Below the pieces are notes generated by a model, which was given only the letters and a program-made list of their open reading frames with translations, was not told the DNA's origin and made no database searches. 64,000 nt of DNA from positions 192-64,191 of the forward strand of contig JANWKZ010000019.1 of assembly GCA_025451115.1 (NCBI GenBank), given 5' to 3'. The stretch is from Bacteroidia bacterium. Lineage in GTDB: Bacteria > Bacteroidota > Bacteroidia > B-17B0 > Aurantibacillaceae. The position numbers and the translations under genes were made by a program. Numbering within the stretch: the stretch's first letter is position 1; each line of letters starts with the position of its first letter. This document shows positions 1-64,000 of the stretch, piece by piece.

Positions 1-1
1 C

Positions 2-307
2 CTTAGCGACGCCATCATTAAAATGACCGAGTTCGGTTTCGGCGCTATTACTGTGGTAGATAAAAGCAATAAAGCCATTGGCGTTTTTACCGATGGTGGT
101 TTACGTCGTGCCATTGCCGAAAAAGGCCGTGATGTATTGCAGAAAAAGCTTTCCGACCTGAGCTTTAACGCCCCTATCTCTGTAGAGGCCGGTGTTCTTT
201 TGAACGAAGCTGCGGCCATCTTTAAAAAGACCAATGTAGACACGCTCCTGGTACTGGATAACGGCAAGCCCGTGGGAATGCTTGATATTCAGGACATGAA
301 AGGTTAA
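2..307 (+). CDS. C-terminal CBS-domain pair, probably of a KpsF/GutQ sugar-phosphate isomerase (5' end lies outside the window)
   Basis: Frame is open to the window edge. GVFTDG.LRR and VGMLDIQD match the KpsF/KdsD CBS tail. Confidence 0.75.
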   Translation, partial: LSDAIIKMTEFGFGAITVVDKSNKAIGVFTDGGLRRAIAEKGRDVLQKKLSDLSFNAPISVEAGVLLNEAAAIFKKTNVDTLLVLDNGKPVGMLDIQDMKG

Positions 308-358
308 AAGGTGTTAAATCCCCTTGGCACTATTATTGGTTTTACAGTCATAATTAGT

Positions 359-366
359 TACATTTG
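359..366 (+). promoter_or_regulatory. Bacteroidota -7 promoter box (TACATTTG) for ompH
   Basis: Exact TAnnTTTG, 24 nt upstream of ATG 391. Confidence 0.65.
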
Positions 367-390
367 CTATCCCTAAAAATTAAAGTAAAC

Positions 391-984
391 ATGAAAAGAC
401 TCCTTAAATCTGTTGCGGTTGCGGCTCTTTTGATCGGCGCTCAACAGTTGTCGGCCCAGAAGATCGCTCACGTACAGCTCGATTCTTTGATCCAGCTTAT
501 GCCGGAGACCAAACAAGCCATGGACATTGCTCAGAGCTACCTGAAAGACCTGGAAAAGCAGGTAGCCAGTATGAAGACTGAATTCGATACTAAATACCAG
601 GATTACCTGGCTAACGAAGCTTCTTACAGCGAACTGGTAAAAAAGACCAAGCAGGAAGAGCTGCAAAGCCTGAACCAGCGCATTACAGACTTCCAGACAC
701 AGGCGCAGCAGGATTACCAGAAGAAATACATGGAGCTTTCAAGGCCTATCCAGGATAAAGCTAAAAAGGCCATTGACGCTGTTGCCAAAGAGAATGGCTA
801 CAAATACATCCTTGATACAAGCACCGGATTGGTTCTTTATTCTGAGCCCAGCGATGATGTATTAATGTTATGCAAAAAGAAACTTGATTCGATGCCTGCC
901 GCGGTACTTCCCGGCCAGGGCGGCGGAACTGCTCCTAAAAAAGACAATCCAAAACCTCAGCCTAAGACCGGCGGAGGGAAATAA
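391..984 (+). CDS. ompH: OmpH/Skp periplasmic chaperone
   Basis: Signal peptide, QKIAHV.LDSL..LMPE, coiled coil, AI..VAKENGY.YILD. Start placed at ATG 391. Confidence 0.9.
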   Translation: MKRLLKSVAVAALLIGAQQLSAQKIAHVQLDSLIQLMPETKQAMDIAQSYLKDLEKQVASMKTEFDTKYQDYLANEASYSELVKKTKQEELQSLNQRITDFQTQAQQDYQKKYMELSRPIQDKAKKAIDAVAKENGYKYILDTSTGLVLYSEPSDDVLMLCKKKLDSMPAAVLPGQGGGTAPKKDNPKPQPKTGGGK

Positions 985-1006
985 TAAGACCTTACTTTGT
1001 ACTAAG

Positions 1007-1034
1007 AACCCAGACAGAACTGTCTGGGTTTTTT
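1007..1034 (+). terminator. Rho-independent terminator
   Basis: AACCCAGACAG-AA-CTGTCTGGGTT followed by a T run. Confidence 0.85.
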
Positions 1035-1143
1035 GTTGGGCGCTGATACTTCTTGGATAGAAGATAGATTCCGCCTTATGTGAAACATTCCTTGACTAAG
1101 TAAAAACTTCTGGGTTTTCATTTTTTGTTCCTATTTACTTAAT

Positions 1144-1350
1144 ATGATCCGATTTGATATCATAGGCAATAACCCAATAATAGTAAGTTATAGCCTATCT
1201 TGCATGGAGCCGCACAAGAGAAATGCTCAGCAGGAACTCCGCTCTGCAATTGCGGAACTTTGCCAAAAACACAGTGGATGGGGCTACGAAGTATTTGAGA
1301 CCAAGGGAAATCCTTTTACCCAAATCGTCGTGTTCCAGGCAAAGGCCTGA
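1144..1350 (+). CDS. Small hypothetical protein (start may be ATG 1204)
   Basis: Only ORF in an otherwise empty interval, followed by a bidirectional terminator. No recognisable motif. Confidence 0.35.
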   Translation: MIRFDIIGNNPIIVSYSLSCMEPHKRNAQQELRSAIAELCQKHSGWGYEVFETKGNPFTQIVVFQAKA

Positions 1351-1391
1351 ATCACGTTAGGTACTCTACATCTGAAAATGTGGTAAAGCAA

Positions 1392-1416
1392 AAACCCCCG
1401 CCAATGGCGAGGGTTT
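1392..1416. terminator. Bidirectional terminator
   Basis: AAACCCCCGCCA-A-TGGCGAGGGTTT between convergent genes. Confidence 0.75.
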
Positions 1417-1436
1417 CTTTAACATCATTTAAAATC

Positions 1437-3179
1437 TTATTGAACTAGCGCTTTGAAGTCAGCGTTCTCTCTCCATTTCAGGAATTCGCAATCTTCTTTA
1501 GCAGCAGCCTTTAAAGAACCATCTTTTTCGATAGCTGTTTTCAGGAAGCCCATTCCGCCCGCTGAATCACCTTTACGTGCAGCAGCAATAGCGCGCAGGT
1601 AAGAGCTCAGGGCCATATCTTTTTCGTTGCTTGCATCCAGCGTAGCGGTCACGCTCTCGGCGTTACCGTTCAATAACTGGGCAAGGGCTAAGTTAAATCC
1701 TTTGTAAGAACCGAAGTTGTTAACCGCATCAGCGTATTTACCATCACGAACCTGAACAATAGCTTTGTTATAGTTCACTTCGTTTCCGGCACCGCTTGCC
1801 TTGTTATACATTTCCATAGCACCACGACGATCACCGGCTTTTGCCAGGATGATACCCTGGTTGTTTGAAACGATAGCGTTACCGTTAGCGTTTTTAGCAG
1901 CGCGCTCGAAAGCAGCTTTCGCGTCATCAGTTTTGTTGGTCATCAGGTAAGTAACACCTAAGTTGTTAGAACCTCTCCAATCAGCAGGATATAACCTTTC
2001 TGCTGCTTTGTAAATGTTCATTTGAGTATTTACATCAGTGGTTAAAGTAGCGCCGTATAAAAGCTCCTCAATGCTTAATGAATCGGGGTTGCTGTTAGCA
2101 AGGCGGGTGATCATTTCATCTGTGCGTGATTTTTTGTCAACGATTACGGTGATCTCTGCACGACGCAGTTTTGGTAACACCTGATCTTTTAACTCTTTGT
2201 AGGTCTCAGACAGGTTCTTAATTTCTTTACGACGTTGTTCTGGATCGCTGTACATGGTAAGAACACGTAAGATCAGATCTTTGTCTTTCATGGTGCTTGC
2301 TTCCATCATGCCTTTGAAACCCTCCCAGTCTTCGCGGGTTGTAACCACTTTATACTGATCTTTTGATTTACCAAAAGTTACGTCTTTGTTCTTGTTCTTT
2401 TTGAATTCGCCAACCATTGCGTCAGAACCGGTCTTAGCGCGGTCTTGTGCAAGTTTTTCGTTCTTGTCGGTTTCTCCATCAGGTGATGCGTAAGCAGAAA
2501 CGTCGATGCCTTTGAACTCATACCAGGTAGTATTGGCTAAGTTAGCGCCAATGAAGGTTGATACACCTTTCATTTCGTCGCTTTTCATTTCAGCAGGACG
2601 AACTGTTGATTGAGCCAGTGCGTAATAGATGTGAGTAACCTGGTTCATTGGAGTGGTTTTCACAAAAGCGTCTTTCGCGAAAATTCCTTTCTCGTCGTTA
2701 CGAACTAACAGCGGGGTAACGATAGTACCATCTGCCATCTTAACGGCTTTGAACTCTTTTGTTTTCTTTTTAACTGCGCCCGAAGCACGAACTTCGAGGA
2801 TCGCGTTCTTCATTCCGCCTTCATAAACAGTGCGGAAAGATTTTGAGTAAGTACCTCCTTTTTCGTAAGGTATCTTTTGTCCATTCCCTACGGCTTTTTC
2901 ACCTAAAAGAACTACAGGCTCAAGGGCTTTTTCGCCGCCGCCATTATATTTTATAACCGGTGTTAAGGTTACAGTTGCCTTTTTGGCAAACAGTTTAGCC
3001 GGATATTTTCCCGTTACGGTAAAAGCTACGGTATCTCCGTGCATTTCAAGAGGTTTGGGAGTAACCTCGTGCGTAATGAGGTTTTGCTTCTTGACCATTT
3101 TGCCCAGTCCATCGCAAGCGGTAAGTAGCACTGCCGATCCTGCAACAACTGTTAACAACTTAATAAGGTTCTTTTGCAT
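1437..3179 (-). CDS. TPR lipoprotein with a divergent OmpA-like domain
   Basis: Lipobox LTAC, AYASPDG...N.KLA..RA motif, C-terminal TPRs. Start moved to the ATG at 3179. Confidence 0.8.
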   Translation of the reverse strand: MQKNLIKLLTVVAGSAVLLTACDGLGKMVKKQNLITHEVTPKPLEMHGDTVAFTVTGKYPAKLFAKKATVTLTPVIKYNGGGEKALEPVVLLGEKAVGNGQKIPYEKGGTYSKSFRTVYEGGMKNAILEVRASGAVKKKTKEFKAVKMADGTIVTPLLVRNDEKGIFAKDAFVKTTPMNQVTHIYYALAQSTVRPAEMKSDEMKGVSTFIGANLANTTWYEFKGIDVSAYASPDGETDKNEKLAQDRAKTGSDAMVGEFKKNKNKDVTFGKSKDQYKVVTTREDWEGFKGMMEASTMKDKDLILRVLTMYSDPEQRRKEIKNLSETYKELKDQVLPKLRRAEITVIVDKKSRTDEMITRLANSNPDSLSIEELLYGATLTTDVNTQMNIYKAAERLYPADWRGSNNLGVTYLMTNKTDDAKAAFERAAKNANGNAIVSNNQGIILAKAGDRRGAMEMYNKASGAGNEVNYNKAIVQVRDGKYADAVNNFGSYKGFNLALAQLLNGNAESVTATLDASNEKDMALSSYLRAIAAARKGDSAGGMGFLKTAIEKDGSLKAAAKEDCEFLKWRENADFKALVQ

Positions 3180-3326
3180 GTTTTTGATTTTTAAAATGAT
3201 GTCTTTTTCAGACCGCAATTATAAACATAGTTTGTTAAATAAAAAAATTAAAGTTAGCAGCGGTTTTTATCGGGTTTTTAGGGGGAATTTCAGGGTTTTT
3301 CTTGCATTATTCTGCATCTTTGCCCA

Positions 3327-3860
3327 ATGAACACCAAATTGAAGAACGAAGAGCTTGGAAGAATGAGTGCAGACGATTTTAAGGGGGCCAAAAAGCTCGA
3401 TTTGGTCGTGTTGCTCGACAACGTAAGGAGCCTACATAACGTGGGGTCCGTTTTTCGTACCTGCGACGCTTTTTTAGTGGAAAAACTCTACCTCTGCGGC
3501 TACACCGGCACTCCGCCCAATAAGGAAATCAATAAAACCGCACTTGGAGCAACAGAAAGTGTTGATTGGAAGCACGAAAAAGACATAAAATCGCTTATTT
3601 TAACATTAAAATCGCAAAAAATGACCGTTTTTGCTGTAGAACAGGCCAAAAATGCTGTTTTTTTGGAGAATCTTGAGGTGTCGAAAGGTCAAAAGTATGC
3701 GCTTGTCTTTGGGAATGAGGTCAACGGGGTTGACCAGGAAGTGGTGGATCTGTGTGACGGATGTATTGAGATCAGCCAGGGTGGTACCAAGCACTCTTTG
3801 AATATTGCCGTGAGCGCCGGCGTTGTGATTTGGGAGTTCTATAAACGATTTAAAAAATAA
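3327..3860 (+). CDS. TrmH/SpoU-family RNA 2'-O-methyltransferase
   Basis: LDNVRS.HNVGS.FRT, FGNE..GV, SLN.AVSAG SPOUT motifs. Confidence 0.92.
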   Translation: MNTKLKNEELGRMSADDFKGAKKLDLVVLLDNVRSLHNVGSVFRTCDAFLVEKLYLCGYTGTPPNKEINKTALGATESVDWKHEKDIKSLILTLKSQKMTVFAVEQAKNAVFLENLEVSKGQKYALVFGNEVNGVDQEVVDLCDGCIEISQGGTKHSLNIAVSAGVVIWEFYKRFKK

Positions 3861-3881
3861 AGGCCGCATCTCTGCGGCCTT
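3860..3881. terminator. Hairpin terminator between convergent genes
   Basis: AAGGCCGCA-TCTC-TGCGGCCTT. Confidence 0.7.
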
Positions 3882-3902
3882 CGTTTTCCAAATTTGGTAT
3901 TA

Positions 3903-5324
3903 TTATTTAAGGCTCCCCACCATGTCTTCGGGGCGCACCCACTGATCGAATTGTTCATTGGTAACATATCCCAATTCTACCGCCGCTTCGCGCAAAGTTT
4001 TGTTTTCCTTATGCGCTTTCTTTGCAATTTTTGCGGCTTTCTCATACCCAATATGGGTGTTAAGCGAAGTAACCAGCATCAAAGAATTCTCCATGTGCTT
4101 TTTGATCACCTCTTTGTTTGGCTCGATGCCTACGGCGCATTTATCATTGAAAGAAACGCAGGCATCCCCGATGAGACGGGCGCTTTGTAATACGTTGGCA
4201 GCAATTACCGGCTTGAAAACGTTCAATTCAAAATGACCATTCAATCCGCCTATTGACGCAGCCACATCGTTACCGATAACCTGCGCGCAAACCATCGTCA
4301 TTGCTTCTGGTTGTGTTGGGTTCACTTTACCTGGCATGATAGAAGAGCCGGGCTCGTTGTCCGGGATCACAATCTCTCCAATTCCGGAACGTGGGCCCGA
4401 GCTTAACATGCGGATATCATTAGCAATTTTAAAAAGCGACACCGCCGAGCGCTTCAGTGCACCGGATAATTCCACCATCGCGTCGTGAGCGGCAAGCGCT
4501 TCAAATTTATTGGGAGCAGTGACAAAAGGAAACCCTGTTAGGTCTGCAATTTTTTTTGCGACCAAAACGTCGTATCCCTTCGGAGTATTCAATCCTGTTC
4601 CAACCGCAGTTCCTCCTAATGCAAGTTCTTTCACGGCCTCCAGCGCATTTCTCAAGGCGCGAAGACTATTGGTAATTTGCTGCGCATACCCACTGAACTC
4701 TTGTCCCAATGTAAGCGGCGTAGCGTCCATAAAGTGGGTGCGGCCTGTCTTTACTATATTCTTATATTCTTCTGATTTTTTCTTGAGTGTGTCACGCAGT
4801 TTTTCCATGCCCGGAATGGTGATCTCCACAACCTGTTTGTACGCCGCAATGTGCATGGCTGTAGGATATGTATCATTACTCGACTGCGATTTGTTCACAT
4901 CGTCATTCGGATGTAATACTTTGTTCTCGTCTGTCAGTTTCCCGCCCGTAAGTACATGCGCGCGGTAAGCGATCACTTCGTTCGCATTCATATTGCTTTG
5001 TGTGCCCGAGCCGGTCTGCCAGATCACCAACGGAAATTGATCATCCAGTTTATGCGCCAGGATCTCGTCGCAAACTTTACCGATGAGGTCGCTTTTCTCC
5101 TTTGAGAGAACGCCTAATTCGCAATTTGCCTGCGCAGCCGCTTTTTTCAAATAACCAAAAGCGTGAATGATCTCTTTAGGCATGCTGGCCTCAGGACCAA
5201 TTTTAAAATTGTTGCGACTACGCTCGGTTTGCGCGCCCCAGTATTTATCGGCAGGTACTTTTACCTCGCCCATCGTGTCGTGTTCGGTACGGTATTCCAT
5301 ATTTGCTTTTATTACAGTTTCCAT
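3903..5324 (-). CDS. fumC: Class II fumarate hydratase
   Basis: [11 protein letters not shown] signature, [18 protein letters not shown]. Confidence 0.97.
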
Positions 5325-5407
5325 AGGGCGAAAGTAGAAGATTTTACATTAAATAACTATCTTTTACCGGCATTTTCTTATCTTTATTTTTTAAACCAGA
5401 TGCCTGC

Positions 5408-6964
5408 ATGAGAAAACTTTTACTTTTTATCGCTGCCCTTTTTTTGGGGTCTTCTTTAGGCGCGCAACAGGCCACTTTTTCAAAGGTTTATTATGATTCG
5501 TTGCAATCCGGAACACAGGTTAATGCCATCGTCCCGGCTAACGGAGGTTCTTTTCTTGTTGCGGGGTTTTATTCAAGTCGCGATGGCTTAGCATTCAAGA
5601 TCGATTCCATCGGAAACCGACTTTGGAGTAAAACCTATCATTATTCTACTTTAACCTTCCCTTCCATACGTTTTAGTGCCGCAGCACCAACCTATGGTTC
5701 CTGTTTTATTCTTGCGGGCACGGCTTACGATTCTGTCAGCGGATTTCTATCTGCTTTATGCATGAAGATAGATGCGAACGGCGATACTATATGGAGCAAG
5801 GTGATAGAAAAAAGCGGTCACTATATCGAGATATTATCTATTAATGAAACGCACGATTCGGGTTATGTCATGACCGGTTATGCCGACCTTTCCGGACCAC
5901 CCTATGCTAAGCTATTTATTGCAAAAATGGATAAGGCCGGGGTTCTTTTGTGGTCTAATTTTTTTACGGCCGGAAATAATGGAGATTATGGTCATTCAGT
6001 GAAAGAAACGCCGGACAGCGGATTTGTGGTTTGTGGCGGTTTAAACTCAATTCCCGGAAGCTTTCTAATTAAATTAAATAAAACAGGATCGGTCTTGTGG
6101 TCCAAAAAATATATTGCCGGCACCAATCCCTGTTATTTCCATGACTTTGTCATCATGAACAACGGTTACTATTTGTACGGGTATGCCGGGCCTGACCTTG
6201 TTTTACTAAAGACCGACTTTAACGGAAACATACAATGGCAAAAGAACTGGTTGGCATACAGTGGCGGATATTTCATTAATGCGAGCCAGCCCAAACTTCA
6301 TAGAAAATCTGCCAATGAATATTATTTTATTTTAGGAACCTGTGGCGGAAGTTATTCTTTTAAGGTCGACTCAACGGGTAATATCATCTGGGCACAAAAT
6401 CTTACGCTAAATGCCATGGATATGCTCGAAACAAAAGACGCGGGATATCTTGTGGCAGGCAATGGCCCCATGTGTGCCATTAAGCTTACCAATCTAACCA
6501 TCCCGCATATTGGCCTTATTAAAACTGATTCTTTGGGCAACGAATCATCCTGCGTTTTCAGTTCCTCGATCCCGCCTGACATGGACCTTATAACTGCGAG
6601 CGTCGTCAGTTTTACCAATACTCCAGGCGCCATCTCAAAATCCATCAGGGCCGTGCCGGATACCCTTCTTATGGGTTCATTCGCGGGTTGTGTTGGGTGG
6701 ACCGGCAGCATTGAGGATGCAGATATAGCCGATGAATTCCTTATTTATCCTACTCCGGCAGAAAAAGAGTTTAGGATAGAATGTAAAAACAGTACTGAAA
6801 GAACTTTGTTTTTATTTGATGTTACAGGAACTTTACTCAAAAAAGCGGTATTTGGAGGCAATTCCATAACAATCAGCGTTCACGATCTTCCTTCCGGTTT
6901 GTATTTTGCCAGGATCATAACCCATGCTGGTTCTGTGGTAAAAAAAGTCGTGATTCAACATTAG
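5408..6964 (+). CDS. Secreted beta-propeller-like protein with a T9SS type A C-terminal domain
   Basis: Signal peptide, repeated K.D..G...W.K blades, IYP.P...LPSGLYF....KK CTD. Confidence 0.8.
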   Translation: MRKLLLFIAALFLGSSLGAQQATFSKVYYDSLQSGTQVNAIVPANGGSFLVAGFYSSRDGLAFKIDSIGNRLWSKTYHYSTLTFPSIRFSAAAPTYGSCFILAGTAYDSVSGFLSALCMKIDANGDTIWSKVIEKSGHYIEILSINETHDSGYVMTGYADLSGPPYAKLFIAKMDKAGVLLWSNFFTAGNNGDYGHSVKETPDSGFVVCGGLNSIPGSFLIKLNKTGSVLWSKKYIAGTNPCYFHDFVIMNNGYYLYGYAGPDLVLLKTDFNGNIQWQKNWLAYSGGYFINASQPKLHRKSANEYYFILGTCGGSYSFKVDSTGNIIWAQNLTLNAMDMLETKDAGYLVAGNGPMCAIKLTNLTIPHIGLIKTDSLGNESSCVFSSSIPPDMDLITASVVSFTNTPGAISKSIRAVPDTLLMGSFAGCVGWTGSIEDADIADEFLIYPTPAEKEFRIECKNSTERTLFLFDVTGTLLKKAVFGGNSITISVHDLPSGLYFARIITHAGSVVKKVVIQH

Positions 6965-7028
6965 GCTTTCGTTGGTATTTTAACACGGAACACTTCCTTT
7001 TTCTTACATTTGCACCCTATCCGTTTCT

Positions 7029-7571
7029 ATGGAAAAACAACTTGATATAGAAAAACTCAAATACCCAACCGGCAAGTTCGTTCCGGCTTCCGGCTTTAGT
7101 GCCGAGGTAGTTAAACAGCATATTGCCGAAATGGAAAGGTTGCCGGCCGATCTGGAAGCCCTTGTAAAAGGACTTTCTTCAAAAGAACTTTTGTATGGTT
7201 ATCGTCCGGGTAGCTGGAACATCAAACAGATCGTACATCATATTGCGGATAGTCACCTCAATTTTCATACTCGCCTACGCTTAACGCTTACCGAAGAAAA
7301 ACCAACCATCAAGCCCTATGATGAAAATGCCTGGGCAAAATTGGTTGACGGAAACAACGATGACCTTACTTCTTCTCTTGCGATCGTAAAAGGAGTTCAC
7401 GCGCGAGCGGTTGAGCTTTTGAAAACGCTGAACGAAAAAGATTTTGCGAGAGAGTATTATCATCCCGAAAATAAAAAAGACTGGACCTTATTCTGGCTGC
7501 TCGGGCTTTATGCCTGGCACGGAAAACATCATTTAGAGCAAATCAAGGTTGCTCTTAAACATAAATTTTAA
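7029..7571 (+). CDS. YfiT/BstA-family (DinB superfamily) thiol transferase
   Basis: YRPG.W...Q.VHH.ADSH, PYDE..WA, Y.WHG.HH. Confidence 0.88.
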
Positions 7572-7573
7572 TT

Positions 7574-9373
7574 GTGGAAACTAAACTAAGAACACATACC
7601 TGTGGCGAACTGCGAATTACAGACGTTGGAAAAACTGTTACGCTTTGTGGATGGGTCCAAATAACCCGAAAAATGGGCGGTTTGACTTTTATAGATTTAC
7701 GGGATAGATATGGTATTACCCAGTTAAAGATCTCCCCTGAAAATTTAGATGAGCAAACGCCTCAAGAAGTTATTACTTATACGAAACGAGAATACGTAGT
7801 ACAGGTCTCCGGGAGCGTAATTGAACGCCAAAGTAAAAACAGCAACCTCCCTACTGGAGAAATTGAAATAGAAGTATATAATTTTGGTCATTTAAATACA
7901 TCTATTACGCCTCCTTTCACCATCGAAGATGAAACCGACGGCGGCGATGAATTGCGAATGAAATACCGATACCTCGATCTGCGCCGTAACATTGTGAGAA
8001 AGAATTTAGAGCTTCGGCATCGCTTAGCTATTGAAACGCGCAATTACCTCGACAAATTAAATTTCTTGGAGGTAGAAACTCCTGTGCTCATCAAATCAAC
8101 ACCTGAAGGCGCCCGCGACTTCGTAGTTCCTTCTCGTGTCCATGAAGGAGAATTCTATGCGTTGCCCCAGTCGCCGCAAACCTTCAAACAACTATTGATG
8201 GTGAGTGGATTTGACCGTTACTACCAAATTGTAAAATGTTTCCGCGATGAAGATCTTCGCGCGGATCGTCAGCCTGAGTTCACGCAGATAGACTGTGAGA
8301 TGAGCTTCGTAGAGCAGGAAGACATTCTTCAAACGTTTGAAGGGTTAACCCGCCATTTATTTAAAACAGTTAAAGGAATTGACATTCCAACATTGCCACG
8401 CATGACCTATGCCGACGCAATGAAATATTATGGAAATGATAAGCCTGACACCCGTTTTGAGATGAAATTCGTTGAGCTGAATGGCGTGGTGAAAGGAAAG
8501 AATTTCAAGGTGTTTGATGACGCTGGACTCGTTGTGGGTATTTGTGCAAAAGGTGCGGCAGAATACACGCGCAAGCAATTGGATGAGCTTACCGAATTTG
8601 TAAAGCGTCCGCAGATCGGGGCGACCGGACTTGTGTACGCAAGATTTAATGCAGACGGCACCTTAAAATCGAGTGTAGATAAATTCTACAATGAGGAAGA
8701 ACTGAAAAAATGGGCGGCCACGTTCAATGCGCAGCCGGGGGATCTTATGCTTGTGTTAGCCGGAGAAGAAAATAAAACACGTAAAGCTTTATCTGAGTTA
8801 CGTTTGGAAATGGGCTCTCGTTTGGGCTTGCGAGATAAGAACAAATTTTCGTGCCTTTGGGTAATTGATTTTCCTTTATTGGAGTGGAATGAAGGAGACA
8901 CGAATCTTTTGGAATCTCTACGTGGACGCTGGGTGGCCAAACACCATCCTTTTACCTCTCCGAAAGCGGAAGATGTGGCGCTGTTAAATACAAACCCTGG
9001 CACGGTTCGTGCTAATGCTTATGATATAGTGATAAATGGAGTGGAAATAGGGGGTGGCTCAATACGAATTCACAACAAGGAATTGCAGGCCAAAATGTTT
9101 GAGGTGCTTGGATTCACGAAAGAAGAAGCGCAGAACCAGTTCGGCTTCCTGATGAACGCTTTTGAATTTGGCGCTCCTCCTCATGGTGGTATCGCTTTTG
9201 GTTTCGACCGTCTTTGTTCGATGTTCGGTGGCGCAGATTCGATCCGCGACTTCATCGCTTTCCCAAAGAACAACTCGGCGCGCGACGTGATGATCGACAG
9301 CCCGAGCGAAATAAGCGAAGAGCAATTGAACGAATTGCATATCTTAGTAAAAAAAGAAGAAAAGAAAATATAA
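7574..9373 (+). CDS. aspS: Aspartate--tRNA ligase
   Basis: [43 protein letters not shown]. Confidence 0.97.
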
Positions 9374-9390
9374 CCCAAAAACACAATAAC

Positions 9391-9849
9391 ATGAAAACAA
9401 GATCACTTCTCATTGCCCTGGCTCTTTTTGTAGGTATCTCTGTTTCGGCACAGATCAAATCTACCTCAGCCACCAAGGCTCCGGCCAAGACCGGTACCTC
9501 AAAATCCACCCAAAGCGGTCAGACCAGCGGCGGTACCACAACCCCACCCGCCTGCTACGCAGGCAAAACCTGGAAACTTTCGAAGATCGAAAAATTCGGT
9601 GTGGAGAAAGATCCGGGCGATGATCAAAAAGGCGATATGCTCATACTCAACCTGGATGGAACTTTTAAGATCATTCTTAAAGGCGTTGAAAAAACAGGAA
9701 CTTACTCCCGCGGAAGCTGGTTGAATCTGAAACCCGCCGACGGAAGCGAAGCGCTTCCAATAAAAGTTGAATCTTGTAACGATTCTGAACTGAAAGCTGA
9801 CTGGCGCGATGGTGATACGCACAACCATTTTACCTACAAGGCACAGTAA
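9391..9849 (+). CDS. Secreted lipocalin-like protein
   Basis: Signal peptide from ATG 9391, S/T-rich linker, GKTWKL and DGTF motifs. Confidence 0.6.
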   Translation: MKTRSLLIALALFVGISVSAQIKSTSATKAPAKTGTSKSTQSGQTSGGTTTPPACYAGKTWKLSKIEKFGVEKDPGDDQKGDMLILNLDGTFKIILKGVEKTGTYSRGSWLNLKPADGSEALPIKVESCNDSELKADWRDGDTHNHFTYKAQ

Positions 9850-9854
9850 ACTGT

Positions 9855-10781
9855 ATGGTAGAGTTCTCGGTCATCATCCCGATCTATAACGAAGAACTGA
9901 ACATCCCCAACCTCTTAACACGGTTAAGGCCCGTGATTGAAAGGACGGGGATGTCGTATGAATTATTGTTTGTGAATGACGGCAGCCGCGACAACTCCCT
10001 GCAACTTATTAAAGCGCTTGCGCTTGCCGATCCTCATGTAAGATATATTGATTTCAGCCGCAATTTTGGTCACCAGGTGGCTGTTACTGCGGGGATCGAT
10101 CATTGCAAAGGCGATATTATTGCGATCATTGATGCCGATCTGCAGGATCCTCCGGAGCTTATTGAAGAAATGATCGCGCTTATAAAACAGGGCTATCAGA
10201 ACGTTTATGCAAAACGCCGTTCGAGGAAAGATAAGAACGTCCTGAAAAAAGCGTCTTACAAAGTATTTTACCGCTTGCTGGCGCGCATCTCTAACGTAGA
10301 AGTTCCTCTGGATACAGGTGACTTCAGAGTGATGACAAGAAAAGTTGCGGAGGTGTTGAAGAACATGCCGGAGCAGCACAAATTCTTGCGCGGACAAATT
10401 GCCTGGTTGGGCTTTAAGCAAACCTTTGTTGAATACGATCGCGACGTGCGAGCCGCCGGCGAGCCGGGCTATACTTACAAAAAACTTTTTCGCTTGGCTT
10501 TTGATGGCATCACGGGCTTTTCAAATGTTCCCTTACGTATCGCAACCATCATGGGCTTTGTTGTTTCGGGAATTTCATTATTATTTATTTTATACGCGCT
10601 CTTTGGTTATTTCTTTTTCAAGACCGATATGCCAAGAGGATGGACCTCGCTGATGATCGCCATTTCTTTTATTGGCGGTGTACAGCTTATTTGCATCGGC
10701 ATCATTGGCGAGTACATCAGTCGCCTGCAAACCGATATCCGCAATCGGCCACTTTATATTGTTAACGAAACAAACTGTTAA
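9855..10781 (+). CDS. GT2 glycosyltransferase (GtrB/YkcC-like, polyprenol-phosphate)
   Basis: VNDGS.D, SRNFGHQ.A, DADLQDPP, two C-terminal TM helices. Confidence 0.9.
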   Translation: MVEFSVIIPIYNEELNIPNLLTRLRPVIERTGMSYELLFVNDGSRDNSLQLIKALALADPHVRYIDFSRNFGHQVAVTAGIDHCKGDIIAIIDADLQDPPELIEEMIALIKQGYQNVYAKRRSRKDKNVLKKASYKVFYRLLARISNVEVPLDTGDFRVMTRKVAEVLKNMPEQHKFLRGQIAWLGFKQTFVEYDRDVRAAGEPGYTYKKLFRLAFDGITGFSNVPLRIATIMGFVVSGISLLFILYALFGYFFFKTDMPRGWTSLMIAISFIGGVQLICIGIIGEYISRLQTDIRNRPLYIVNETNC

Positions 10782-10783
10782 GT

Positions 10784-11593
10784 ATGCACTTGCTGCATCC
10801 ATCCATACTGTTCATCAATTTTCGTTGGATAGACGCGTTGGATATTTTTCTTGTAGCTATTCTTCTTTACCAGCTTTACAATTTAGTTAAGGGAACTCCT
10901 GCGATCAGTGTATTTGTGGGTATAACCGCCATTTACGTTTTCTGGATCTTCGTGCGAGCCTTTGATATGAAGTTGTTCGGTTCGATATTGGGCAAATTCA
11001 TTGATGTAGGTGTGATCGCCATTATTGTGGTTTTCCAGCAGGAATTACGAAGGTTTTTATTGTTCATTGGTAGCAGCGAGTTCTTAAGTAGAAATAAATT
11101 CCTTGCCCGTGTGTTCCACCCGGCCAAAAGCGGCTTTGCCGAAGAATACGCACAAGTGGATTTCAGCCTGCTTTTAAAAGCTTGTTTTAAAATGAGCGAA
11201 AGCAAAACGGGAGCGCTCATCGTACTTGCGCGTAACAGCGACCTCAACTTTTACATCAACAGTGGTGAGCGTGTAGATTCGGCTGTAACCGACCGCATGC
11301 TGGAGAATATTTTCTTTAAGAACTCGCCTTTGCATGACGGCGCCGTGATCATTCGGGGTAATCGTATTATCGCCGCGCGCTGTGTCCTTCCTGTTACAGA
11401 AAAAGAGCAATTTCCGGCACACTATGGTATGCGTCACCGCGCCGCAGTTGGCATTACAGAAAGTACCGATGCCGTTGCGCTCATTGTTTCTGAACAAACC
11501 GGTGGAGTTTCCCTCTCAGTGAACGGCACTATACGCTCTAACCTGAATTTCGAGAAACTGAAAATGTATCTTGATAAGGAAATGGGTCGATGA
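10784..11593 (+). CDS. dacA: Diadenylate cyclase CdaA/DacA
   Basis: Three N-terminal TM helices, FQQELRR, PLHDGA, G.RHRAA. Confidence 0.92.
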   Translation: MHLLHPSILFINFRWIDALDIFLVAILLYQLYNLVKGTPAISVFVGITAIYVFWIFVRAFDMKLFGSILGKFIDVGVIAIIVVFQQELRRFLLFIGSSEFLSRNKFLARVFHPAKSGFAEEYAQVDFSLLLKACFKMSESKTGALIVLARNSDLNFYINSGERVDSAVTDRMLENIFFKNSPLHDGAVIIRGNRIIAARCVLPVTEKEQFPAHYGMRHRAAVGITESTDAVALIVSEQTGGVSLSVNGTIRSNLNFEKLKMYLDKEMGR

Positions 11594-12054
11594 AAATAAA
11601 ATTTCTTCTCTTTCTTCTTACACTCTTTTTGTTTCAGGCCTGTTCGTGGGTGGTTCCCTTTTACATTGTCAATACAACCGATAAACCTTTCGAGATAGAA
11701 ATAAAATTAATGCGTTCGGTAAACTCCTTTCCCATTTTCAATTCCCGCGAGTTTTATCTCTACGAAGGAAGCGACAAAAAAATTGATTGGGAAAAGCAGA
11801 AAGAAGTAGTGCCCGACACCTTAGAGGATCTTTCACATTTGAAATTCACTTTGCCCGCCCACTCGTCGGTGGAGATCGGGCGCCTGAACAATGATAAATA
11901 CGAAAAGTACGACCAGTATTTTATTAACGGCAGGGTTTTTAACCTGGAAGGGTTGCTTATAAAACAAGGCGGAAAAGAAACGCGAATAGTTCCAGCCACC
12001 TTCGATACTTACTTTAAGAAAGAAAACCAGGGGGTAACTTTCAGGGTGAAATAG
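11590..12054 (+). CDS. Hypothetical lipoprotein
   Basis: Lipobox FQAC, ATGA overlap with dacA. Confidence 0.65.
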   Translation: MKIKFLLFLLTLFLFQACSWVVPFYIVNTTDKPFEIEIKLMRSVNSFPIFNSREFYLYEGSDKKIDWEKQKEVVPDTLEDLSHLKFTLPAHSSVEIGRLNNDKYEKYDQYFINGRVFNLEGLLIKQGGKETRIVPATFDTYFKKENQGVTFRVK

Positions 12055-12996
12055 CTATTTCAGCGACTCTATTATTTTATTTGCCAAAACCTCCGCTATC
12101 TTCACATTCGATTCGTGAGTCCAGCCGGCAATATGAGGGGTAAGGATCACTTTATTGGACTTTATTAAATACTGAAAGGGCGCGGGAAGTTCATTGGATT
12201 CCATTTTTTCAAATGAAACAGACTCATATTCCAAAACATCCAGGCAAGCTCCCAATACCTTTCCACTATCAATATTCTTTACAAGATCTGCCGTATTAAG
12301 GCACTTTCCTCTTGCTGTGTTTATCACGTAAATATTCTTTTTGAACTTTCTCAGGTACGTGTCATTAACCAGGTAATTCGTTTCCTCGGTTAGGGGAATG
12401 TGCAAGCTTAAAACATCTGCTTTTTCGAATATCTCTTCTTGCGTCGATTCTTTTACAAATTCATTCCCAAATCCCTTTTTGTATTTGTCATAAGCCAGGA
12501 TATTTACTCCGAATCCCTGTAAGCGCTTTGCAAAAGCGCTGCCGGTATTCCCGTATCCGATAATCCCGATGGTCTTTCCTCCAAGCTCAACTCCACGGTT
12601 TGCTTCTCGTATCCAAATGCCTTTTCTTACTTCATCGTTTGCGCGACAAATATTATTTAAAAGCGCGAGCAACATGGCCAGGGCTTGCTCCCCTACCGCG
12701 TTGCGGTTTCCTTCAGGCGCGTGAACGCATTTTATTCCCTTACTTTCGGCATAAACCACATCAATGTTCTCCATCCCCGCTCCTGCTCTTGCGATACACT
12801 TAAGATTGGGCGCACTATCGATGATCTCTTTGGTAATTTTAAATTTACTTCGAATTACAATTCCTTCATATTGCGGAATTAGTTTTTTTAACTCTTCGGT
12901 GGGTCTATCATAAAAAAGATCGCAGGTGTGGCCATTTGCCATAAGCACCTCATGCATACGGGGGTGATTGGAATCTATAAAAAGTATTCTTGGCAT
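12055..12996 (-). CDS. D-2-hydroxyacid dehydrogenase (SerA-like)
   Basis: GIIGYGNTG, INTARG, TPHIAG. Confidence 0.9.
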   Translation of the reverse strand: MPRILFIDSNHPRMHEVLMANGHTCDLFYDRPTEELKKLIPQYEGIVIRSKFKITKEIIDSAPNLKCIARAGAGMENIDVVYAESKGIKCVHAPEGNRNAVGEQALAMLLALLNNICRANDEVRKGIWIREANRGVELGGKTIGIIGYGNTGSAFAKRLQGFGVNILAYDKYKKGFGNEFVKESTQEEIFEKADVLSLHIPLTEETNYLVNDTYLRKFKKNIYVINTARGKCLNTADLVKNIDSGKVLGACLDVLEYESVSFEKMESNELPAPFQYLIKSNKVILTPHIAGWTHESNVKIAEVLANKIIESLK

Positions 12997-14387
12997 TAAA
13001 GTAATATATCTCTTAAGATAAGAGTCGCGATAGAGAAATAGATCACAAGCCCGGTAACATCAACCAGCGTAGCCACAAAGGGGGCAGAACAAACTGCCGG
13101 ATCAAGCTTGGCGCGTTTCAGAAAGATCGGAAATAAAGACCCGGCCAGGTTACCCCAAACCACAACGCCCAAAAGCGTAAGTCCAACCGTTATCCCAACC
13201 GGCATCCAATGCTGCCCATACACATCTACAAAAGACGACCAGATCGCCACGCGCATGAATCCAACCACACCAAGGATAAGCCCAAGGATCAATCCAACGG
13301 CGAGCTCCTTTTTAAATATCTTCCACCAGTCGCGAAACGTAATTTCGCCCAGTGCAAGCGCACGCACAATAAGCGTACTGGCCTGCGAGCCTGTATTACC
13401 GCCACTGGAAATAATAAGCGGAACAAATAGAGCAAGAATAACCGCTTTAGCCAATTGGTCCTCAAAAAATCCCATGGCCGTAGCAGTAAGGCTTTCGCCA
13501 AGGAAAAGTATAACAAGCCATCCGGCGCGTTTTTTTATCAGTCCGAAAATAGAAGTAGCCATGTACGACTCATCCAATTTCTCTACGCCTCCCATTTTAT
13601 GCGCGTCGTCTGTTTCCTCTTCGCGAATTGCATCTACTACGTCGTCAATGGTGATCCTTCCAACAAGTCGTCCTAAATTATCAACAACCGGCAAAACAAC
13701 AAGGTCATATTTCCGAATGAGTTCAGCTACTGTCTCGTTAGAAGTGTCGGTCGTAACCTTGATCACATCTTTATCGTATATCTCTTCAACACGCGCTATG
13801 GGATGCGCAATGAGTAGTTTTTTCAAAGAAAGCATTCCAATAAGCTGGTCCTTTTCGTTGACCACATAAACCGCATACATCACACTCACGTCATCGGCCT
13901 GGCGACGTATCTCGTCGATACACATGCTCACCGAATCGTAGTAATAAATACTCACCAACTCTTTTGCCATAAGAGAACCGGCGGTGCCCTCGGCGTAGTT
14001 CATCAGGTCTGCAATATCGCCCGCCTGTTCGTGGTCTTCAATGTGCGAAAGAACCTCTTCCTGTATGTCTTCAGGCAGTTCATTGATCACGTCTACCGCG
14101 TCGTCGGAGGCCAGGTTGTCCAGCTGCTCGGCGATCTCCTTGGTAGAAAGAGTGGCCAGGATCTCTTCCCTGAACTCTTCTCTGAGTTCAATAAGCACCG
14201 AGGAAGCCGTTTCTTCATCGAGTAGCTGGTATAGGTAAGCGGCTTCCCCTGAAGAAAGGTGGTTAAGCGTTTCGGCTATATCAGCGGCAAAAAGGTCCTG
14301 TAAAAGGAATTTTCCCGACTCGGCGTCGTGATTCTCGGCCGCCAGCTTCAGCTTGTCTATTAATTCGTTGCTTACTTCGAATTGCAT
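12996..14387 (-). CDS. mgtE: Magnesium transporter MgtE
   Basis: Acidic N-domain, CBS pair, GGNTGSQ, DPA..SAPFVAT.VD. Confidence 0.95.
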   Translation of the reverse strand: MQFEVSNELIDKLKLAAENHDAESGKFLLQDLFAADIAETLNHLSSGEAAYLYQLLDEETASSVLIELREEFREEILATLSTKEIAEQLDNLASDDAVDVINELPEDIQEEVLSHIEDHEQAGDIADLMNYAEGTAGSLMAKELVSIYYYDSVSMCIDEIRRQADDVSVMYAVYVVNEKDQLIGMLSLKKLLIAHPIARVEEIYDKDVIKVTTDTSNETVAELIRKYDLVVLPVVDNLGRLVGRITIDDVVDAIREEETDDAHKMGGVEKLDESYMATSIFGLIKKRAGWLVILFLGESLTATAMGFFEDQLAKAVILALFVPLIISSGGNTGSQASTLIVRALALGEITFRDWWKIFKKELAVGLILGLILGVVGFMRVAIWSSFVDVYGQHWMPVGITVGLTLLGVVVWGNLAGSLFPIFLKRAKLDPAVCSAPFVATLVDVTGLVIYFSIATLILRDILL

Positions 14388-14478
14388 AAGGGTGCAAAGA
14401 TAAAAAATCCATTTTTTAAATTACCCTTTATTCTTGTAAAAAGGTGGCCTTTTGCATATTATTGCAGAAAATTACCTG

Positions 14479-16869
14479 ATGCGCCGTATAGCCATTCTTG
14501 CCCTTATCTCGGTATTCTCAGTAGCGGGGTTCGCTCAAAAAAACAAAACGGAAAAACCGCCTACCAATTTCGATTTTTCGCTGTTGGATAAACTTGTTAC
14601 GGTAGGACTTAATAAGTTCAGGGCAGAGAACGGGCTCGACACAATGGATACTTACGAAATACTTGAGAAGGCCGCCGAAAAGAACTCGCAGAAAATGGCA
14701 GAAGATGGGAAAGCAGACGGAAAAGAGGTCGCTTACCTGGCCGCTAAAGACCTGAAGAAATTCGGCGGTTCGGGCAAGGGTGAAGAAATTGTTGTTGTAA
14801 CCCCTATCGGGAAAGGGAAAACGCCGGCAAAACCCGAGGATGTAGCTAAGATCATTTTGGGCAAATGGACCGCGAGCAAAAAAGAGCGTGATGTTATCCT
14901 GAGAGCGTCGAATACATATATTGGGATACGCTCTGCTCCAGATGAGGGCGAAAAGCGCGCTTATCTATCGGCTGTATTCGGGAATTACCAGAGTTTTAAT
15001 ACAGGTGTAAAGCACAAGGCTGAGCTGAAAGTTCCCTTCAATACCAAATCGAAAAAACTAAAAGATCCAGATCCCCGCAAATGCAAGAATTGCGAAAAAT
15101 TCAAAGATGTAGATGCTTTGCGTAATGGGCTGAGTGTAGAAAACGGGAAAGTTTATCTTGAGTATAACAACATCAAAATGCTTAAGCGCCTGCTTAAGAA
15201 AAGTACGGATGGGCTGGCGGTTGATATTGTACAGAAAGATCAATACAGCAAGGAAGAATACAATATCATGGATAACTCGATCCGGAATAAAGGCGTGATG
15301 TTAAAGGTGATGAAGAAGGATAAGTTGTTCGCGAAAAATTTGATCAAGCCTGATAACCCTAAGAAAAAGAATCAAAAGGTCAATAAATTGCGAGTAGAAA
15401 TGGGGGCTTTTCCTCCGGCCATCAAGGGTCCTTACGAAATGAATTTGTTGATCGTGCAGGATGGTATTGTTTGTAAAACCGTTTTGCGCAGCTATACAGA
15501 GTATGTAGACCAGGAAAGCAATACCCCGGTGGAAATGCTTCCCATGCCCGAGAGCCTGGAAGCAAAAAAACCTCCTTTCGAGCCACGCTCGGAGAGCTCG
15601 CTGTTAACTTTTACCATTCCTTTCGAGAAGAATAAGTTCGAGTTCAAGAAAGAGGATATTCAACCTTTCATTGATGCTTTACAGGAGCCTGATTTTATCA
15701 TCGACGGCTTGTATATCTACGCTTATTCCTCTATCGAGGGTGATTCGAATGCCAACTCCAAACTGCAACGCAAGCGCGCCGAGAGCGTGGTAAAAGTGTT
15801 GCAGCAAATGCAACAGAACAAGATCAATCCTTCTATCGTAACAAATGACTCGTGGAACCTTTTCGTACTCGAAATGGAAGACGGTAAATACGATCACCTC
15901 ACCAAGATGCCCAAGGGAGAGGCGATCAAGACAATTAATGGTACTAAGGGGCTGACGGAAGAATTGGAGCCCTTCCTTTCCAAACAGCGTTTCGCACAAT
16001 TGGTGATGGACGTTACCTACGACATAAGCGGAAGCAAGGAAGAGAAATTCTCTGTAGTTCAATTTAACCGGGCCGTGAAGGGCGGCAACATGAGGCAGGC
16101 CTACCGCATCATGGATTACATAGCGAATAAGGTGCTCGAAAAGAAATACAGCGTAGAAAGCTTCGAGAAAATGGTCGTTCCAAACGAAAGCCCCTTCATT
16201 GGACTTCGCATGAACAAGATCTATTACCAGTATGTGCTGAATGGAAAAGTTGTGCATGATGAGGAATATGATGGCGTGATGGAGCTGCTGAAGGCGGATG
16301 GTAGTAATACGATCATCCGATACAATTCGTTGTTTTGTAAAGTTCAGGCAGATAGCACGATTGGCGATAAAGCCGCGCAGGCAGAGATGCAATTAAAGAT
16401 AGATGATCTTTATAAAACAGATCTTCCTAAAAAAATTGTTGATGGGCTTAATATCGAGTGGCAGTTCAAAATTATGGACGCATTGGATACGCTGGATGGA
16501 GCGGAGGCACAACGTGAGGCTTGTATAGAAAAGATCAAATCGTTCTACGACTTTAAAAATGCCACCTGGCAGAACGCTGTAAAATTGGCTTATGCTTTTG
16601 CGCGTGCTAAAGATTATAAGTTCGCGGCAAACATTCTTGAGCCCTACCTCGGACAAAAGCAAGACAAGGTGCTTTATGCCTACGTTTCTATAGCCTCTCA
16701 CGTTCCGGAGAAATTCTTCTCGCACAAATTTGCAAACGCACTAAACCAGATCAAGAATACCAACAAGGACAGGTATTGCAAGCTCTTTGGTGAACCTTTT
16801 ATGAGCTTCCAGGTACTGGACAATCCGGCCATTAAGAAGGAATTCAGGGCGGCTTCCTGTCCTCAATAG
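14479..16869 (+). CDS. Large exported protein: CAP-like N-domain, OmpA-like domain, helical C-terminus
   Basis: Signal peptide from ATG 14479; LN.FR...GL...L..AA (CAP-like); AYSSIEG...N..LQ..RA (OmpA-like). Confidence 0.65.
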   Translation: MRRIAILALISVFSVAGFAQKNKTEKPPTNFDFSLLDKLVTVGLNKFRAENGLDTMDTYEILEKAAEKNSQKMAEDGKADGKEVAYLAAKDLKKFGGSGKGEEIVVVTPIGKGKTPAKPEDVAKIILGKWTASKKERDVILRASNTYIGIRSAPDEGEKRAYLSAVFGNYQSFNTGVKHKAELKVPFNTKSKKLKDPDPRKCKNCEKFKDVDALRNGLSVENGKVYLEYNNIKMLKRLLKKSTDGLAVDIVQKDQYSKEEYNIMDNSIRNKGVMLKVMKKDKLFAKNLIKPDNPKKKNQKVNKLRVEMGAFPPAIKGPYEMNLLIVQDGIVCKTVLRSYTEYVDQESNTPVEMLPMPESLEAKKPPFEPRSESSLLTFTIPFEKNKFEFKKEDIQPFIDALQEPDFIIDGLYIYAYSSIEGDSNANSKLQRKRAESVVKVLQQMQQNKINPSIVTNDSWNLFVLEMEDGKYDHLTKMPKGEAIKTINGTKGLTEELEPFLSKQRFAQLVMDVTYDISGSKEEKFSVVQFNRAVKGGNMRQAYRIMDYIANKVLEKKYSVESFEKMVVPNESPFIGLRMNKIYYQYVLNGKVVHDEEYDGVMELLKADGSNTIIRYNSLFCKVQADSTIGDKAAQAEMQLKIDDLYKTDLPKKIVDGLNIEWQFKIMDALDTLDGAEAQREACIEKIKSFYDFKNATWQNAVKLAYAFARAKDYKFAANILEPYLGQKQDKVLYAYVSIASHVPEKFFSHKFANALNQIKNTNKDRYCKLFGEPFMSFQVLDNPAIKKEFRAASCPQ

Positions 16870-16910
16870 TAGGAAGGCTGAATGACAAAAAAAGAGTTAT
16901 CTTTGTTTAA

Positions 16911-17039
16911 ATGAAAAGAGCAGCTGTTTTAACCGTGTTGGCCCTTGTACTTATGGGGATCCTTGCTTCTTCCTGCCGTGCCCGCGATTGCCGCGGCCGT
17001 AAAAAGACTGTGAAGACCGCCATGGGCGGTTGGCTGTAA
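16911..17039 (+). CDS. 42-aa micro-lipoprotein MKRAAVLTVLALVLMGILASSCRARDCRGRKKTVKTAMGGWL (not in the ORF track)
   Basis: TATCTTTG box at 16898-16905, lipobox ASSC; a second copy of the 3' end differs only synonymously or conservatively. Confidence 0.75.
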   Translation: MKRAAVLTVLALVLMGILASSCRARDCRGRKKTVKTAMGGWL

Positions 17040-17073
17040 GTATTCTGCTTTTTTATTTTCCTTGTTTTGATCT

Positions 17074-18123
17074 ATGGATGACGAAAAACCGAAACACGTA
17101 CGTCGTGTAAGATACAAGGGCAAGCATCCCAAATCTTTTAAAGAGAAGTACAAGGAGCTGAATCCTGATCAATATGCTGAAGCTGTTGAGAAAATTAAAC
17201 AGCAGGGGCGTACGCCGGCCGGAATGCACCGCTCCATTTGCGTTAGAGAAATACTTGAAATTCTAAAGATACAGGCGGGAGAAACGGGCCTTGACGCTAC
17301 ATTGGGTTATGGTGGCCACAGTCTTGAAATGTTGAAGTGTTTAGGTGCGGGCGGACGTTTGTTTGCTATTGATGTAGATCCCTATGAATTACCTAAAACA
17401 AAAGAACGTTTGGCCGCCGTAGGTTACGGATCCGAAGTTCTGATCACACAACAAATAAATTTTTCTAAAATAGATAAGGTCGCAGAAGAGGCCGGTTCCT
17501 TTAATTTTGTTTTGGCCGACCTCGGGGTTTCTTACATGCAAATTGATAATCCAGAAAGAGGTTTTACTTTTAAATACGAGGGCCCGCTTGATCTGCGCTT
17601 AGATCCCGAAAAAGGAAGGTCTGCTGCCGCCCTTTTAAAGGCAATTTCGCGCAGGGAATTAGAAGAACTGCTTTTTGAAAATGCGGATGAGCCACATCAC
17701 AAAGAGATAGCTTCGGCCATTGTTTCGCGCATTGCAAAAAAATTACCACTGGAAACAACAATACAACTCCAGGACACTATTAAAGAGGCATTAGATTTTC
17801 TTCCTAAGGACGTGATGAAGGAGGAAATAAAAAAGGCGTGTCAGCGCTGTTTTCAGGCCCTGCGCATCACGGTAAATGATGAATTTGGTGCTTTGGAAGA
17901 ATTCCTTGAAAAACTTCCTTACGCGCTCGCTCCGGGAGGTCGCGTTGCTATTCTTACCTTTCACTCAGGTGAAGACCGTCGGGTTAAAAAATCCTTCCAG
18001 CACTTGTTACATTTTGGTGCTTACAGCGATATTGCGCCTGAGCCTATTCGGGCTTCGGCACAGGAATCCAGCTCCAATCCACGCGCGCGCTCCGCTAAAT
18101 TGCGTTGGGCCGTCAAAGCATGA
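17074..18123 (+). CDS. rsmH: RsmH/MraW-family methyltransferase, non-dcw paralog with a basic N-terminal extension
   Basis: DATLGYGGHS, ADLGVS.MQID, TFHSGEDR.VK, NPRARSAKLR. Confidence 0.88.
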   Translation: MDDEKPKHVRRVRYKGKHPKSFKEKYKELNPDQYAEAVEKIKQQGRTPAGMHRSICVREILEILKIQAGETGLDATLGYGGHSLEMLKCLGAGGRLFAIDVDPYELPKTKERLAAVGYGSEVLITQQINFSKIDKVAEEAGSFNFVLADLGVSYMQIDNPERGFTFKYEGPLDLRLDPEKGRSAAALLKAISRRELEELLFENADEPHHKEIASAIVSRIAKKLPLETTIQLQDTIKEALDFLPKDVMKEEIKKACQRCFQALRITVNDEFGALEEFLEKLPYALAPGGRVAILTFHSGEDRRVKKSFQHLLHFGAYSDIAPEPIRASAQESSSNPRARSAKLRWAVKA

Positions 18124-18173
18124 ATCAATTAAATCAAAGTTGGTCTGCCCCAGGAAATCTATTTACCAGCAAA

Positions 18174-18350
18174 TAGTTTTTTGCTTTCCTGAAATCTTCC
18201 TACCTTTACTTTTCCCAAATAAACATGCGTGAAAAATGTTTACTTTTCTCTTTTGACCCTATTCAGTCTTGGCCATTCGTCGCAAATTACCGTGACCTAC
18301 GCACTGGCGCCGCAAAAAACGTTAGGACCGCCATGGGCGGTTGGTTATAA
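18174..18350 (+). pseudogene. Chimeric relic: promoter and 5' 29 codons of a homolog of gene 19003, fused to the 3' end of a homolog of gene 16911
   Basis: GTG 18229 gives MKNVYFSLLTLFSLGHSSQITVTYALAPQ (17/29 identical to the 19003 N-terminus). GACCGCCATGGGCGGTTGG is identical at 17015-17033 and 18326-18344. Confidence 0.8.
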
Positions 18351-18364
18351 TATCTTGACTTTGC

Positions 18365-18949
18365 TTGAGTAATCAGCTCACTATACCCCTAAATGCCAGC
18401 GCGCGGTCCGTCATTACGATGGGCTTTATGTTGCAAGCTGTATTTTACTTTGCATCCTTGCTATTTCTAGTCTGGATGTTTGTACGGAATTTTGCGGATA
18501 ATCTAACCGTCCTGTCCTTATTCTTTCTGCTTACGGCGATCGTTTATTACCTCGTTACAAAGAATTTTCTGAAGAACATTTTTTATACCGAAAAGATCAT
18601 TGCGACGAACGGCGCCCTTGTTATGTCAATAAAAAAATGGGGTTGTGCGGAGGAAAAATGGGAGTTCAACCTCGATGAGATAACTTCTTTTGGGCACGCT
18701 GGATCTATAAAGTATACAGACCACCCCATGAACAACGCCGTGATCGATTTTACCGGCCTCGCTGTTGGAGAGCGCCAGTTGCAAGTGCTGGTTGACGACG
18801 GAACAATTGTGATAGAAACAGCAAATGATTCGCTCCGCTTCGGAAAGAACATGCCCTCCTGGGATACAGAAGAGATCGTGGCCCGAGTTGAAGGGTTTAC
18901 GGGCAGGAAATTCGTAAATAAGTATGCAAATGATCCTTCGGTAAGCTAG
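18365..18949 (+). CDS. Hypothetical membrane protein (2 TM plus soluble domain)
   Basis: Two hydrophobic helices; TTG start is uncertain. Confidence 0.65.
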   Translation: MSNQLTIPLNASARSVITMGFMLQAVFYFASLLFLVWMFVRNFADNLTVLSLFFLLTAIVYYLVTKNFLKNIFYTEKIIATNGALVMSIKKWGCAEEKWEFNLDEITSFGHAGSIKYTDHPMNNAVIDFTGLAVGERQLQVLVDDGTIVIETANDSLRFGKNMPSWDTEEIVARVEGFTGRKFVNKYANDPSVS

Positions 18950-19002
18950 TTTTACTGTCTCCCAAAATCTCCCTATCTTCGCTTCTCCAAAATTTAACCC
19001 AA

Positions 19003-20397
19003 ATGAAAAAAATTTACTTCTCTCTCTTTGTACTGATGACCCTTGGTGCATTTGCCCAAATTACCGTTACAACCGCAATGGTTCCTCAATACATCCAGGG
19101 AAATTCGGGTACAAATAATAACCGCACGCCATTTTGGTTCTGGGCTGAGCTTAGCGGCCTGACGCCCGGCGCAACCTATCGTTTTTACAGCGCGGTTGAC
19201 TCTATTGGTGCCGCGCCCACGTCTAACGGAGCGGGCAATCCGTACCTGATCAACCAGGTTTCCAAAACCTTCCGTCGCAGCACCAATGCTTCTTTGATCG
19301 CCGTTGCGGGTCACGATTCATTGACCGCCGATAATACGGGCGGCGCAAAAGGCTGGTTTGGCGTTGAACCAAGTGGAAACGGACGCTTTACTCCCGGAAA
19401 AATTGTTTTTCCAAAACTCGTTTTAAATAACGGGGCGGGCGGAACGGCTGTTGCAAATCGTGTAGATCTGAGCACTTATACGGTTACTGTTTTAAACTTC
19501 GGAACTACTTCGGGTAACGCGCTTCAAGGTTCGGCGCTGTATGACAGCGCCATTGTTAGCCTGGTGGCTCCCAAAAGTTTCGCCGCTCTCTATGATAACA
19601 ACGTTTACACCGGGCGCCCGCTCAGTCTGGCTGTTGTAGAAGATGACGCCATGTACCTGCGTTCAATTGCCGCTATTGCTAATTTTTACCAAAACCAGGT
19701 AGACAGCATTCCGCAACGCTGGGGAACGATCATTCCTAACGCCAATCCCAATGGTGTGCAGGGTTTACAATATTTTGATTTCTCCACTGCAATGCCCATT
19801 AACCCACCTCAGTATACCGACAATGACGGCAACTGGTGCTCGGGAGCGCTCACCGTAAGCCCAAACAATGGAACAACGGGTTTATATTTAAATTCCAATT
19901 TCTCACTCACCGGAACGGCCGGCGGACCGGATACTTTAACAACAGGTTCCCTGGGAACGTTTACAGTAGGCACAAATGGTGTTAGCCCTGCTTACACCTG
20001 GGATTTTGGAGATGGATCCGCTACCTCGGCAAATCCTACACACACTTATACGGCTACCGGAACGTACACTGTTACCGTGATAATACAAACTCCGTATTGC
20101 GGAATTGTGGCCACACATACTGTTGAAGTAATAGCCGGAACTTCGGGAATTAAAAACACAACGCCGTTCAACATGAGTATCTCTCCCAATCCGAGCAATG
20201 GTGTTTTCATGGTAAATTCATTTCCGGGCGAGAAAAAGGTCTCTGTGTTAAATTCCCTGGGCGCGGTAGTTCATGAATTTTCTACCAACGATCTTTCGTT
20301 TGTGGTAAATATCAGCACTCTTCCCAAGGGAATGTATTGGCTCCGGGTAACGCATCTGAATGGATGCGGCGCTATACAAAAGATCCTTGTGAAGTAA
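19003..20397 (+). CDS. Secreted PKD-domain protein with a T9SS CTD
   Basis: YTWDFGDG...NPTHTY...GTYTV PKD motif; SPNPSNG...LPKGMY CTD. Confidence 0.85.
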   Translation: MKKIYFSLFVLMTLGAFAQITVTTAMVPQYIQGNSGTNNNRTPFWFWAELSGLTPGATYRFYSAVDSIGAAPTSNGAGNPYLINQVSKTFRRSTNASLIAVAGHDSLTADNTGGAKGWFGVEPSGNGRFTPGKIVFPKLVLNNGAGGTAVANRVDLSTYTVTVLNFGTTSGNALQGSALYDSAIVSLVAPKSFAALYDNNVYTGRPLSLAVVEDDAMYLRSIAAIANFYQNQVDSIPQRWGTIIPNANPNGVQGLQYFDFSTAMPINPPQYTDNDGNWCSGALTVSPNNGTTGLYLNSNFSLTGTAGGPDTLTTGSLGTFTVGTNGVSPAYTWDFGDGSATSANPTHTYTATGTYTVTVIIQTPYCGIVATHTVEVIAGTSGIKNTTPFNMSISPNPSNGVFMVNSFPGEKKVSVLNSLGAVVHEFSTNDLSFVVNISTLPKGMYWLRVTHLNGCGAIQKILVK

Positions 20398-20400
20398 ATT

Positions 20401-21309
20401 ATGCGGTCGGCCCAAAATATTTTTTTGGTTCGGCCGGCTTGCTTTGGGTTTAACGTTGAGACCGCCGAGACCAATTCTTTTCAGAACAAAACCGTTATTG
20501 ACGATCTGCAAAAAAAGGTGCAAGCAGAATTCGATGCTTTTGCCGAAGCACTAACTAATGCGGGCATCGGAGTAACCATTTTTGAAGACGGCCCGTTTCC
20601 TGTAAAGCCAGACGCTGTATTTCCAAATAACTGGATAAGTCTTCATGCCGACGGCACAATGGTCCTTTACCCTATGTGTACGCCTAATCGGAGGGCCGAA
20701 AGAAGGCCAGAGATCATAGAAGAATTAAAGAAGCGCTTCACAATAAAAAATACGATAGATCTTTCCGGTTACGAAAAAGAAGGCCGTTTCCTGGAAGGAA
20801 CGGGTAGCATTGTCTTTGACCACTCAAACAAAGTTGCATACGCCTGTTTATCTCCAAGAACTGATAAGGGCCTCTTTGTTGATCTCGCTGGTCAGCTAGG
20901 ACACGCGCCCGTAAGTTTTACCGCAAATGATAAAAATGGAACGGCGATCTATCATACTAATGTGATGATGTGTGTTTCGGAGGGTTTTGCTGTTATTTGC
21001 TCGGACAGTATTTCTGATAAAAATGAAAAAAGAAATGTGCTCTCTTCTTTAGCCGAGGGTAATGATGTGATAGAAATATCCCGCGAACAAATGAGCAAAT
21101 TTGCCGGAAACACGCTGGGCCTGAAAAGCAAATCCGGGGAACTCATCCTGGCGCTTTCTCAAAGTGCTTTTGATTCGCTGACTTCGGACCAAAAAGGCAG
21201 AATTGAAAAGTATGCCCGGCTTTTGCCATTGGCTATTCCGAGCATAGAAACAATAGGGGGCGGAAGTGCGCGTTGCATGATTGCAGAAATATTTTCGGCT
21301 GCGCGTTGA
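20401..21309 (+). CDS. Amidinotransferase family, CtlX-like citrulline utilisation hydrolase
   Basis: PDA.FPNNW, LEGTGS, YHTNVMM, GGGSARCM. Confidence 0.9.
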   Translation: MRSAQNIFLVRPACFGFNVETAETNSFQNKTVIDDLQKKVQAEFDAFAEALTNAGIGVTIFEDGPFPVKPDAVFPNNWISLHADGTMVLYPMCTPNRRAERRPEIIEELKKRFTIKNTIDLSGYEKEGRFLEGTGSIVFDHSNKVAYACLSPRTDKGLFVDLAGQLGHAPVSFTANDKNGTAIYHTNVMMCVSEGFAVICSDSISDKNEKRNVLSSLAEGNDVIEISREQMSKFAGNTLGLKSKSGELILALSQSAFDSLTSDQKGRIEKYARLLPLAIPSIETIGGGSARCMIAEIFSAAR

Positions 21310-21332
21310 TTTTTTGTACCTTGCTTTACTGT

Positions 21333-22448
21333 ATGGCGGGAAAACAAAAAAGCGCTTCTCTTTCCTTTGGATATTTTCCGGGTCTTGATGTTTTACGATT
21401 CATCTGCGCGGCCGGCGTGATCTTTCATCATACCGCACAACAGCTTTTTCAACGCGGGCTCGTACAGGCTGATTCGAAAAGCCAGGTATACAGTGGTGCT
21501 TTTTTTTTGAATGTCTTCTTTATTATCAGTGGGTTCCTGATCGGGGGCATTCTTAAAAAAGAAGTTGAATCAGGAACTTATTCACTGAAGAATTTTTACC
21601 TCCGTCGTATTATACGGATCTGGCCTCTTTATTTTTTGACTGTTTTATTGCTGATCATTATTGCCCCCATGGTAAAAGGCGCGCCGCCCGATCTTATTAA
21701 AACAAACGCGCTTTATGCCGCAGGGTTCGCGGTGAATTTTCAGCTTCTTTTTGACCATCTGGCCAAAACTTACGTCATATTGTGGTCTGTTTGCATTGAG
21801 GAACACATTTACATTGTTTTGCCGTTCTTGCTTTTGTTGTTCCAAAAGAATTTTAAAGTGCTCGGACTTGGCATGGCCTTACTGGGAATCACATCGTGGC
21901 TTTTCTTTAGTTACAAGCAGCACAATAGCAATGGATATAATCCGTATTTCATCAGTCTTTGCTATTTCTATTATTTTGGGCTCGGTGTTTTGCTCGCCGC
22001 TTTCGAAAAAAAGATCAATTCGATCGGAGCACTCTGGAATAAAGGAACGCAATCCTTTACATTCCTTTTGCTTTTTCTCTACGTATTCAATTTCTGTCCC
22101 GCTAAAATGTATGAGACTGTTTGGTGGCTGCTGATAAATGGCCTATTCGGTGTTTATCTTGTCATGGCCGTCGGCAGATCGGGATCTATACTTTCCTTAA
22201 AGCCTTCTACGTCTCGCTTCCTTGGCAATATTTCTTATGCCTTATACCTTTTTCATATTATGATCATCAATATCGTGATCGCATGGCTTCTTAAAAAGAA
22301 CGCGCATCCCGGCGATGCCATCGCGTCCTTTTGGTTGCCGGTTCTCATCACCTGCATCGGTGTAGCGCTTTCTGCTTTATTGCATTATCTTTATGAAAAA
22401 CCGTTTTTGAAATTAAAGAAGAAGTACACAACCATTTCCAATAAATGA
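21333..22448 (+). CDS. Acyltransferase-3 (OafA-like) membrane O-acyltransferase
   Basis: LD.LR, FF.ISGFLI, FY.RR..RI.PLY, WS...EE, G.ISY..YL.H. Confidence 0.9.
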   Translation: MAGKQKSASLSFGYFPGLDVLRFICAAGVIFHHTAQQLFQRGLVQADSKSQVYSGAFFLNVFFIISGFLIGGILKKEVESGTYSLKNFYLRRIIRIWPLYFLTVLLLIIIAPMVKGAPPDLIKTNALYAAGFAVNFQLLFDHLAKTYVILWSVCIEEHIYIVLPFLLLLFQKNFKVLGLGMALLGITSWLFFSYKQHNSNGYNPYFISLCYFYYFGLGVLLAAFEKKINSIGALWNKGTQSFTFLLLFLYVFNFCPAKMYETVWWLLINGLFGVYLVMAVGRSGSILSLKPSTSRFLGNISYALYLFHIMIINIVIAWLLKKNAHPGDAIASFWLPVLITCIGVALSALLHYLYEKPFLKLKKKYTTISNK

Positions 22449-22819
22449 AAGAATACAAAAAATACTACATGCTGGACGCCACGCCTGAAGACGTGTACGG
22501 AGCCCTCACCAATCCTGTTGCCATTAGACTATGGACCAACGAAGAGGCAGAGATGTCTACCGAACCCGGCTCCGAATTCTCCATTATGGATGGAAGCATT
22601 GTGGGTAAGAACCTGGTGTTCGAGGAAAATAAAAAGATCGTGCAACAATGGTATTTTGGAGATGAGGGCCCGGATTCGATAGTAACCATTAAACTTCACA
22701 AACACGCCGACGGGACCTCGGTGGAGCTTTTGCATACTAATATTCCGGACGAGGCTTACAACGATATCGTGGAAGGTTGGAATGGCGTTTATTTCGGGGG
22801 TTTACAGGAATATTTTTAG
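22445..22819 (+). CDS. SRPBCC/AHSA1-domain protein
   Basis: A.PE.VY.ALT, KIVQ.W, GW...Y. Confidence 0.85.
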   Translation: MKEYKKYYMLDATPEDVYGALTNPVAIRLWTNEEAEMSTEPGSEFSIMDGSIVGKNLVFEENKKIVQQWYFGDEGPDSIVTIKLHKHADGTSVELLHTNIPDEAYNDIVEGWNGVYFGGLQEYF

Positions 22820-22822
22820 CGC

Positions 22823-23239
22823 ATGGTATCAAAGCAAAAAGTGCGCGAGGTGTGCCTTGCTCATTTGGAAGATAAAATAAATTCACTCAAAAAGATGCTG
22901 GTTGAATTGGAAGAGGGCGCGCAAAACGATTCGAAAAGTTCGGCCGGCGATAAGCACGAGACAGCGCGTGCCATGGTGCAGATAGAGCAGGAAAAAATAG
23001 GACGACAGGTGCAGGATCTTTTAATACAAAAAACTCAATTGGAAAAAGGCGGTTCACTTATAAAAACCGATAGGGGTTATTTATTTTTAAGTGTTCCCTT
23101 AGGAAAGATCATGGTAGAAAATACTTCAGTAACTGTAATTTCTCCGCAATCACCTTTGGGAAAAAAGTTGCAGGGTTTAAAAGCGGGTGAAAAAACCGAT
23201 ATAAATGATATCTCGTATTCGGTGGAGGAGATCCAATGA
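22823..23239 (+). CDS. GreA/GreB-like protein
   Basis: KSSAGDKHET.RAM, ISPQSPLG. Confidence 0.75.
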   Translation: MVSKQKVREVCLAHLEDKINSLKKMLVELEEGAQNDSKSSAGDKHETARAMVQIEQEKIGRQVQDLLIQKTQLEKGGSLIKTDRGYLFLSVPLGKIMVENTSVTVISPQSPLGKKLQGLKAGEKTDINDISYSVEEIQ

Positions 23240-24432
23240 AAAGATCGGTTGCGATCATAGGAAGCGGGCCTTCCGCTTTGATGTTGGGCTGCGCGCTCGA
23301 TCCCGAAAAATTTGGTGTGACCATCTACGAAAAGAATTTTGCGCTTGCCCGTAAATTCCTGGTGGCGGGTGACGGTGGATTTAATCTTACACACTCCGAG
23401 ACTATAGAGGAATTTGTTTCGCGTTATACTCCGGCCGCTTTTCTCAATGAGACCATTCGGTCATTCACTAATGAAGATCTTCGTGAATGGTTAAAACAGT
23501 TGGGCATAGAAACTTATGTAGGCACAAGTAAGCGTGTTTTTCCAATAAAAGGAATAAAGCCTATTGATGTGCTTAATGCCATCCTGGACGAGTTGAGCCG
23601 TAGAAAAGTTTCCCTGAAAACATCGCACGAATGGAAAGGGTGGAGTTTAGAGAATGAGTTGATCTTTGACCATAAAGGAAATGAGATCGCCGTAGGGCCC
23701 GATATAACCGTTTTCGCACTTGGCGGAGCAAGCTGGAGCAAAACAGGTTCTGATGGAGGCTGGACAAAACTCCTTGTCAACAAGGGTATTGAAATAATCC
23801 CCTTTCAGCCGTCTAATTGCGCGTATGAAATTAAATGGGAGAAAGGTTTTATTTCTCAGTGGGAAGGAAGTTCCTTAAAAAATATTTCGCTTTCCTGCTG
23901 TGGATCTGAGCGAAAAGGAGAGTTGGTTATTACCAACTTTGGCATTGAGGGCGGGGCCGTGTACGGGCTTAGTCCGCAAATGCGAAAAGAGTTGAATGAA
24001 AAAAAGGAAGCGGAACTATTGCTGGATCTTAAGCCCACCTACAAACCGGCCGATATCGAAGCAAGGCTGGGAAAAAAAAGAAATTGTTCTTTCACAGATC
24101 ATATAAAGACTGAATTAAACATCTCGGGCTTGCCGCTTGCCCTGTTAAAATCTGTAACTACCAAAGAAGAATTTTTAGATCCCACGAAACTGGCCGTAAA
24201 AATTAAGCGATTGCCTTTGCGCATTACCGGCATGGCGCCAATTAATGAAGCTATCTCTACGGTGGGCGGGGTTGCGCTTGCTGAAATAGATGGGTTCTTC
24301 CAGATCAAAAAGTTGCCAAACCATTATGCTATAGGAGAAATGCTCGATTGGGACGCTCCTACCGGGGGCTATTTGTTGCAGGGATGTTTTAGTATGGGCG
24401 CCGTGCTTGGAAAAAGCCTCAATAAGTCATAG
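23236..24432 (+). CDS. BaiN/HI0933-like flavoprotein (TIGR03862 type)
   Basis: G.GPS, RKFLVAG.GG.NLTH, GEM.DW.APTGGYLLQ. Confidence 0.9.
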   Translation: MKRSVAIIGSGPSALMLGCALDPEKFGVTIYEKNFALARKFLVAGDGGFNLTHSETIEEFVSRYTPAAFLNETIRSFTNEDLREWLKQLGIETYVGTSKRVFPIKGIKPIDVLNAILDELSRRKVSLKTSHEWKGWSLENELIFDHKGNEIAVGPDITVFALGGASWSKTGSDGGWTKLLVNKGIEIIPFQPSNCAYEIKWEKGFISQWEGSSLKNISLSCCGSERKGELVITNFGIEGGAVYGLSPQMRKELNEKKEAELLLDLKPTYKPADIEARLGKKRNCSFTDHIKTELNISGLPLALLKSVTTKEEFLDPTKLAVKIKRLPLRITGMAPINEAISTVGGVALAEIDGFFQIKKLPNHYAIGEMLDWDAPTGGYLLQGCFSMGAVLGKSLNKS

Positions 24433-24457
24433 TTGTTCAACTCAATGGCCCAATTGG

Positions 24458-25426
24458 CTATTGTTGTTTATTAGCGGCGGGCACGGGCCTTTTGGGCTCC
24501 ACTGTTTTTGTCTTTCCTTTTGCTATATAGCCAATGCTCAGGCCGAACGTAGTCGCAAAAGTGTTGCCGATCATGGTGTGTGCGAAATAATAATAATTGT
24601 AGTCTCTATAGGGATACGAACCGTTCTGAGTATAAGCGGGGTTAGAATACTTTGTGTTTTGAACCGCGCCGCCAATACCAACATAATAATCCAATGTTAG
24701 TATGTCGCCTAAAACAAATTGCCTGCCATAGGTTATAAATATTCCGCCGCTCATATTCGTGATATCAGTTGATACTGGTTGATTAGAAGGTGAGTAATAA
24801 GGACTATACAGATATCGTGAAACTCCGCTATATTTCACAGAAACAAAATCCACATCAAAACGCACGTATCTTCCTTTCAGGGGGTGCGCGTAGCGCATTC
24901 CGCGCATTACGAAATCCTGCCCCAACATAAATTTTATTCCGCCCTTAGCGTATCCGCCAATGCCATATACCCTATTTCTATTGTAGGAGTATATTCCGCT
25001 GTTAAAATTGGTGTTAAGGCCATTATAAATGTATCCCAGCTTCACTTCCACATTGGTTCCAACTTTTAACATTTGCTCATATCCCACACAAATGTGATTC
25101 ATGAAGGGCGTGAATGGCTCTACTTTGAAGGCTCTTGTCTCGTTCAATAATTCGGGCGTTGATTTTTGGTCCACGGCCATTTCGTCCTGGGTTATCAACT
25201 CGCGCGTGCCGTTGGCGAAGATCATCTCGCGTAGTTTGTTCTTGTGTGTGGAATAAACCGGGCCTTCCAGGTTATTAGCCTTTTTGTATTTGATCTCGTC
25301 CTCTCCTATTTCGGTTATTTTACAAGGTATGCGTTCGCTTTTCCTGGTAACCAGTGTGTCTGACTGAGCTGAAGCCTTAAGGGCAAAAAGCGACAAAAAA
25401 AGTATAACCAATAACTGCCTTATCAT
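24458..25426 (-). CDS. Exported protein, probable outer-membrane beta-barrel
   Basis: Signal peptide, D.L......I.C.I.EI...EIKYK N-domain, aromatic-rich beta strands. Confidence 0.6.
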   Translation of the reverse strand: MIRQLLVILFLSLFALKASAQSDTLVTRKSERIPCKITEIGEDEIKYKKANNLEGPVYSTHKNKLREMIFANGTRELITQDEMAVDQKSTPELLNETRAFKVEPFTPFMNHICVGYEQMLKVGTNVEVKLGYIYNGLNTNFNSGIYSYNRNRVYGIGGYAKGGIKFMLGQDFVMRGMRYAHPLKGRYVRFDVDFVSVKYSGVSRYLYSPYYSPSNQPVSTDITNMSGGIFITYGRQFVLGDILTLDYYVGIGGAVQNTKYSNPAYTQNGSYPYRDYNYYYFAHTMIGNTFATTFGLSIGYIAKGKTKTVEPKRPVPAANKQQ

Positions 25427-25474
25427 GTTGTAAAATTTTTATAATCAAATATATAACAATTTTTTTGGATGAAA

Positions 25475-25509
25475 AAATCCCCTCTCGAAAACGTTCGAAG
25501 AGGGGATTT
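25475..25509 (-). terminator. Terminator after the AsmA gene
   Basis: AAATCCCCT.TCGAA...TTCGA..AGGGGATTT with an A run on the + strand. Confidence 0.7.
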
Positions 25510-25529
25510 ATTGCCTTTTAACCTGTGGA

Positions 25530-28337
25530 TTATTGTTTTAGTTTGTCAGCCTGCACATGCGCGTCGGTCATTACCTTATCGGCTTTTACGTTTGACTCGT
25601 CAGTTACTTTCTGGGCTTTTTGCTCAGACTGTTTTCTTAGATTCTCGGCGATCTTTTTGGCTGCTAATTTTTCCAGCGGGCCTTTCGCTGAATTGGTAAC
25701 AGAGTCGGCGGCAAAGTTTCCTTGTTTCCGGATGTCTTCTGCTGTTTTTGCCCCTTGCGTCTTTATATCATCGGCTACTTTTTGTGCGTCGGCCAGTATC
25801 TTCTCTGCCTGTTTGCTTGCTTCGGCTTTCGCGTCTTTTATCACTTCTTCTTTTTTCTGCTCGATGACTTCTTTCACCTGGTTCACAACTTCGTTCTTCA
25901 CATCTTTCATTGCGTCTTTCAATCCAAGTTTTACAACCGGCGCGGTTACTGTTCCGCCAATTAAAGCGGTGGCTTTTACTTTATCCGGAACCTTAGCCGC
26001 GTTACCCGTTGCTGATCCCGCTTTATTCAACCAGCCCTGTACCATTTCCTGGCCCTGGTTGCCCATTAGTTTAGTGGGCAGCTCCATGTTCCACTTATAA
26101 TCCAGTGTTTGGTCGAAGCCGGTAGATCCACTTATCTCCACCGGAATATCGGCGATCTTTGTATTGAATGGCTTAGTGTGCAGGCGCCCGTCTTTGAATT
26201 CATATTGCAAACTAATGTCGCCTATACTTACTTTTTTCAGCTTGTTCAATTTCAGGGCGTCGTCAAGTTTTACAAAAGGCGGGTATTCGTTTATAACCAC
26301 GGATTTTGTTTTCAGTGTTCCGTTTCCACTTAGCGTATTCATATCGGGGCTCATGTCCGGCTTCAGTATGCCCTCGAAATTATTCAGCGTGGTGCTGAAT
26401 TTTCCGGTGGCTGATTTAGCGATCGGAACCAATTTCTCTATGCTCACAAAAGCCGCGGCTGTTTTTTGGATATCAAATTCCGAAATGTTCATATTGTAAT
26501 TGATCTGCGGCTTTGCTTTGTTCTTTGTGTCGTAGTATCCGCTCATCATCATTGATCCGTCGAGTAAATTCATTTTTAAGTTGGTCATAGATACGCGGGC
26601 GTTTCGAACTATAATTTCTCCGATCATATTCGTAATGTCCAGTTTATCGTACAACACTTTTCCAATGTTCGTATTCATTACAAAATCTATGTTTGAAGGT
26701 ACTTCTACTACACTGGCGGCCGCGACGGCCGCGGTTTCCGTTGCTGCGGGTGCTGCTGCTGCGGTGGATGTGCTGGCAGTAAGCTGGTTTAGGTCGAGCA
26801 ATGAAGAGTTAAGTGCAAAAGTTCCTTTGATCAAGCTGTCTTGGAAAATGTATTGCATGAAATTCTCGATCTTTCCATTAGCTTTTATGTCGCTGTTCCC
26901 CATTTTGCTATCGAAGCCAGCAAGCTCAACAAATTGAGGTGTGAAGTTCAGCTTCATCGTGTTTATCATTACGTCATAAGGCAGAGAAGCGGTTTTGTAT
27001 TGCATTTTATCAATAGTAATGCTTCCCTTCGCGTCGAACTCTTCGTATTTCTTATTGGTAATGCTGCTCATTCTTCCTTTCATGGTAACATCGGCCGTTA
27101 CCACCCCGCTCATTTCGTCCGTCTTTTCCATGGGAACAAAATCTTTCACGCTCGTAAGATCAACCTTTCCTTTTACCCAGCCATTCAAATTTGGATCAGA
27201 AACTGGAGTACGCACCTGCATCATCATGTCAACCGGGTTGCCGGCCATTTCAAGATGCAGTTTCTCGAGGTCGATCTTTGTATTATCCGGTTTTCCATCG
27301 GGATTTTCTACATCCAGCTTAATGTTAATGTTGTTCACTGATTTCGGCAACGAAGGATATTTGAACATGGCCTGGGAGATCTCTAAATGTGTTCCGAACG
27401 CCGGAAGAGATGTAGAGTTATAGGTTCCTTTAGCGAATCCGTTCAGCGCCAGCTTACCCGCGGTTTGCACGCTCGCAAAATCCTTTGAGTAAACGGCCGG
27501 TATCAAAGAAAGAATGTTCTTGAACTCCGTTTGTTTGCAAAGGAATTTCAGGTCCATGTTAATGTTTGAATCAGGCATAGCAATGAAACCATCAATACCC
27601 AGGCCCAGCTCGTTAAAGTTGAATTCATTCTCCTTCAGGGTAAATTTCATGTTGGGCATATCAGCGTCGGCATCCACTTTCAGTTTTACGTGCATATTCT
27701 TCGCGTAATCCATTCCGCCCATTGATAGATTGAGCTTTTCAATTTCTGTAAGAATGCTCAATAAGAAATTATCCTGGGTAAAATCGCCGCTCAGGTTAAA
27801 ATCAAAATTCTCAAGGGCCGCTTTCATTCCGCCCTTCATATCATTATAGGTGATCTTCGCGTCGCTGATCTCAAATTTCTTGAGGCTCAGCTTGAACTTG
27901 GTGGGTTCGCCCGATTCAACAGTCTTGGCCGTATCTGTACTTGGTTTTGCAATATCCCAGTTAGCTCTTCCGTCGGCCAAAACAATAGCATTTATTTTTG
28001 GCTCCGTAAGAACGATCTCTTTCACTTTTATCTGGTCGCCGCTTATAACGCTTTTCAGGTTCACATCCAGGCGCAGGTTTTTCAAAAAGGCCAGCGTGTC
28101 TTTTTCGAAGTCTCCACTCCCCACTACACTAACGTTATCAATAGAAAAACGGAAGTCGGGGAAAGAAGAAAAGATCGAAAGATCAAAATCTCCAAAGTCC
28201 ACTTTGGCGTTCAGATTCTTGTTGGCCTCGCTCTTTGCAAGCTCAATCAGTTTTCCTTTAAAAATAAAAGGCAGTGCGATCAAAAGGACGATCAGTATCA
28301 AAAACGTGATGCCGGTCCATTTTAAAAATTTTTTCAT
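25530..28337 (-). CDS. AsmA-family (bridge-like) envelope protein
   Basis: N-terminal membrane anchor, DG.ANWDI, beta-rich body, G..GFD..LDY, helical tail. Confidence 0.85.
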   Translation of the reverse strand: MKKFLKWTGITFLILIVLLIALPFIFKGKLIELAKSEANKNLNAKVDFGDFDLSIFSSFPDFRFSIDNVSVVGSGDFEKDTLAFLKNLRLDVNLKSVISGDQIKVKEIVLTEPKINAIVLADGRANWDIAKPSTDTAKTVESGEPTKFKLSLKKFEISDAKITYNDMKGGMKAALENFDFNLSGDFTQDNFLLSILTEIEKLNLSMGGMDYAKNMHVKLKVDADADMPNMKFTLKENEFNFNELGLGIDGFIAMPDSNINMDLKFLCKQTEFKNILSLIPAVYSKDFASVQTAGKLALNGFAKGTYNSTSLPAFGTHLEISQAMFKYPSLPKSVNNINIKLDVENPDGKPDNTKIDLEKLHLEMAGNPVDMMMQVRTPVSDPNLNGWVKGKVDLTSVKDFVPMEKTDEMSGVVTADVTMKGRMSSITNKKYEEFDAKGSITIDKMQYKTASLPYDVMINTMKLNFTPQFVELAGFDSKMGNSDIKANGKIENFMQYIFQDSLIKGTFALNSSLLDLNQLTASTSTAAAAPAATETAAVAAASVVEVPSNIDFVMNTNIGKVLYDKLDITNMIGEIIVRNARVSMTNLKMNLLDGSMMMSGYYDTKNKAKPQINYNMNISEFDIQKTAAAFVSIEKLVPIAKSATGKFSTTLNNFEGILKPDMSPDMNTLSGNGTLKTKSVVINEYPPFVKLDDALKLNKLKKVSIGDISLQYEFKDGRLHTKPFNTKIADIPVEISGSTGFDQTLDYKWNMELPTKLMGNQGQEMVQGWLNKAGSATGNAAKVPDKVKATALIGGTVTAPVVKLGLKDAMKDVKNEVVNQVKEVIEQKKEEVIKDAKAEASKQAEKILADAQKVADDIKTQGAKTAEDIRKQGNFAADSVTNSAKGPLEKLAAKKIAENLRKQSEQKAQKVTDESNVKADKVMTDAHVQADKLKQ

Positions 28338-28372
28338 AGGGCTTATTTATATGGGTACGAATATAAACTAAA

Positions 28373-28402
28373 AATCCCCTTCCCAATTACGGAAAGGGGA
28401 TT
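28373..28402 (-). terminator. Terminator after the AOS-family gene
   Basis: AATCCCCTTCC...GGAAAGGGGATT. Confidence 0.7.
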
Positions 28403-28420
28403 GATTTTTATATATAAGTT

Positions 28421-29671
28421 TTATCCCTGCACCTGTGCAAAACCACCCTTGGCGTATTCGCCGCTGGCCAGCTTGTCTTTAACCGCCGAGAAAGCCTCAA
28501 CCGTGTATTTCACATCTTCAAGTGTGTGCACAGCCGTGGGTATCAGGCGTAAGATAATTTGTCCCTTTGGAATAACGGGGTAAACCACGATAGAACAGAA
28601 AATATTATATTTTTCGCGAAGATCAAATGTAATATTTGTTGCTTCATTCACGGTTCCGTTCAAAAACACGGGGGTAACGGGTGTGGTGGTGGTGCCAATA
28701 TTAAAGCCCGCCTTTTTCAGTCCGCCCTGTAGTGCGTTTGTAATTTCCCAGAGCTTTGTTTTAAACTCGGGGTGATTGCGGATCAGCTCCATGCGTTTCA
28801 GCGCACCGGCAACCAAGGGCAGCGGCAACGACTTAGCGTAGATCTGCGAACGCATATTATAACGAAGGAAAGTAACTACTTCTTCGTTCGAGGCTATAAA
28901 TCCGCCGATCATCGCGAAGCTCTTTGCAAAAGTGCCGAAGTAAATATCAATTCCATCCTGGCAGCCCTGCTCCTCGCCCGTTCCGGCTCCGGTTTTACCC
29001 ATTGTGCCCAGCCCGTGTGCGTCGTCTACAAAAAGACGGAAATTGTATTTCTTCTTTAGCTCAACTATCTCTTTTAGTTTTCCCTGGTTACCACTCATTC
29101 CAAAAACACCCTCAGTAATAACAAGGATCGATCCGCCCGTATCGCTTACCAATTTCTCGGCGCGCTGCAATTGTTTTTCGCAACTGGTCATATCATTATG
29201 GGTATACACAAAGCGCTTGCCCATGTGTAAACGAACACCATCTAATATACAGGCGTGCGATTCGGCGTCATATACAATTACGTCGTGGCGGTCAACCAAG
29301 GCGTCAATAGCGCTGGCCATGGCCTGGTAACCAAAATTAACGAGGATAGAATCTTCTTTATGTACAAATGCGGCCAGTTCACGCTCCAGTTGCTCGTGAA
29401 GGTTCGTGTTTCCGCTCATCATACGTGCGCCCATAGGCATAGCAAAACCGTATTTGGCGCCGGCATCGGCATCGGCTTTACGCACTTCGGGGTGATTAGC
29501 CAGGCCCAGGTAATTGTTCAGGCTCCAGTTAAGGCGTTCTCTGCCACGAAATACCATCCGGGGACTAATATCGCCCTCCAACTTAGGAAAAGTGAAATAA
29601 CCATGGCTTTCTTTAGAATAACGGCCTATCTCGCCCATATTCTTTTTAATCTTATCAAACAAGTCCTGCAT
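28421..29671 (-). CDS. PLP-dependent alpha-oxoamine synthase, likely cysteate:acyl-ACP transferase (sulfonolipid/capnine synthase, SulA/CapB type)
   Basis: GYF.FPKLEG, NWSLNNYLGLANHPEVR, PMGARMMSG, VDDAH, GTFAKS. Confidence 0.75.
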   Translation of the reverse strand: MQDLFDKIKKNMGEIGRYSKESHGYFTFPKLEGDISPRMVFRGRERLNWSLNNYLGLANHPEVRKADADAGAKYGFAMPMGARMMSGNTNLHEQLERELAAFVHKEDSILVNFGYQAMASAIDALVDRHDVIVYDAESHACILDGVRLHMGKRFVYTHNDMTSCEKQLQRAEKLVSDTGGSILVITEGVFGMSGNQGKLKEIVELKKKYNFRLFVDDAHGLGTMGKTGAGTGEEQGCQDGIDIYFGTFAKSFAMIGGFIASNEEVVTFLRYNMRSQIYAKSLPLPLVAGALKRMELIRNHPEFKTKLWEITNALQGGLKKAGFNIGTTTTPVTPVFLNGTVNEATNITFDLREKYNIFCSIVVYPVIPKGQIILRLIPTAVHTLEDVKYTVEAFSAVKDKLASGEYAKGGFAQVQG

Positions 29672-30131
29672 GCGTAAAATTTATAAGGCAAAGTTAATAA
29701 ACCTTGTTTAAAACCCTATTAAAAGCTGTTTATTTCGGGGGTTGATAAGTATAGTTATGCGTTCGGGTGATGGGCCAAAGCCTGAAAACTCGTTTAAAAC
29801 TAGCCATTCTTTTTTCCTGAAGTTTTAATTACTTTTTATAGCACGTGTTTATTTGTTAAAAACCGGTTTTCACCGAAAATCTTATCGGAGTCTGTGCACA
29901 TTTTATACAATTACCAGCCTGCTTTTTCCCGATCTATTTATACACATTAAGCATTATTAACATCATTTAATAACATGGATTAATTCCTGTTTTACAGCTA
30001 AATAGCTAACTTTAGAGTCTTAATAAGGTGTTCATTGGTTCTTAACTTCGGTATTAAAAAACCAAATAAGATATAATTACTAACCATACTAACACCTATA
30101 GTATTAATAATATTATATTTTAAAAAAAGAA
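29672..30131. other. Candidate replication origin (oriC)
   Basis: 460-bp AT-rich divergent intergenic region. TTATACACA at 29938-29946, TTATTAACA at 29954-29962, tandem degenerate boxes at 30077-30094, then NTA trios at 30101-30115. Confidence 0.6.
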
Positions 30132-31112
30132 ATGTATAGTGTAGATAAGGGATATGTAGAATCTGCTATTGATCCCACAATTGATATATTTGCAGAGATT
30201 GAAAAACTGAAACGCCAGAAAAATGTCATCCTACTGGCGCACTACTACCAGGACGCCGATATTCAGGACATCGCAGATTTTATTGGCGACAGTTTAGGGC
30301 TGGCCCAGGAAGCACAAAAAACAAAAGCCGATATCATTTTGTTTGCCGGGGTTCACTTCATGGCTGAAACAGCTAAAATTCTAAACCCCGATAAAAAAGT
30401 TTTAATTCCCGATCTAAATGCCGGATGTTCATTAGCAGATTCATGCCCCCCGGAAAAATTTTCCACATTTAAAAAACAACATCCTGATCATATTGTTATT
30501 TCTTACATTAATTGTAGTGCAGAGATAAAAGCCTTATCTGATATTATTTGTACTTCAAGTAATGCCGTACAAATTGTAAAAAGTTTACCAAAAGAACAAA
30601 AGATCATTTTTGCTCCTGATAAGAACCTGGGAGCTTATATAAATAAAGTATCCGGAAGAAATATGGTATTATGGGATGGAGCTTGTATGGTGCATGAGAT
30701 ATTTTCTCTAGAAAAGATCACTAAATTAAAGATACAACATCCCGAAGCTCAGTTGATAGCTCATCCCGAATGTGAATCAGCTATTTTAGAAAAAGCTGAC
30801 TTCATTGGAAGTACAACAGCTTTATTGAATTATACCAAGAAATCGGATAAAAAGGAATTCATAGTTGCAACCGAAACAGGTATTTTACATCAAATGATAA
30901 AATCTTCACCTGAAAAGACCTTCATTCCGGCCCCTCCGAATAACTCTTGTGCGTGTAATGATTGTCCGCATATGAAGCTAAATACACTGGAGAAAATATA
31001 CCTTACTTTGAAGTATGAAAAACCTGAATTAAACTTGCCAAAAGACCTTTTGGAAAGCGCAAAAAAGCCTATCTTGCGCATGCTCGACCTCTCTGCTAAA
31101 TTCGGCTTATAA
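30132..31112 (+). CDS. nadA: Quinolinate synthase
   Basis: LAHYYQ, GVHFMAE, AGCSLA, AHPEC, C.HMK.NTL. Confidence 0.96.
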
Positions 31113-31117
31113 AATAT

Positions 31118-32800
31118 ATGCGCAGCAGGATACTAATATTTATTCTAATACTGAATTCAGCATTCCTGATACTTAATTCCCAGAATGTAAATCCAAATGG
31201 ATATAATATTTTCTATTATGATAACGGGAACAAATCATCTGAAGGTGGAATGGTGAATGGAAAACCGGAAGGGTATTGGAAGAATTATTATGAAACAGGT
31301 GTTTTAAAGAATGAGGGCAACCGAAAAAACTTTCAATTGGATAGTGTTTGGAAGTTCTATGGCGATAAAGGAAAGATCACTAAAAGCATTAAATACTCAG
31401 AAGGCAAAAAGAATGGATTTACCATTACCCATGATACTTCTGGCGCTATTGTATCTAAAGAGAATTATGTAGCGGATGTGAAACAAGGCATCTCTTACAA
31501 TCTATATAAGTCAGGAAAACTAAAACAAACAATACCCTATAAAAATGGTCGTGCTGACGGGATATCTTATGTGTTTTCAGAAGATTCCGTTGTTACCGCA
31601 ATCATTAAGTATAAAATGGGTTTTATTGAGAAGCAGGAAAAAATAAATCAAACCGACGAACAGGGAAATAAGCAAGGACTCTGGAAGGAATTTTATGCCG
31701 ATGGAACCGTAAAAAAAGAAACGCGCTTTAAGGATAATACGGTTGATGGTTATGTAAAAGAATATGACAAGACGGGCAACCTCACCGACATGAAAAAATT
31801 CAGTTACGGCAAAGAGGTTAAAAATGCGCCCGAGTTGGCCAAGCCGGATATTTTTAAAGCATACTTTGAGGATGGAAATGTGCGATACGAAGGGTTGTAT
31901 TTGAACGGCATGCCGCTTGGAACGCATTATAAATTCCATTTATCGCGCCGATGTGATTCGGTGCGCGTGTATGACGACAGTAGCGAAACCTATACGATGC
32001 AATACAAGTGTTTCAACTTATCAATTGCCGACTCGGCCTTTGTTTACCAGGAAGGATACATGTTGGAGCGCGGGCCGGTTGATTCGCTACGCCGCCGCCA
32101 GAAAGAATGGATAGAATACAACATCACGGGAGAATTCAGATCAAAGGGCACGTATGTAGATGATAAACGCATTGGCAATTGGGAGTTCTTCTATCCCAAT
32201 GGAAAAACCGAGCAAAAAGGGCGTTATGATAAGAAAGGTCGCGCGCAAGGCGAATGGGTTTTGTACTATGATGACGGAAAAATATTGCGAAAAGAAAATT
32301 ACAAGAACGATAAGCGTGAAGGGATCTTAGAAGAATATACAGAGGACGGAAAGCTGATCACCAAGGGAGAATACCTGGAGGATCAGAAAGAAGGAAACTG
32401 GTATTATGAGATCCTGAATTACAAAGAATACGGCGTTTACCGCAATGGCGTTCCTGATAGCACCTGGAAAGCCTATTACGTTAAGGAGAATAAATTGCGT
32501 TTTGAAGGAAAGTTCCTGAACGGCGACCCCGACGGGAAACACACTTATTATTACGCTAACGGAAAAGTACAGTCCATCGGGAAATATGTGGCGGGCCAGA
32601 AAGACGGCGATTGGTTATATTTTGAAGATGACGGATTTTTAGTGCTTACTGTAAACTACGAAATGGGAATTGAGCGCAAGTGGGATGGTCAGAAAGTTGT
32701 TCCTACATACGAAGAAAGCCTGAGGGTGTTTGAAGACACCAAAGAGAACCAGAAGAAAAACGAGAAAAAACCGGATGAGGGAGCTGAGCCTAAAAAATAA
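31118..32800 (+). CDS. Exported MORN-variant repeat protein (YwqK-like)
   Basis: Signal peptide and many G.W..YY.NG repeats. Confidence 0.85.
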   Translation: MRSRILIFILILNSAFLILNSQNVNPNGYNIFYYDNGNKSSEGGMVNGKPEGYWKNYYETGVLKNEGNRKNFQLDSVWKFYGDKGKITKSIKYSEGKKNGFTITHDTSGAIVSKENYVADVKQGISYNLYKSGKLKQTIPYKNGRADGISYVFSEDSVVTAIIKYKMGFIEKQEKINQTDEQGNKQGLWKEFYADGTVKKETRFKDNTVDGYVKEYDKTGNLTDMKKFSYGKEVKNAPELAKPDIFKAYFEDGNVRYEGLYLNGMPLGTHYKFHLSRRCDSVRVYDDSSETYTMQYKCFNLSIADSAFVYQEGYMLERGPVDSLRRRQKEWIEYNITGEFRSKGTYVDDKRIGNWEFFYPNGKTEQKGRYDKKGRAQGEWVLYYDDGKILRKENYKNDKREGILEEYTEDGKLITKGEYLEDQKEGNWYYEILNYKEYGVYRNGVPDSTWKAYYVKENKLRFEGKFLNGDPDGKHTYYYANGKVQSIGKYVAGQKDGDWLYFEDDGFLVLTVNYEMGIERKWDGQKVVPTYEESLRVFEDTKENQKKNEKKPDEGAEPKK

Positions 32801-35800
32801 GAATCATCCGCTGGCCGCCCTCGGCGGCCACACCGACCTCATATTAAAGAATATTGACGAGGTGATCTATTATGTAACATTGGATGGAAAAAAGGGCAAG
32901 CAGATCGTATTTCTTTCAGACAAGATCATTGATATCTTGGGCATCACCAAAAAAAAATACCTGGACCTTGGACGGAAAATACTTGATTATTGCTATAAGG
33001 ATGATATTCCGGAGATCATCCAACAAACCACGCAGATCTTAAAGAAAAAAAGGAAAGGGACTTTTCGTTATCGTTTCTATAACCCACGTCGGAAAGCGTT
33101 TGTTTGGATAGAGGAAACCATCTATCCGCAGCTCGACAAAAAGAAAAAGCTGATCGGTTATTTTGGTGTTTCCCGAAACATTGAGAACGAGAAAAAATAC
33201 GAGGAGCAGATCGTTGACAGCGAAAAAAAGTTCAGGCTCTTGGCAGAGAGCTCGTCCGACATCATTTTTCATTTCCAGTTCAAGCCAAAGGCTTCCTATA
33301 CCTATGTAAGTCCTTCCGTAAAACGTATCCTGGGTTATACACCCGAACAGTTTTATAAAGATGAGCTTATTGGTTTTAAGATCATTCACCCGGCCGATCG
33401 CGAGCTGCTGCTTAACTCGCAGCAGAACATCATTAAGAAAAGGGCGGTTACTAAAACATTTTCTAAGTTGGCAGCCAGGTATATTACTAAATCGGGCGAT
33501 GTGGTTTGGCTGGAGAATCGCTACTCACCAACATACAATGGCAAAGAGATCGTTGGGCTGCATTGCGTGAGTCGCGATATTACCGAACAGAAACTTAAAG
33601 AAGAACAATTAGCTGATAGTAAAACACAATTATCTAACATTCTGTCTAATCTTCCCGGCATGGCCTATCGTTGTTTGAATGACGATAAATGGACCATGAA
33701 GTTTGTTTCTTCCGGAGCTGTGGCGCTAACGGGCTACGAACCGCATGAGCTTATTGATAATAAGAAAAGGAGTTTTGCTTCACTGATACATCCGGAAGAC
33801 CGTGCGCTGGGAAAAAAGGAAATTAAAGCGGCGCTTAAGGCCCGAAGATCCTTCGAGATAGAATACCGCATCATTGATAAAAAAGGAAACATAAAATGTA
33901 TTTGGGAAAAGGGTTCGGGCGTTTACGACAGCAAGAACAAACTCCTTTACATTGAGGGATTCATCAATGATATCTCTGCGCGCAAAAGTGCGGAACACGA
34001 ATTGAACCAGCGTTGGCTTAATTACCGAAACCTGATCGACGCGATGCCCGTTGGGATCTTTATCCATGTAGACGGCAAGATAAAGTTTGGCAATAAAATG
34101 GCCTACGACATAGCGGGCATTGGCCCCAAGGATGATCTTGACAAATTTTCTCTGCTTGATTTTATAGACCCCGCTCTTCGCGCGAATGGAATTGAGCGTA
34201 TCAGGCGCGCCATGATGGGAGAAGACACGCCGTATATTGAATACAATATCACTACACGCAAGGGCGCTAAGAAAATGATCCGTACCAAATCCAGCCCCAT
34301 CATTTTTAATTCGCAACGGGCGGTGCAGATCGTGGTGCAGGATATTACCAACGAAAAGAAACTTGAAGAAGAAAAGATCAAGGCGCACCTGGCAGAGCAA
34401 ACTAATAAAGCGCTTCAAAAAGAGATCACATTACGTGTGCAATCGGAACAGAAGCTGAAAGCCATTTTTGAGAGCACCTCGCATCTTATCTGGACAATAA
34501 ACAAGGATCGCGAGATCGTTTCGTACAACCGCCAATATCACGACGCGGTGAAAAAATTGTGCGGCGTGAATTTGAAGCCCGGAACCAGCGTTACAACGTT
34601 CTCGCAGCGATTCGATCCGGCTGACATGAAAATTCTGCAGGAGGCGCACAAAAGTGCTTTTAGCGGCAAGGATAAGAAAATAGAGATCCCGCTGAAAGCG
34701 ATCGACGGAAGAACGTATTATCGCGAGATGCATTTTCATCCTATTGTGATCAATGGAAAGATCGAGGAGATAGCCGCCGTTGCGCAGGATACCACAGAGC
34801 GGAGGGATTATGAAAAGCAGATCATTGAACAATCGGCACGACTGAGGGCCATTTTTAAGAGTGGCTCACAGATCATGTGGACCGTGAACAGAGACCTTCA
34901 ATTAACCTCGTTCAATAAGAATTACGCCGACGCTATTTACCAACTGTATGGAACGTATCCCGAACTCAATACAGATATAAACAGGTTGCCAAAAAAAATG
35001 CGCTCAGAAGAATACAGCGAGTTCTGGAGTGGAAAGTACGAAGAGGTTTTAAAAGGAAAGAGCGTGGAGTTTGATACGGAACGCAATACGCTCGATGGGA
35101 AAAAGATCTATCGCCACATTTTCCTGCATCCGATTTATAATGAGAAAGAGGAAGCAACGGAGGTGTCGGCCATTGGCTATGATATCACGGGGCAGAAAAA
35201 GGCGCAGGAGGAGATCTTAAGCAAGCAATCGCAGCTGGAGGCGATCATCAATACAACCGACGACATCATTTTCTCGCTCGACCAGAACTTTAAATTAGTG
35301 GAGTTCAACGAGGTGATGCGACAGATCGTGCGCGAAAGGAACAAGAAGGAATTAAAGCCGGGAATGTCCATTCTCGATATTTTGCCGGGCACCCACCAGT
35401 CGGAACTGAAGGCGATCTACAAGCGCGTGCTGAACGGCGAAAGCGTAACCGCGATAGAAACCTTTGAGGTGGGCAAGGAAGAAAAATTGTACGAGGCGCA
35501 CTATAACCCGATCAAAACGGGAGATGTAATTACGGGTATCGCCGTGTTCTCGAGGGATATTACCGAGCAGAAACGAAACGAGGAGGAGATCCTGAACAAA
35601 CAGTCACGCCTTTCGGCCATCATTAATAATACACAGGACATTATTGTTTCGATCGATAAGAATTACAACATCATTGAGTTCAACGAGGTGCTTGCGAGCA
35701 TGGTGAAGCGCGCTTTTAACAAGGATCTCAAGCCCGGCGTGCCGGTATTTGAAACGCTGGCGCCCCAGTACCACAAAGAGATGCGCAGCATTTATGAGCG

Positions 35801-36575
35801 GGTCTTTAAAGGAGAGAGCGTGAGTTCGGTTGGGCAATATGGCCAGGGTGAAAATAAGATGTTCCTGGAAACGCACTATAACCCGATCCGTACAGCGGGT
35901 AAGATCACGGGTATCGCTATTTTCTCGAGGGATATTTCGGCGCAGAAGAAATCGGAGGACGATATTTTAAAATCGCTGAAGGAAAAAGAGGTGCTTTTAA
36001 AAGAAGTGCATCACCGCGTGAAGAACAACCTGCAGGTTATTTCCAGTATTCTTAACCTGCAAACGGCCTACCTGAAAGATCGCGCCACCATTAACCTGTT
36101 AAAAGAGTGCCAGAACCGCATCAAGACCATGGCATTCATCCACGAATCGCTGTACCAGAACAAAGATTTCTCGCAGATCAATTTCAGCGAGTACATAATA
36201 ACCCTGGTGAAGAACCTCTTTTATTCCTTTGAGGCTAACCACCAAAAGGTAAAGACACATTTTGCCGTTGATACGATCTTTCTTAATTTAGATCTGTCAA
36301 TTCCCTGTGGTCTCATCATGAATGAGCTTGTGTCAAACGCGCTTAAATATGCCTTTGATGACGGCAGGGAGGGCACCGTTTTTATTACGCTTAAAAAAGA
36401 AAAAGGGAAGATCAAAATGGGGGTGGCCGATAATGGCCGCGGAATACCCGAACACATTAACTTTAAGAACACCGAAACGCTGGGTTTGCAATTGGTTACA
36501 ACGCTAACCGAACAAATAAACGGGACTATAACAATGAATAGAAATAAAGGTACTACATTTGAAATTATATTTTAA
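32775..36575 (+). CDS. Cytoplasmic multi-PAS (about 8) histidine kinase, HisKA_2 type
   Basis: Repeated PAS/PAC units ending DITE; EVHHRVKNNLQ, NELVSNALKYAF, DNGRG, LGLQLV; no TM helix. Confidence 0.92.
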   Translation: MRELSLKNKNHPLAALGGHTDLILKNIDEVIYYVTLDGKKGKQIVFLSDKIIDILGITKKKYLDLGRKILDYCYKDDIPEIIQQTTQILKKKRKGTFRYRFYNPRRKAFVWIEETIYPQLDKKKKLIGYFGVSRNIENEKKYEEQIVDSEKKFRLLAESSSDIIFHFQFKPKASYTYVSPSVKRILGYTPEQFYKDELIGFKIIHPADRELLLNSQQNIIKKRAVTKTFSKLAARYITKSGDVVWLENRYSPTYNGKEIVGLHCVSRDITEQKLKEEQLADSKTQLSNILSNLPGMAYRCLNDDKWTMKFVSSGAVALTGYEPHELIDNKKRSFASLIHPEDRALGKKEIKAALKARRSFEIEYRIIDKKGNIKCIWEKGSGVYDSKNKLLYIEGFINDISARKSAEHELNQRWLNYRNLIDAMPVGIFIHVDGKIKFGNKMAYDIAGIGPKDDLDKFSLLDFIDPALRANGIERIRRAMMGEDTPYIEYNITTRKGAKKMIRTKSSPIIFNSQRAVQIVVQDITNEKKLEEEKIKAHLAEQTNKALQKEITLRVQSEQKLKAIFESTSHLIWTINKDREIVSYNRQYHDAVKKLCGVNLKPGTSVTTFSQRFDPADMKILQEAHKSAFSGKDKKIEIPLKAIDGRTYYREMHFHPIVINGKIEEIAAVAQDTTERRDYEKQIIEQSARLRAIFKSGSQIMWTVNRDLQLTSFNKNYADAIYQLYGTYPELNTDINRLPKKMRSEEYSEFWSGKYEEVLKGKSVEFDTERNTLDGKKIYRHIFLHPIYNEKEEATEVSAIGYDITGQKKAQEEILSKQSQLEAIINTTDDIIFSLDQNFKLVEFNEVMRQIVRERNKKELKPGMSILDILPGTHQSELKAIYKRVLNGESVTAIETFEVGKEEKLYEAHYNPIKTGDVITGIAVFSRDITEQKRNEEEILNKQSRLSAIINNTQDIIVSIDKNYNIIEFNEVLASMVKRAFNKDLKPGVPVFETLAPQYHKEMRSIYERVFKGESVSSVGQYGQGENKMFLETHYNPIRTAGKITGIAIFSRDISAQKKSEDDILKSLKEKEVLLKEVHHRVKNNLQVISSILNLQTAYLKDRATINLLKECQNRIKTMAFIHESLYQNKDFSQINFSEYIITLVKNLFYSFEANHQKVKTHFAVDTIFLNLDLSIPCGLIMNELVSNALKYAFDDGREGTVFITLKKEKGKIKMGVADNGRGIPEHINFKNTETLGLQLVTTLTEQINGTITMNRNKGTTFEIIF

Positions 36576-36580
36576 CCTAT

Positions 36581-37336
36581 ATGGCAGGAGGAATTAATAT
36601 ACTGGTTGTTGAAGACGAAAGCATCGTCTCAAAGGACATACAAAATAGCCTGAAGAAGATCGGCTATAACGTGGTTGGCGCATGCAATAACGCCGCCGAA
36701 GCGGTTGATCTGGCAAGAGAACATCATCCGGACGTGGTGTTGATGGACATCATGCTGAAAGGTCCGCAAACCGGCATCGATGCCGCCGACCAGATCAAGC
36801 AAATGAACATTCCCGTTATTTTCTTAACGGCTTATGCTGATGAAAGCACCCTTTCTAAAGCAAAGATCACCGAGCCTTATGGCTATATCCTGAAGCCTTT
36901 CAAAGAGAAAGATTTACATATTTCCATAGAAATGGCGATTCACCGCCATAAGAAACACAGCGAACTTAAAAAGGAGCGCGATTTTCTTTACTCACTGGTG
37001 GAAAATAAAGAAGGAAGCAAAGATGTGCTGTTTGTGAAAACGAACAGCCGCCTGGTAAAGATCAATATGAAGGACGTGTTCTTCATTGAAGCATTGAAAG
37101 ATTATGTTGTGATCAACACAGAGCTTACCCGTTACACGGTTCACTCAACCATGAAGGACATTGAAAAGAAACTGGCGCCGAATGAATTTCTGCGCGTACA
37201 CCGTTCTTTCATTGCCCGTGTGGATAAGATCGTGGCCATTGAGAATCACAACCTCATTTTAGAGAAAGATAAAAAGCCAATTCCAATTGGCGGATCTTAT
37301 AAAGATGAGTTGCTGCAGCGCCTGAACATGGTTTAG
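36581..37336 (+). CDS. Response regulator, REC-LytTR
   Basis: VEDE, LMDI, KPF; F.RVHRSFI. Confidence 0.92.
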   Translation: MAGGINILVVEDESIVSKDIQNSLKKIGYNVVGACNNAAEAVDLAREHHPDVVLMDIMLKGPQTGIDAADQIKQMNIPVIFLTAYADESTLSKAKITEPYGYILKPFKEKDLHISIEMAIHRHKKHSELKKERDFLYSLVENKEGSKDVLFVKTNSRLVKINMKDVFFIEALKDYVVINTELTRYTVHSTMKDIEKKLAPNEFLRVHRSFIARVDKIVAIENHNLILEKDKKPIPIGGSYKDELLQRLNMV

Positions 37337-37761
37337 GACTCCACCACTTTTTTTAAGCCTTCTAATACTTTATTCCAATTCTCTTCCGAGTGCTTTTTCA
37401 TTTTTTCGTCAGGCACATTGCCTTGCGTGATCGTTAATTCTGTGATGCCATCACGTTCTTTGAGGTCGTATGAAATGTCGGCGTAATTCTCAGGCCTGTC
37501 TTCCATGCCCGACATGGAGCTCCAATAAGTGTATTTAAAATGATCGGGTTTATCAGACGAAAGGATCGTTCCTTTATCCTCATAGCTTTTTCCCTGCCAC
37601 TCACCTTTAAAGATGATTGGGCTCCCCTCCTTCCAGTCGGAAACCGCGTTAGTACCGAAGAAATATTTTTTTATTAGTTCGGGCGTGGTAAGCGCATCCC
37701 ATACTTTTTCTTTGGATGCCGATACACGAATGCTTGATCTGGCTATGAAATTTCCTCCCAT
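37333..37761 (-). CDS. SRPBCC/AHSA1-domain protein
   Basis: KVWDALT.PE.IK.YFFGT, NW..VL..LK. Confidence 0.85.
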   Translation of the reverse strand: MGGNFIARSSIRVSASKEKVWDALTTPELIKKYFFGTNAVSDWKEGSPIIFKGEWQGKSYEDKGTILSSDKPDHFKYTYWSSMSGMEDRPENYADISYDLKERDGITELTITQGNVPDEKMKKHSEENWNKVLEGLKKVVES

Positions 37762-37794
37762 GGATTGTATTTATTTCCTGCAAATATAAAAGAA

Positions 37795-37816
37795 GAAGGC
37801 CCCGGACGGGGCCTTC
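37795..37816 (-). terminator. Terminator hairpin
   Basis: GAAGGCCCCG-GA-CGGGGCCTTC with a T-rich tail on the - strand. Confidence 0.65.
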
Positions 37817-37859
37817 GCGCATTGCATCTTTTGGGATATAAACTTATGTAAGCAAAGAT

Positions 37860-38360
37860 CTACAAGCAGGCGCAGAGAACACCGCCCATTAACGCGGCGC
37901 TCACGATCCAGAAACCAACGTTGATAGCAATATATTTAAAACCCCTTCTTTCAAAAAGGGCATTTATTCCAATGATAGGAAGGCCGGCAAACAGGCCAAC
38001 CAAAACTCCATGAAAAGCCCCGTGCTTGAAGGTGCGGAAGTTGCCGCCGAACTTGTCCATTAAACCTTTAAAGATCATTTGCGTTTCCGAACCCTCCTCG
38101 CGGATGCCCGGAGTATCAGCGAAGAGCGAGTAAAGATGTAGCTGGTGAATTACGCTCGGCATTAATACCATGCAAAAGAAAAGACTGAACAAATAGGTGA
38201 GCCCGAACACCAACGCCATATTCGCCCCTTTCGCCTTTTCCTCGGTCATGTCTGCCGCCTTCATCCAGGCTGTTCCGAAAGTTTTAGGATTATACCAAAT
38301 GAAGCCAACCACCAGGGGCAAGAGAGCTGTAAGAAACGGAACGTACCAATTGAAAGTCAT
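37860..38360 (-). CDS. DUF1761-family membrane protein
   Basis: GFIWY.PK.FG..W, FRTFKHGA.HG, LFER..FKY..IN. Confidence 0.85.
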   Translation of the reverse strand: MTFNWYVPFLTALLPLVVGFIWYNPKTFGTAWMKAADMTEEKAKGANMALVFGLTYLFSLFFCMVLMPSVIHQLHLYSLFADTPGIREEGSETQMIFKGLMDKFGGNFRTFKHGAFHGVLVGLFAGLPIIGINALFERRGFKYIAINVGFWIVSAALMGGVLCACL

Positions 38361-38556
38361 AGTTTGTATTTTTAGCCGAAGACTCCTTCGGGATAGTTTC
38401 ATCAAAAGTAGGGTTGTGTGCTACGTGAAAACACGTAATACAAACAGCTTGTTAACTTTTTCGATGTGAAAAAGTTTTTCGGAGGCTTTGGTACGTTTAT
38501 TGCCTTTATGGCATACCTTCGCAACGGAGGACGAATAAAATTAAAAAATTGAAACT

Positions 38557-38685
38557 ATGAAAAAGATGAAAGTTATGTTCCTGCTGGCGACCTTTGTAAT
38601 AGGCCTTGCTGCCTCGTCTTGCCGCACCCACCAAAGCTGTCCGGCTTATGGCAGCGCGCATAAAGCTAAACACCGCGCTATTTAG
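38557..38685 (+). CDS. 42-aa micro-lipoprotein MKKMKVMFLLATFVIGLAASSCRTHQSCPAYGSAHKAKHRAI (not in the ORF track)
   Basis: A-rich leader, lipobox ASSC, C-x5-CPAY, upstream TACCTTCG box at 38514-38521. Confidence 0.75.
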   Translation: MKKMKVMFLLATFVIGLAASSCRTHQSCPAYGSAHKAKHRAI

Positions 38686-38813
38686 TATCAGTAAAGATTG
38701 CTGTGAGGGCAGTTGTTTTATCTTGACAGGCATTGCAAAGCTGATGTACAAAGTGTTGTAAACGCTTTGTGTTTTTTGGCGTATCTTTGTGCCCCTTTCT
38801 GAGGGGCTTTTTC

Positions 38814-40700
38814 ATGCAGAATCTTTACGATGTAATAGTAGTTGGAGCCGGCCACGCCGGTTGTGAGGCCGCCGCCGCGGCAGCCAATATGGGCTCTAAG
38901 GTCCTGCTCGTAACCATGAACATGCAAACCATTGCCCAGATGAGCTGCAACCCCGCCATGGGCGGAATTGCAAAAGGACAAATAGTTCGCGAGATCGATG
39001 CCCTGGGGGGTTATTCGGGAATTGTTTCCGACCGCTCTGCCATCCAGTTCCGGATGTTGAATCGGAGCAAGGGACCCGCTATGTGGAGCCCGCGCACGCA
39101 GAACGACCGCATGTTATTTGCGGCCGAATGGCGAAAAATGCTGGAACAAACACCCAACGTTGATTTTTGGCAAGATACCGTTAGCGCTCTTTTGATCAGC
39201 AAAGATGGAAAGCGCGTTGAAGGCGTGGTGACTGGGATGGGTTTAGAGTTCAAGGCAAAAGCGGTTGTGCTTACCAATGGCACTTTTCTTAACGGATTAA
39301 TTCATATCGGGGAAAAGAATTTTTCGGGTGGCCGCACAGGTGAGAAAGCCGCGCACGGAATTACAGAACAATTGGTAAAGCTTGGCTTTGAAAGCGGCCG
39401 CATGAAAACCGGAACCCCTCCCCGACTCGATGGCCGCAGCATAGATTACTCAAAGACCGAAACACAGGAGGGCGATGACTTTATTGATAAATTTTCTTAC
39501 CTCGAAAATACTTCCCCCTTCATAGGCCCGAACAAAAAGAAACAGGTTCCCTGTCACATTACCTACACCAACCAACAGGTTCACGATATTTTAAAAACCG
39601 GCTTCGAAAAGTCGCCGATGTTTGCCGGCCGCATCCAGGGATTGGGCCCGAGGTATTGCCCATCTATTGAAGATAAGATCAATCGTTTTTCTGAGCGCGA
39701 GAGACACCAGCTTTTTATTGAACCGGAAGGTTGGGATACGGTGGAAATTTACCTGAACGGTTTTTCTACTTCGCTACCGGAGGATGTTCAACTGAAAGCT
39801 TTGCGATTAATTCCAGGACTTGAGAACGTGAAAATGTTCCGTCCCGGTTACGCAATCGAGTACGATTACTTCCCCCCTACCCAACTGAAACTTTCTTTAG
39901 AGACGCAACTTATTGATAATCTGTATTTTGCAGGACAAATCAATGGCACCACCGGATACGAAGAGGCTGGTTGTCAAGGACTTATGGCCGGAATCAACGC
40001 CCATTTAAAAATTAAGGAAAAAGAATCGCTTATTCTGAATCGTTATGATGGTTATATCGGAGTTCTGATCGATGACCTGGTGAACAAGGGAACAGACGAA
40101 CCTTATCGCATGTTCACAAGCCGATCGGAGTACCGCTTGCTTTTGCGCCAGGATAATGCCGATATCCGACTGACGCCACTTTCGCACAAGCTGGGGCTGG
40201 CATCAGAAGAGCGCATGAAACGTGTTGAAGAGAAAGTAAAGAACTCGGAGTCGATCATAAATTATTTCAAGAACAACAGCGCCGAGCCGGGCGATATGAA
40301 TCCCTTTTTGGAAAGCATAGGGTCCTCGCCCATTAACCAAAAGGTGCGTTATCACAACGTCCTTTCGCGGCCCAATATTTCTATACCCGAAATGCTTCGC
40401 TACTCGAAGGGTCTGGAGAACGCCCTGGCCGGATACGATGCCGAAACCATCGAACAGGCCGAGATCCTGATGAAGTACGAAGGCTACATTGAACGCGAAA
40501 AAGAAAACGCCCTCAAACTAAAACGACTTGAAGAACTCAAGATCTGGGACAACTTTAACTACGACGATGTGTCGAGCATCTCAGCTGAGGCGCGTGAAAA
40601 ACTTAAGAAGATAAAGCCCGGAACCCTTGGCCAGGCCTCGCGTATTTCGGGCATCAATCCATCCGACATTTCAATTCTTATGGTTTATATGGGGCGATAG
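38814..40700 (+). CDS. mnmG: tRNA uridine-5-carboxymethylaminomethyl modification enzyme MnmG (GidA)
   Basis: GAGHAGCEAA, MSCNPA.GG, GPRYCPSIEDK, AGQINGTTGYEEA; -7 box at 38782-38789. Confidence 0.97.
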   Translation: MQNLYDVIVVGAGHAGCEAAAAAANMGSKVLLVTMNMQTIAQMSCNPAMGGIAKGQIVREIDALGGYSGIVSDRSAIQFRMLNRSKGPAMWSPRTQNDRMLFAAEWRKMLEQTPNVDFWQDTVSALLISKDGKRVEGVVTGMGLEFKAKAVVLTNGTFLNGLIHIGEKNFSGGRTGEKAAHGITEQLVKLGFESGRMKTGTPPRLDGRSIDYSKTETQEGDDFIDKFSYLENTSPFIGPNKKKQVPCHITYTNQQVHDILKTGFEKSPMFAGRIQGLGPRYCPSIEDKINRFSERERHQLFIEPEGWDTVEIYLNGFSTSLPEDVQLKALRLIPGLENVKMFRPGYAIEYDYFPPTQLKLSLETQLIDNLYFAGQINGTTGYEEAGCQGLMAGINAHLKIKEKESLILNRYDGYIGVLIDDLVNKGTDEPYRMFTSRSEYRLLLRQDNADIRLTPLSHKLGLASEERMKRVEEKVKNSESIINYFKNNSAEPGDMNPFLESIGSSPINQKVRYHNVLSRPNISIPEMLRYSKGLENALAGYDAETIEQAEILMKYEGYIEREKENALKLKRLEELKIWDNFNYDDVSSISAEAREKLKKIKPGTLGQASRISGINPSDISILMVYMGR

Positions 40701-40714
40701 TTCCACGTGAAACA
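40699..40714. promoter_or_regulatory. parS site 1
   Basis: AGTTCCACGTGAAACA versus consensus TGTTNCACGTGAAACA; overlaps the mnmG stop codon. Confidence 0.85.
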
Positions 40715-40763
40715 TTTTCCTTTATTTTTGCGCCCCCCGTTTAGTGACCCGAGATCGTTCAAG

Positions 40764-40788
40764 TGTCTCGACTACGCTCGACATGACA
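40764..40788 (-). repeat. GTCA-tagged REP-like hairpin
   Basis: - strand reads TGTCA-TGTC-GAGCGTAGTCGA-GACA; sister copy at 42917-42941. Confidence 0.75.
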
Positions 40789-40806
40789 GGGGATAAATTC
40801 AATCGT

Positions 40807-41703
40807 ATGAAAGAGATCACCACATGCCTGATATGCGGATCTGGTCAACAGGAGCTCTTCCTGGTTTGTAAAGACCACACCGTTTCGCAAAAGGATTTTC
40901 AGATCAAGCGCTGCAAAGACTGCGGCTTTAAGTTCACCTCTCCTCGTCCCGCCGATTCGGAGCTGGGAGCCTACTACAAGGCCGAAAGCTACGTATCGCA
41001 TAGCGACACAAAGAAGGGCCTTATAAACACTTTATACCACTGGGTGAGGTCTTATACCCTCATCAAGAAGTTACAGCTTGTAATGCACCATACGGGCCTT
41101 AAGAAAGGAAGGATACTGGACTATGGCGCCGGCACGGGCGCCTTCCTGGATACCTGCAAGAAGAACGGATGGGACGCCACAGGCATAGAACCTGATGAAA
41201 CCGCGAACAAGGTTATGGCAGAAAAGTTCAGCATCTCTTCGTACCCTAATCTGGGGGCTGCTAAGGCCACAAGTGCTCTACATGATTTTGATGTTATAAC
41301 CGCCTGGCATGTGTTAGAGCACGTTCCTGATCTGAAAGAAACTATTCAAACCCTAAAGGAATCCCTGAAAGAAAAAGCTAAACTAATCGTAGCTGTCCCT
41401 AATCCTACTTCGCATGACGCCGCTGTTTATAAGTCGAACTGGGCGGCCTATGATGTGCCGCGTCACCTTTGGCACTTCGCCCCTGCCGACATGGAGAGGC
41501 TGATGAAGGACTCCGGCTTCAAGCTCATTAAAACCCTTCCAATGATCTTTGATTCGTTCTACGTCTCTATGCTTAGTGAGCAATACAAGACGGGGCGTAA
41601 GGGGCTTTTAAAGGCTTTCTGGGTGGGGCTCAGATCGAACCTGAAGGCCAACAAGACCGGCAAAGAATTCTCGAGTCAGATCTACGTATTCCAAAAAGAA
41701 TAA
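40807..41703 (+). CDS. Class I SAM-dependent methyltransferase with an N-terminal CxxC zinc ribbon
   Basis: CLIC..CKDC, LDYGAGTG, WHVLEH, YDVPRHLWHF. Confidence 0.9.
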   Translation: MKEITTCLICGSGQQELFLVCKDHTVSQKDFQIKRCKDCGFKFTSPRPADSELGAYYKAESYVSHSDTKKGLINTLYHWVRSYTLIKKLQLVMHHTGLKKGRILDYGAGTGAFLDTCKKNGWDATGIEPDETANKVMAEKFSISSYPNLGAAKATSALHDFDVITAWHVLEHVPDLKETIQTLKESLKEKAKLIVAVPNPTSHDAAVYKSNWAAYDVPRHLWHFAPADMERLMKDSGFKLIKTLPMIFDSFYVSMLSEQYKTGRKGLLKAFWVGLRSNLKANKTGKEFSSQIYVFQKE

Positions 41704-41708
41704 GGAAT

Positions 41709-41724
41709 GGTTCCACGTGGAACC
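41709..41724. promoter_or_regulatory. parS site 2
   Basis: Perfect palindrome GGTTCCACGTGGAACC. Confidence 0.85.
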
Positions 41725-41729
41725 TGATG

Positions 41730-41758
41730 AGCCCCGCCCTAACCCGGCGGGGCTTTTT
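41730..41758 (+). terminator. Rho-independent terminator
   Basis: AGCCCCGCC...GGCGGGGCT-TTTT. Confidence 0.8.
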
Positions 41759-41848
41759 GTTTGTGCCGCTCCCCCTGGCCGACGGGAACTTGTATTCCTT
41801 CGGGCGATGTGCGGCCCCAACCTGTGTGCTTCTATTTAGACAGCTGGC

Positions 41849-41935
41849 GATCCCGAAACAAGTTCGGGATGACCGTGCATGATAAATACTCCTACGTCAT
41901 GCTGTCCTGATAGCCATCGGGAATTTTTCAGCATC
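41849..41935. repeat. Inverted pair of GTCA-tagged palindromes (REPIN-like), with a nested hairpin in the second unit
   Basis: GATCCCGAAACAAGTTCGGGATGAC (41849-41873) and GTCATGCTG-[TCCTGATAGCCATCGGGA]-ATTTTTCAGCATC (41896-41935). Confidence 0.7.
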
Positions 41936-41983
41936 GCACCATGCCAAAGCCTATACAGCCCAGGCCATGAAAGTAGGCTAGGG

Positions 41984-41999
41984 TGTTCCACGTGGAACG
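41984..41999. promoter_or_regulatory. parS site 3
   Basis: TGTTCCACGTGGAACG. Confidence 0.85.
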
Positions 42000-42008
42000 T
42001 TAGGAAGA

Positions 42009-42971
42009 TTATTGGAAATCGAAACGGATGCGGTAGGCCAGGCCCACGTTAAAGAAGAAGGCATCTTTTAGGCCCGAGTAAACTCCGGGCGACGGAACCT
42101 TGTCTTTGGTTCCAGAGAAATAAAGCGTGGGGCTATACCCTATCGTGCGGCCAAACTCGCCAAACAAAACAAACTTCTTTTTGATGTAGAGATCTACAAA
42201 AGCCTTTACCTGCATCTCGTTGTGGCGAACATAATAGTGCGCAGTGTCGAGCGGACTTTCCGAATAAATGTGGTAGGACCTGGTGTATGATTTAAAGCCC
42301 AATCCAGCATAAAGGAACTTGTCTACGCATGCGTACTCCAGGCGGAAGTTATTAGGCAGGGTGCCGTAGATCTGCAGGCGCGGCGAGATCACCCAATCAA
42401 CCCCAAACACCGGGATGAAAAAGTTGCCGAAGAACTCGCGGTTATAGAACAAACCAAACTTAACTTTGAAATGATTGTTCTTAACCCAGGTGGCCATTCC
42501 GTAGCCGCCCATCTGAAATTCTTTATCTGAAACCGGGTTGAACTGCCCGCTTATTTTGGGCATGGCCAGCGCCAGAAATTTCCACTTGTGGCTTTTTGTT
42601 TCGTGTTGGAAACCGATAGGAAGAAGGGCCGACTTTACAACGCCCTCGCTGGTATTGGAATACCAGGAAGGATCGTACTCGGTTACCTGCGACGTGAGCT
42701 GCTCGCCATAAAAACGAACGATCACCGTGTTAAAGGAATCCAGCTTTATGGGAACCGTAAGGTTGAGGTAAATATTATCCGTGCGGTTCTTTTTGAGAAC
42801 GCTGTCGTTCTGGTAGGTGGTTTTCAAGGATTGAAAACTGGTGTTGATGATGTCTACGAAGGGTTGGGCTTTTACGGCAGAGAAGGAGAGAAGTGTTCCG
42901 AAAAAAAATGTACAGGCAGCTCGACTACGCTCGCTGTGACAGGTTATTTTTCGAAGATAAGAAGAGCCCAT
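42009..42971 (-). CDS. Outer-membrane beta-barrel protein (DUF6268-like)
   Basis: Signal peptide ending VKA-Q, amphipathic strands, C-terminal GLAYRIRF. Confidence 0.7.
   Translation of the reverse strand: MGSSYLRKITCHSERSRAACTFFFGTLLSFSAVKAQPFVDIINTSFQSLKTTYQNDSVLKKNRTDNIYLNLTVPIKLDSFNTVIVRFYGEQLTSQVTEYDPSWYSNTSEGVVKSALLPIGFQHETKSHKWKFLALAMPKISGQFNPVSDKEFQMGGYGMATWVKNNHFKVKFGLFYNREFFGNFFIPVFGVDWVISPRLQIYGTLPNNFRLEYACVDKFLYAGLGFKSYTRSYHIYSESPLDTAHYYVRHNEMQVKAFVDLYIKKKFVLFGEFGRTIGYSPTLYFSGTKDKVPSPGVYSGLKDAFFFNVGLAYRIRFDFQ
42917..42941 (-). repeat. GTCA-tagged REP-like hairpin inside the CDS
   Basis: - strand reads TGTCA-CAGC-GAGCGTAGTCGA-GCTG, encoding CHSERSRA. Confidence 0.75.
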
Positions 42972-43783
42972 TCGTTGCGTGTTTCTTTGCCGGTATTTTT
43001 TAAGCCGGTCTTTTCTGCCGCCGAAATTAACTCTTTACAATCACTTTCAAAGAATCCGCTGATCAATAATTTGCCGCCGGCATTTAAATGTGCGTAATAT
43101 TTATTGATCTCCTTGGTTAAAATGTTCTTGTTGATATTGGCCAACATGATATCGAAGGTGTCCTTCTGAATACTATTGATGGTGCCCTGGTAAAAATCTA
43201 TGTCTTCTTTCTGCATGCCATTGGCCTTGCGATTCTCGCGCGAGTTCTCAATACTCCACTCATCAATATCAATTCCTATAACATATTGAGAATCAAGCTT
43301 TTTGCTTATTATTGCCAATACGCCCGTTCCGCAGCCAATATCCAGTACAGATTTGTTCTTAACGCCGATCCTAAACAGCTCACGACTCATGAGCCAGGTT
43401 GTTTGGTGATGACCCGTACCGAATGACATCTTTGGTTCAATGATAACATCCATCACGGGTGGGGTGGGAGCGGGGTGAAAAGAAGCTCGGATGCAGCATA
43501 AATTCTCTACCACAACCGGGGCAAAACTCTTTTCCCATTCTTTGTTCCAGTTCTGTTTTTTGATCTCTTCCTGCGAGTAAGAAAAATTAATATCGGGGAA
43601 TTGCTCTTTTAAATTCTCTATTACTTCATCATTGAATTCGTTCTTCTTTACATAGGCGTTAAAGCCCGAACGGCTAAACTCAAAACTCTCGAAATTCTCT
43701 TCAGACAAGGCGGCGGCAAGGATCTCGCTGCCCGGCTCGGGCGGCTCTACCTTAAATGTAAAACACAAATAATCCATTGCCAT
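42944..43783 (-). CDS. prmA: Ribosomal protein L11 methyltransferase
   Basis: I.PKMSFGTGHH.TT, LDIGCGTGVL, LANIN. Confidence 0.95.
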   Translation of the reverse strand: MAMDYLCFTFKVEPPEPGSEILAAALSEENFESFEFSRSGFNAYVKKNEFNDEVIENLKEQFPDINFSYSQEEIKKQNWNKEWEKSFAPVVVENLCCIRASFHPAPTPPVMDVIIEPKMSFGTGHHQTTWLMSRELFRIGVKNKSVLDIGCGTGVLAIISKKLDSQYVIGIDIDEWSIENSRENRKANGMQKEDIDFYQGTINSIQKDTFDIMLANINKNILTKEINKYYAHLNAGGKLLISGFFESDCKELISAAEKTGLKNTGKETRNEWALLIFEK

Positions 43784-43788
43784 AATTT

Positions 43789-44547
43789 TTAAAACGAATT
43801 AATGATCATCAAAAATTCGTCCGCTTTTAAAGAGGCTCCTCCTATCAATCCACCATCAACATCCGGGCACGAAAAAAGTTCTTTCGCATTACCGGCGTTG
43901 CAGCTTCCGCCATAAAGTATCGAAGTATTAGCAGCCATTTCCGGGCCAAATTTTTCAGCCACGGCCAGCCGCATAAAAGCATGCATTTCCTGGGCCTGGT
44001 CGGGCGTGGCGGTCTCACCGGTGCCAATGGCCCAAACAGGCTCGTAGGCCAGCACCACTCTCTTCATATCATCGGGCTTCAGGTAAAAAATAACATCTTC
44101 TATCTGCTTTTTCACGGCATGAAAATATCCGTTGGTCTTACGCTCGTTTATCTTTTCGCCCACACAGTAAATGGGCGACAAATTATTTTTGAGGGCCACA
44201 TCAATTTTCTGACGTAGCTCTTCAGATGATTCACTAAAGTAAATTCTACGCTCAGAGTGCCCCGTTAAAACGTATTGCGCCCCGCAGCTGGCTACGCCCG
44301 CCGCGCTCACCTCACCGGTATAAGCTCCGGCCGGCAGGTGGTGACAATTTTGCGCGCCCACATGAAAATTGGCTTTCCCGTTTACCAGTCCCGAGATCTT
44401 TTCAATGAAAAGAGAAGGAGGAAAAAATATCTTGGTCACTTCATTCCCTTCGGGGCAGCCGGAAATAATGCTCTTTACCAGGGCCTCGGCCTCAGGCAAG
44501 GTCTTGTTCATTTTCCAGTTTCCGGCAACGATCTTTTTGCGTGACAT
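43789..44547 (-). CDS. tpiA: Triosephosphate isomerase
   Basis: AGNWKMN, GHSERR, AYEPVWAIGTG, GGLIGGASL. Confidence 0.98.
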   Translation of the reverse strand: MSRKKIVAGNWKMNKTLPEAEALVKSIISGCPEGNEVTKIFFPPSLFIEKISGLVNGKANFHVGAQNCHHLPAGAYTGEVSAAGVASCGAQYVLTGHSERRIYFSESSEELRQKIDVALKNNLSPIYCVGEKINERKTNGYFHAVKKQIEDVIFYLKPDDMKRVVLAYEPVWAIGTGETATPDQAQEMHAFMRLAVAEKFGPEMAANTSILYGGSCNAGNAKELFSCPDVDGGLIGGASLKADEFLMIINSF

Positions 44548-44593
44548 ATAGTCTCAAAAATAGTGATTTTAGGCGGGGTGACGAAATGTTTTT

Positions 44594-44732
44594 GGGCGTT
44601 ACCCCGCGGGAAAAGACGGCTTTACCGAAAAATCTTACGCGGGGCCAGGCTGCAAAGGGGTGCCGTTTTTTGGCTTGCCAAATACAGGGGCAAGCCAAAA
44701 GAACCCCTTCGGGCCCTTTGCATCCTTAACGC
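44594..44732 (+). ncRNA. Multi-stem structured element, Flavo-1-like RNA or repeat
   Basis: Nested stems GCGTTA/TAACGC, CCCCGCG/CGCGGGG, TGCAAAGGG/CCCTTTGCA, TTTTGGCTTGCC/GGCAAGCCAAAA. Confidence 0.55.
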
Positions 44733-44755
44733 TGGTTTATTAATGAAAGAGCGAA

Positions 44756-45277
44756 CTAACGCCTGCGTTTTTTGGCCGACGTAGGCGGATTATAAGTGGT
44801 GAGTTTAATTTCTGTTTTTTCAGCTATATCCCGAACGACAGTAAATGCCTGGTCTTTGTTTTTTGTTTCAAAAAGCAAAACCTTTTGCCTATGATCCACC
44901 GAGAGAAAGCAGACCCTGTATAAGTAATCGTGATAAACAGAATTAATGATCATTCTTTGGGCCTGGCTGCCAGATTCATGACGCATGTAGATCTCTAAAA
45001 CAGTTATAAAAGGAAACTCATTATAGCTTTTCCAATCACCAAAGGGAATTCCCAAAAAAGAAAAGTAATTCAGGAATCTTTTTCTTTCATAATCGATCCT
45101 TGATCCTTTAAATGAAAAGGAAAGTATAAAACCGATTATAAAGAATATGGGTCCGATAATGAGACCTGCCGGATTTTCATCAATGACGGCGAAAAAGCCA
45201 AGCACAAGAAAGATGGCTCCAACAATCAGGGCTCCCAGGGGGAAATAAGGCTTGAACGATAATTTAACTGCAGACAT
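44756..45277 (-). CDS. Hypothetical membrane protein (2 TM)
   Basis: Two N-terminal hydrophobic helices; AT-rich. Confidence 0.7.
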   Translation of the reverse strand: MSAVKLSFKPYFPLGALIVGAIFLVLGFFAVIDENPAGLIIGPIFFIIGFILSFSFKGSRIDYERKRFLNYFSFLGIPFGDWKSYNEFPFITVLEIYMRHESGSQAQRMIINSVYHDYLYRVCFLSVDHRQKVLLFETKNKDQAFTVVRDIAEKTEIKLTTYNPPTSAKKRRR

Positions 45278-45290
45278 GAAAAGGGAGAAA

Positions 45291-46370
45291 TTATTTCACG
45301 CGTATACGCGGGTCTAAAATTCCGTAAATGACATCCACGAAGATGTTTATGACGACGAAGAAAGTTGCAAAAATTAAAGTAGCGCCCATTACAACCGGAA
45401 GATCGTTTTTAGTTAGCGCTTCGAATACTTCATAGCCAATGCCCTTCCAGCTGAAGATGATCTCTACGAAAACAGCGCCCGCCATCAGTCCGGCAAACCA
45501 ACCTGAAACCGCAGTAACAACAGGGTTCAGTGCATTTTTTAAAGCGTGCTTTACGATAACAGCATAATACGTTAAGCCTTTTGCGCGGGCGGTGCGTATG
45601 TAGTCTTGCGACAAAACATCGAGTAAAGAACTTCGGGTTAACTGTACGATAATGGCCAACGGGCGCATACCTAAGGTGAGTGTGGGGAGAATTAAATTTT
45701 TAAGATCCAGTGTTTCGCCCGCCCATACATCTATCGTGTACAGGCTCCCTACGGGCGAGAGTCCCGTGTAGTCTGTAAGGATGTAACCAAAGAGCCAGGC
45801 AATGATAACGCCAAAGAAGAACGAGGGCGCCGACATGCCCAGAGCCGACAAGACCAGCGCGAGCCGGTCGAAGAACGTATCCTTTTTAATGGCTGCAATT
45901 ACGCCGAGAAAGACGCCGAGAATTGTTGCCACGATGATCGAACTTATTGCAAGCACCGCCGTTTCGGGCAGCGTTTCTGTTATGATCTCTGAGACTTTTC
46001 GCTTGGTTATGTACGATCTTCGAAAATACGGCGCTTTGGCAATTACGGTTGTGTGCTCGCCAAGATTTAGTACTTCAGTGTAAGAAGTGTATTTTTCTTT
46101 GTCGAGATAAAATGCGCTCTTACGATCTTCGGTATTGTGGAACGAAATGAAAGAAAGATCGTTCAGATACATGAAGTATTGTGTAACAAGCGGCTTATCG
46201 CGACCTAGGTCACGGTTGATGGCTTCAACAGCTTCTTTGTTTGCACGCTGACCCAGAAGGACCGTAGCAGGATCGCCCGGAAGTACATTGAACAAAAAGA
46301 AAATAGAAGTGATAACGCCCAGCAGAACCAGGAAACCATAGGCTATTTTCTTTAAAATGAACTTTATCAC
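45291..46370 (-). CDS. OppB/DppB-type ABC transporter permease
   Basis: PGDPA, DYIRTARAKGL EAA loop, LDPRIR. Confidence 0.92.
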   Translation of the reverse strand: MIKFILKKIAYGFLVLLGVITSIFFLFNVLPGDPATVLLGQRANKEAVEAINRDLGRDKPLVTQYFMYLNDLSFISFHNTEDRKSAFYLDKEKYTSYTEVLNLGEHTTVIAKAPYFRRSYITKRKVSEIITETLPETAVLAISSIIVATILGVFLGVIAAIKKDTFFDRLALVLSALGMSAPSFFFGVIIAWLFGYILTDYTGLSPVGSLYTIDVWAGETLDLKNLILPTLTLGMRPLAIIVQLTRSSLLDVLSQDYIRTARAKGLTYYAVIVKHALKNALNPVVTAVSGWFAGLMAGAVFVEIIFSWKGIGYEVFEALTKNDLPVVMGATLIFATFFVVINIFVDVIYGILDPRIRVK

Positions 46371-46503
46371 AGGCTTCGAAAGGGGATCAAATTACGCAAA
46401 ATTTCCGAATGACAGTAGGCCAATTAGCTGTTTTAACGGTTTTAAACCCCGGGTATATTTATTTGCCGGATAAAGTTGGGAAAAGAGGGTGTTAAATTTT
46501 CAA

Positions 46504-47685
46504 TTATTCGCCGTAGGCTTTTGCCATCAGGCTATCGTCGGCGCTCACTTTTTTGTCGAGCACATCAAATAATTTCCAGGTTTGGTAGGCGGTTTTATCA
46601 AGACGGTTGCTTAGCACAACGATTGTTGTCTTATCGCTTTTGCGGTAGTGGAACGCGGTGCGGAAACCGTGCCACCAGCCGTTATGAAAAACAATGGTGT
46701 CGCCCATATTGGGGTTGATACGAAAACCATAACCGTAATATTGTCCATACTTGGTGGGCACTTTGGGTTTGGTGGCCGTGTTGACGTTGGAAATAATTTT
46801 CCCTTCAAACAAAGCTTTCGAAAACCGAAGCATATCACCGGTGGTAGAAAAAATTCCTTTGTCGCCATACACTGCGTCGAAATCATCGGTGCCCACTTGT
46901 TTTTTTCTTTGCGTGAAAGCGAAGGTTTGATGTGGCACTGTATCGAGCGGATGGAAAAAAGAAGTGTGCGTCATTCCCGCTTTATCAAAAACCTCCTGTT
47001 TCATGAATGCAGTGAACGGCTGTCCCGACAATTGCTCAACCAATAGTGCCAGTAAAACATAATTGGTGTTGCTGTATTGGAAACGGCGCCCCGGTTTAAA
47101 ATAGGGGAGGGGTTTTTTATCGCAAAGCAATTCTAACACGCGCTGGTTTGTAAGGGGAATTGAATCTGATCTGTATTGATAGTAGAAATACAAATAATTT
47201 GGTAAGCCACTTTTGTGCGTAAGCAAATGCTCAATGGTTGTATTGCAATAGGGAAATCCCGGAAAATATTTATCTACCGGATCTTTTACGTTCAGCTTTC
47301 CCTGCTCCACTAATTTCATCACCGCCACGCCCGTAAACATTTTACTTACGGATGCTAATTGAAAAACCGACTCGTTGCACAGTTGCTGTTTGGTAGAAAT
47401 ATTTTCGCAACCAAAAGAATTCTGATAGATCAGCGTATCATGATAAGACACCGCCACGCAGCCATTGAAACACCCTAACTGGTTTTGCTTGGAAAAAAGC
47501 GAATCGAGCACATGTTGTTTTTCCCTTAACTCAGGCCGGAATTTCACAACAGGCACCTCATTCTTTGCCGCATTCAATACAGGCATAGCGCTTAAACGGC
47601 CCTTGGTGCCCGCCGAAGCCGCAATATGCACCAGGCCATAGGCCGCTGCCGCCAGAACCGGTATGATTATAAAGAATTTACGCAT
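46504..47685 (-). CDS. Serine hydrolase, beta-lactamase class C / PBP family
   Basis: F.LASVSK, LL.H.SGL, YSNTNY, HNG. Confidence 0.9.
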   Translation of the reverse strand: MRKFFIIIPVLAAAAYGLVHIAASAGTKGRLSAMPVLNAAKNEVPVVKFRPELREKQHVLDSLFSKQNQLGCFNGCVAVSYHDTLIYQNSFGCENISTKQQLCNESVFQLASVSKMFTGVAVMKLVEQGKLNVKDPVDKYFPGFPYCNTTIEHLLTHKSGLPNYLYFYYQYRSDSIPLTNQRVLELLCDKKPLPYFKPGRRFQYSNTNYVLLALLVEQLSGQPFTAFMKQEVFDKAGMTHTSFFHPLDTVPHQTFAFTQRKKQVGTDDFDAVYGDKGIFSTTGDMLRFSKALFEGKIISNVNTATKPKVPTKYGQYYGYGFRINPNMGDTIVFHNGWWHGFRTAFHYRKSDKTTIVVLSNRLDKTAYQTWKLFDVLDKKVSADDSLMAKAYGE

Positions 47686-47758
47686 CTAATTGGCGCACAA
47701 TATAAAGGATTTTTGACCAAATTTGTACCTCAATTCGTCGAATTATCAAGACCCCACT

Positions 47759-48118
47759 ATGGATAAAAAGCTGCCCGATATAACCACTGAACAAGAGGTA
47801 CAATTCCTTGTACGTACATTTTACGGACGGGTTCTAAAAGATGAACTGCTGGCACCGCATTTTACGCAGATAGATTTCGAACATCATTTTCCAAGAATGT
47901 TCGCTTTCTGGAATTTCATCCTGCTCGATAAAGCCGGCTACCAGGGAAACGTTTTTGATAAACACGTAAACCTCCAGATAGAAGAAAAACATTTCGATGC
48001 CTGGATAAAACACTTCACCGGCGTGCTCGACGATTTTTTTGAAGGGCCCAAAGCCAACTTAGCAAGACAAAGAGCCGAGGTTCTGAAGTTTACTTTTTTG
48101 AGTAAGATGAAAAAGTAG
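47759..48118 (+). CDS. Group III truncated haemoglobin
   Basis: LV..FY..V..D..L.P.F, H...M..FW, HF..W. Confidence 0.9.
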   Translation: MDKKLPDITTEQEVQFLVRTFYGRVLKDELLAPHFTQIDFEHHFPRMFAFWNFILLDKAGYQGNVFDKHVNLQIEEKHFDAWIKHFTGVLDDFFEGPKANLARQRAEVLKFTFLSKMKK

Positions 48119-48125
48119 ACGCGCG

Positions 48126-48314
48126 CTCTACACAACATCCCCCTCTCGTGGCTTGCTTGCGCCGCCGCGAATCTCCCCCTTCGAAGGGGGAATAGATCGG
48201 ACTATTTTTTAATTTTTGCGAATCCTATCTGAAAGAAAAAACCATTCCCCCTTCGAAGGGGGAATTTTCGGTGAGCGAAGCGAACACCGAAAATGGGGGG
48301 ATGTCGTGTGGGAG
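48126..48314. repeat. MITE/REPIN-like inverted-repeat element filling the convergent intergenic gap
   Basis: Terminal IR CAC(A/G)ACATCCCCC; palindromes TCCCCCTTCGAAGGGGGA at 48174-48191 and 48246-48263. Confidence 0.75.
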
Positions 48315-48779
48315 TTAAAATTGCGCAGGTTGGAATGCCGGAGGAACATATTGTGTTATCCAAACACTTATCCGGCCTTTTTTCAGATTGTATTCACCGT
48401 AAGCATTCGATGTGCTGTCGACGTATTTTCTTTTGAACGTCGGAAAAACGAGCTGGCCCATGGAATCATTCTTCGCGAGTATTGAAAATGGCCGAAAACA
48501 ATCTTTATAGTAAGACTCCTTTTCCAGTTCGCGTAAAAAAAGATCTCCTCTTTCCTTTAAATAAACCGTATCGTTTCGGGAAGGAAAAACGAACAGATAG
48601 TGCATAAGATGACCTTCGTTTTTTCCTTTTCGCTCTACAAACTCTGACTTGTATTTTTTAGTGGGGTATTCGAACTTATTCTTTTTCTCATTGTACTCCA
48701 AGGCAGTAAAAGAGGTGCAGGAAAATAATCCCACACAAAAGATCAATATAAACCACTCCTTAATTAATCTTAAAAACAT
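48315..48779 (-). CDS. Hypothetical lipoprotein
   Basis: Lipobox LFSC; start uncertain. Confidence 0.55.
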   Translation of the reverse strand: MFLRLIKEWFILIFCVGLFSCTSFTALEYNEKKNKFEYPTKKYKSEFVERKGKNEGHLMHYLFVFPSRNDTVYLKERGDLFLRELEKESYYKDCFRPFSILAKNDSMGQLVFPTFKRKYVDSTSNAYGEYNLKKGRISVWITQYVPPAFQPAQF

Positions 48780-49680
48780 AATCCATATTATACGTCCGCA
48801 CAAAAACCTTTTCTCCTTTGCGGATGATGTAGGACGGTCCGCTTTTCAGGGGAAGAGTTTGTACAACCGCGCCGGTGCGTTTGTCAATCGTATAAAGAAA
48901 ATCAGGCTCGGCGGTAAAACCGTAGCCACAGATGATCATGTCGCCGTACAATTCAAAATTCATGGAATTATTTACCAAAGGCTTGGTGCGCCAAATGGTT
49001 TTGTAATTTTTTAAATTGATCGCTGAGATATACGCGTTCATTCCTTTGGAGCTGGCCGCATACGTACTGTGACCATGAGCAATGTACATGATAGAATCTT
49101 CTATCGTTACCCAATTAATTCTTTGCTCAATAAAATCCAGATCGGCTTTCACGTATTCCGGACTCAAAACATAATTGCCGAAATCTAAAAAATGTAAAGC
49201 CGAATCGTTCTTTTTGTTTGTAATAAGCAAAAGAAAGCCCGAAGCAAAATCTTTTCCGTACACAAAGAAATTGTACTTGTCGGCATAGATAGCTTCTACC
49301 AGTTTATTTCCGTTGTAGGCAAGCGGGGTTTTATCCGGCACCTTTCCGGCAATTCCTCTAAATGAATTCGGAACTTCGTAAGTGGGTAGCGACAAATTAT
49401 TGTTTGCAAACCAGTCGGCATCGTCTGTAATATTATTTTTTGTGACGCTTACCTGTGTTAAGGTAAATGTTTTGCTTTTTGTATTGCTTGTGGCAATTTG
49501 TCCTTTGAAAGGAGGGCGGTCCATGCCCATGGGGTCTTTGCTTAGTTCAAGCTCCACGCCACTTTTCCAGGTGCCGTCATCGTAAACCAAAATTAACTGG
49601 CCATCTTCGGTGGTGGCTTTGCGTTGAGAAAAGGCAAGCAGTGAACAAAACAAGAAGGCTGTAAACAAACGCTGACGCAT
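48760..49680 (-). CDS. Exported protein with a short TEDG..DDGTW N-motif and PQQ-like propeller blades
   Basis: Signal peptide; AINLK....IW and TIDKRTG blades. Confidence 0.6.
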   Translation of the reverse strand: MRQRLFTAFLFCSLLAFSQRKATTEDGQLILVYDDGTWKSGVELELSKDPMGMDRPPFKGQIATSNTKSKTFTLTQVSVTKNNITDDADWFANNNLSLPTYEVPNSFRGIAGKVPDKTPLAYNGNKLVEAIYADKYNFFVYGKDFASGFLLLITNKKNDSALHFLDFGNYVLSPEYVKADLDFIEQRINWVTIEDSIMYIAHGHSTYAASSKGMNAYISAINLKNYKTIWRTKPLVNNSMNFELYGDMIICGYGFTAEPDFLYTIDKRTGAVVQTLPLKSGPSYIIRKGEKVFVRTYNMDYVFKIN

Positions 49681-49729
49681 AAGATAATTTTAGGCTAAGA
49701 TAATGAATTCTCATACGTACCTTTGCACC

Positions 49730-52210
49730 GTGTTCGACCCCTTTAAAATAGATCTGCCGGTTACCGACATCATTTCAGATGTGCGCGAGAAACTGGCGGC
49801 ACAGAACACCCTGATCGTCACAGCTCCTCCCGGCGCCGGAAAAAGTACTTTGCTTCCGCTGGCTTTATTGAATGAGCCATGGCTTCAGGGAAAAAAGATC
49901 ATCATGCTCGAGCCACGCCGATTAGCTGCAAGAACCATCGCTTCGCGCATGGCTTCGTTGCTGGAAGAAGAGACCGGCGAGACCATTGGTTTCCGGGTGC
50001 GTTTTGATACACAAGTTAGTGCCAGGACAAAATTGGAAGTTGTTACCGAAGGAATCCTCACCCGCATGCTGCAGAACGATAACGCCCTGGAGAATGTGGC
50101 GATGGTCATCTTCGATGAGTTCCACGAAAGAAATTTACATGCTGATGTCGCGCTCGCGCTTTGTCGGGATGCGCAGCAAGTCCTACGACCAGATTTGCGC
50201 ATACTGATCATGTCGGCCACACTCAATATGGCCGAGCTTCCAAAACTTCTGAACGCGCCTGTTTCCGAAAGCAAAGGACGACAATATCCCGTAGACGTTA
50301 TTTATACAAATGATGCGGATCCATTCTTACTGCCTGAGCTAGCGGCGAGCGTTGTGTTCCGCGCAACAAGTGAACACGAAGGCGACACACTTGTTTTTCT
50401 TCCCGGCGAAGGAGAAATAAAAAAGTGTGCAGAGATCCTCGAAGAAAAATTACCGGGCTTCGCCATTCATCCGCTGTACGGACAACTTCCGCAGAACCAG
50501 CAATACGCCGCCATCATGCCCAATAAATACGGCACAAGAAAAATTGTGCTCGCTACTTCTATTGCAGAAACGAGTTTGACGATAGAAGGAATTCGTATAG
50601 TTGTTGATAGTGGTTTTGGCCGTACATCACGCTTTGATGTCGCTTCAGGACTATCAAGATTAGAAACAATTCGCATTTCAAAAGACTCGGCGGATCAGCG
50701 CGCCGGTCGTGCCGGACGATTGAGCGCCGGCGTTTGTTACCGTATGTGGACCGCGGCTACACACGAACGTTTGGCTCTACATCGTGTTCCGGAAATTGTG
50801 GAGGCCGATCTCGCTTCCATGACACTCGATATGGCGCAATGGGGCGTTGCCGATATACAAAAGCTTACCTGGCTTACACCTCCGCCTAAAACAAACGTGT
50901 CGCGAGCAACAGAAACGCTGGAACAACTGAGCGCACTTGAAAAGGGAAAAATTACCGAGCACGGAAAAAAAGTTCACAAGCTGGCATGTCACCCGCGTTT
51001 GGCGCATATGCTTTTGATGGCGCAGAAAAAAGAAGAAGTACAATTGGCTACCGATATTGCTGCCTTGCTTGAAGAAAGAGATCCGCTACCGCGCGAATCC
51101 GGCATCGACATTAATTTGCGCATTGAAGCTTTGCGCAGAGCGAGGAGCACAAATGGAGGCGGAAAGAAATTCTCTCGAATTGAGAAAGTCGCTGAATCTT
51201 ACAGAAGAATGTTGAAAGTGGATGAGAGCAACGATCCTGTGGATCCTTACGAAACAGGTTTGCTGCTTGCTTATGCTTATCCCGAAAGAATTGCGATGGC
51301 ACGACCGGGAAACAACGCGCAGTTTCAATTGGCGAACGGAAAAATTGCAACAGCCGGTCACAAAGATGATCTGGCTCATGAAGCGTGTCTCGCCGTAGCG
51401 AATATGGATCTGCGTGATGGCTTAGGAAAAATATTTCTGGCAGCGCCGATCAATCCGAAGGACCTGGTGCATTTGATCAAAGAAGTTGAGAATGTAAGTT
51501 GGGACACAAGAAAGGGCGGACTGATAGCCGCCATTGAAACGAAGATAGGCAGCCTTGTTTTGCAGAGTAAACCGTTGAACTCCTACGGAGGCGTTGATAC
51601 GTTAAGCGTTATTAGTGAAGCGATAACTAAGGAAGGTGAAAGTTTGTTGGACTTGAACGATGAGTTTGGCCAATTGCAGAATAGGATTCTGAGTTTGAAA
51701 ACCTGGAACCCGGAGGATGGCTGGCCCGACGTTGAAACGAATAACCTATTAACCAATAACCGCGCCTGGCTCGGACCTTATCTGGAAAAAGTAAGAACAA
51801 CGGAGCAGCTAAAAAAAGTAGATGTTACGGAGGCGCTTCGAAGCTCACTCGATTGGGAAAAACAACAAGCGCTCGAAAAACTCGCACCAAAGAAAATAGA
51901 AGTCCCCAGCGGATCTAAAATTCCTTTACAATATTTTGCCAATGGAGCGCCGCCGATTTTGGCCGTTCGCTTACAGGAAGTTTTCGGTATGGCCGATACA
52001 CCCAAAATAAACAACGGAAAAACTTCTGTGCTTTTGCATTTGCTTTCGCCGGGCTATAAACCCGTGCAGGTCACCAGCGATCTCCGCAGCTTTTGGGACA
52101 AGACCTATTTTGAAGTGCGTAACGAACTAAAACGCCGTTACCCCAAACACGCCTGGCCCGAGCAGCCGTGGGATGCGAAGGCGGTGGCGAAAGGAAGAAG
52201 TTTTAAGTAA
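49730..52210 (+). CDS. hrpB: ATP-dependent helicase HrpB
   Basis: APPGAGKST, DEFHER, MSAT, ATSIAETSLTI, QRAGRAGR, RYPKH.WP; GTG 4 nt after TACCTTTG. Confidence 0.95.
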   Translation: MFDPFKIDLPVTDIISDVREKLAAQNTLIVTAPPGAGKSTLLPLALLNEPWLQGKKIIMLEPRRLAARTIASRMASLLEEETGETIGFRVRFDTQVSARTKLEVVTEGILTRMLQNDNALENVAMVIFDEFHERNLHADVALALCRDAQQVLRPDLRILIMSATLNMAELPKLLNAPVSESKGRQYPVDVIYTNDADPFLLPELAASVVFRATSEHEGDTLVFLPGEGEIKKCAEILEEKLPGFAIHPLYGQLPQNQQYAAIMPNKYGTRKIVLATSIAETSLTIEGIRIVVDSGFGRTSRFDVASGLSRLETIRISKDSADQRAGRAGRLSAGVCYRMWTAATHERLALHRVPEIVEADLASMTLDMAQWGVADIQKLTWLTPPPKTNVSRATETLEQLSALEKGKITEHGKKVHKLACHPRLAHMLLMAQKKEEVQLATDIAALLEERDPLPRESGIDINLRIEALRRARSTNGGGKKFSRIEKVAESYRRMLKVDESNDPVDPYETGLLLAYAYPERIAMARPGNNAQFQLANGKIATAGHKDDLAHEACLAVANMDLRDGLGKIFLAAPINPKDLVHLIKEVENVSWDTRKGGLIAAIETKIGSLVLQSKPLNSYGGVDTLSVISEAITKEGESLLDLNDEFGQLQNRILSLKTWNPEDGWPDVETNNLLTNNRAWLGPYLEKVRTTEQLKKVDVTEALRSSLDWEKQQALEKLAPKKIEVPSGSKIPLQYFANGAPPILAVRLQEVFGMADTPKINNGKTSVLLHLLSPGYKPVQVTSDLRSFWDKTYFEVRNELKRRYPKHAWPEQPWDAKAVAKGRSFK

Positions 52211-52214
52211 TTTC

Positions 52215-52243
52215 TTTGTAATTCGCGATTCGCGAATTGCAAA
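52215..52243. repeat. 29-bp palindrome after hrpB
   Basis: TTTGTAATTCGCGA-T-TCGCGAATTGCAAA. Confidence 0.6.
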
Positions 52244-52297
52244 ACCAGCCAATAAAATAATTAAAGAATTTAAAATCAACAAAATAACTAGTAATAA

Positions 52298-52333
52298 TAA
52301 ACAATATTGTTTAAACAAAAATGATTATATTTG
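52298..52333 (+). promoter_or_regulatory. Palindromic operator plus -7 box of the HTH/AbiEii pair
   Basis: Perfect TAAACAATATTGTTTA (52298-52313), overlapping TTGTTTAAACAA, then TATATTTG at 52326-52333. Confidence 0.65.
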
Positions 52334-52336
52334 CAT

Positions 52337-52792
52337 ATGAATAGATCAATTTCAATAGCCAAAGGAATACACCCCGGCTTGTTCCTGGAAAGAGAATTAA
52401 AAAAAAGAAAACTAGCCAAGGGAAGGTTCGCTTTATTGATCCACGAATACCCGCAAACACTTACCGCCATTACCAAGGGTAAGCGCAATATGAATCCTGG
52501 ACTTGCGCTTAAGATAGAAAAGGAGCTCGGCTTTGACGAAGGAGACTTCATGGTGCTACAGGCTTATTATGAAGTTGAGCTGGAGAAAAGAAAGCGGCCC
52601 GTTATAAAACCCGACCTTAGCAAAATACGACGCATTTTATTTTGGGACACAACATTCGAGAAGATCGACTGGCAAAAACACAAAAACAGCGTTATCAAAA
52701 GAGTATTTGAGAGAGGCAATGAAGAGGAGAAGGAAGAAATAACAAGGTTTTACGGAGCCCGAACAGTAAAGGCGGCATTGAAACATGACTAA
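52337..52792 (+). CDS. HigA/VapI-like HTH antitoxin fused to a DUF6922-like domain
   Basis: IHPG..L, GKR......ALKI; C-terminal LFWD....IDW......VI.RVFERG. Confidence 0.8.
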   Translation: MNRSISIAKGIHPGLFLERELKKRKLAKGRFALLIHEYPQTLTAITKGKRNMNPGLALKIEKELGFDEGDFMVLQAYYEVELEKRKRPVIKPDLSKIRRILFWDTTFEKIDWQKHKNSVIKRVFERGNEEEKEEITRFYGARTVKAALKHD

Positions 52793-53432
52793 AGAGCTCC
52801 ATTATAATACAGTTAACCCATATCTTTTAAACGTGCTCATGCAATTAATGAGCGCGAAAGAATTTGCGTCATTTAGATTAGTGGGCGGCACCTCCTTAAG
52901 TTTACAGCGCGGGCACAGAATATCAATTGACATTGATCTTTTCACAGATGCAGAATATGGCTCGATTGATTTTGATGAACTTGATAGATCGCTCCGCCAG
53001 AATTACAAATACGTAGATACTGCCCAAACCGGCGAACCGGGCATGGGAAGATCATACTTTGTTGGTAGAAATAAAGAGGACTGTGTAAAGCTGGATATTT
53101 TTTATACCGATCCATTTATCTTCCCTGCGCTTGAGATGAACGGAATTCGCTTAGCAACCATTGAAGAAATAATAGCCATGAAACTCGAGGTGATCATTCG
53201 CGGAGGGAGAAAAAAAGATTTCTGGGACCTGCACGAATTAACCGGCGATCTCACGCTTAAACAAATGCTGGAATTGCACGAAAAACGCCATCCTTATTCG
53301 CACGATGCAGGACTCATAAAAAAGCAGTTCAGCAATTTCTCAAAAGCCGACAATGATGGCGCCCCTGATTGTTTAAGAGGCCACACTTGGGAATTAATTA
53401 AGCTCGACATGCAGGACTTCTCTAAAACATAG
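52785..53432 (+). CDS. AbiEii/AbiGii-family nucleotidyltransferase toxin
   Basis: LVGGTSL....GHR.S.DIDLF, AMK......G.KKDF.D; overlaps the HTH gene. Confidence 0.88.
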   Translation: MTKELHYNTVNPYLLNVLMQLMSAKEFASFRLVGGTSLSLQRGHRISIDIDLFTDAEYGSIDFDELDRSLRQNYKYVDTAQTGEPGMGRSYFVGRNKEDCVKLDIFYTDPFIFPALEMNGIRLATIEEIIAMKLEVIIRGGRKKDFWDLHELTGDLTLKQMLELHEKRHPYSHDAGLIKKQFSNFSKADNDGAPDCLRGHTWELIKLDMQDFSKT

Positions 53433-53476
53433 ACTTTCGTCGACAAAGAGATAAAATAATTTTTCTATCTTCCCCT

Positions 53477-54892
53477 ATGTTTTCCCGTCTTTTGCTAAGC
53501 GTATTTTTACTGGGCAGCGTTCTTGCAAGAGCACAGAGCGACTCATTGCGCGCACTTCTTAAAACAGCGAAGGAGGATACAAACAAAGTTTTACTCCTAA
53601 ACAGTTATGCAGATACATTCTGGCAGAGTGGTCGGCCGGATAGTGCGGAGATCATAGCCAATCAAGCGATCTCCTTAGCAGATAAACTCAATTTTAAAAG
53701 AGGATTGGCCAAAGCCTACAACAGTTTGGGCGTGGCCCGCAACCAGCAGGGAAATTTTACCGGCGCGCTTGAGAGCCATCTTATGAGCTTGAAGCTGAAC
53801 CGCGATCTCCAGTACAAACCCGGAACCGCTTCGGCCTATGCGAACGTGGCGGGAACTTATATCAACCTGGGAAATTATCCCGAGGCGCTCAAAAATAGTT
53901 ATGCAGCCTTAAAAACCTACGAGTTAATTCCGTTCAAGCCCGGCATGGCCACTTCGTATATCAATATTGGCGCGGTGTATTTTAACCAAGGCAATTTTCC
54001 CGATGCACTTATTAATTACGAGTTGGCACTGCAGATCAGTAAGGAAAGTAATTACCCCCGAGGCATGGCCAACTCCTATATACAGATTGGTAACATTTAT
54101 TATAACGGGCACAAATATGAAGAAGCGTTAAAGAACCACGCCGAAGCGCTGCGCATACAAAAAGAGACCGGTGATGTGGATGGCGAAGGAACTTCTTACA
54201 GTAATATAGGCTCGGTTTACCAAGACCAAAAACTATACGATAAGGCGCTGGAGAATTTTTTCCGCTCGCTTAAATTAAAGGAGCTGATAGGCGACCGGTT
54301 GGGAATGGATATTGCCATGGGAAATATCTCGAGCGCTTACGACAAAAAAGGCGATCTGGAAAAAGCCGAAGAGTATGGACAAAAAGCTTTAAAAATTGCC
54401 AATGAAATAAACGACCTGGAAGGAGTAAAGGAGCTGAACATGAACCTGAGCACTATCTACGAAGAAAAAGGACTCATGCAAAAAGCGCTTACGCATTACA
54501 AAGCCTACATAGCCGCCCGCGACAGCCTGGTGAACGAAGAGAATACCAAAAAGACCGTGCAACTGGAAATGAACTATGAATTTGACAAAAAAGAAGCCGC
54601 CACTAAACTGGAACAGGAAAAAAAGGACGCCGTAGCGGCGGCCGAGGTCCGGCGCCAAAGGATCATTTTATTGGCGATCTCTTGTTTTGGATTGCTGGTA
54701 CTTGGTTTTGCCGTATTTGCCTACCGCAGCTTCTTACAAAAACGCAAAGCCAACGAAGAAATTACCCGCCAAAAGGATATGATAGAGATGAAGCAGGAAG
54801 AAATTCTCAGCAGCATACGCTACGCGAAACGGATACAAACAGCGCTGTTGCCTTCGGAGAGGGTGGTGGGAAAAATGCTTAAAAGAAATTAA
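53477..54892 (+). CDS. Periplasmic TPR sensor-like membrane protein lacking a catalytic output domain
   Basis: Signal peptide, about 7 TPRs, TM helix, coiled coil ending SIRYAKRIQTALLP then a stop. Confidence 0.8.
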   Translation: MFSRLLLSVFLLGSVLARAQSDSLRALLKTAKEDTNKVLLLNSYADTFWQSGRPDSAEIIANQAISLADKLNFKRGLAKAYNSLGVARNQQGNFTGALESHLMSLKLNRDLQYKPGTASAYANVAGTYINLGNYPEALKNSYAALKTYELIPFKPGMATSYINIGAVYFNQGNFPDALINYELALQISKESNYPRGMANSYIQIGNIYYNGHKYEEALKNHAEALRIQKETGDVDGEGTSYSNIGSVYQDQKLYDKALENFFRSLKLKELIGDRLGMDIAMGNISSAYDKKGDLEKAEEYGQKALKIANEINDLEGVKELNMNLSTIYEEKGLMQKALTHYKAYIAARDSLVNEENTKKTVQLEMNYEFDKKEAATKLEQEKKDAVAAAEVRRQRIILLAISCFGLLVLGFAVFAYRSFLQKRKANEEITRQKDMIEMKQEEILSSIRYAKRIQTALLPSERVVGKMLKRN

Positions 54893-55590
54893 ATTATGTT
54901 GTCACGCTTTTGCAAATTGTGTCGAGCGCAAAGCAACTGAATATTCTCAACTTTTAGAGAAGTACCGCCTTTCGAAAATGGAAGAATATGGTCGAAATGT
55001 AAATTATCGGAGCTTCCACAAGTAACACATTTACCGTTGTCGCGTCTCCAAACTTCTAATTTGACTGACGTAGGAATCATTCGGTTATGCGCTAAATCCT
55101 TTAGTGTAACCACATTTTGCGATATGGACTCAATAGTTTTATCAGTAATATCAAATTGAAATTTAAAAACTTTTCTTCGCCCACTTTTTTCTTGCCAGGC
55201 ATCCTTCAATTCAAAAACGCCATTGTAAACCCAAATGCCATCTTTAATTTTTTCATAAACTTTTACTAATTCCGCGGCTAGCTCTTTTTTCTTGTATTTA
55301 ACTGCGGCGTTGAAAAACTTTCCATTTTCAGTTAATTTTCCCGAGGGTGATTTCAACGGCTGATCAACATTTTTTGGAATTTTGGCCCAATTTTTTTGTG
55401 CATCATGCCCTTCGTAAATTAAAGTTTTTCCTTCGTTTTCAGTCTTATCAGAATATGGAGCCCCTTTTCTTTGAGACATTAAAATTACTGTGGTCCTACC
55501 CTTGCATTGGAAATTCATCCCTTTCTGTAAGGAAAAACCTTCCTCCATGCACATCGCACTATGAGAGATTATATCTCCTGGCTGAATCAT
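54889..55590 (-). CDS. SRA-like domain plus HNH endonuclease (putative modification-dependent type IV restriction enzyme)
   Basis: Y.D....LIYEGHD...DQ...NG...W.YNG.F.L...W......VFKF (SRA pattern); C..C....HFDHI.P.SKGG.....N.QLLC..HN (HNH). Confidence 0.75.
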   Translation of the reverse strand: MIQPGDIISHSAMCMEEGFSLQKGMNFQCKGRTTVILMSQRKGAPYSDKTENEGKTLIYEGHDAQKNWAKIPKNVDQPLKSPSGKLTENGKFFNAAVKYKKKELAAELVKVYEKIKDGIWVYNGVFELKDAWQEKSGRRKVFKFQFDITDKTIESISQNVVTLKDLAHNRMIPTSVKLEVWRRDNGKCVTCGSSDNLHFDHILPFSKGGTSLKVENIQLLCARHNLQKRDNII

Positions 55591-55808
55591 TTCTTAAATT
55601 CTTTTGAATTAAAAAATTCAGCAATTGATACTTCCAAGGCTTTAATTATTCTTTCTAAAATTTCAACGGAAACATTCCTTCTTCCGTTTTCAACATCCGT
55701 AATATATGTGCGATCGACTTCAGCTTTATACCCTAATGCTTCTTGCGAAATTCCAAGCTCTTTACGAAGCTCTTTAATCCTCTTTCCTACTTTGTTCTTG
55801 ATATTCAC
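55587..55808 (-). CDS. C (controller) protein of the R-M type, Xre HTH
   Basis: G.RIK.LR...G.SQE.L..KA.VDRTYI..VE.G.RN.S; GTG start; ATGA overlap with the nuclease gene. Confidence 0.85.
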   Translation of the reverse strand: MNIKNKVGKRIKELRKELGISQEALGYKAEVDRTYITDVENGRRNVSVEILERIIKALEVSIAEFFNSKEFKK

Positions 55809-55826
55809 GGGATTAAAAGTATAGGT

Positions 55827-55861
55827 ATGTGGCCTATAAGTCAACGGACTTTAAGGGTCAT
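55827..55861 (-). promoter_or_regulatory. 35-bp C-box (Esp1396I-like double operator)
   Basis: ATGTGGCCTATAAGTCAACGGACTTTAAGGGTCAT, 18 nt upstream of the C start. Confidence 0.75.
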
Positions 55862-55883
55862 TTCATTATATTTGCCTACCAAC

Positions 55884-56189
55884 ATGAACATAAAATTCAA
55901 TTATCTCTACAGAGACGCTGCTAACTACAAAACATTTGGTTTTGTAGTTTTCTCAAATCCAGATGGCATCGATCTGAATCAATTGGAAAAATTGATTCAG
56001 AATAAGTTGCTCGATGGTGAATTTTTTGAACCGAAGAGATTCGGCATTCCTCACCTAAGACATTTGGATTTTCCATTTGATCTTGAATTGGATCACGATT
56101 GGAACGAGTTTCATTCAGTAGAAAAAACCACAGAAATGCCCACTGATAAAAGGACAATAAAGGAGTTTCTTCTCCAAATAGGGATTTAG
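55884..56189 (+). CDS. 101-aa hypothetical protein (YLYRD..NYK and DHDW.EF motifs)
   Basis: TATATTTG at 55867-55874 upstream; divergent from the C gene. Confidence 0.75.
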   Translation: MNIKFNYLYRDAANYKTFGFVVFSNPDGIDLNQLEKLIQNKLLDGEFFEPKRFGIPHLRHLDFPFDLELDHDWNEFHSVEKTTEMPTDKRTIKEFLLQIGI

Positions 56190-56277
56190 ACCCCAATTTC
56201 CCTCAAAACCACCCTCTTAACAATAGTTAAAATCAATAAAATACGGGGTATTTTTAGTATTTTCGCCCTCCGAAACC

Positions 56278-57030
56278 GTGAAGAGCGTAAAAGAGCAAAT
56301 AGACCTTAACCGCCTGCCTAAGCACATTGCCGTTATTATGGATGGCAACGGGCGCTGGGCCAAAAGCAAAGGAGCTTCCCGCATCTTTGGGCACCAGAAC
56401 GGGGTAAAATCGGTTAAAGAAACCGTAGAAGCCTGCGCCGAGATAGGCGTAGAGTACCTCACCCTGTACGCTTTCAGCACCGAGAACTGGAACCGTCCCG
56501 CCGAAGAAGTACAGGCCCTGATGGAATTGTTAATTAAGACCATCTTTGACGAAACCCCCACACTAAACAAGAACAATATCCGTTTACTGGCAATTGGCGA
56601 CATAAAAAGTCTGCCCGCCAAATGCCAGGAGCAATTGGCATCTGCCATGAAGGAGACCTCTAAAAATACAAGATTGAGTTTGGTGCTGGCGCTGAGCTAT
56701 TCTTCCAAGTGGGAGATCATGAACGCCATTAAACAAATTGCACAAGACGCGAAGGACGGGAAATTAGCCCCCGAGCAAATAAATGAAGTGATCTTCGAAA
56801 ATCATTTGTCAACCGCCGGCATGCCGCATCCTGAGCTGATGATACGCACCAGCGGAGAACACCGCATCAGTAATTTTTTACTGTGGCAACTGGCGTATGC
56901 CGAATTTTATTTTACAGATGTGATGTGGCCCGATTTTAGAAGAGAAGATCTTTACAAAGCCATTATTTCTTACCAGCAGCGCGAACGCCGTTTCGGAAAA
57001 ACCGGCGAACAGGTTAAACAGCCCAATTGA
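56278..57030 (+). CDS. uppS: Undecaprenyl diphosphate synthase
   Basis: HIAVIMDGNGRWA, AFSTENW.RP, IRTSGE.RISNFLLWQ. Confidence 0.97.
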   Translation: MKSVKEQIDLNRLPKHIAVIMDGNGRWAKSKGASRIFGHQNGVKSVKETVEACAEIGVEYLTLYAFSTENWNRPAEEVQALMELLIKTIFDETPTLNKNNIRLLAIGDIKSLPAKCQEQLASAMKETSKNTRLSLVLALSYSSKWEIMNAIKQIAQDAKDGKLAPEQINEVIFENHLSTAGMPHPELMIRTSGEHRISNFLLWQLAYAEFYFTDVMWPDFRREDLYKAIISYQQRERRFGKTGEQVKQPN

Positions 57031-57031
57031 T

Positions 57032-59590
57032 TTGAAGAAGATAGTTTACATATTGATCCTGTTCTTTGCTGCGCAAATTGGTTTTGCCCAGGGCCCGATC
57101 GTTATGGGCAGCGACAGCATTGATTACGCAAACCCGAAGGAATATGTGATCGCCGCTCCACCCGAAATAGAGGGAGTAACAACACTTGATATAAGCGTAT
57201 TAAGATTGGTTTCCGGTTTGTCGCAGGGACAGCGCGTAAAAGTGCCCGGCGAAAAATTTGAGAACGCCATTAAGAATTTATGGAAACAGGGATTCTTTGA
57301 CGATGTGCAGATCGTTGCTACAAAAATAGAGGGCGAAGCCATTTACCTGAAAATTATTTTGCAGGAAAAACCCCGCATGGGCCGCCTGGCTTTTCACGGA
57401 AAATTTAAAAAGAAAGAACGCGAAGATTTTGTAAGCAGGCTTCGTCTCACGCCAAACAGGATACTTACCGATCAGTTGATGTCGCATGTTCAGAACAGCA
57501 TCAAGGAGTTTTACCTGAACGAAGGCTACGCAAAGGCCACCGTGACCACAAAATGGGAAGACTCTAAAACATCCAAAGTAAAGAAAGACCTGCACATCTA
57601 TATCGAGAAAGGGAAAAAGGTCCGCATTCAAAAGGTAGAGATCTTCGGCAACGAAGTTGTTTCTGACGGAAAGTTGAGAAGAAGATTAAAAGACACCAAA
57701 TCTTACAAGTGGTATTTCTTCCGTGGAGGAAAATTCCTGCAGGAGAACTTAGAAAAAGACGAACCCAAAATGCTGGACAAATACTTAGCACTGGGTTACC
57801 GCGATGCGCGTGTGGTAAAAGACAGCGTGTATTACGTGAGCAAGAACCGCGTGAAGATCGACATCACGGTTGATGAGGGGAACAAATATTATTTCCGCAA
57901 TATTAACTGGATAGGTAACGCCAAATATCGCAGCGGCCAGCTCGACACCATTCTCGGCATCAAAAAAGGAGATGTGTTCAACCAATCGTATTTAGATCAG
58001 AAATTGTTCATGAACCCAAGCGGTTACGATGTAACATCGTTGTACATGGATGACGGATATTTGTTCTTCCAGCTATCACCTGCCGAGGTGAACGTAGAAA
58101 ATGATTCTATCGATCTTGAAATACGCATGTTTGAAGGAAAACAGGCCATGGTGAACCGCGTAACCATTACCGGTAATACCAAAACAAATGATCACGTAAT
58201 TATGCGTGAGATCCGTACAAGGCCGGGCCAGTTATTCCGCCGCAGTGATGTGCAGCGTAGTATTCGTCAGTTACAACAGCTGGGTTATTTCAACCCGGAA
58301 GTGATGGACGTAAAACCTCAGCCCAACCAGGCCGACGGAACTGTAGACATTGAGTACATCGTAGAAGAAAAACCAAACGACCAGATCTCGCTTTCGGGAG
58401 GTTGGGGCGGAGGCCGTGTAATTGGAACGCTGGGCGTAACCTTCAACAATTTCTCGGCAAGGAATTTCTTCAAGAAAGATTCGTGGGCGCCGCTACCGAG
58501 TGGAGACGGACAACGTTTAAGCGTGAGCGCACAGAGTAACGGGATCTATTACCAGGGATATAATATCTCCTTTACCGAACCTTGGTTAGGTGGAAAAAAA
58601 CCCCAATCACTTTCGGTAGGCGCTTACTACAACGTACAGAACTTTGCGGGCACACCCCGTAAAATAAAAGTGGATGACAAGCGTATTGTAAATCCCAATT
58701 CATCTTTCATGACCTCGGCCACCGCCAACGTGGGATTCAGCAAAGTACTGAAATGGCCGGATGATTATTTCTCTATGTACATCGACCAAACGTATTCGTA
58801 CTATACGCTGCACAACGCTTCGGTGTTCCTGTTCCAGAACGGATATGCCAATAACATTAAAACAACTTTCAATATCAGTCGTAACTCTTTACAGGGCAAC
58901 CCCATCTTCCCAACCGGCGGATCTTCCATCAGCATGACCTCGGTATTAACTCCGCCGTATTCTTTGGTGAACGGAAAAGATTACAGCAAGCTTGACAACG
59001 CCGAGAAGTATAAATTTTTGGAATACCAGAAATACAAATTCACCACGCACTGGTATATGCAGTTAACCAACCAGAAAGCCCCGGAAGGAAAAGAAGCGCA
59101 CAACTTAGTGTTGCGCGCAAGCTACGGTTTCGGTGTGCTGGGCATGTATAACAAAGCTGTGGGTGTTGCTCCGTTCGAACGCTTTTACTTAGGGGGTAGT
59201 GGTTTAACAGGTTACTCACTCGATGGTCGCGAGATCATTGCGCTTCGTGGGTATGCGGATAACTCTATTTCGGGTGCTGATAGTCGTGGTAACTGCATCA
59301 TCTCAAAATACACAATGGAATTGCGTTACCCGCTTTCATTGAACCCGCAGGCTACGATCTTCGCGCTTGCTTTTGCTGAGGCGGGGAATGCTGAGCAGCG
59401 TTACAAAGATTTCAATCCGTTCAACGTAAAACGCAGCGCGGGTGTGGGTGTAAGGATCTTCCTCCCGATGTTTGGTCTCTTAGGACTTGATTACGGTTGG
59501 GGCTTTGATACGGTTCCGTACAATCCAACAACAGGCCAGGGCAAAGGACAGTTCCACTTTACCATTGGCGCACAGTTAGGCGAGTTATAA
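57032..59590 (+). CDS. bamA: Outer-membrane protein assembly factor BamA
   Basis: POTRA repeats (GNTKT.D.VI.RE), LRGY loop, GVRIFLPMFGLLG.D. Confidence 0.95.
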   Translation: MKKIVYILILFFAAQIGFAQGPIVMGSDSIDYANPKEYVIAAPPEIEGVTTLDISVLRLVSGLSQGQRVKVPGEKFENAIKNLWKQGFFDDVQIVATKIEGEAIYLKIILQEKPRMGRLAFHGKFKKKEREDFVSRLRLTPNRILTDQLMSHVQNSIKEFYLNEGYAKATVTTKWEDSKTSKVKKDLHIYIEKGKKVRIQKVEIFGNEVVSDGKLRRRLKDTKSYKWYFFRGGKFLQENLEKDEPKMLDKYLALGYRDARVVKDSVYYVSKNRVKIDITVDEGNKYYFRNINWIGNAKYRSGQLDTILGIKKGDVFNQSYLDQKLFMNPSGYDVTSLYMDDGYLFFQLSPAEVNVENDSIDLEIRMFEGKQAMVNRVTITGNTKTNDHVIMREIRTRPGQLFRRSDVQRSIRQLQQLGYFNPEVMDVKPQPNQADGTVDIEYIVEEKPNDQISLSGGWGGGRVIGTLGVTFNNFSARNFFKKDSWAPLPSGDGQRLSVSAQSNGIYYQGYNISFTEPWLGGKKPQSLSVGAYYNVQNFAGTPRKIKVDDKRIVNPNSSFMTSATANVGFSKVLKWPDDYFSMYIDQTYSYYTLHNASVFLFQNGYANNIKTTFNISRNSLQGNPIFPTGGSSISMTSVLTPPYSLVNGKDYSKLDNAEKYKFLEYQKYKFTTHWYMQLTNQKAPEGKEAHNLVLRASYGFGVLGMYNKAVGVAPFERFYLGGSGLTGYSLDGREIIALRGYADNSISGADSRGNCIISKYTMELRYPLSLNPQATIFALAFAEAGNAEQRYKDFNPFNVKRSAGVGVRIFLPMFGLLGLDYGWGFDTVPYNPTTGQGKGQFHFTIGAQLGEL

Positions 59591-59607
59591 TAAAAAATAT
59601 AAAAAAC

Positions 59608-60135
59608 ATGAAAAAAGTAATTCTAATTATCGCGGGGTTCTTTCTACTGAGCAGCGCGGCGGTTGCGCAAAAGCTCGGGTATGTAGATACGGAGTATATC
59701 CTTAACCAGATCCCTGAGTACAAAGCCGCAAAATCGGAGTTGGATAAGAACTCGGCCGACTGGCAAAAAGAGATCGAAGCGAAATACGCCGAGATCGATA
59801 AACTGTACAAGGCCTACCAGGCCGAGCAGATCCTGTTAACCGACGACCTGCGCAAGAAACGCGAGAACGAGATCATCAACCGTGAGAAAGAAGCGAAAGA
59901 CCTGCAAAAGCAGCGCTTTGGTGTTGACGGAGACCTTTTCAAAAAGCGTATGGAGCTTGTAAAACCTATCCAGGATAAAGTTTATACCGCTGTTAAAACC
60001 GTTGCCGAGAAAGCCGGTATCGCCATCATTTTTGATAAGGCCAGCGATATGATGATGCTTTACGCCAATCCTAAATACGATAAGAGCGATGATGTGCTGG
60101 TGTTCTTAGGATACAATAAAACAAAAGGAAAATAA
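59608..60135 (+). CDS. ompH: OmpH/Skp chaperone
   Basis: GYVDTEYIL..IPEY, FG.DG.LF.KR.EL.KPIQD; follows bamA. Confidence 0.93.
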   Translation: MKKVILIIAGFFLLSSAAVAQKLGYVDTEYILNQIPEYKAAKSELDKNSADWQKEIEAKYAEIDKLYKAYQAEQILLTDDLRKKRENEIINREKEAKDLQKQRFGVDGDLFKKRMELVKPIQDKVYTAVKTVAEKAGIAIIFDKASDMMMLYANPKYDKSDDVLVFLGYNKTKGK

Positions 60136-60153
60136 CTTAAAAGACCTTCAATA

Positions 60154-60185
60154 AAAAAACCCAGATGTTACAGTCTGGGTTTTTT
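60154..60185. terminator. Bidirectional terminator
   Basis: AAAAAACCCAGA-TGTTACAG-TCTGGGTTTTTT. Confidence 0.85.
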
Positions 60186-60202
60186 GTTTTAGGCCTATTC
60201 GC

Positions 60203-63046
60203 TTAATTCTTTATGATCTTCTTTGTGATGATCCCCGCATCGCAGCTTAGCTGGATCATGTAGATGCCATTCTCGGAGCTTCCCATGTCGATGTTTATAT
60301 CGCCGGAAGGATTAACAAGGAGCTTGCTGTAAACTTCATTTCCAAGGGCTGAGTAAACCTTCATAGCTAATTTACCGCTCACACTCGAATTGAAATGGAG
60401 GTAAAGATCTCCGCTTGTTGGGTTAGGATACACACTCACCAGCCTATCGAGGATCAATTGTACATTGGTAGTACGATTGTTCTTGATGTTTGATTTTGAT
60501 TTCACGATCGAACCTTGTATTCCGTTCGCTTCCCTTGCGGTAGGAGTACAGGTAATGTTCCAGATCGTCTCTACACGCCAGTCGGCCTGCGCCTGGTAGG
60601 TTGCGTATTGCGGATCGTTAATAGAAGTAGAAGATGCGCCCGCTGTAGCCGCCGTTGTATAGTTACCGGTGGCCCCCAGGTTATCGCGCTTTAAAACGTA
60701 GTTAGACAATCCCGGTACCGGTATCGACTGACCTTCTATCTCGTATTGGTTCCACAGGAAAAGGCTGCTGATGTTGTATTGGTAAATGGAGTTGTGATAG
60801 AGACTCTTCGGGCTCAGCACGCCGCAGGTATCAATGAAAGCCAATTTGTAACGGTAAGTAGTAATGTTCGGATCACCATTCACCGCACCAATGCTACGTG
60901 CTGTATCGGTAAACTGACTCAACATAGAGTAAGGAAGTTTGGCAATTGCAACGTAATTACCGTTGGCTGTATCGCGATACACCACAAACGTATCTGCATT
61001 CTGGTAAAGTGTTTTATCCCAAATGATCACGTTATTGATAGAAAGGCTGTCAACAGTAACCATACAAATGGCCGGTGCCGCAGGAGGTGGAGCAGTAACC
61101 GAAATGGTAGCTGTTTTCGCGCAGTTATTGGCATCAATTCCGGTAACTGTATAAACCTGGGCAGTAGAAGGGAAGGCAACGCCATCTGTGACACCGCCGG
61201 TCCAGGTATAGGTAGTAGCGGTACCACTGCCCGTAAGTGTAACAAAAGTTCCGGGACAAATATTGGTAGCAGATGTATTGGCGCTTACGGTTGGCAGAGG
61301 GTTTACGTTCACTAATTGAGTCAGTGTTTTTGTGCAGGAGTTTGAGCCGGTAGCCGTTACTGTATAGGTAACTGTAGCTGTAGGTGAGAAAACAACGCCA
61401 TTTGAAATTCCGCCGGTCCACGTATAGGTGCTGGCGCCGCTGGCGGTTAAAGTTACCGGGCTGCCGCTACAGACTACAGTGGCTGTAGCATTGATCGTTA
61501 CAGTTGGACTTGGATTTACAAAAACCTGGATAGTGCCGCTGCTTGTGCAGCCTGTACCTCCGGCAGAAGACGTAACGGTGTAGGTTGTAGTTACTGTTGG
61601 CGAAACCACAACGAGAGTTCCGGTAAGAGAACCAGGCATCCAGATCTGGTTGATCCCATCACCTACATCTTTGATCGAGGTGCTTTGTCCCTCGCAAATA
61701 GTTGATGGCCCTCCGGGCAGTGTTTGAACCGTTGGCACGGGATTTACAGTAACATTTACTACAGATTGAAGATTTATTCCGCACCCTGCGCTTGAAGCCG
61801 TAACGGTATAGGAAGTGCTGGCTGTAGGAGTAATGGCAACAGTTGCGGTTGTTGCGCTTCCTGCGTTAGCACTCCAGGTATAAGTATCCGCTCCGGATGC
61901 AGTTAGCAAACCGCCGCTTCCGTAACAGATAGGCTGCGAAGCACCTGTTACAGAGAGAGTGGGAAGCGTGTTTAACAGAACCGTAAGGTTGTTAGAGCCA
62001 AGATTAGCCGTAACAATATCCGGTCTACCATCTTCGTTAAGGTCTGCAACAACCAGGTCGCGCGGAGAATTTCCCACAGGAAAATTTCCGACATTCATCA
62101 TGCCTCCGGTACCGTCTCCCTGGAGGATATGCACTTCGCCGGAGGCATAAGCGCAAACTGCAGCATCCAGTTTTCCGTCCATATTAAAATCGCCCATGGC
62201 AATTGCACGCGGGGCCGAGTTTACGGTTACTGTGGATGATGTGGTATAGGTAGCGTTTCCCGGGCCCAGGCAAACGCTTACATTATTTGAAGCGGCGTTG
62301 GCAACCAGAAGATCTATGGTTCCATTTACGTCAAGAGATGTGCTCGTTATACCAAACTGACCACTTCCACCGGTGTTGTAATTATTAATGGGCATAAAAG
62401 TTCCATCGCCTAGCCCTCTTGCCACAGAAATATTATTTGATCCCTGGTTAGAGGTGGCAAAATCAAGATTATTATCGTTATTAAAATCTCCCGTACACAA
62501 GCCTATAGGACCATTGCCGACAGATACGTTTAGCATAGAAAAATTTCCTGCCCCGTCATTTATCAAAACAGTAACCGCGCTCGACCCCTGGCAGGAAGCC
62601 GCAATATCCATAAAGCCGTTCTGGTCAAAATCAGCAGCTATTACTCTTTTTGGACTGTTGGCCGTAGGCCACTGAGACGACATTGTGAAGGTTCCAACAC
62701 CGGTATTGTCAAATAGGGTTACCTGATTGTTTTGGTTGTTTGCCACAACAAGATCTGGTTTTCCATCATTGTTGAAATCGCCGGTAGCTATACCTTCCGG
62801 AGTGTTGCTACCCCCCATGGTTTGATTTAGAGTAAGAATTCCCGTACCATTTCCGAAGAACACGGAAACCTGGTTGTTTGTGCGGTTCGTATTTGCTACG
62901 TCGATATGACCATCGCCGTTAAAATCACCCTTGCAAATACCCCACGGATCGTTGGGCGTGGTGTAGTTTACGGGCGAATTAAAACATACCTGGGCGGAAG
63001 CAACTAACGTAAATAGTGAGAAAAGCGAAAAAAGAAATTTTTTCAT
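60203..63046 (-). CDS. Secreted FG-GAP/VCBS repeat protein with Ig-like repeats and a T9SS CTD
   Basis: GDFN.DG..D repeats, Thr-rich YTWTGG units, VYPNPTSG CTD. Confidence 0.9.
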   Translation of the reverse strand: MKKFLFSLFSLFTLVASAQVCFNSPVNYTTPNDPWGICKGDFNGDGHIDVANTNRTNNQVSVFFGNGTGILTLNQTMGGSNTPEGIATGDFNNDGKPDLVVANNQNNQVTLFDNTGVGTFTMSSQWPTANSPKRVIAADFDQNGFMDIAASCQGSSAVTVLINDGAGNFSMLNVSVGNGPIGLCTGDFNNDNNLDFATSNQGSNNISVARGLGDGTFMPINNYNTGGSGQFGITSTSLDVNGTIDLLVANAASNNVSVCLGPGNATYTTSSTVTVNSAPRAIAMGDFNMDGKLDAAVCAYASGEVHILQGDGTGGMMNVGNFPVGNSPRDLVVADLNEDGRPDIVTANLGSNNLTVLLNTLPTLSVTGASQPICYGSGGLLTASGADTYTWSANAGSATTATVAITPTASTSYTVTASSAGCGINLQSVVNVTVNPVPTVQTLPGGPSTICEGQSTSIKDVGDGINQIWMPGSLTGTLVVVSPTVTTTYTVTSSAGGTGCTSSGTIQVFVNPSPTVTINATATVVCSGSPVTLTASGASTYTWTGGISNGVVFSPTATVTYTVTATGSNSCTKTLTQLVNVNPLPTVSANTSATNICPGTFVTLTGSGTATTYTWTGGVTDGVAFPSTAQVYTVTGIDANNCAKTATISVTAPPPAAPAICMVTVDSLSINNVIIWDKTLYQNADTFVVYRDTANGNYVAIAKLPYSMLSQFTDTARSIGAVNGDPNITTYRYKLAFIDTCGVLSPKSLYHNSIYQYNISSLFLWNQYEIEGQSIPVPGLSNYVLKRDNLGATGNYTTAATAGASSTSINDPQYATYQAQADWRVETIWNITCTPTAREANGIQGSIVKSKSNIKNNRTTNVQLILDRLVSVYPNPTSGDLYLHFNSSVSGKLAMKVYSALGNEVYSKLLVNPSGDINIDMGSSENGIYMIQLSCDAGIITKKIIKN

Positions 63047-63050
63047 TTAA

Positions 63051-63998
63051 TTATTGTTTTGAGATGCGTTTGGTGATAATGCCGGTATTACCTGCTATAC
63101 GAACGATATAAGTGCCCGAAGAAAATTCGGTTAAGGAAACATTCAGCTCATCAGAAGCATTGGATGTGGCCGAATAAACTTCCTCTCCAAGAACCGAGAA
63201 AACTTTTACAGTTACATTTCCCTGTAAAGAACCGAAGTCAATTACAAAGTTTCCGTTGTTGGGGTTCGGGTAGATAGCGATCGAACTTTCGATCGTGTTC
63301 TTGATACCAATGCCACGGTTGTTTGTGATATTCGATTTCGCTTTTACAATAGCACCCTGCGATGAATTGTTGCCGTAACGCGCAGTAGGCGTACAGTTAA
63401 ATCCAAGCGCTTCTACTCGCCAGTTGGCAATGTTCTGATAGGTTCCGTATTGCGGATCGTTGAGCGTATTCTGTGTTCCTGTAACAGTTCCCACAAGTGT
63501 CCAGATGCCATTATTCGCATTGTCGCGCATCAGGTTGAATTGCGTAACAGGCGTGGAGGCGCTCTCAACCGCGTACGTGTTCCAGGTAAAAGTACCGGTT
63601 TGGTTATCCACAAAGAAAACCGTGTTGTGATAAGGACTTTTGCTGCTTATAAGACCGCAGGAATCTTTTACCGCAATTTTATAACGGTAAGTTCCAACGT
63701 TTGGATTTCCGTTGGCAGGACCAATGCTGCGCGCTGTATCTACGTAGAAACTTGAATCGGCATGAGCGATCGTAGCTATCAAGCTATAAGTATTCGTAGT
63801 GGTCTCACGATACACAACAAAGCTGTCGCTTGCCTGGAATGGCGTTTTGTCCCAATAGATAATGTTGTATTTAGACGAGTCGTCAGTAGTGATCTCACAA
63901 ATGTTTGGTGTTGCCGGAGGGATCACATTTACCGTATCATAATTCTCGGCCGATTGGCAACCGGTTGCCGGAAGCGAAATAGTAACCGTATAGATCAT
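63051..63998 (-). CDS. C-terminal part of a T9SS-secreted protein paralogous to 60203-63046 (5' end lies outside the window)
   Basis: Shared IC..T.D..S..N.I.WDKT...DTARSIG..NG.PN..TYRYK domain; IYPNPNNG CTD. Confidence 0.85.
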   Translation of the reverse strand: MIYTVTISLPATGCQSAENYDTVNVIPPATPNICEITTDDSSKYNIIYWDKTPFQASDSFVVYRETTTNTYSLIATIAHADSSFYVDTARSIGPANGNPNVGTYRYKIAVKDSCGLISSKSPYHNTVFFVDNQTGTFTWNTYAVESASTPVTQFNLMRDNANNGIWTLVGTVTGTQNTLNDPQYGTYQNIANWRVEALGFNCTPTARYGNNSSQGAIVKAKSNITNNRGIGIKNTIESSIAIYPNPNNGNFVIDFGSLQGNVTVKVFSVLGEEVYSATSNASDELNVSLTEFSSGTYIVRIAGNTGIITKRISKQ

Positions 63999-64000
63999 AT

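Follow-up and report, generated by a model that had tools for sequence, protein, structure and literature searches.

A C protein gene coupled to a TagI-like nuclease gene, and a divergent gene whose family accompanies a range of unrelated defence nucleases

Controller (C) proteins are usually explained as timers through which methylation comes ahead of restriction. We analysed a window of 64,000 nucleotides (the whole stretch of DNA, to which all positions refer) from a member of the Bacteroidota, in which a C gene precedes the gene for a predicted modification-dependent nuclease and the gene for a 101-aa protein, here p101, diverges from the pair. The locus raises the questions of what a C circuit would do ahead of such a nuclease and of what p101 would contribute. 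Taken whole, it is best explained as a defence islet with a C-controlled nuclease and p101 as a portable modulator, an account on which we are evenly divided.

Setting of the islet and coupling of C to the nuclease gene

The C, nuclease and p101 genes form the right edge of a variable insert between a hrpB-like helicase gene and uppS (positions 52211 to 56199), which also carries an AbiEi/AbiEii-like pair and a TPR paralogue. The interval between the hrpB-like gene and uppS is merely ~150 bp in one congener (G402) and holds other toxin-antitoxin and defence cargo in another (G403), and a 17-nt direct repeat is present at 52270-52286 and 56227-56243. The locus may be read as a three-gene defence islet in a variable hotspot that extends from the hrpB-like gene to uppS. 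Truncation of the TPR gene (53477-54892) by the islet was considered and rejected: this gene belongs to a family of 56 copies in the genome, most of which end at the same point.

The C gene (55587-55808, minus strand; 73 aa) begins with a GTG codon at 55808-55806, a start backed by homologues with ATG at the equivalent position, and its stop codon lies at 55589-55587. The protein matches Pfam HTH_3 (6e-16) and PADLOC Control_protein (3e-19), also scores on PADLOC capH (3e-13), and has C.Esp1396I (3clc; 5e-13, 63 aligned residues), C.BclI and C.AhdI as its closest solved structures. By its sequence, this 73-aa Xre protein is a true relative of C proteins. Its stop overlaps the start of the nuclease gene in an ATGA at 55587-55590 (minus strand); open reading frame coordinates and sequence agree on this point, as the preliminary description had it, and the other sequence features listed there were likewise confirmed at their coordinates. 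A C.Esp1396I-type controller thus shares a transcript with a TagI-like SRA-HNH nuclease, to which it is coupled in translation, and the same gene order, C before nuclease, recurs in seven other loci (L048, L059, L098, L174, L190, L195 and L202).

The nuclease gene (54889-55590, minus strand; 233 aa plus stop) is assigned to TagI-like, modification-dependent (Type IV) enzymes. The protein matches Pfam SAD_SRA at 1.7e-7 (31.5 bits against a cut-off of 30.7, spanning 9-143 of 148) and HNH at 2e-7, with a further match to HNH_5. Direct sequence search from the nuclease did not reach TagI. Foldseek with its AlphaFold2 model (pLDDT 84) returned TagI (6ghs) as the top match at 1.3e-7, followed by the SRA domains of SUVH5 and UHRF1, ScoMcrA and MspJI (the TagI, SUVH5 and UHRF1 matches span 1e-7 to 1e-3). 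Residues C188, C191, H198, D200, H201, N216, C221 and N225 are invariant in the nuclease alignment (A3). Model and alignment are consistent with an N-terminal SRA (PUA-like) fold and a C-terminal HNH domain with intact zinc-binding cysteines; the Pfam and Foldseek matches and the invariant residues bear out the earlier description of an SRA-like N-domain joined to an intact Zn-HNH. The protein shares these two features, and the lack of a cognate methyltransferase, with TagI, ScoA3IV and TbiR51I. In the literature searched, the characterised SRA-HNH enzymes are described with neither a C protein nor a neighbour resembling p101.

A domain search of the islet genes likewise agreed that the islet has no methyltransferase gene: no gene in 52211-56199 carries a methyltransferase domain, the locus has no cognate methyltransferase such as defines a C-regulated Type II restriction-modification system, and PF00145 has no match in the assembly (73.6% complete). 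The view of the locus as a degraded Type II system was rejected, a C5-methyltransferase (the class covered by the screen) lying near p101 in just 4 of 160 p101 loci.

Operator, divergent promoter and proposed circuit

A predicted 35-bp two-site C-box operator lies at 55827-55861, 18 nt before the GTG of C, and p101 adjoins the operator site distal to the C gene. On the minus strand it is identical at 25 of 35 positions to the native 35-bp C.Esp1396I operator (sequence printed in PMC2504287), a score put at about that value in the preliminary description. The operator is unique in the window, where the runner-up 35-mer scores 20, and the best score over 200 shuffles is 24; against the C-box consensus, 13 of the 16 specified positions agree. 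The operator is nearly invariant in six other loci with diverging flanks (L024, L048, L050, L059, L080 and L098); in L064 it departs a little further than in the other close loci.

Between operator and start codon, a -10-like hexamer, TATACT, occupies 55818-55823 (minus strand), 9 nt before the GTG; the reported hexamer is present and the reported spacing exact. The near-leaderless C mRNA that had been proposed from it depends on taking TATACT as a sigma-70 -10 box, and Bacteroidota are expected to use another type of promoter. The hexamer is not kept in orthologous loci, where the region from the box to the start codon of C is not conserved, and its role is uncertain.

On the other side, the p101 gene (55884-56189, plus strand; ATG at 55884, 101 aa plus stop) is preceded by a predicted Bacteroidota-type -7 promoter box, TATATTTG, at 55867-55874 (plus strand). 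The box fits TAnnTTTG, a pattern under-represented in the window (37 found, ~60 expected), and stands 9 nt before the p101 ATG and 5 nt from the operator, exactly the spacing first noted. A clear box 4-5 nt from the operator is found in four close loci (the window, L024, L048 and L080), which argues that p101 is not a chance neighbour. In L050 and L059 the box is degenerate and in L064 it is unclear; L098 lacks both the box and the divergent gene.

From studied C systems we infer the following steps. At low C, the distal site would be bound and the C-nuclease operon on; at high C, the proximal site would fill and the operon would be turned off, and the circuit would hold a 5mC/5hmC-dependent nuclease at a set level. 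Because C at the distal site would cover the -33 region of p101, expression of p101 probably comes first and is later reduced. For C binding, for promoter use and for the specificity of the nuclease, this account draws on homologues throughout.

The arrangement resembles the Type II controller circuits of Esp1396I (also AhdI, BclI, PvuII, Kpn2I and EcoRV) in its Xre-type C protein, two-site operator and coupled nuclease, and in the placing of the divergent gene's promoter against the operator. Unlike them, it has no methyltransferase, a predicted modification-dependent nuclease, an uncharacterised 101-aa protein as the divergent product, and a Bacteroidota host with a different promoter type. 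In divergent C systems the position held here by p101 belongs to the protective methyltransferase gene, and the C proteins listed in a 2025 review all come from Type II systems, apart from a single Type I case (PMC12707154). Our literature search found nothing on C-controlled Type IV enzymes or on PDC-S41/S36.

Since the locus nuclease is predicted to depend on DNA modification, the usual reason for delay, time to methylate the host, would be inapplicable. The earlier idea that delay circuitry had been re-used for a modification-dependent nuclease therefore survives in part: a genuine C circuit stands ahead of the gene for a TagI-like SRA-HNH enzyme and a methyltransferase is lacking, but the delay rationale would fall away. 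A C circuit ahead of methyltransferase-less nucleases needs a different rationale; it might control dosage, or make arrival in a new host safe. The circuit occurs without a methyltransferase in four architectures: with SRA-HNH, with a PD-(D/E)xK-DUF2075 helicase, with an AAA_5 pair and with a GmrSD_N/DzbA-like protein. Among regulators that accompany many different defence systems are the BrxR/CapW WYL proteins and CapH-CapP. By analogy, the locus may likewise have a single conserved regulatory module ahead of interchangeable defence effectors, but it differs from these in regulator fold, operator and logic and has neither a protease nor a WYL sensor.

The p101 family and its neighbours

Searches with p101 gave no match in Pfam, NCBIfam, PADLOC or PHROGs, and nothing in PDB sequences, in Foldseek against PDB and BFVD, in VIA wide or in the ESM Atlas; a comparison with anti-restriction and DNA-mimic families, among them ArdA, Ocr and Arn, reached a VIA Z score of at most 3.2. 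The AlphaFold2 model of p101 is confident (pLDDT 93.9). The family comprises about 2,100 clusters (2149 cluster representatives) and is acidic (median pI 4.7, net charge -8), with the polar residues Y7, Y9, R10, D11, N14, K16 and N25 invariant and D70, H71 and E75 nearly so, a pattern that points more to a site for a specific ligand than to loose mimicry of DNA. An origin of p101 in phage anti-restriction was considered and rejected; relatives in viral collections are rare (14 of 2.9 million contigs, 1 of 50,697 phage records) and distant.

We surveyed 160 loci from two independent collections, with p101 called in 157. A defence nuclease lies within 1 kb of p101 in 137 of the 157 (72 of 80 genome loci and 65 of 77 metagenome loci), across many taxa with unrelated outer flanks. 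The neighbourhoods did not uphold the expected tie of the 101-aa family to C plus SRA-HNH: SRA-HNH occurs in only 6 of the 160 loci and C in about 27, and at least six unrelated nuclease architectures are represented. The other partners include HNH_2, PD-(D/E)xK-DUF2075 helicase, SauUSI-like, NOV_C and AAA_5 types, and in two further loci p101 accompanies a C-like gene and a GmrSD_N/DzbA-like gene. The stop of HNH_2 overlaps the start of p101 in 15 of 23 loci. The link of p101 is to nucleases at large and not to SRA-HNH in particular, and what is new here is a p101 family that accompanies many defence nucleases unrelated to one another.

This large, confidently folded family, with no relatives detected in the searches above, has tight links to Type IV nucleases and to candidate defence nucleases. 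It offers a testable handle on how self-endangering nucleases are kept safe or regulated and is worth adding to annotation models for defence islands.

Possible roles of p101

Its operons bring p101 together with six or more unrelated types of nuclease, mostly without a methyltransferase, and p101 may be a portable accessory, independent of which nuclease accompanies it. We fall somewhat short of accepting that p101, often with a zinc ribbon, represents a structurally unprecedented class of portable accessory for methyltransferase-less restriction-type nucleases, serving as a safety catch or transcription cofactor and, together with C, as a plug-in platform for exchanged nuclease cassettes. 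More tentatively, it might modulate the safety or threshold of nuclease action in a generic way, through a target that all partners share, either DNA or a host factor. Against this modulator speak the invariant polar residues and the many similar nucleases that do without p101. A lock-and-key antitoxin is set aside in this committed reading, and a generic role, protective or regulatory, is conceivable.

It is somewhat unlikely that p101 does not act on the nuclease and is instead a regulatory cofactor or sensor, tuning expression of the nuclease operon with a small DNA-binding partner and the host transcription machinery. The partner would be C here and a zinc-ribbon protein or N-terminal extension elsewhere. 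A small zinc-ribbon protein often accompanies p101 in nuclease operons, and a zinc ribbon is sometimes fused to p101, at either end (P0117, P0047, P0050 and L046), fusions that fit a regulator at least as well as a modulator; in some loci an 85-aa N-terminal module, with weak structural look-alikes only, is fused to p101 or beside it. The ribbon weakly matches those of Ogr/Delta, TFIIB and Elf1, but all these assignments are below cut-offs, and no zinc-ribbon gene adjoins p101 in the window. The p101 tree follows host taxonomy, as would be expected of a factor that contacts host machinery; p101 is optional, as C proteins are; its invariant polar patch is identical whatever the partner; and between the sister species of L057 and L063 the C gene, operator and p101 are kept and the nuclease cassette is replaced. 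Against such a cofactor, p101 is acidic with no recognisable DNA-binding fold, and it usually lies downstream of the nuclease gene and overlaps it, an odd place for a regulator.

It is very unlikely that p101 is a classical specific antidote, acting as antitoxin or immunity protein by binding the SRA-HNH nuclease and blocking it. Small acidic proteins of this general kind include SUKH/SuFu, colicin Im, ArdA, Ocr and Arn, among which a few families serve several nuclease folds. Like immunity proteins and DNA mimics, p101 is small, acidic and immediately beside the nuclease gene, often overlapping it as in nuclease-immunity pairs, and in the methyltransferase position it would probably be expressed ahead of the nuclease; unlike them, it has no detected similarity in sequence or fold, carries the invariant polar patch and shows no co-variation with its partner. 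Partner type is scattered on the p101 tree (31 changes against 34.5 with shuffled labels; minimum 5), which tracks host taxonomy instead, well-supported sister pairs carry unrelated nucleases, and within one p101 clade the partners are of AAA_5, helicase, SauUSI-like and HNH_2 types. Nor is the toxin never alone, as would be expected of a toxin-antitoxin or immunity pair in addition to co-variation with the toxin family. Highly similar HNH_2 nucleases have no p101 within 1.5 kb in 22 of 30 loci, the same holds for 11 of 13 sampled SRA-HNH loci (most SRA-HNH genes, again 11 of 13, have neither C nor p101 nearby), and L098 has C plus SRA-HNH with no p101, so these nucleases need no antidote. Of the reciprocally regulated antidote or partner first suggested, the divergent promoter box kept beside the operator speaks against a chance neighbour, but the specific antidote is disfavoured by the lack of co-evolution with the partner and by near-identical HNH_2 nucleases that lack p101.

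Finally, we think it very doubtful that p101 is functionally unlinked, as a conserved hotspot bookend or an independent small defence or counter-defence gene hitch-hiking in defence islands: nuclease cassettes are exchanged beside it, the trio in the window shares its hotspot with abundant toxin-antitoxin and defence cargo that is unrelated, and distant homologues occur singly within arrays of small genes of phages or plasmids, but the adjacency recurs across taxa and unrelated flanks as counted above, stop-start overlaps join nuclease genes to p101, its promoter and the operator are kept together, and p101 moves with the islet and is not left behind in the empty site.

Genes and domains of the trio

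All three genes of the trio were recovered at the coordinates of the preliminary description: the SRA-HNH nuclease gene (233 aa; 54889-55590, minus strand), the gene for the controller (C) protein (73 aa; GTG at 55808 to stop at 55587, minus strand), whose stop overlaps the nuclease start (ATGA), and the divergent p101 gene (101 aa; 55884-56189). The nuclease was matched by Pfam to SAD_SRA and HNH. TagI was the best structural match to its AlphaFold model (pLDDT 84), followed by the SRA domains of SUVH5 and UHRF1, ScoMcrA, AspBHI and MspJI, and the SRA-like N-domain read from the sequence is therefore borne out at the level of fold. The HNH residues and zinc-binding cysteines did not vary in an alignment of homologues. 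The 73-aa protein was assigned to HTH_3 by Pfam and to control proteins by PADLOC (3e-19), with C.Esp1396I, C.BclI and C.AhdI as its closest solved relatives. C binding, promoter use and nuclease specificity are putative throughout.

The SRA-HNH nuclease by itself is ordinary, belonging to a very large family (at least 7,954 matches). Among 13 homologues in 400 Bacteroidota genomes, examined with a distance limit of 1.5 kb, one was accompanied by C (L098; L-numbers designate the related loci compared), one by p101 (L100) and 11 by neither; C control of SRA-HNH is a minority arrangement. The C proteins listed in a 2025 review (PMC12707154) belong to Type II systems and a single Type I system, and our literature search for C control of modification-dependent enzymes returned nothing. 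The absence of a methyltransferase gene from the islet was upheld by domain search, which found no such domain in any gene of the surrounding 4-kb insert; no C5-methyltransferase was found in the source assembly (73.6% complete). A screen across p101 loci, restricted to the C5 class, placed such a gene near p101 in 4 of 160.

Operator and promoter elements

The resemblance to the C.Esp1396I box, initially put at about 25/35, was recomputed against the native operator sequence (PMC2504287): 25 of 35 positions are identical at 55827-55861 on the minus strand, versus 20/35 for the runner-up 35-mer within the window, and the score never exceeded 24 in 200 shuffles. This putative operator is nearly invariant at L024, L048, L050, L059, L080 and L098, six loci whose C proteins are close, and slightly more diverged at L064, while its flanks are diverged in all seven; the conservation is independent of which nuclease comes after C. 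The box of a more distant C group, found in Cyclobacteriaceae, is related and contains GACTATAGTC.

In the window and in L024, L048 and L080, 4-5 nt separate the operator from a Bacteroidota-type TAnnTTTG box facing p101. L050 and L059 have a degenerate version of this box, and L098, which has no divergent gene, lacks it. Across the window the motif is rarer than chance (37 sites vs about 60 expected from shuffles), which fits selection against stray promoter boxes. The TATACT hexamer between operator and GTG is present as described; the near-leaderless mRNA drawn from it is weak because the hexamer is not conserved.

The p101 family and its partners

No match to p101 was found in Pfam, NCBIfam, PADLOC or PHROGs. 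Profile search gathered 2,149 cluster representatives (728 at E ≤ 1e-10), acidic as a family (net charge -8, median pI 4.7), with an invariant N-terminal hairpin motif (NYLYRDxxNYK) and nearly invariant D70, H71 and E75. AlphaFold modelled p101 with confidence (pLDDT 93.9); the best E-value in Foldseek searches against PDB and BFVD was only 0.16, and the top Z in an exhaustive VIA search was 3.2. The gene occurs in about 5% of sampled Bacteroidota genomes, one copy each; viral collections hold rare, distant relatives. Distant p101-like domains were seen in IMG/VR contigs (L086-L092, as the C-terminal part of 251-263-aa proteins with unassigned N-terminal halves) and on Bdellovibrio plasmid pBdHM1 (L096), in both cases within long runs of small genes on one strand.

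Neighbours were surveyed at 80 genome loci by clustering and then naming the ORFs around p101, and counted within 1 kb. An HNH_2 nuclease with a VcaM4I-type HNH was found at 35 loci, a PD-(D/E)xK-DUF2075 helicase (PADLOC PDC-S41) at 17, a SauUSI-like Type IV enzyme at 8, a NOV_C protein (PDC-S36) at 7 and an AAA_5 (McrB-type) ATPase with an unassigned partner at 4. SRA-HNH was near p101 at 2 of the 80 (one also counted under HNH_2), so the suggested tie between the two families does not hold. At one further locus p101 is accompanied by a C-like gene and a GmrSD_N/DzbA-like protein, and at another by an EcoRII-like enzyme. The pattern recurred in an independent metagenome sample, with a nuclease partner in 65/77 p101 loci, those lacking one being mostly truncated contigs.

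Two layouts were distinguished. In layout A, nuclease and p101 follow one another on a common strand, overlapping in 15/23 HNH_2 cases, often with a small four-cysteine zinc-ribbon gene upstream; in layout B, that of the window, C and nuclease share one strand and p101 is divergent. Several proteins fuse the zinc ribbon to p101, at either end, and other small partners also occur. A four-gene string of Vsr-like endonuclease, zinc-ribbon protein, HNH_2 nuclease and p101, the last two in variable order, recurs in L183, L199, L213, L228, L234, L178, L181 and L226. A C5-methyltransferase adjoins the HNH_2-p101 pair in L235, L077 and L184, the latter two also having EcoRII-like genes. A conserved ORF of about 85 aa without Pfam match (RSSKRI.Y.P.T.TFD.HNEIDDS) lies between C operator and p101 in L024 (5748-6011), L165, L166, L174, L190 and L202. 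Cyclobacteriaceae p101 proteins carry a conserved 85-aa N-terminal extension (at about 5743-6000 in L016, L022, L040, L057, L063 and others), which in L192, L193 and L203 is an ORF of its own and for which structural comparison gave weak look-alikes only.

The p101 tree tracks host taxonomy, and partner type is scattered over it (31 changes vs 34.5 with shuffled labels; minimum 5), well-supported sister proteins accompanying unrelated nucleases. L057 and L063, with flanks 90% and 84.5% identical and a C-operator-p101 segment 81% identical, differ by an AAA_5 pair in one and a helicase in the other, with the breakpoint about 30 nt inside the C 3' end. p101 is optional for nuclease loci: it is lacking at 22 of the 30 with HNH_2, many of which score almost identically. 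These observations favour a role for p101 through something common to all partners. Of two candidate roles of this kind, a generic safety or threshold modulator is ranked slightly above a regulatory cofactor. The modulator would fit the acidity, coupling and methyltransferase-like position of p101; the cofactor would fit its fusions to the zinc ribbon and a tree that tracks the host. The lock-and-key antitoxin, an antidote role raised in the preliminary description, is disfavoured by the host-tracking tree, scattered partners, nuclease swap and dispensability, as well as by p101 occurring once per genome and rarely in viruses.

The hrpB-uppS insertion site

An hrpB-like helicase gene and uppS flank a variable insert of 4 kb that has the trio at its right edge. 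The gap between these two genes (window 52211-56199; also L161 and L162) is a hotspot: the site is empty (about 150 bp) in the congener genome G402, and in G403, the closest congener (UppS 96% identical), it is occupied by two AbiE pairs, a PDC-S41 helicase, Fic and HipAB. At the cassette borders of G403, stretches of about 60-80 bp from the 3' end of hrpB and from upstream of uppS are duplicated. In the window, a 17-nt direct repeat, TTAAAATCAA(C/T)AAAATA, flanks the entire insert (52270-52286 and 56227-56243). At 52331-53432 the genes for an AbiEi-like antitoxin (153 aa; HTH + DUF6922) and an AbiEii nucleotidyltransferase toxin (215 aa) overlap, giving the insert a second unit of defence or toxin-antitoxin type. 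Between it and the trio, 53477-54892 encodes a TPR and membrane-anchor protein from a strongly expanded family of paralogues (56 matches in the 2.75-Mb source assembly, tens in congeners).
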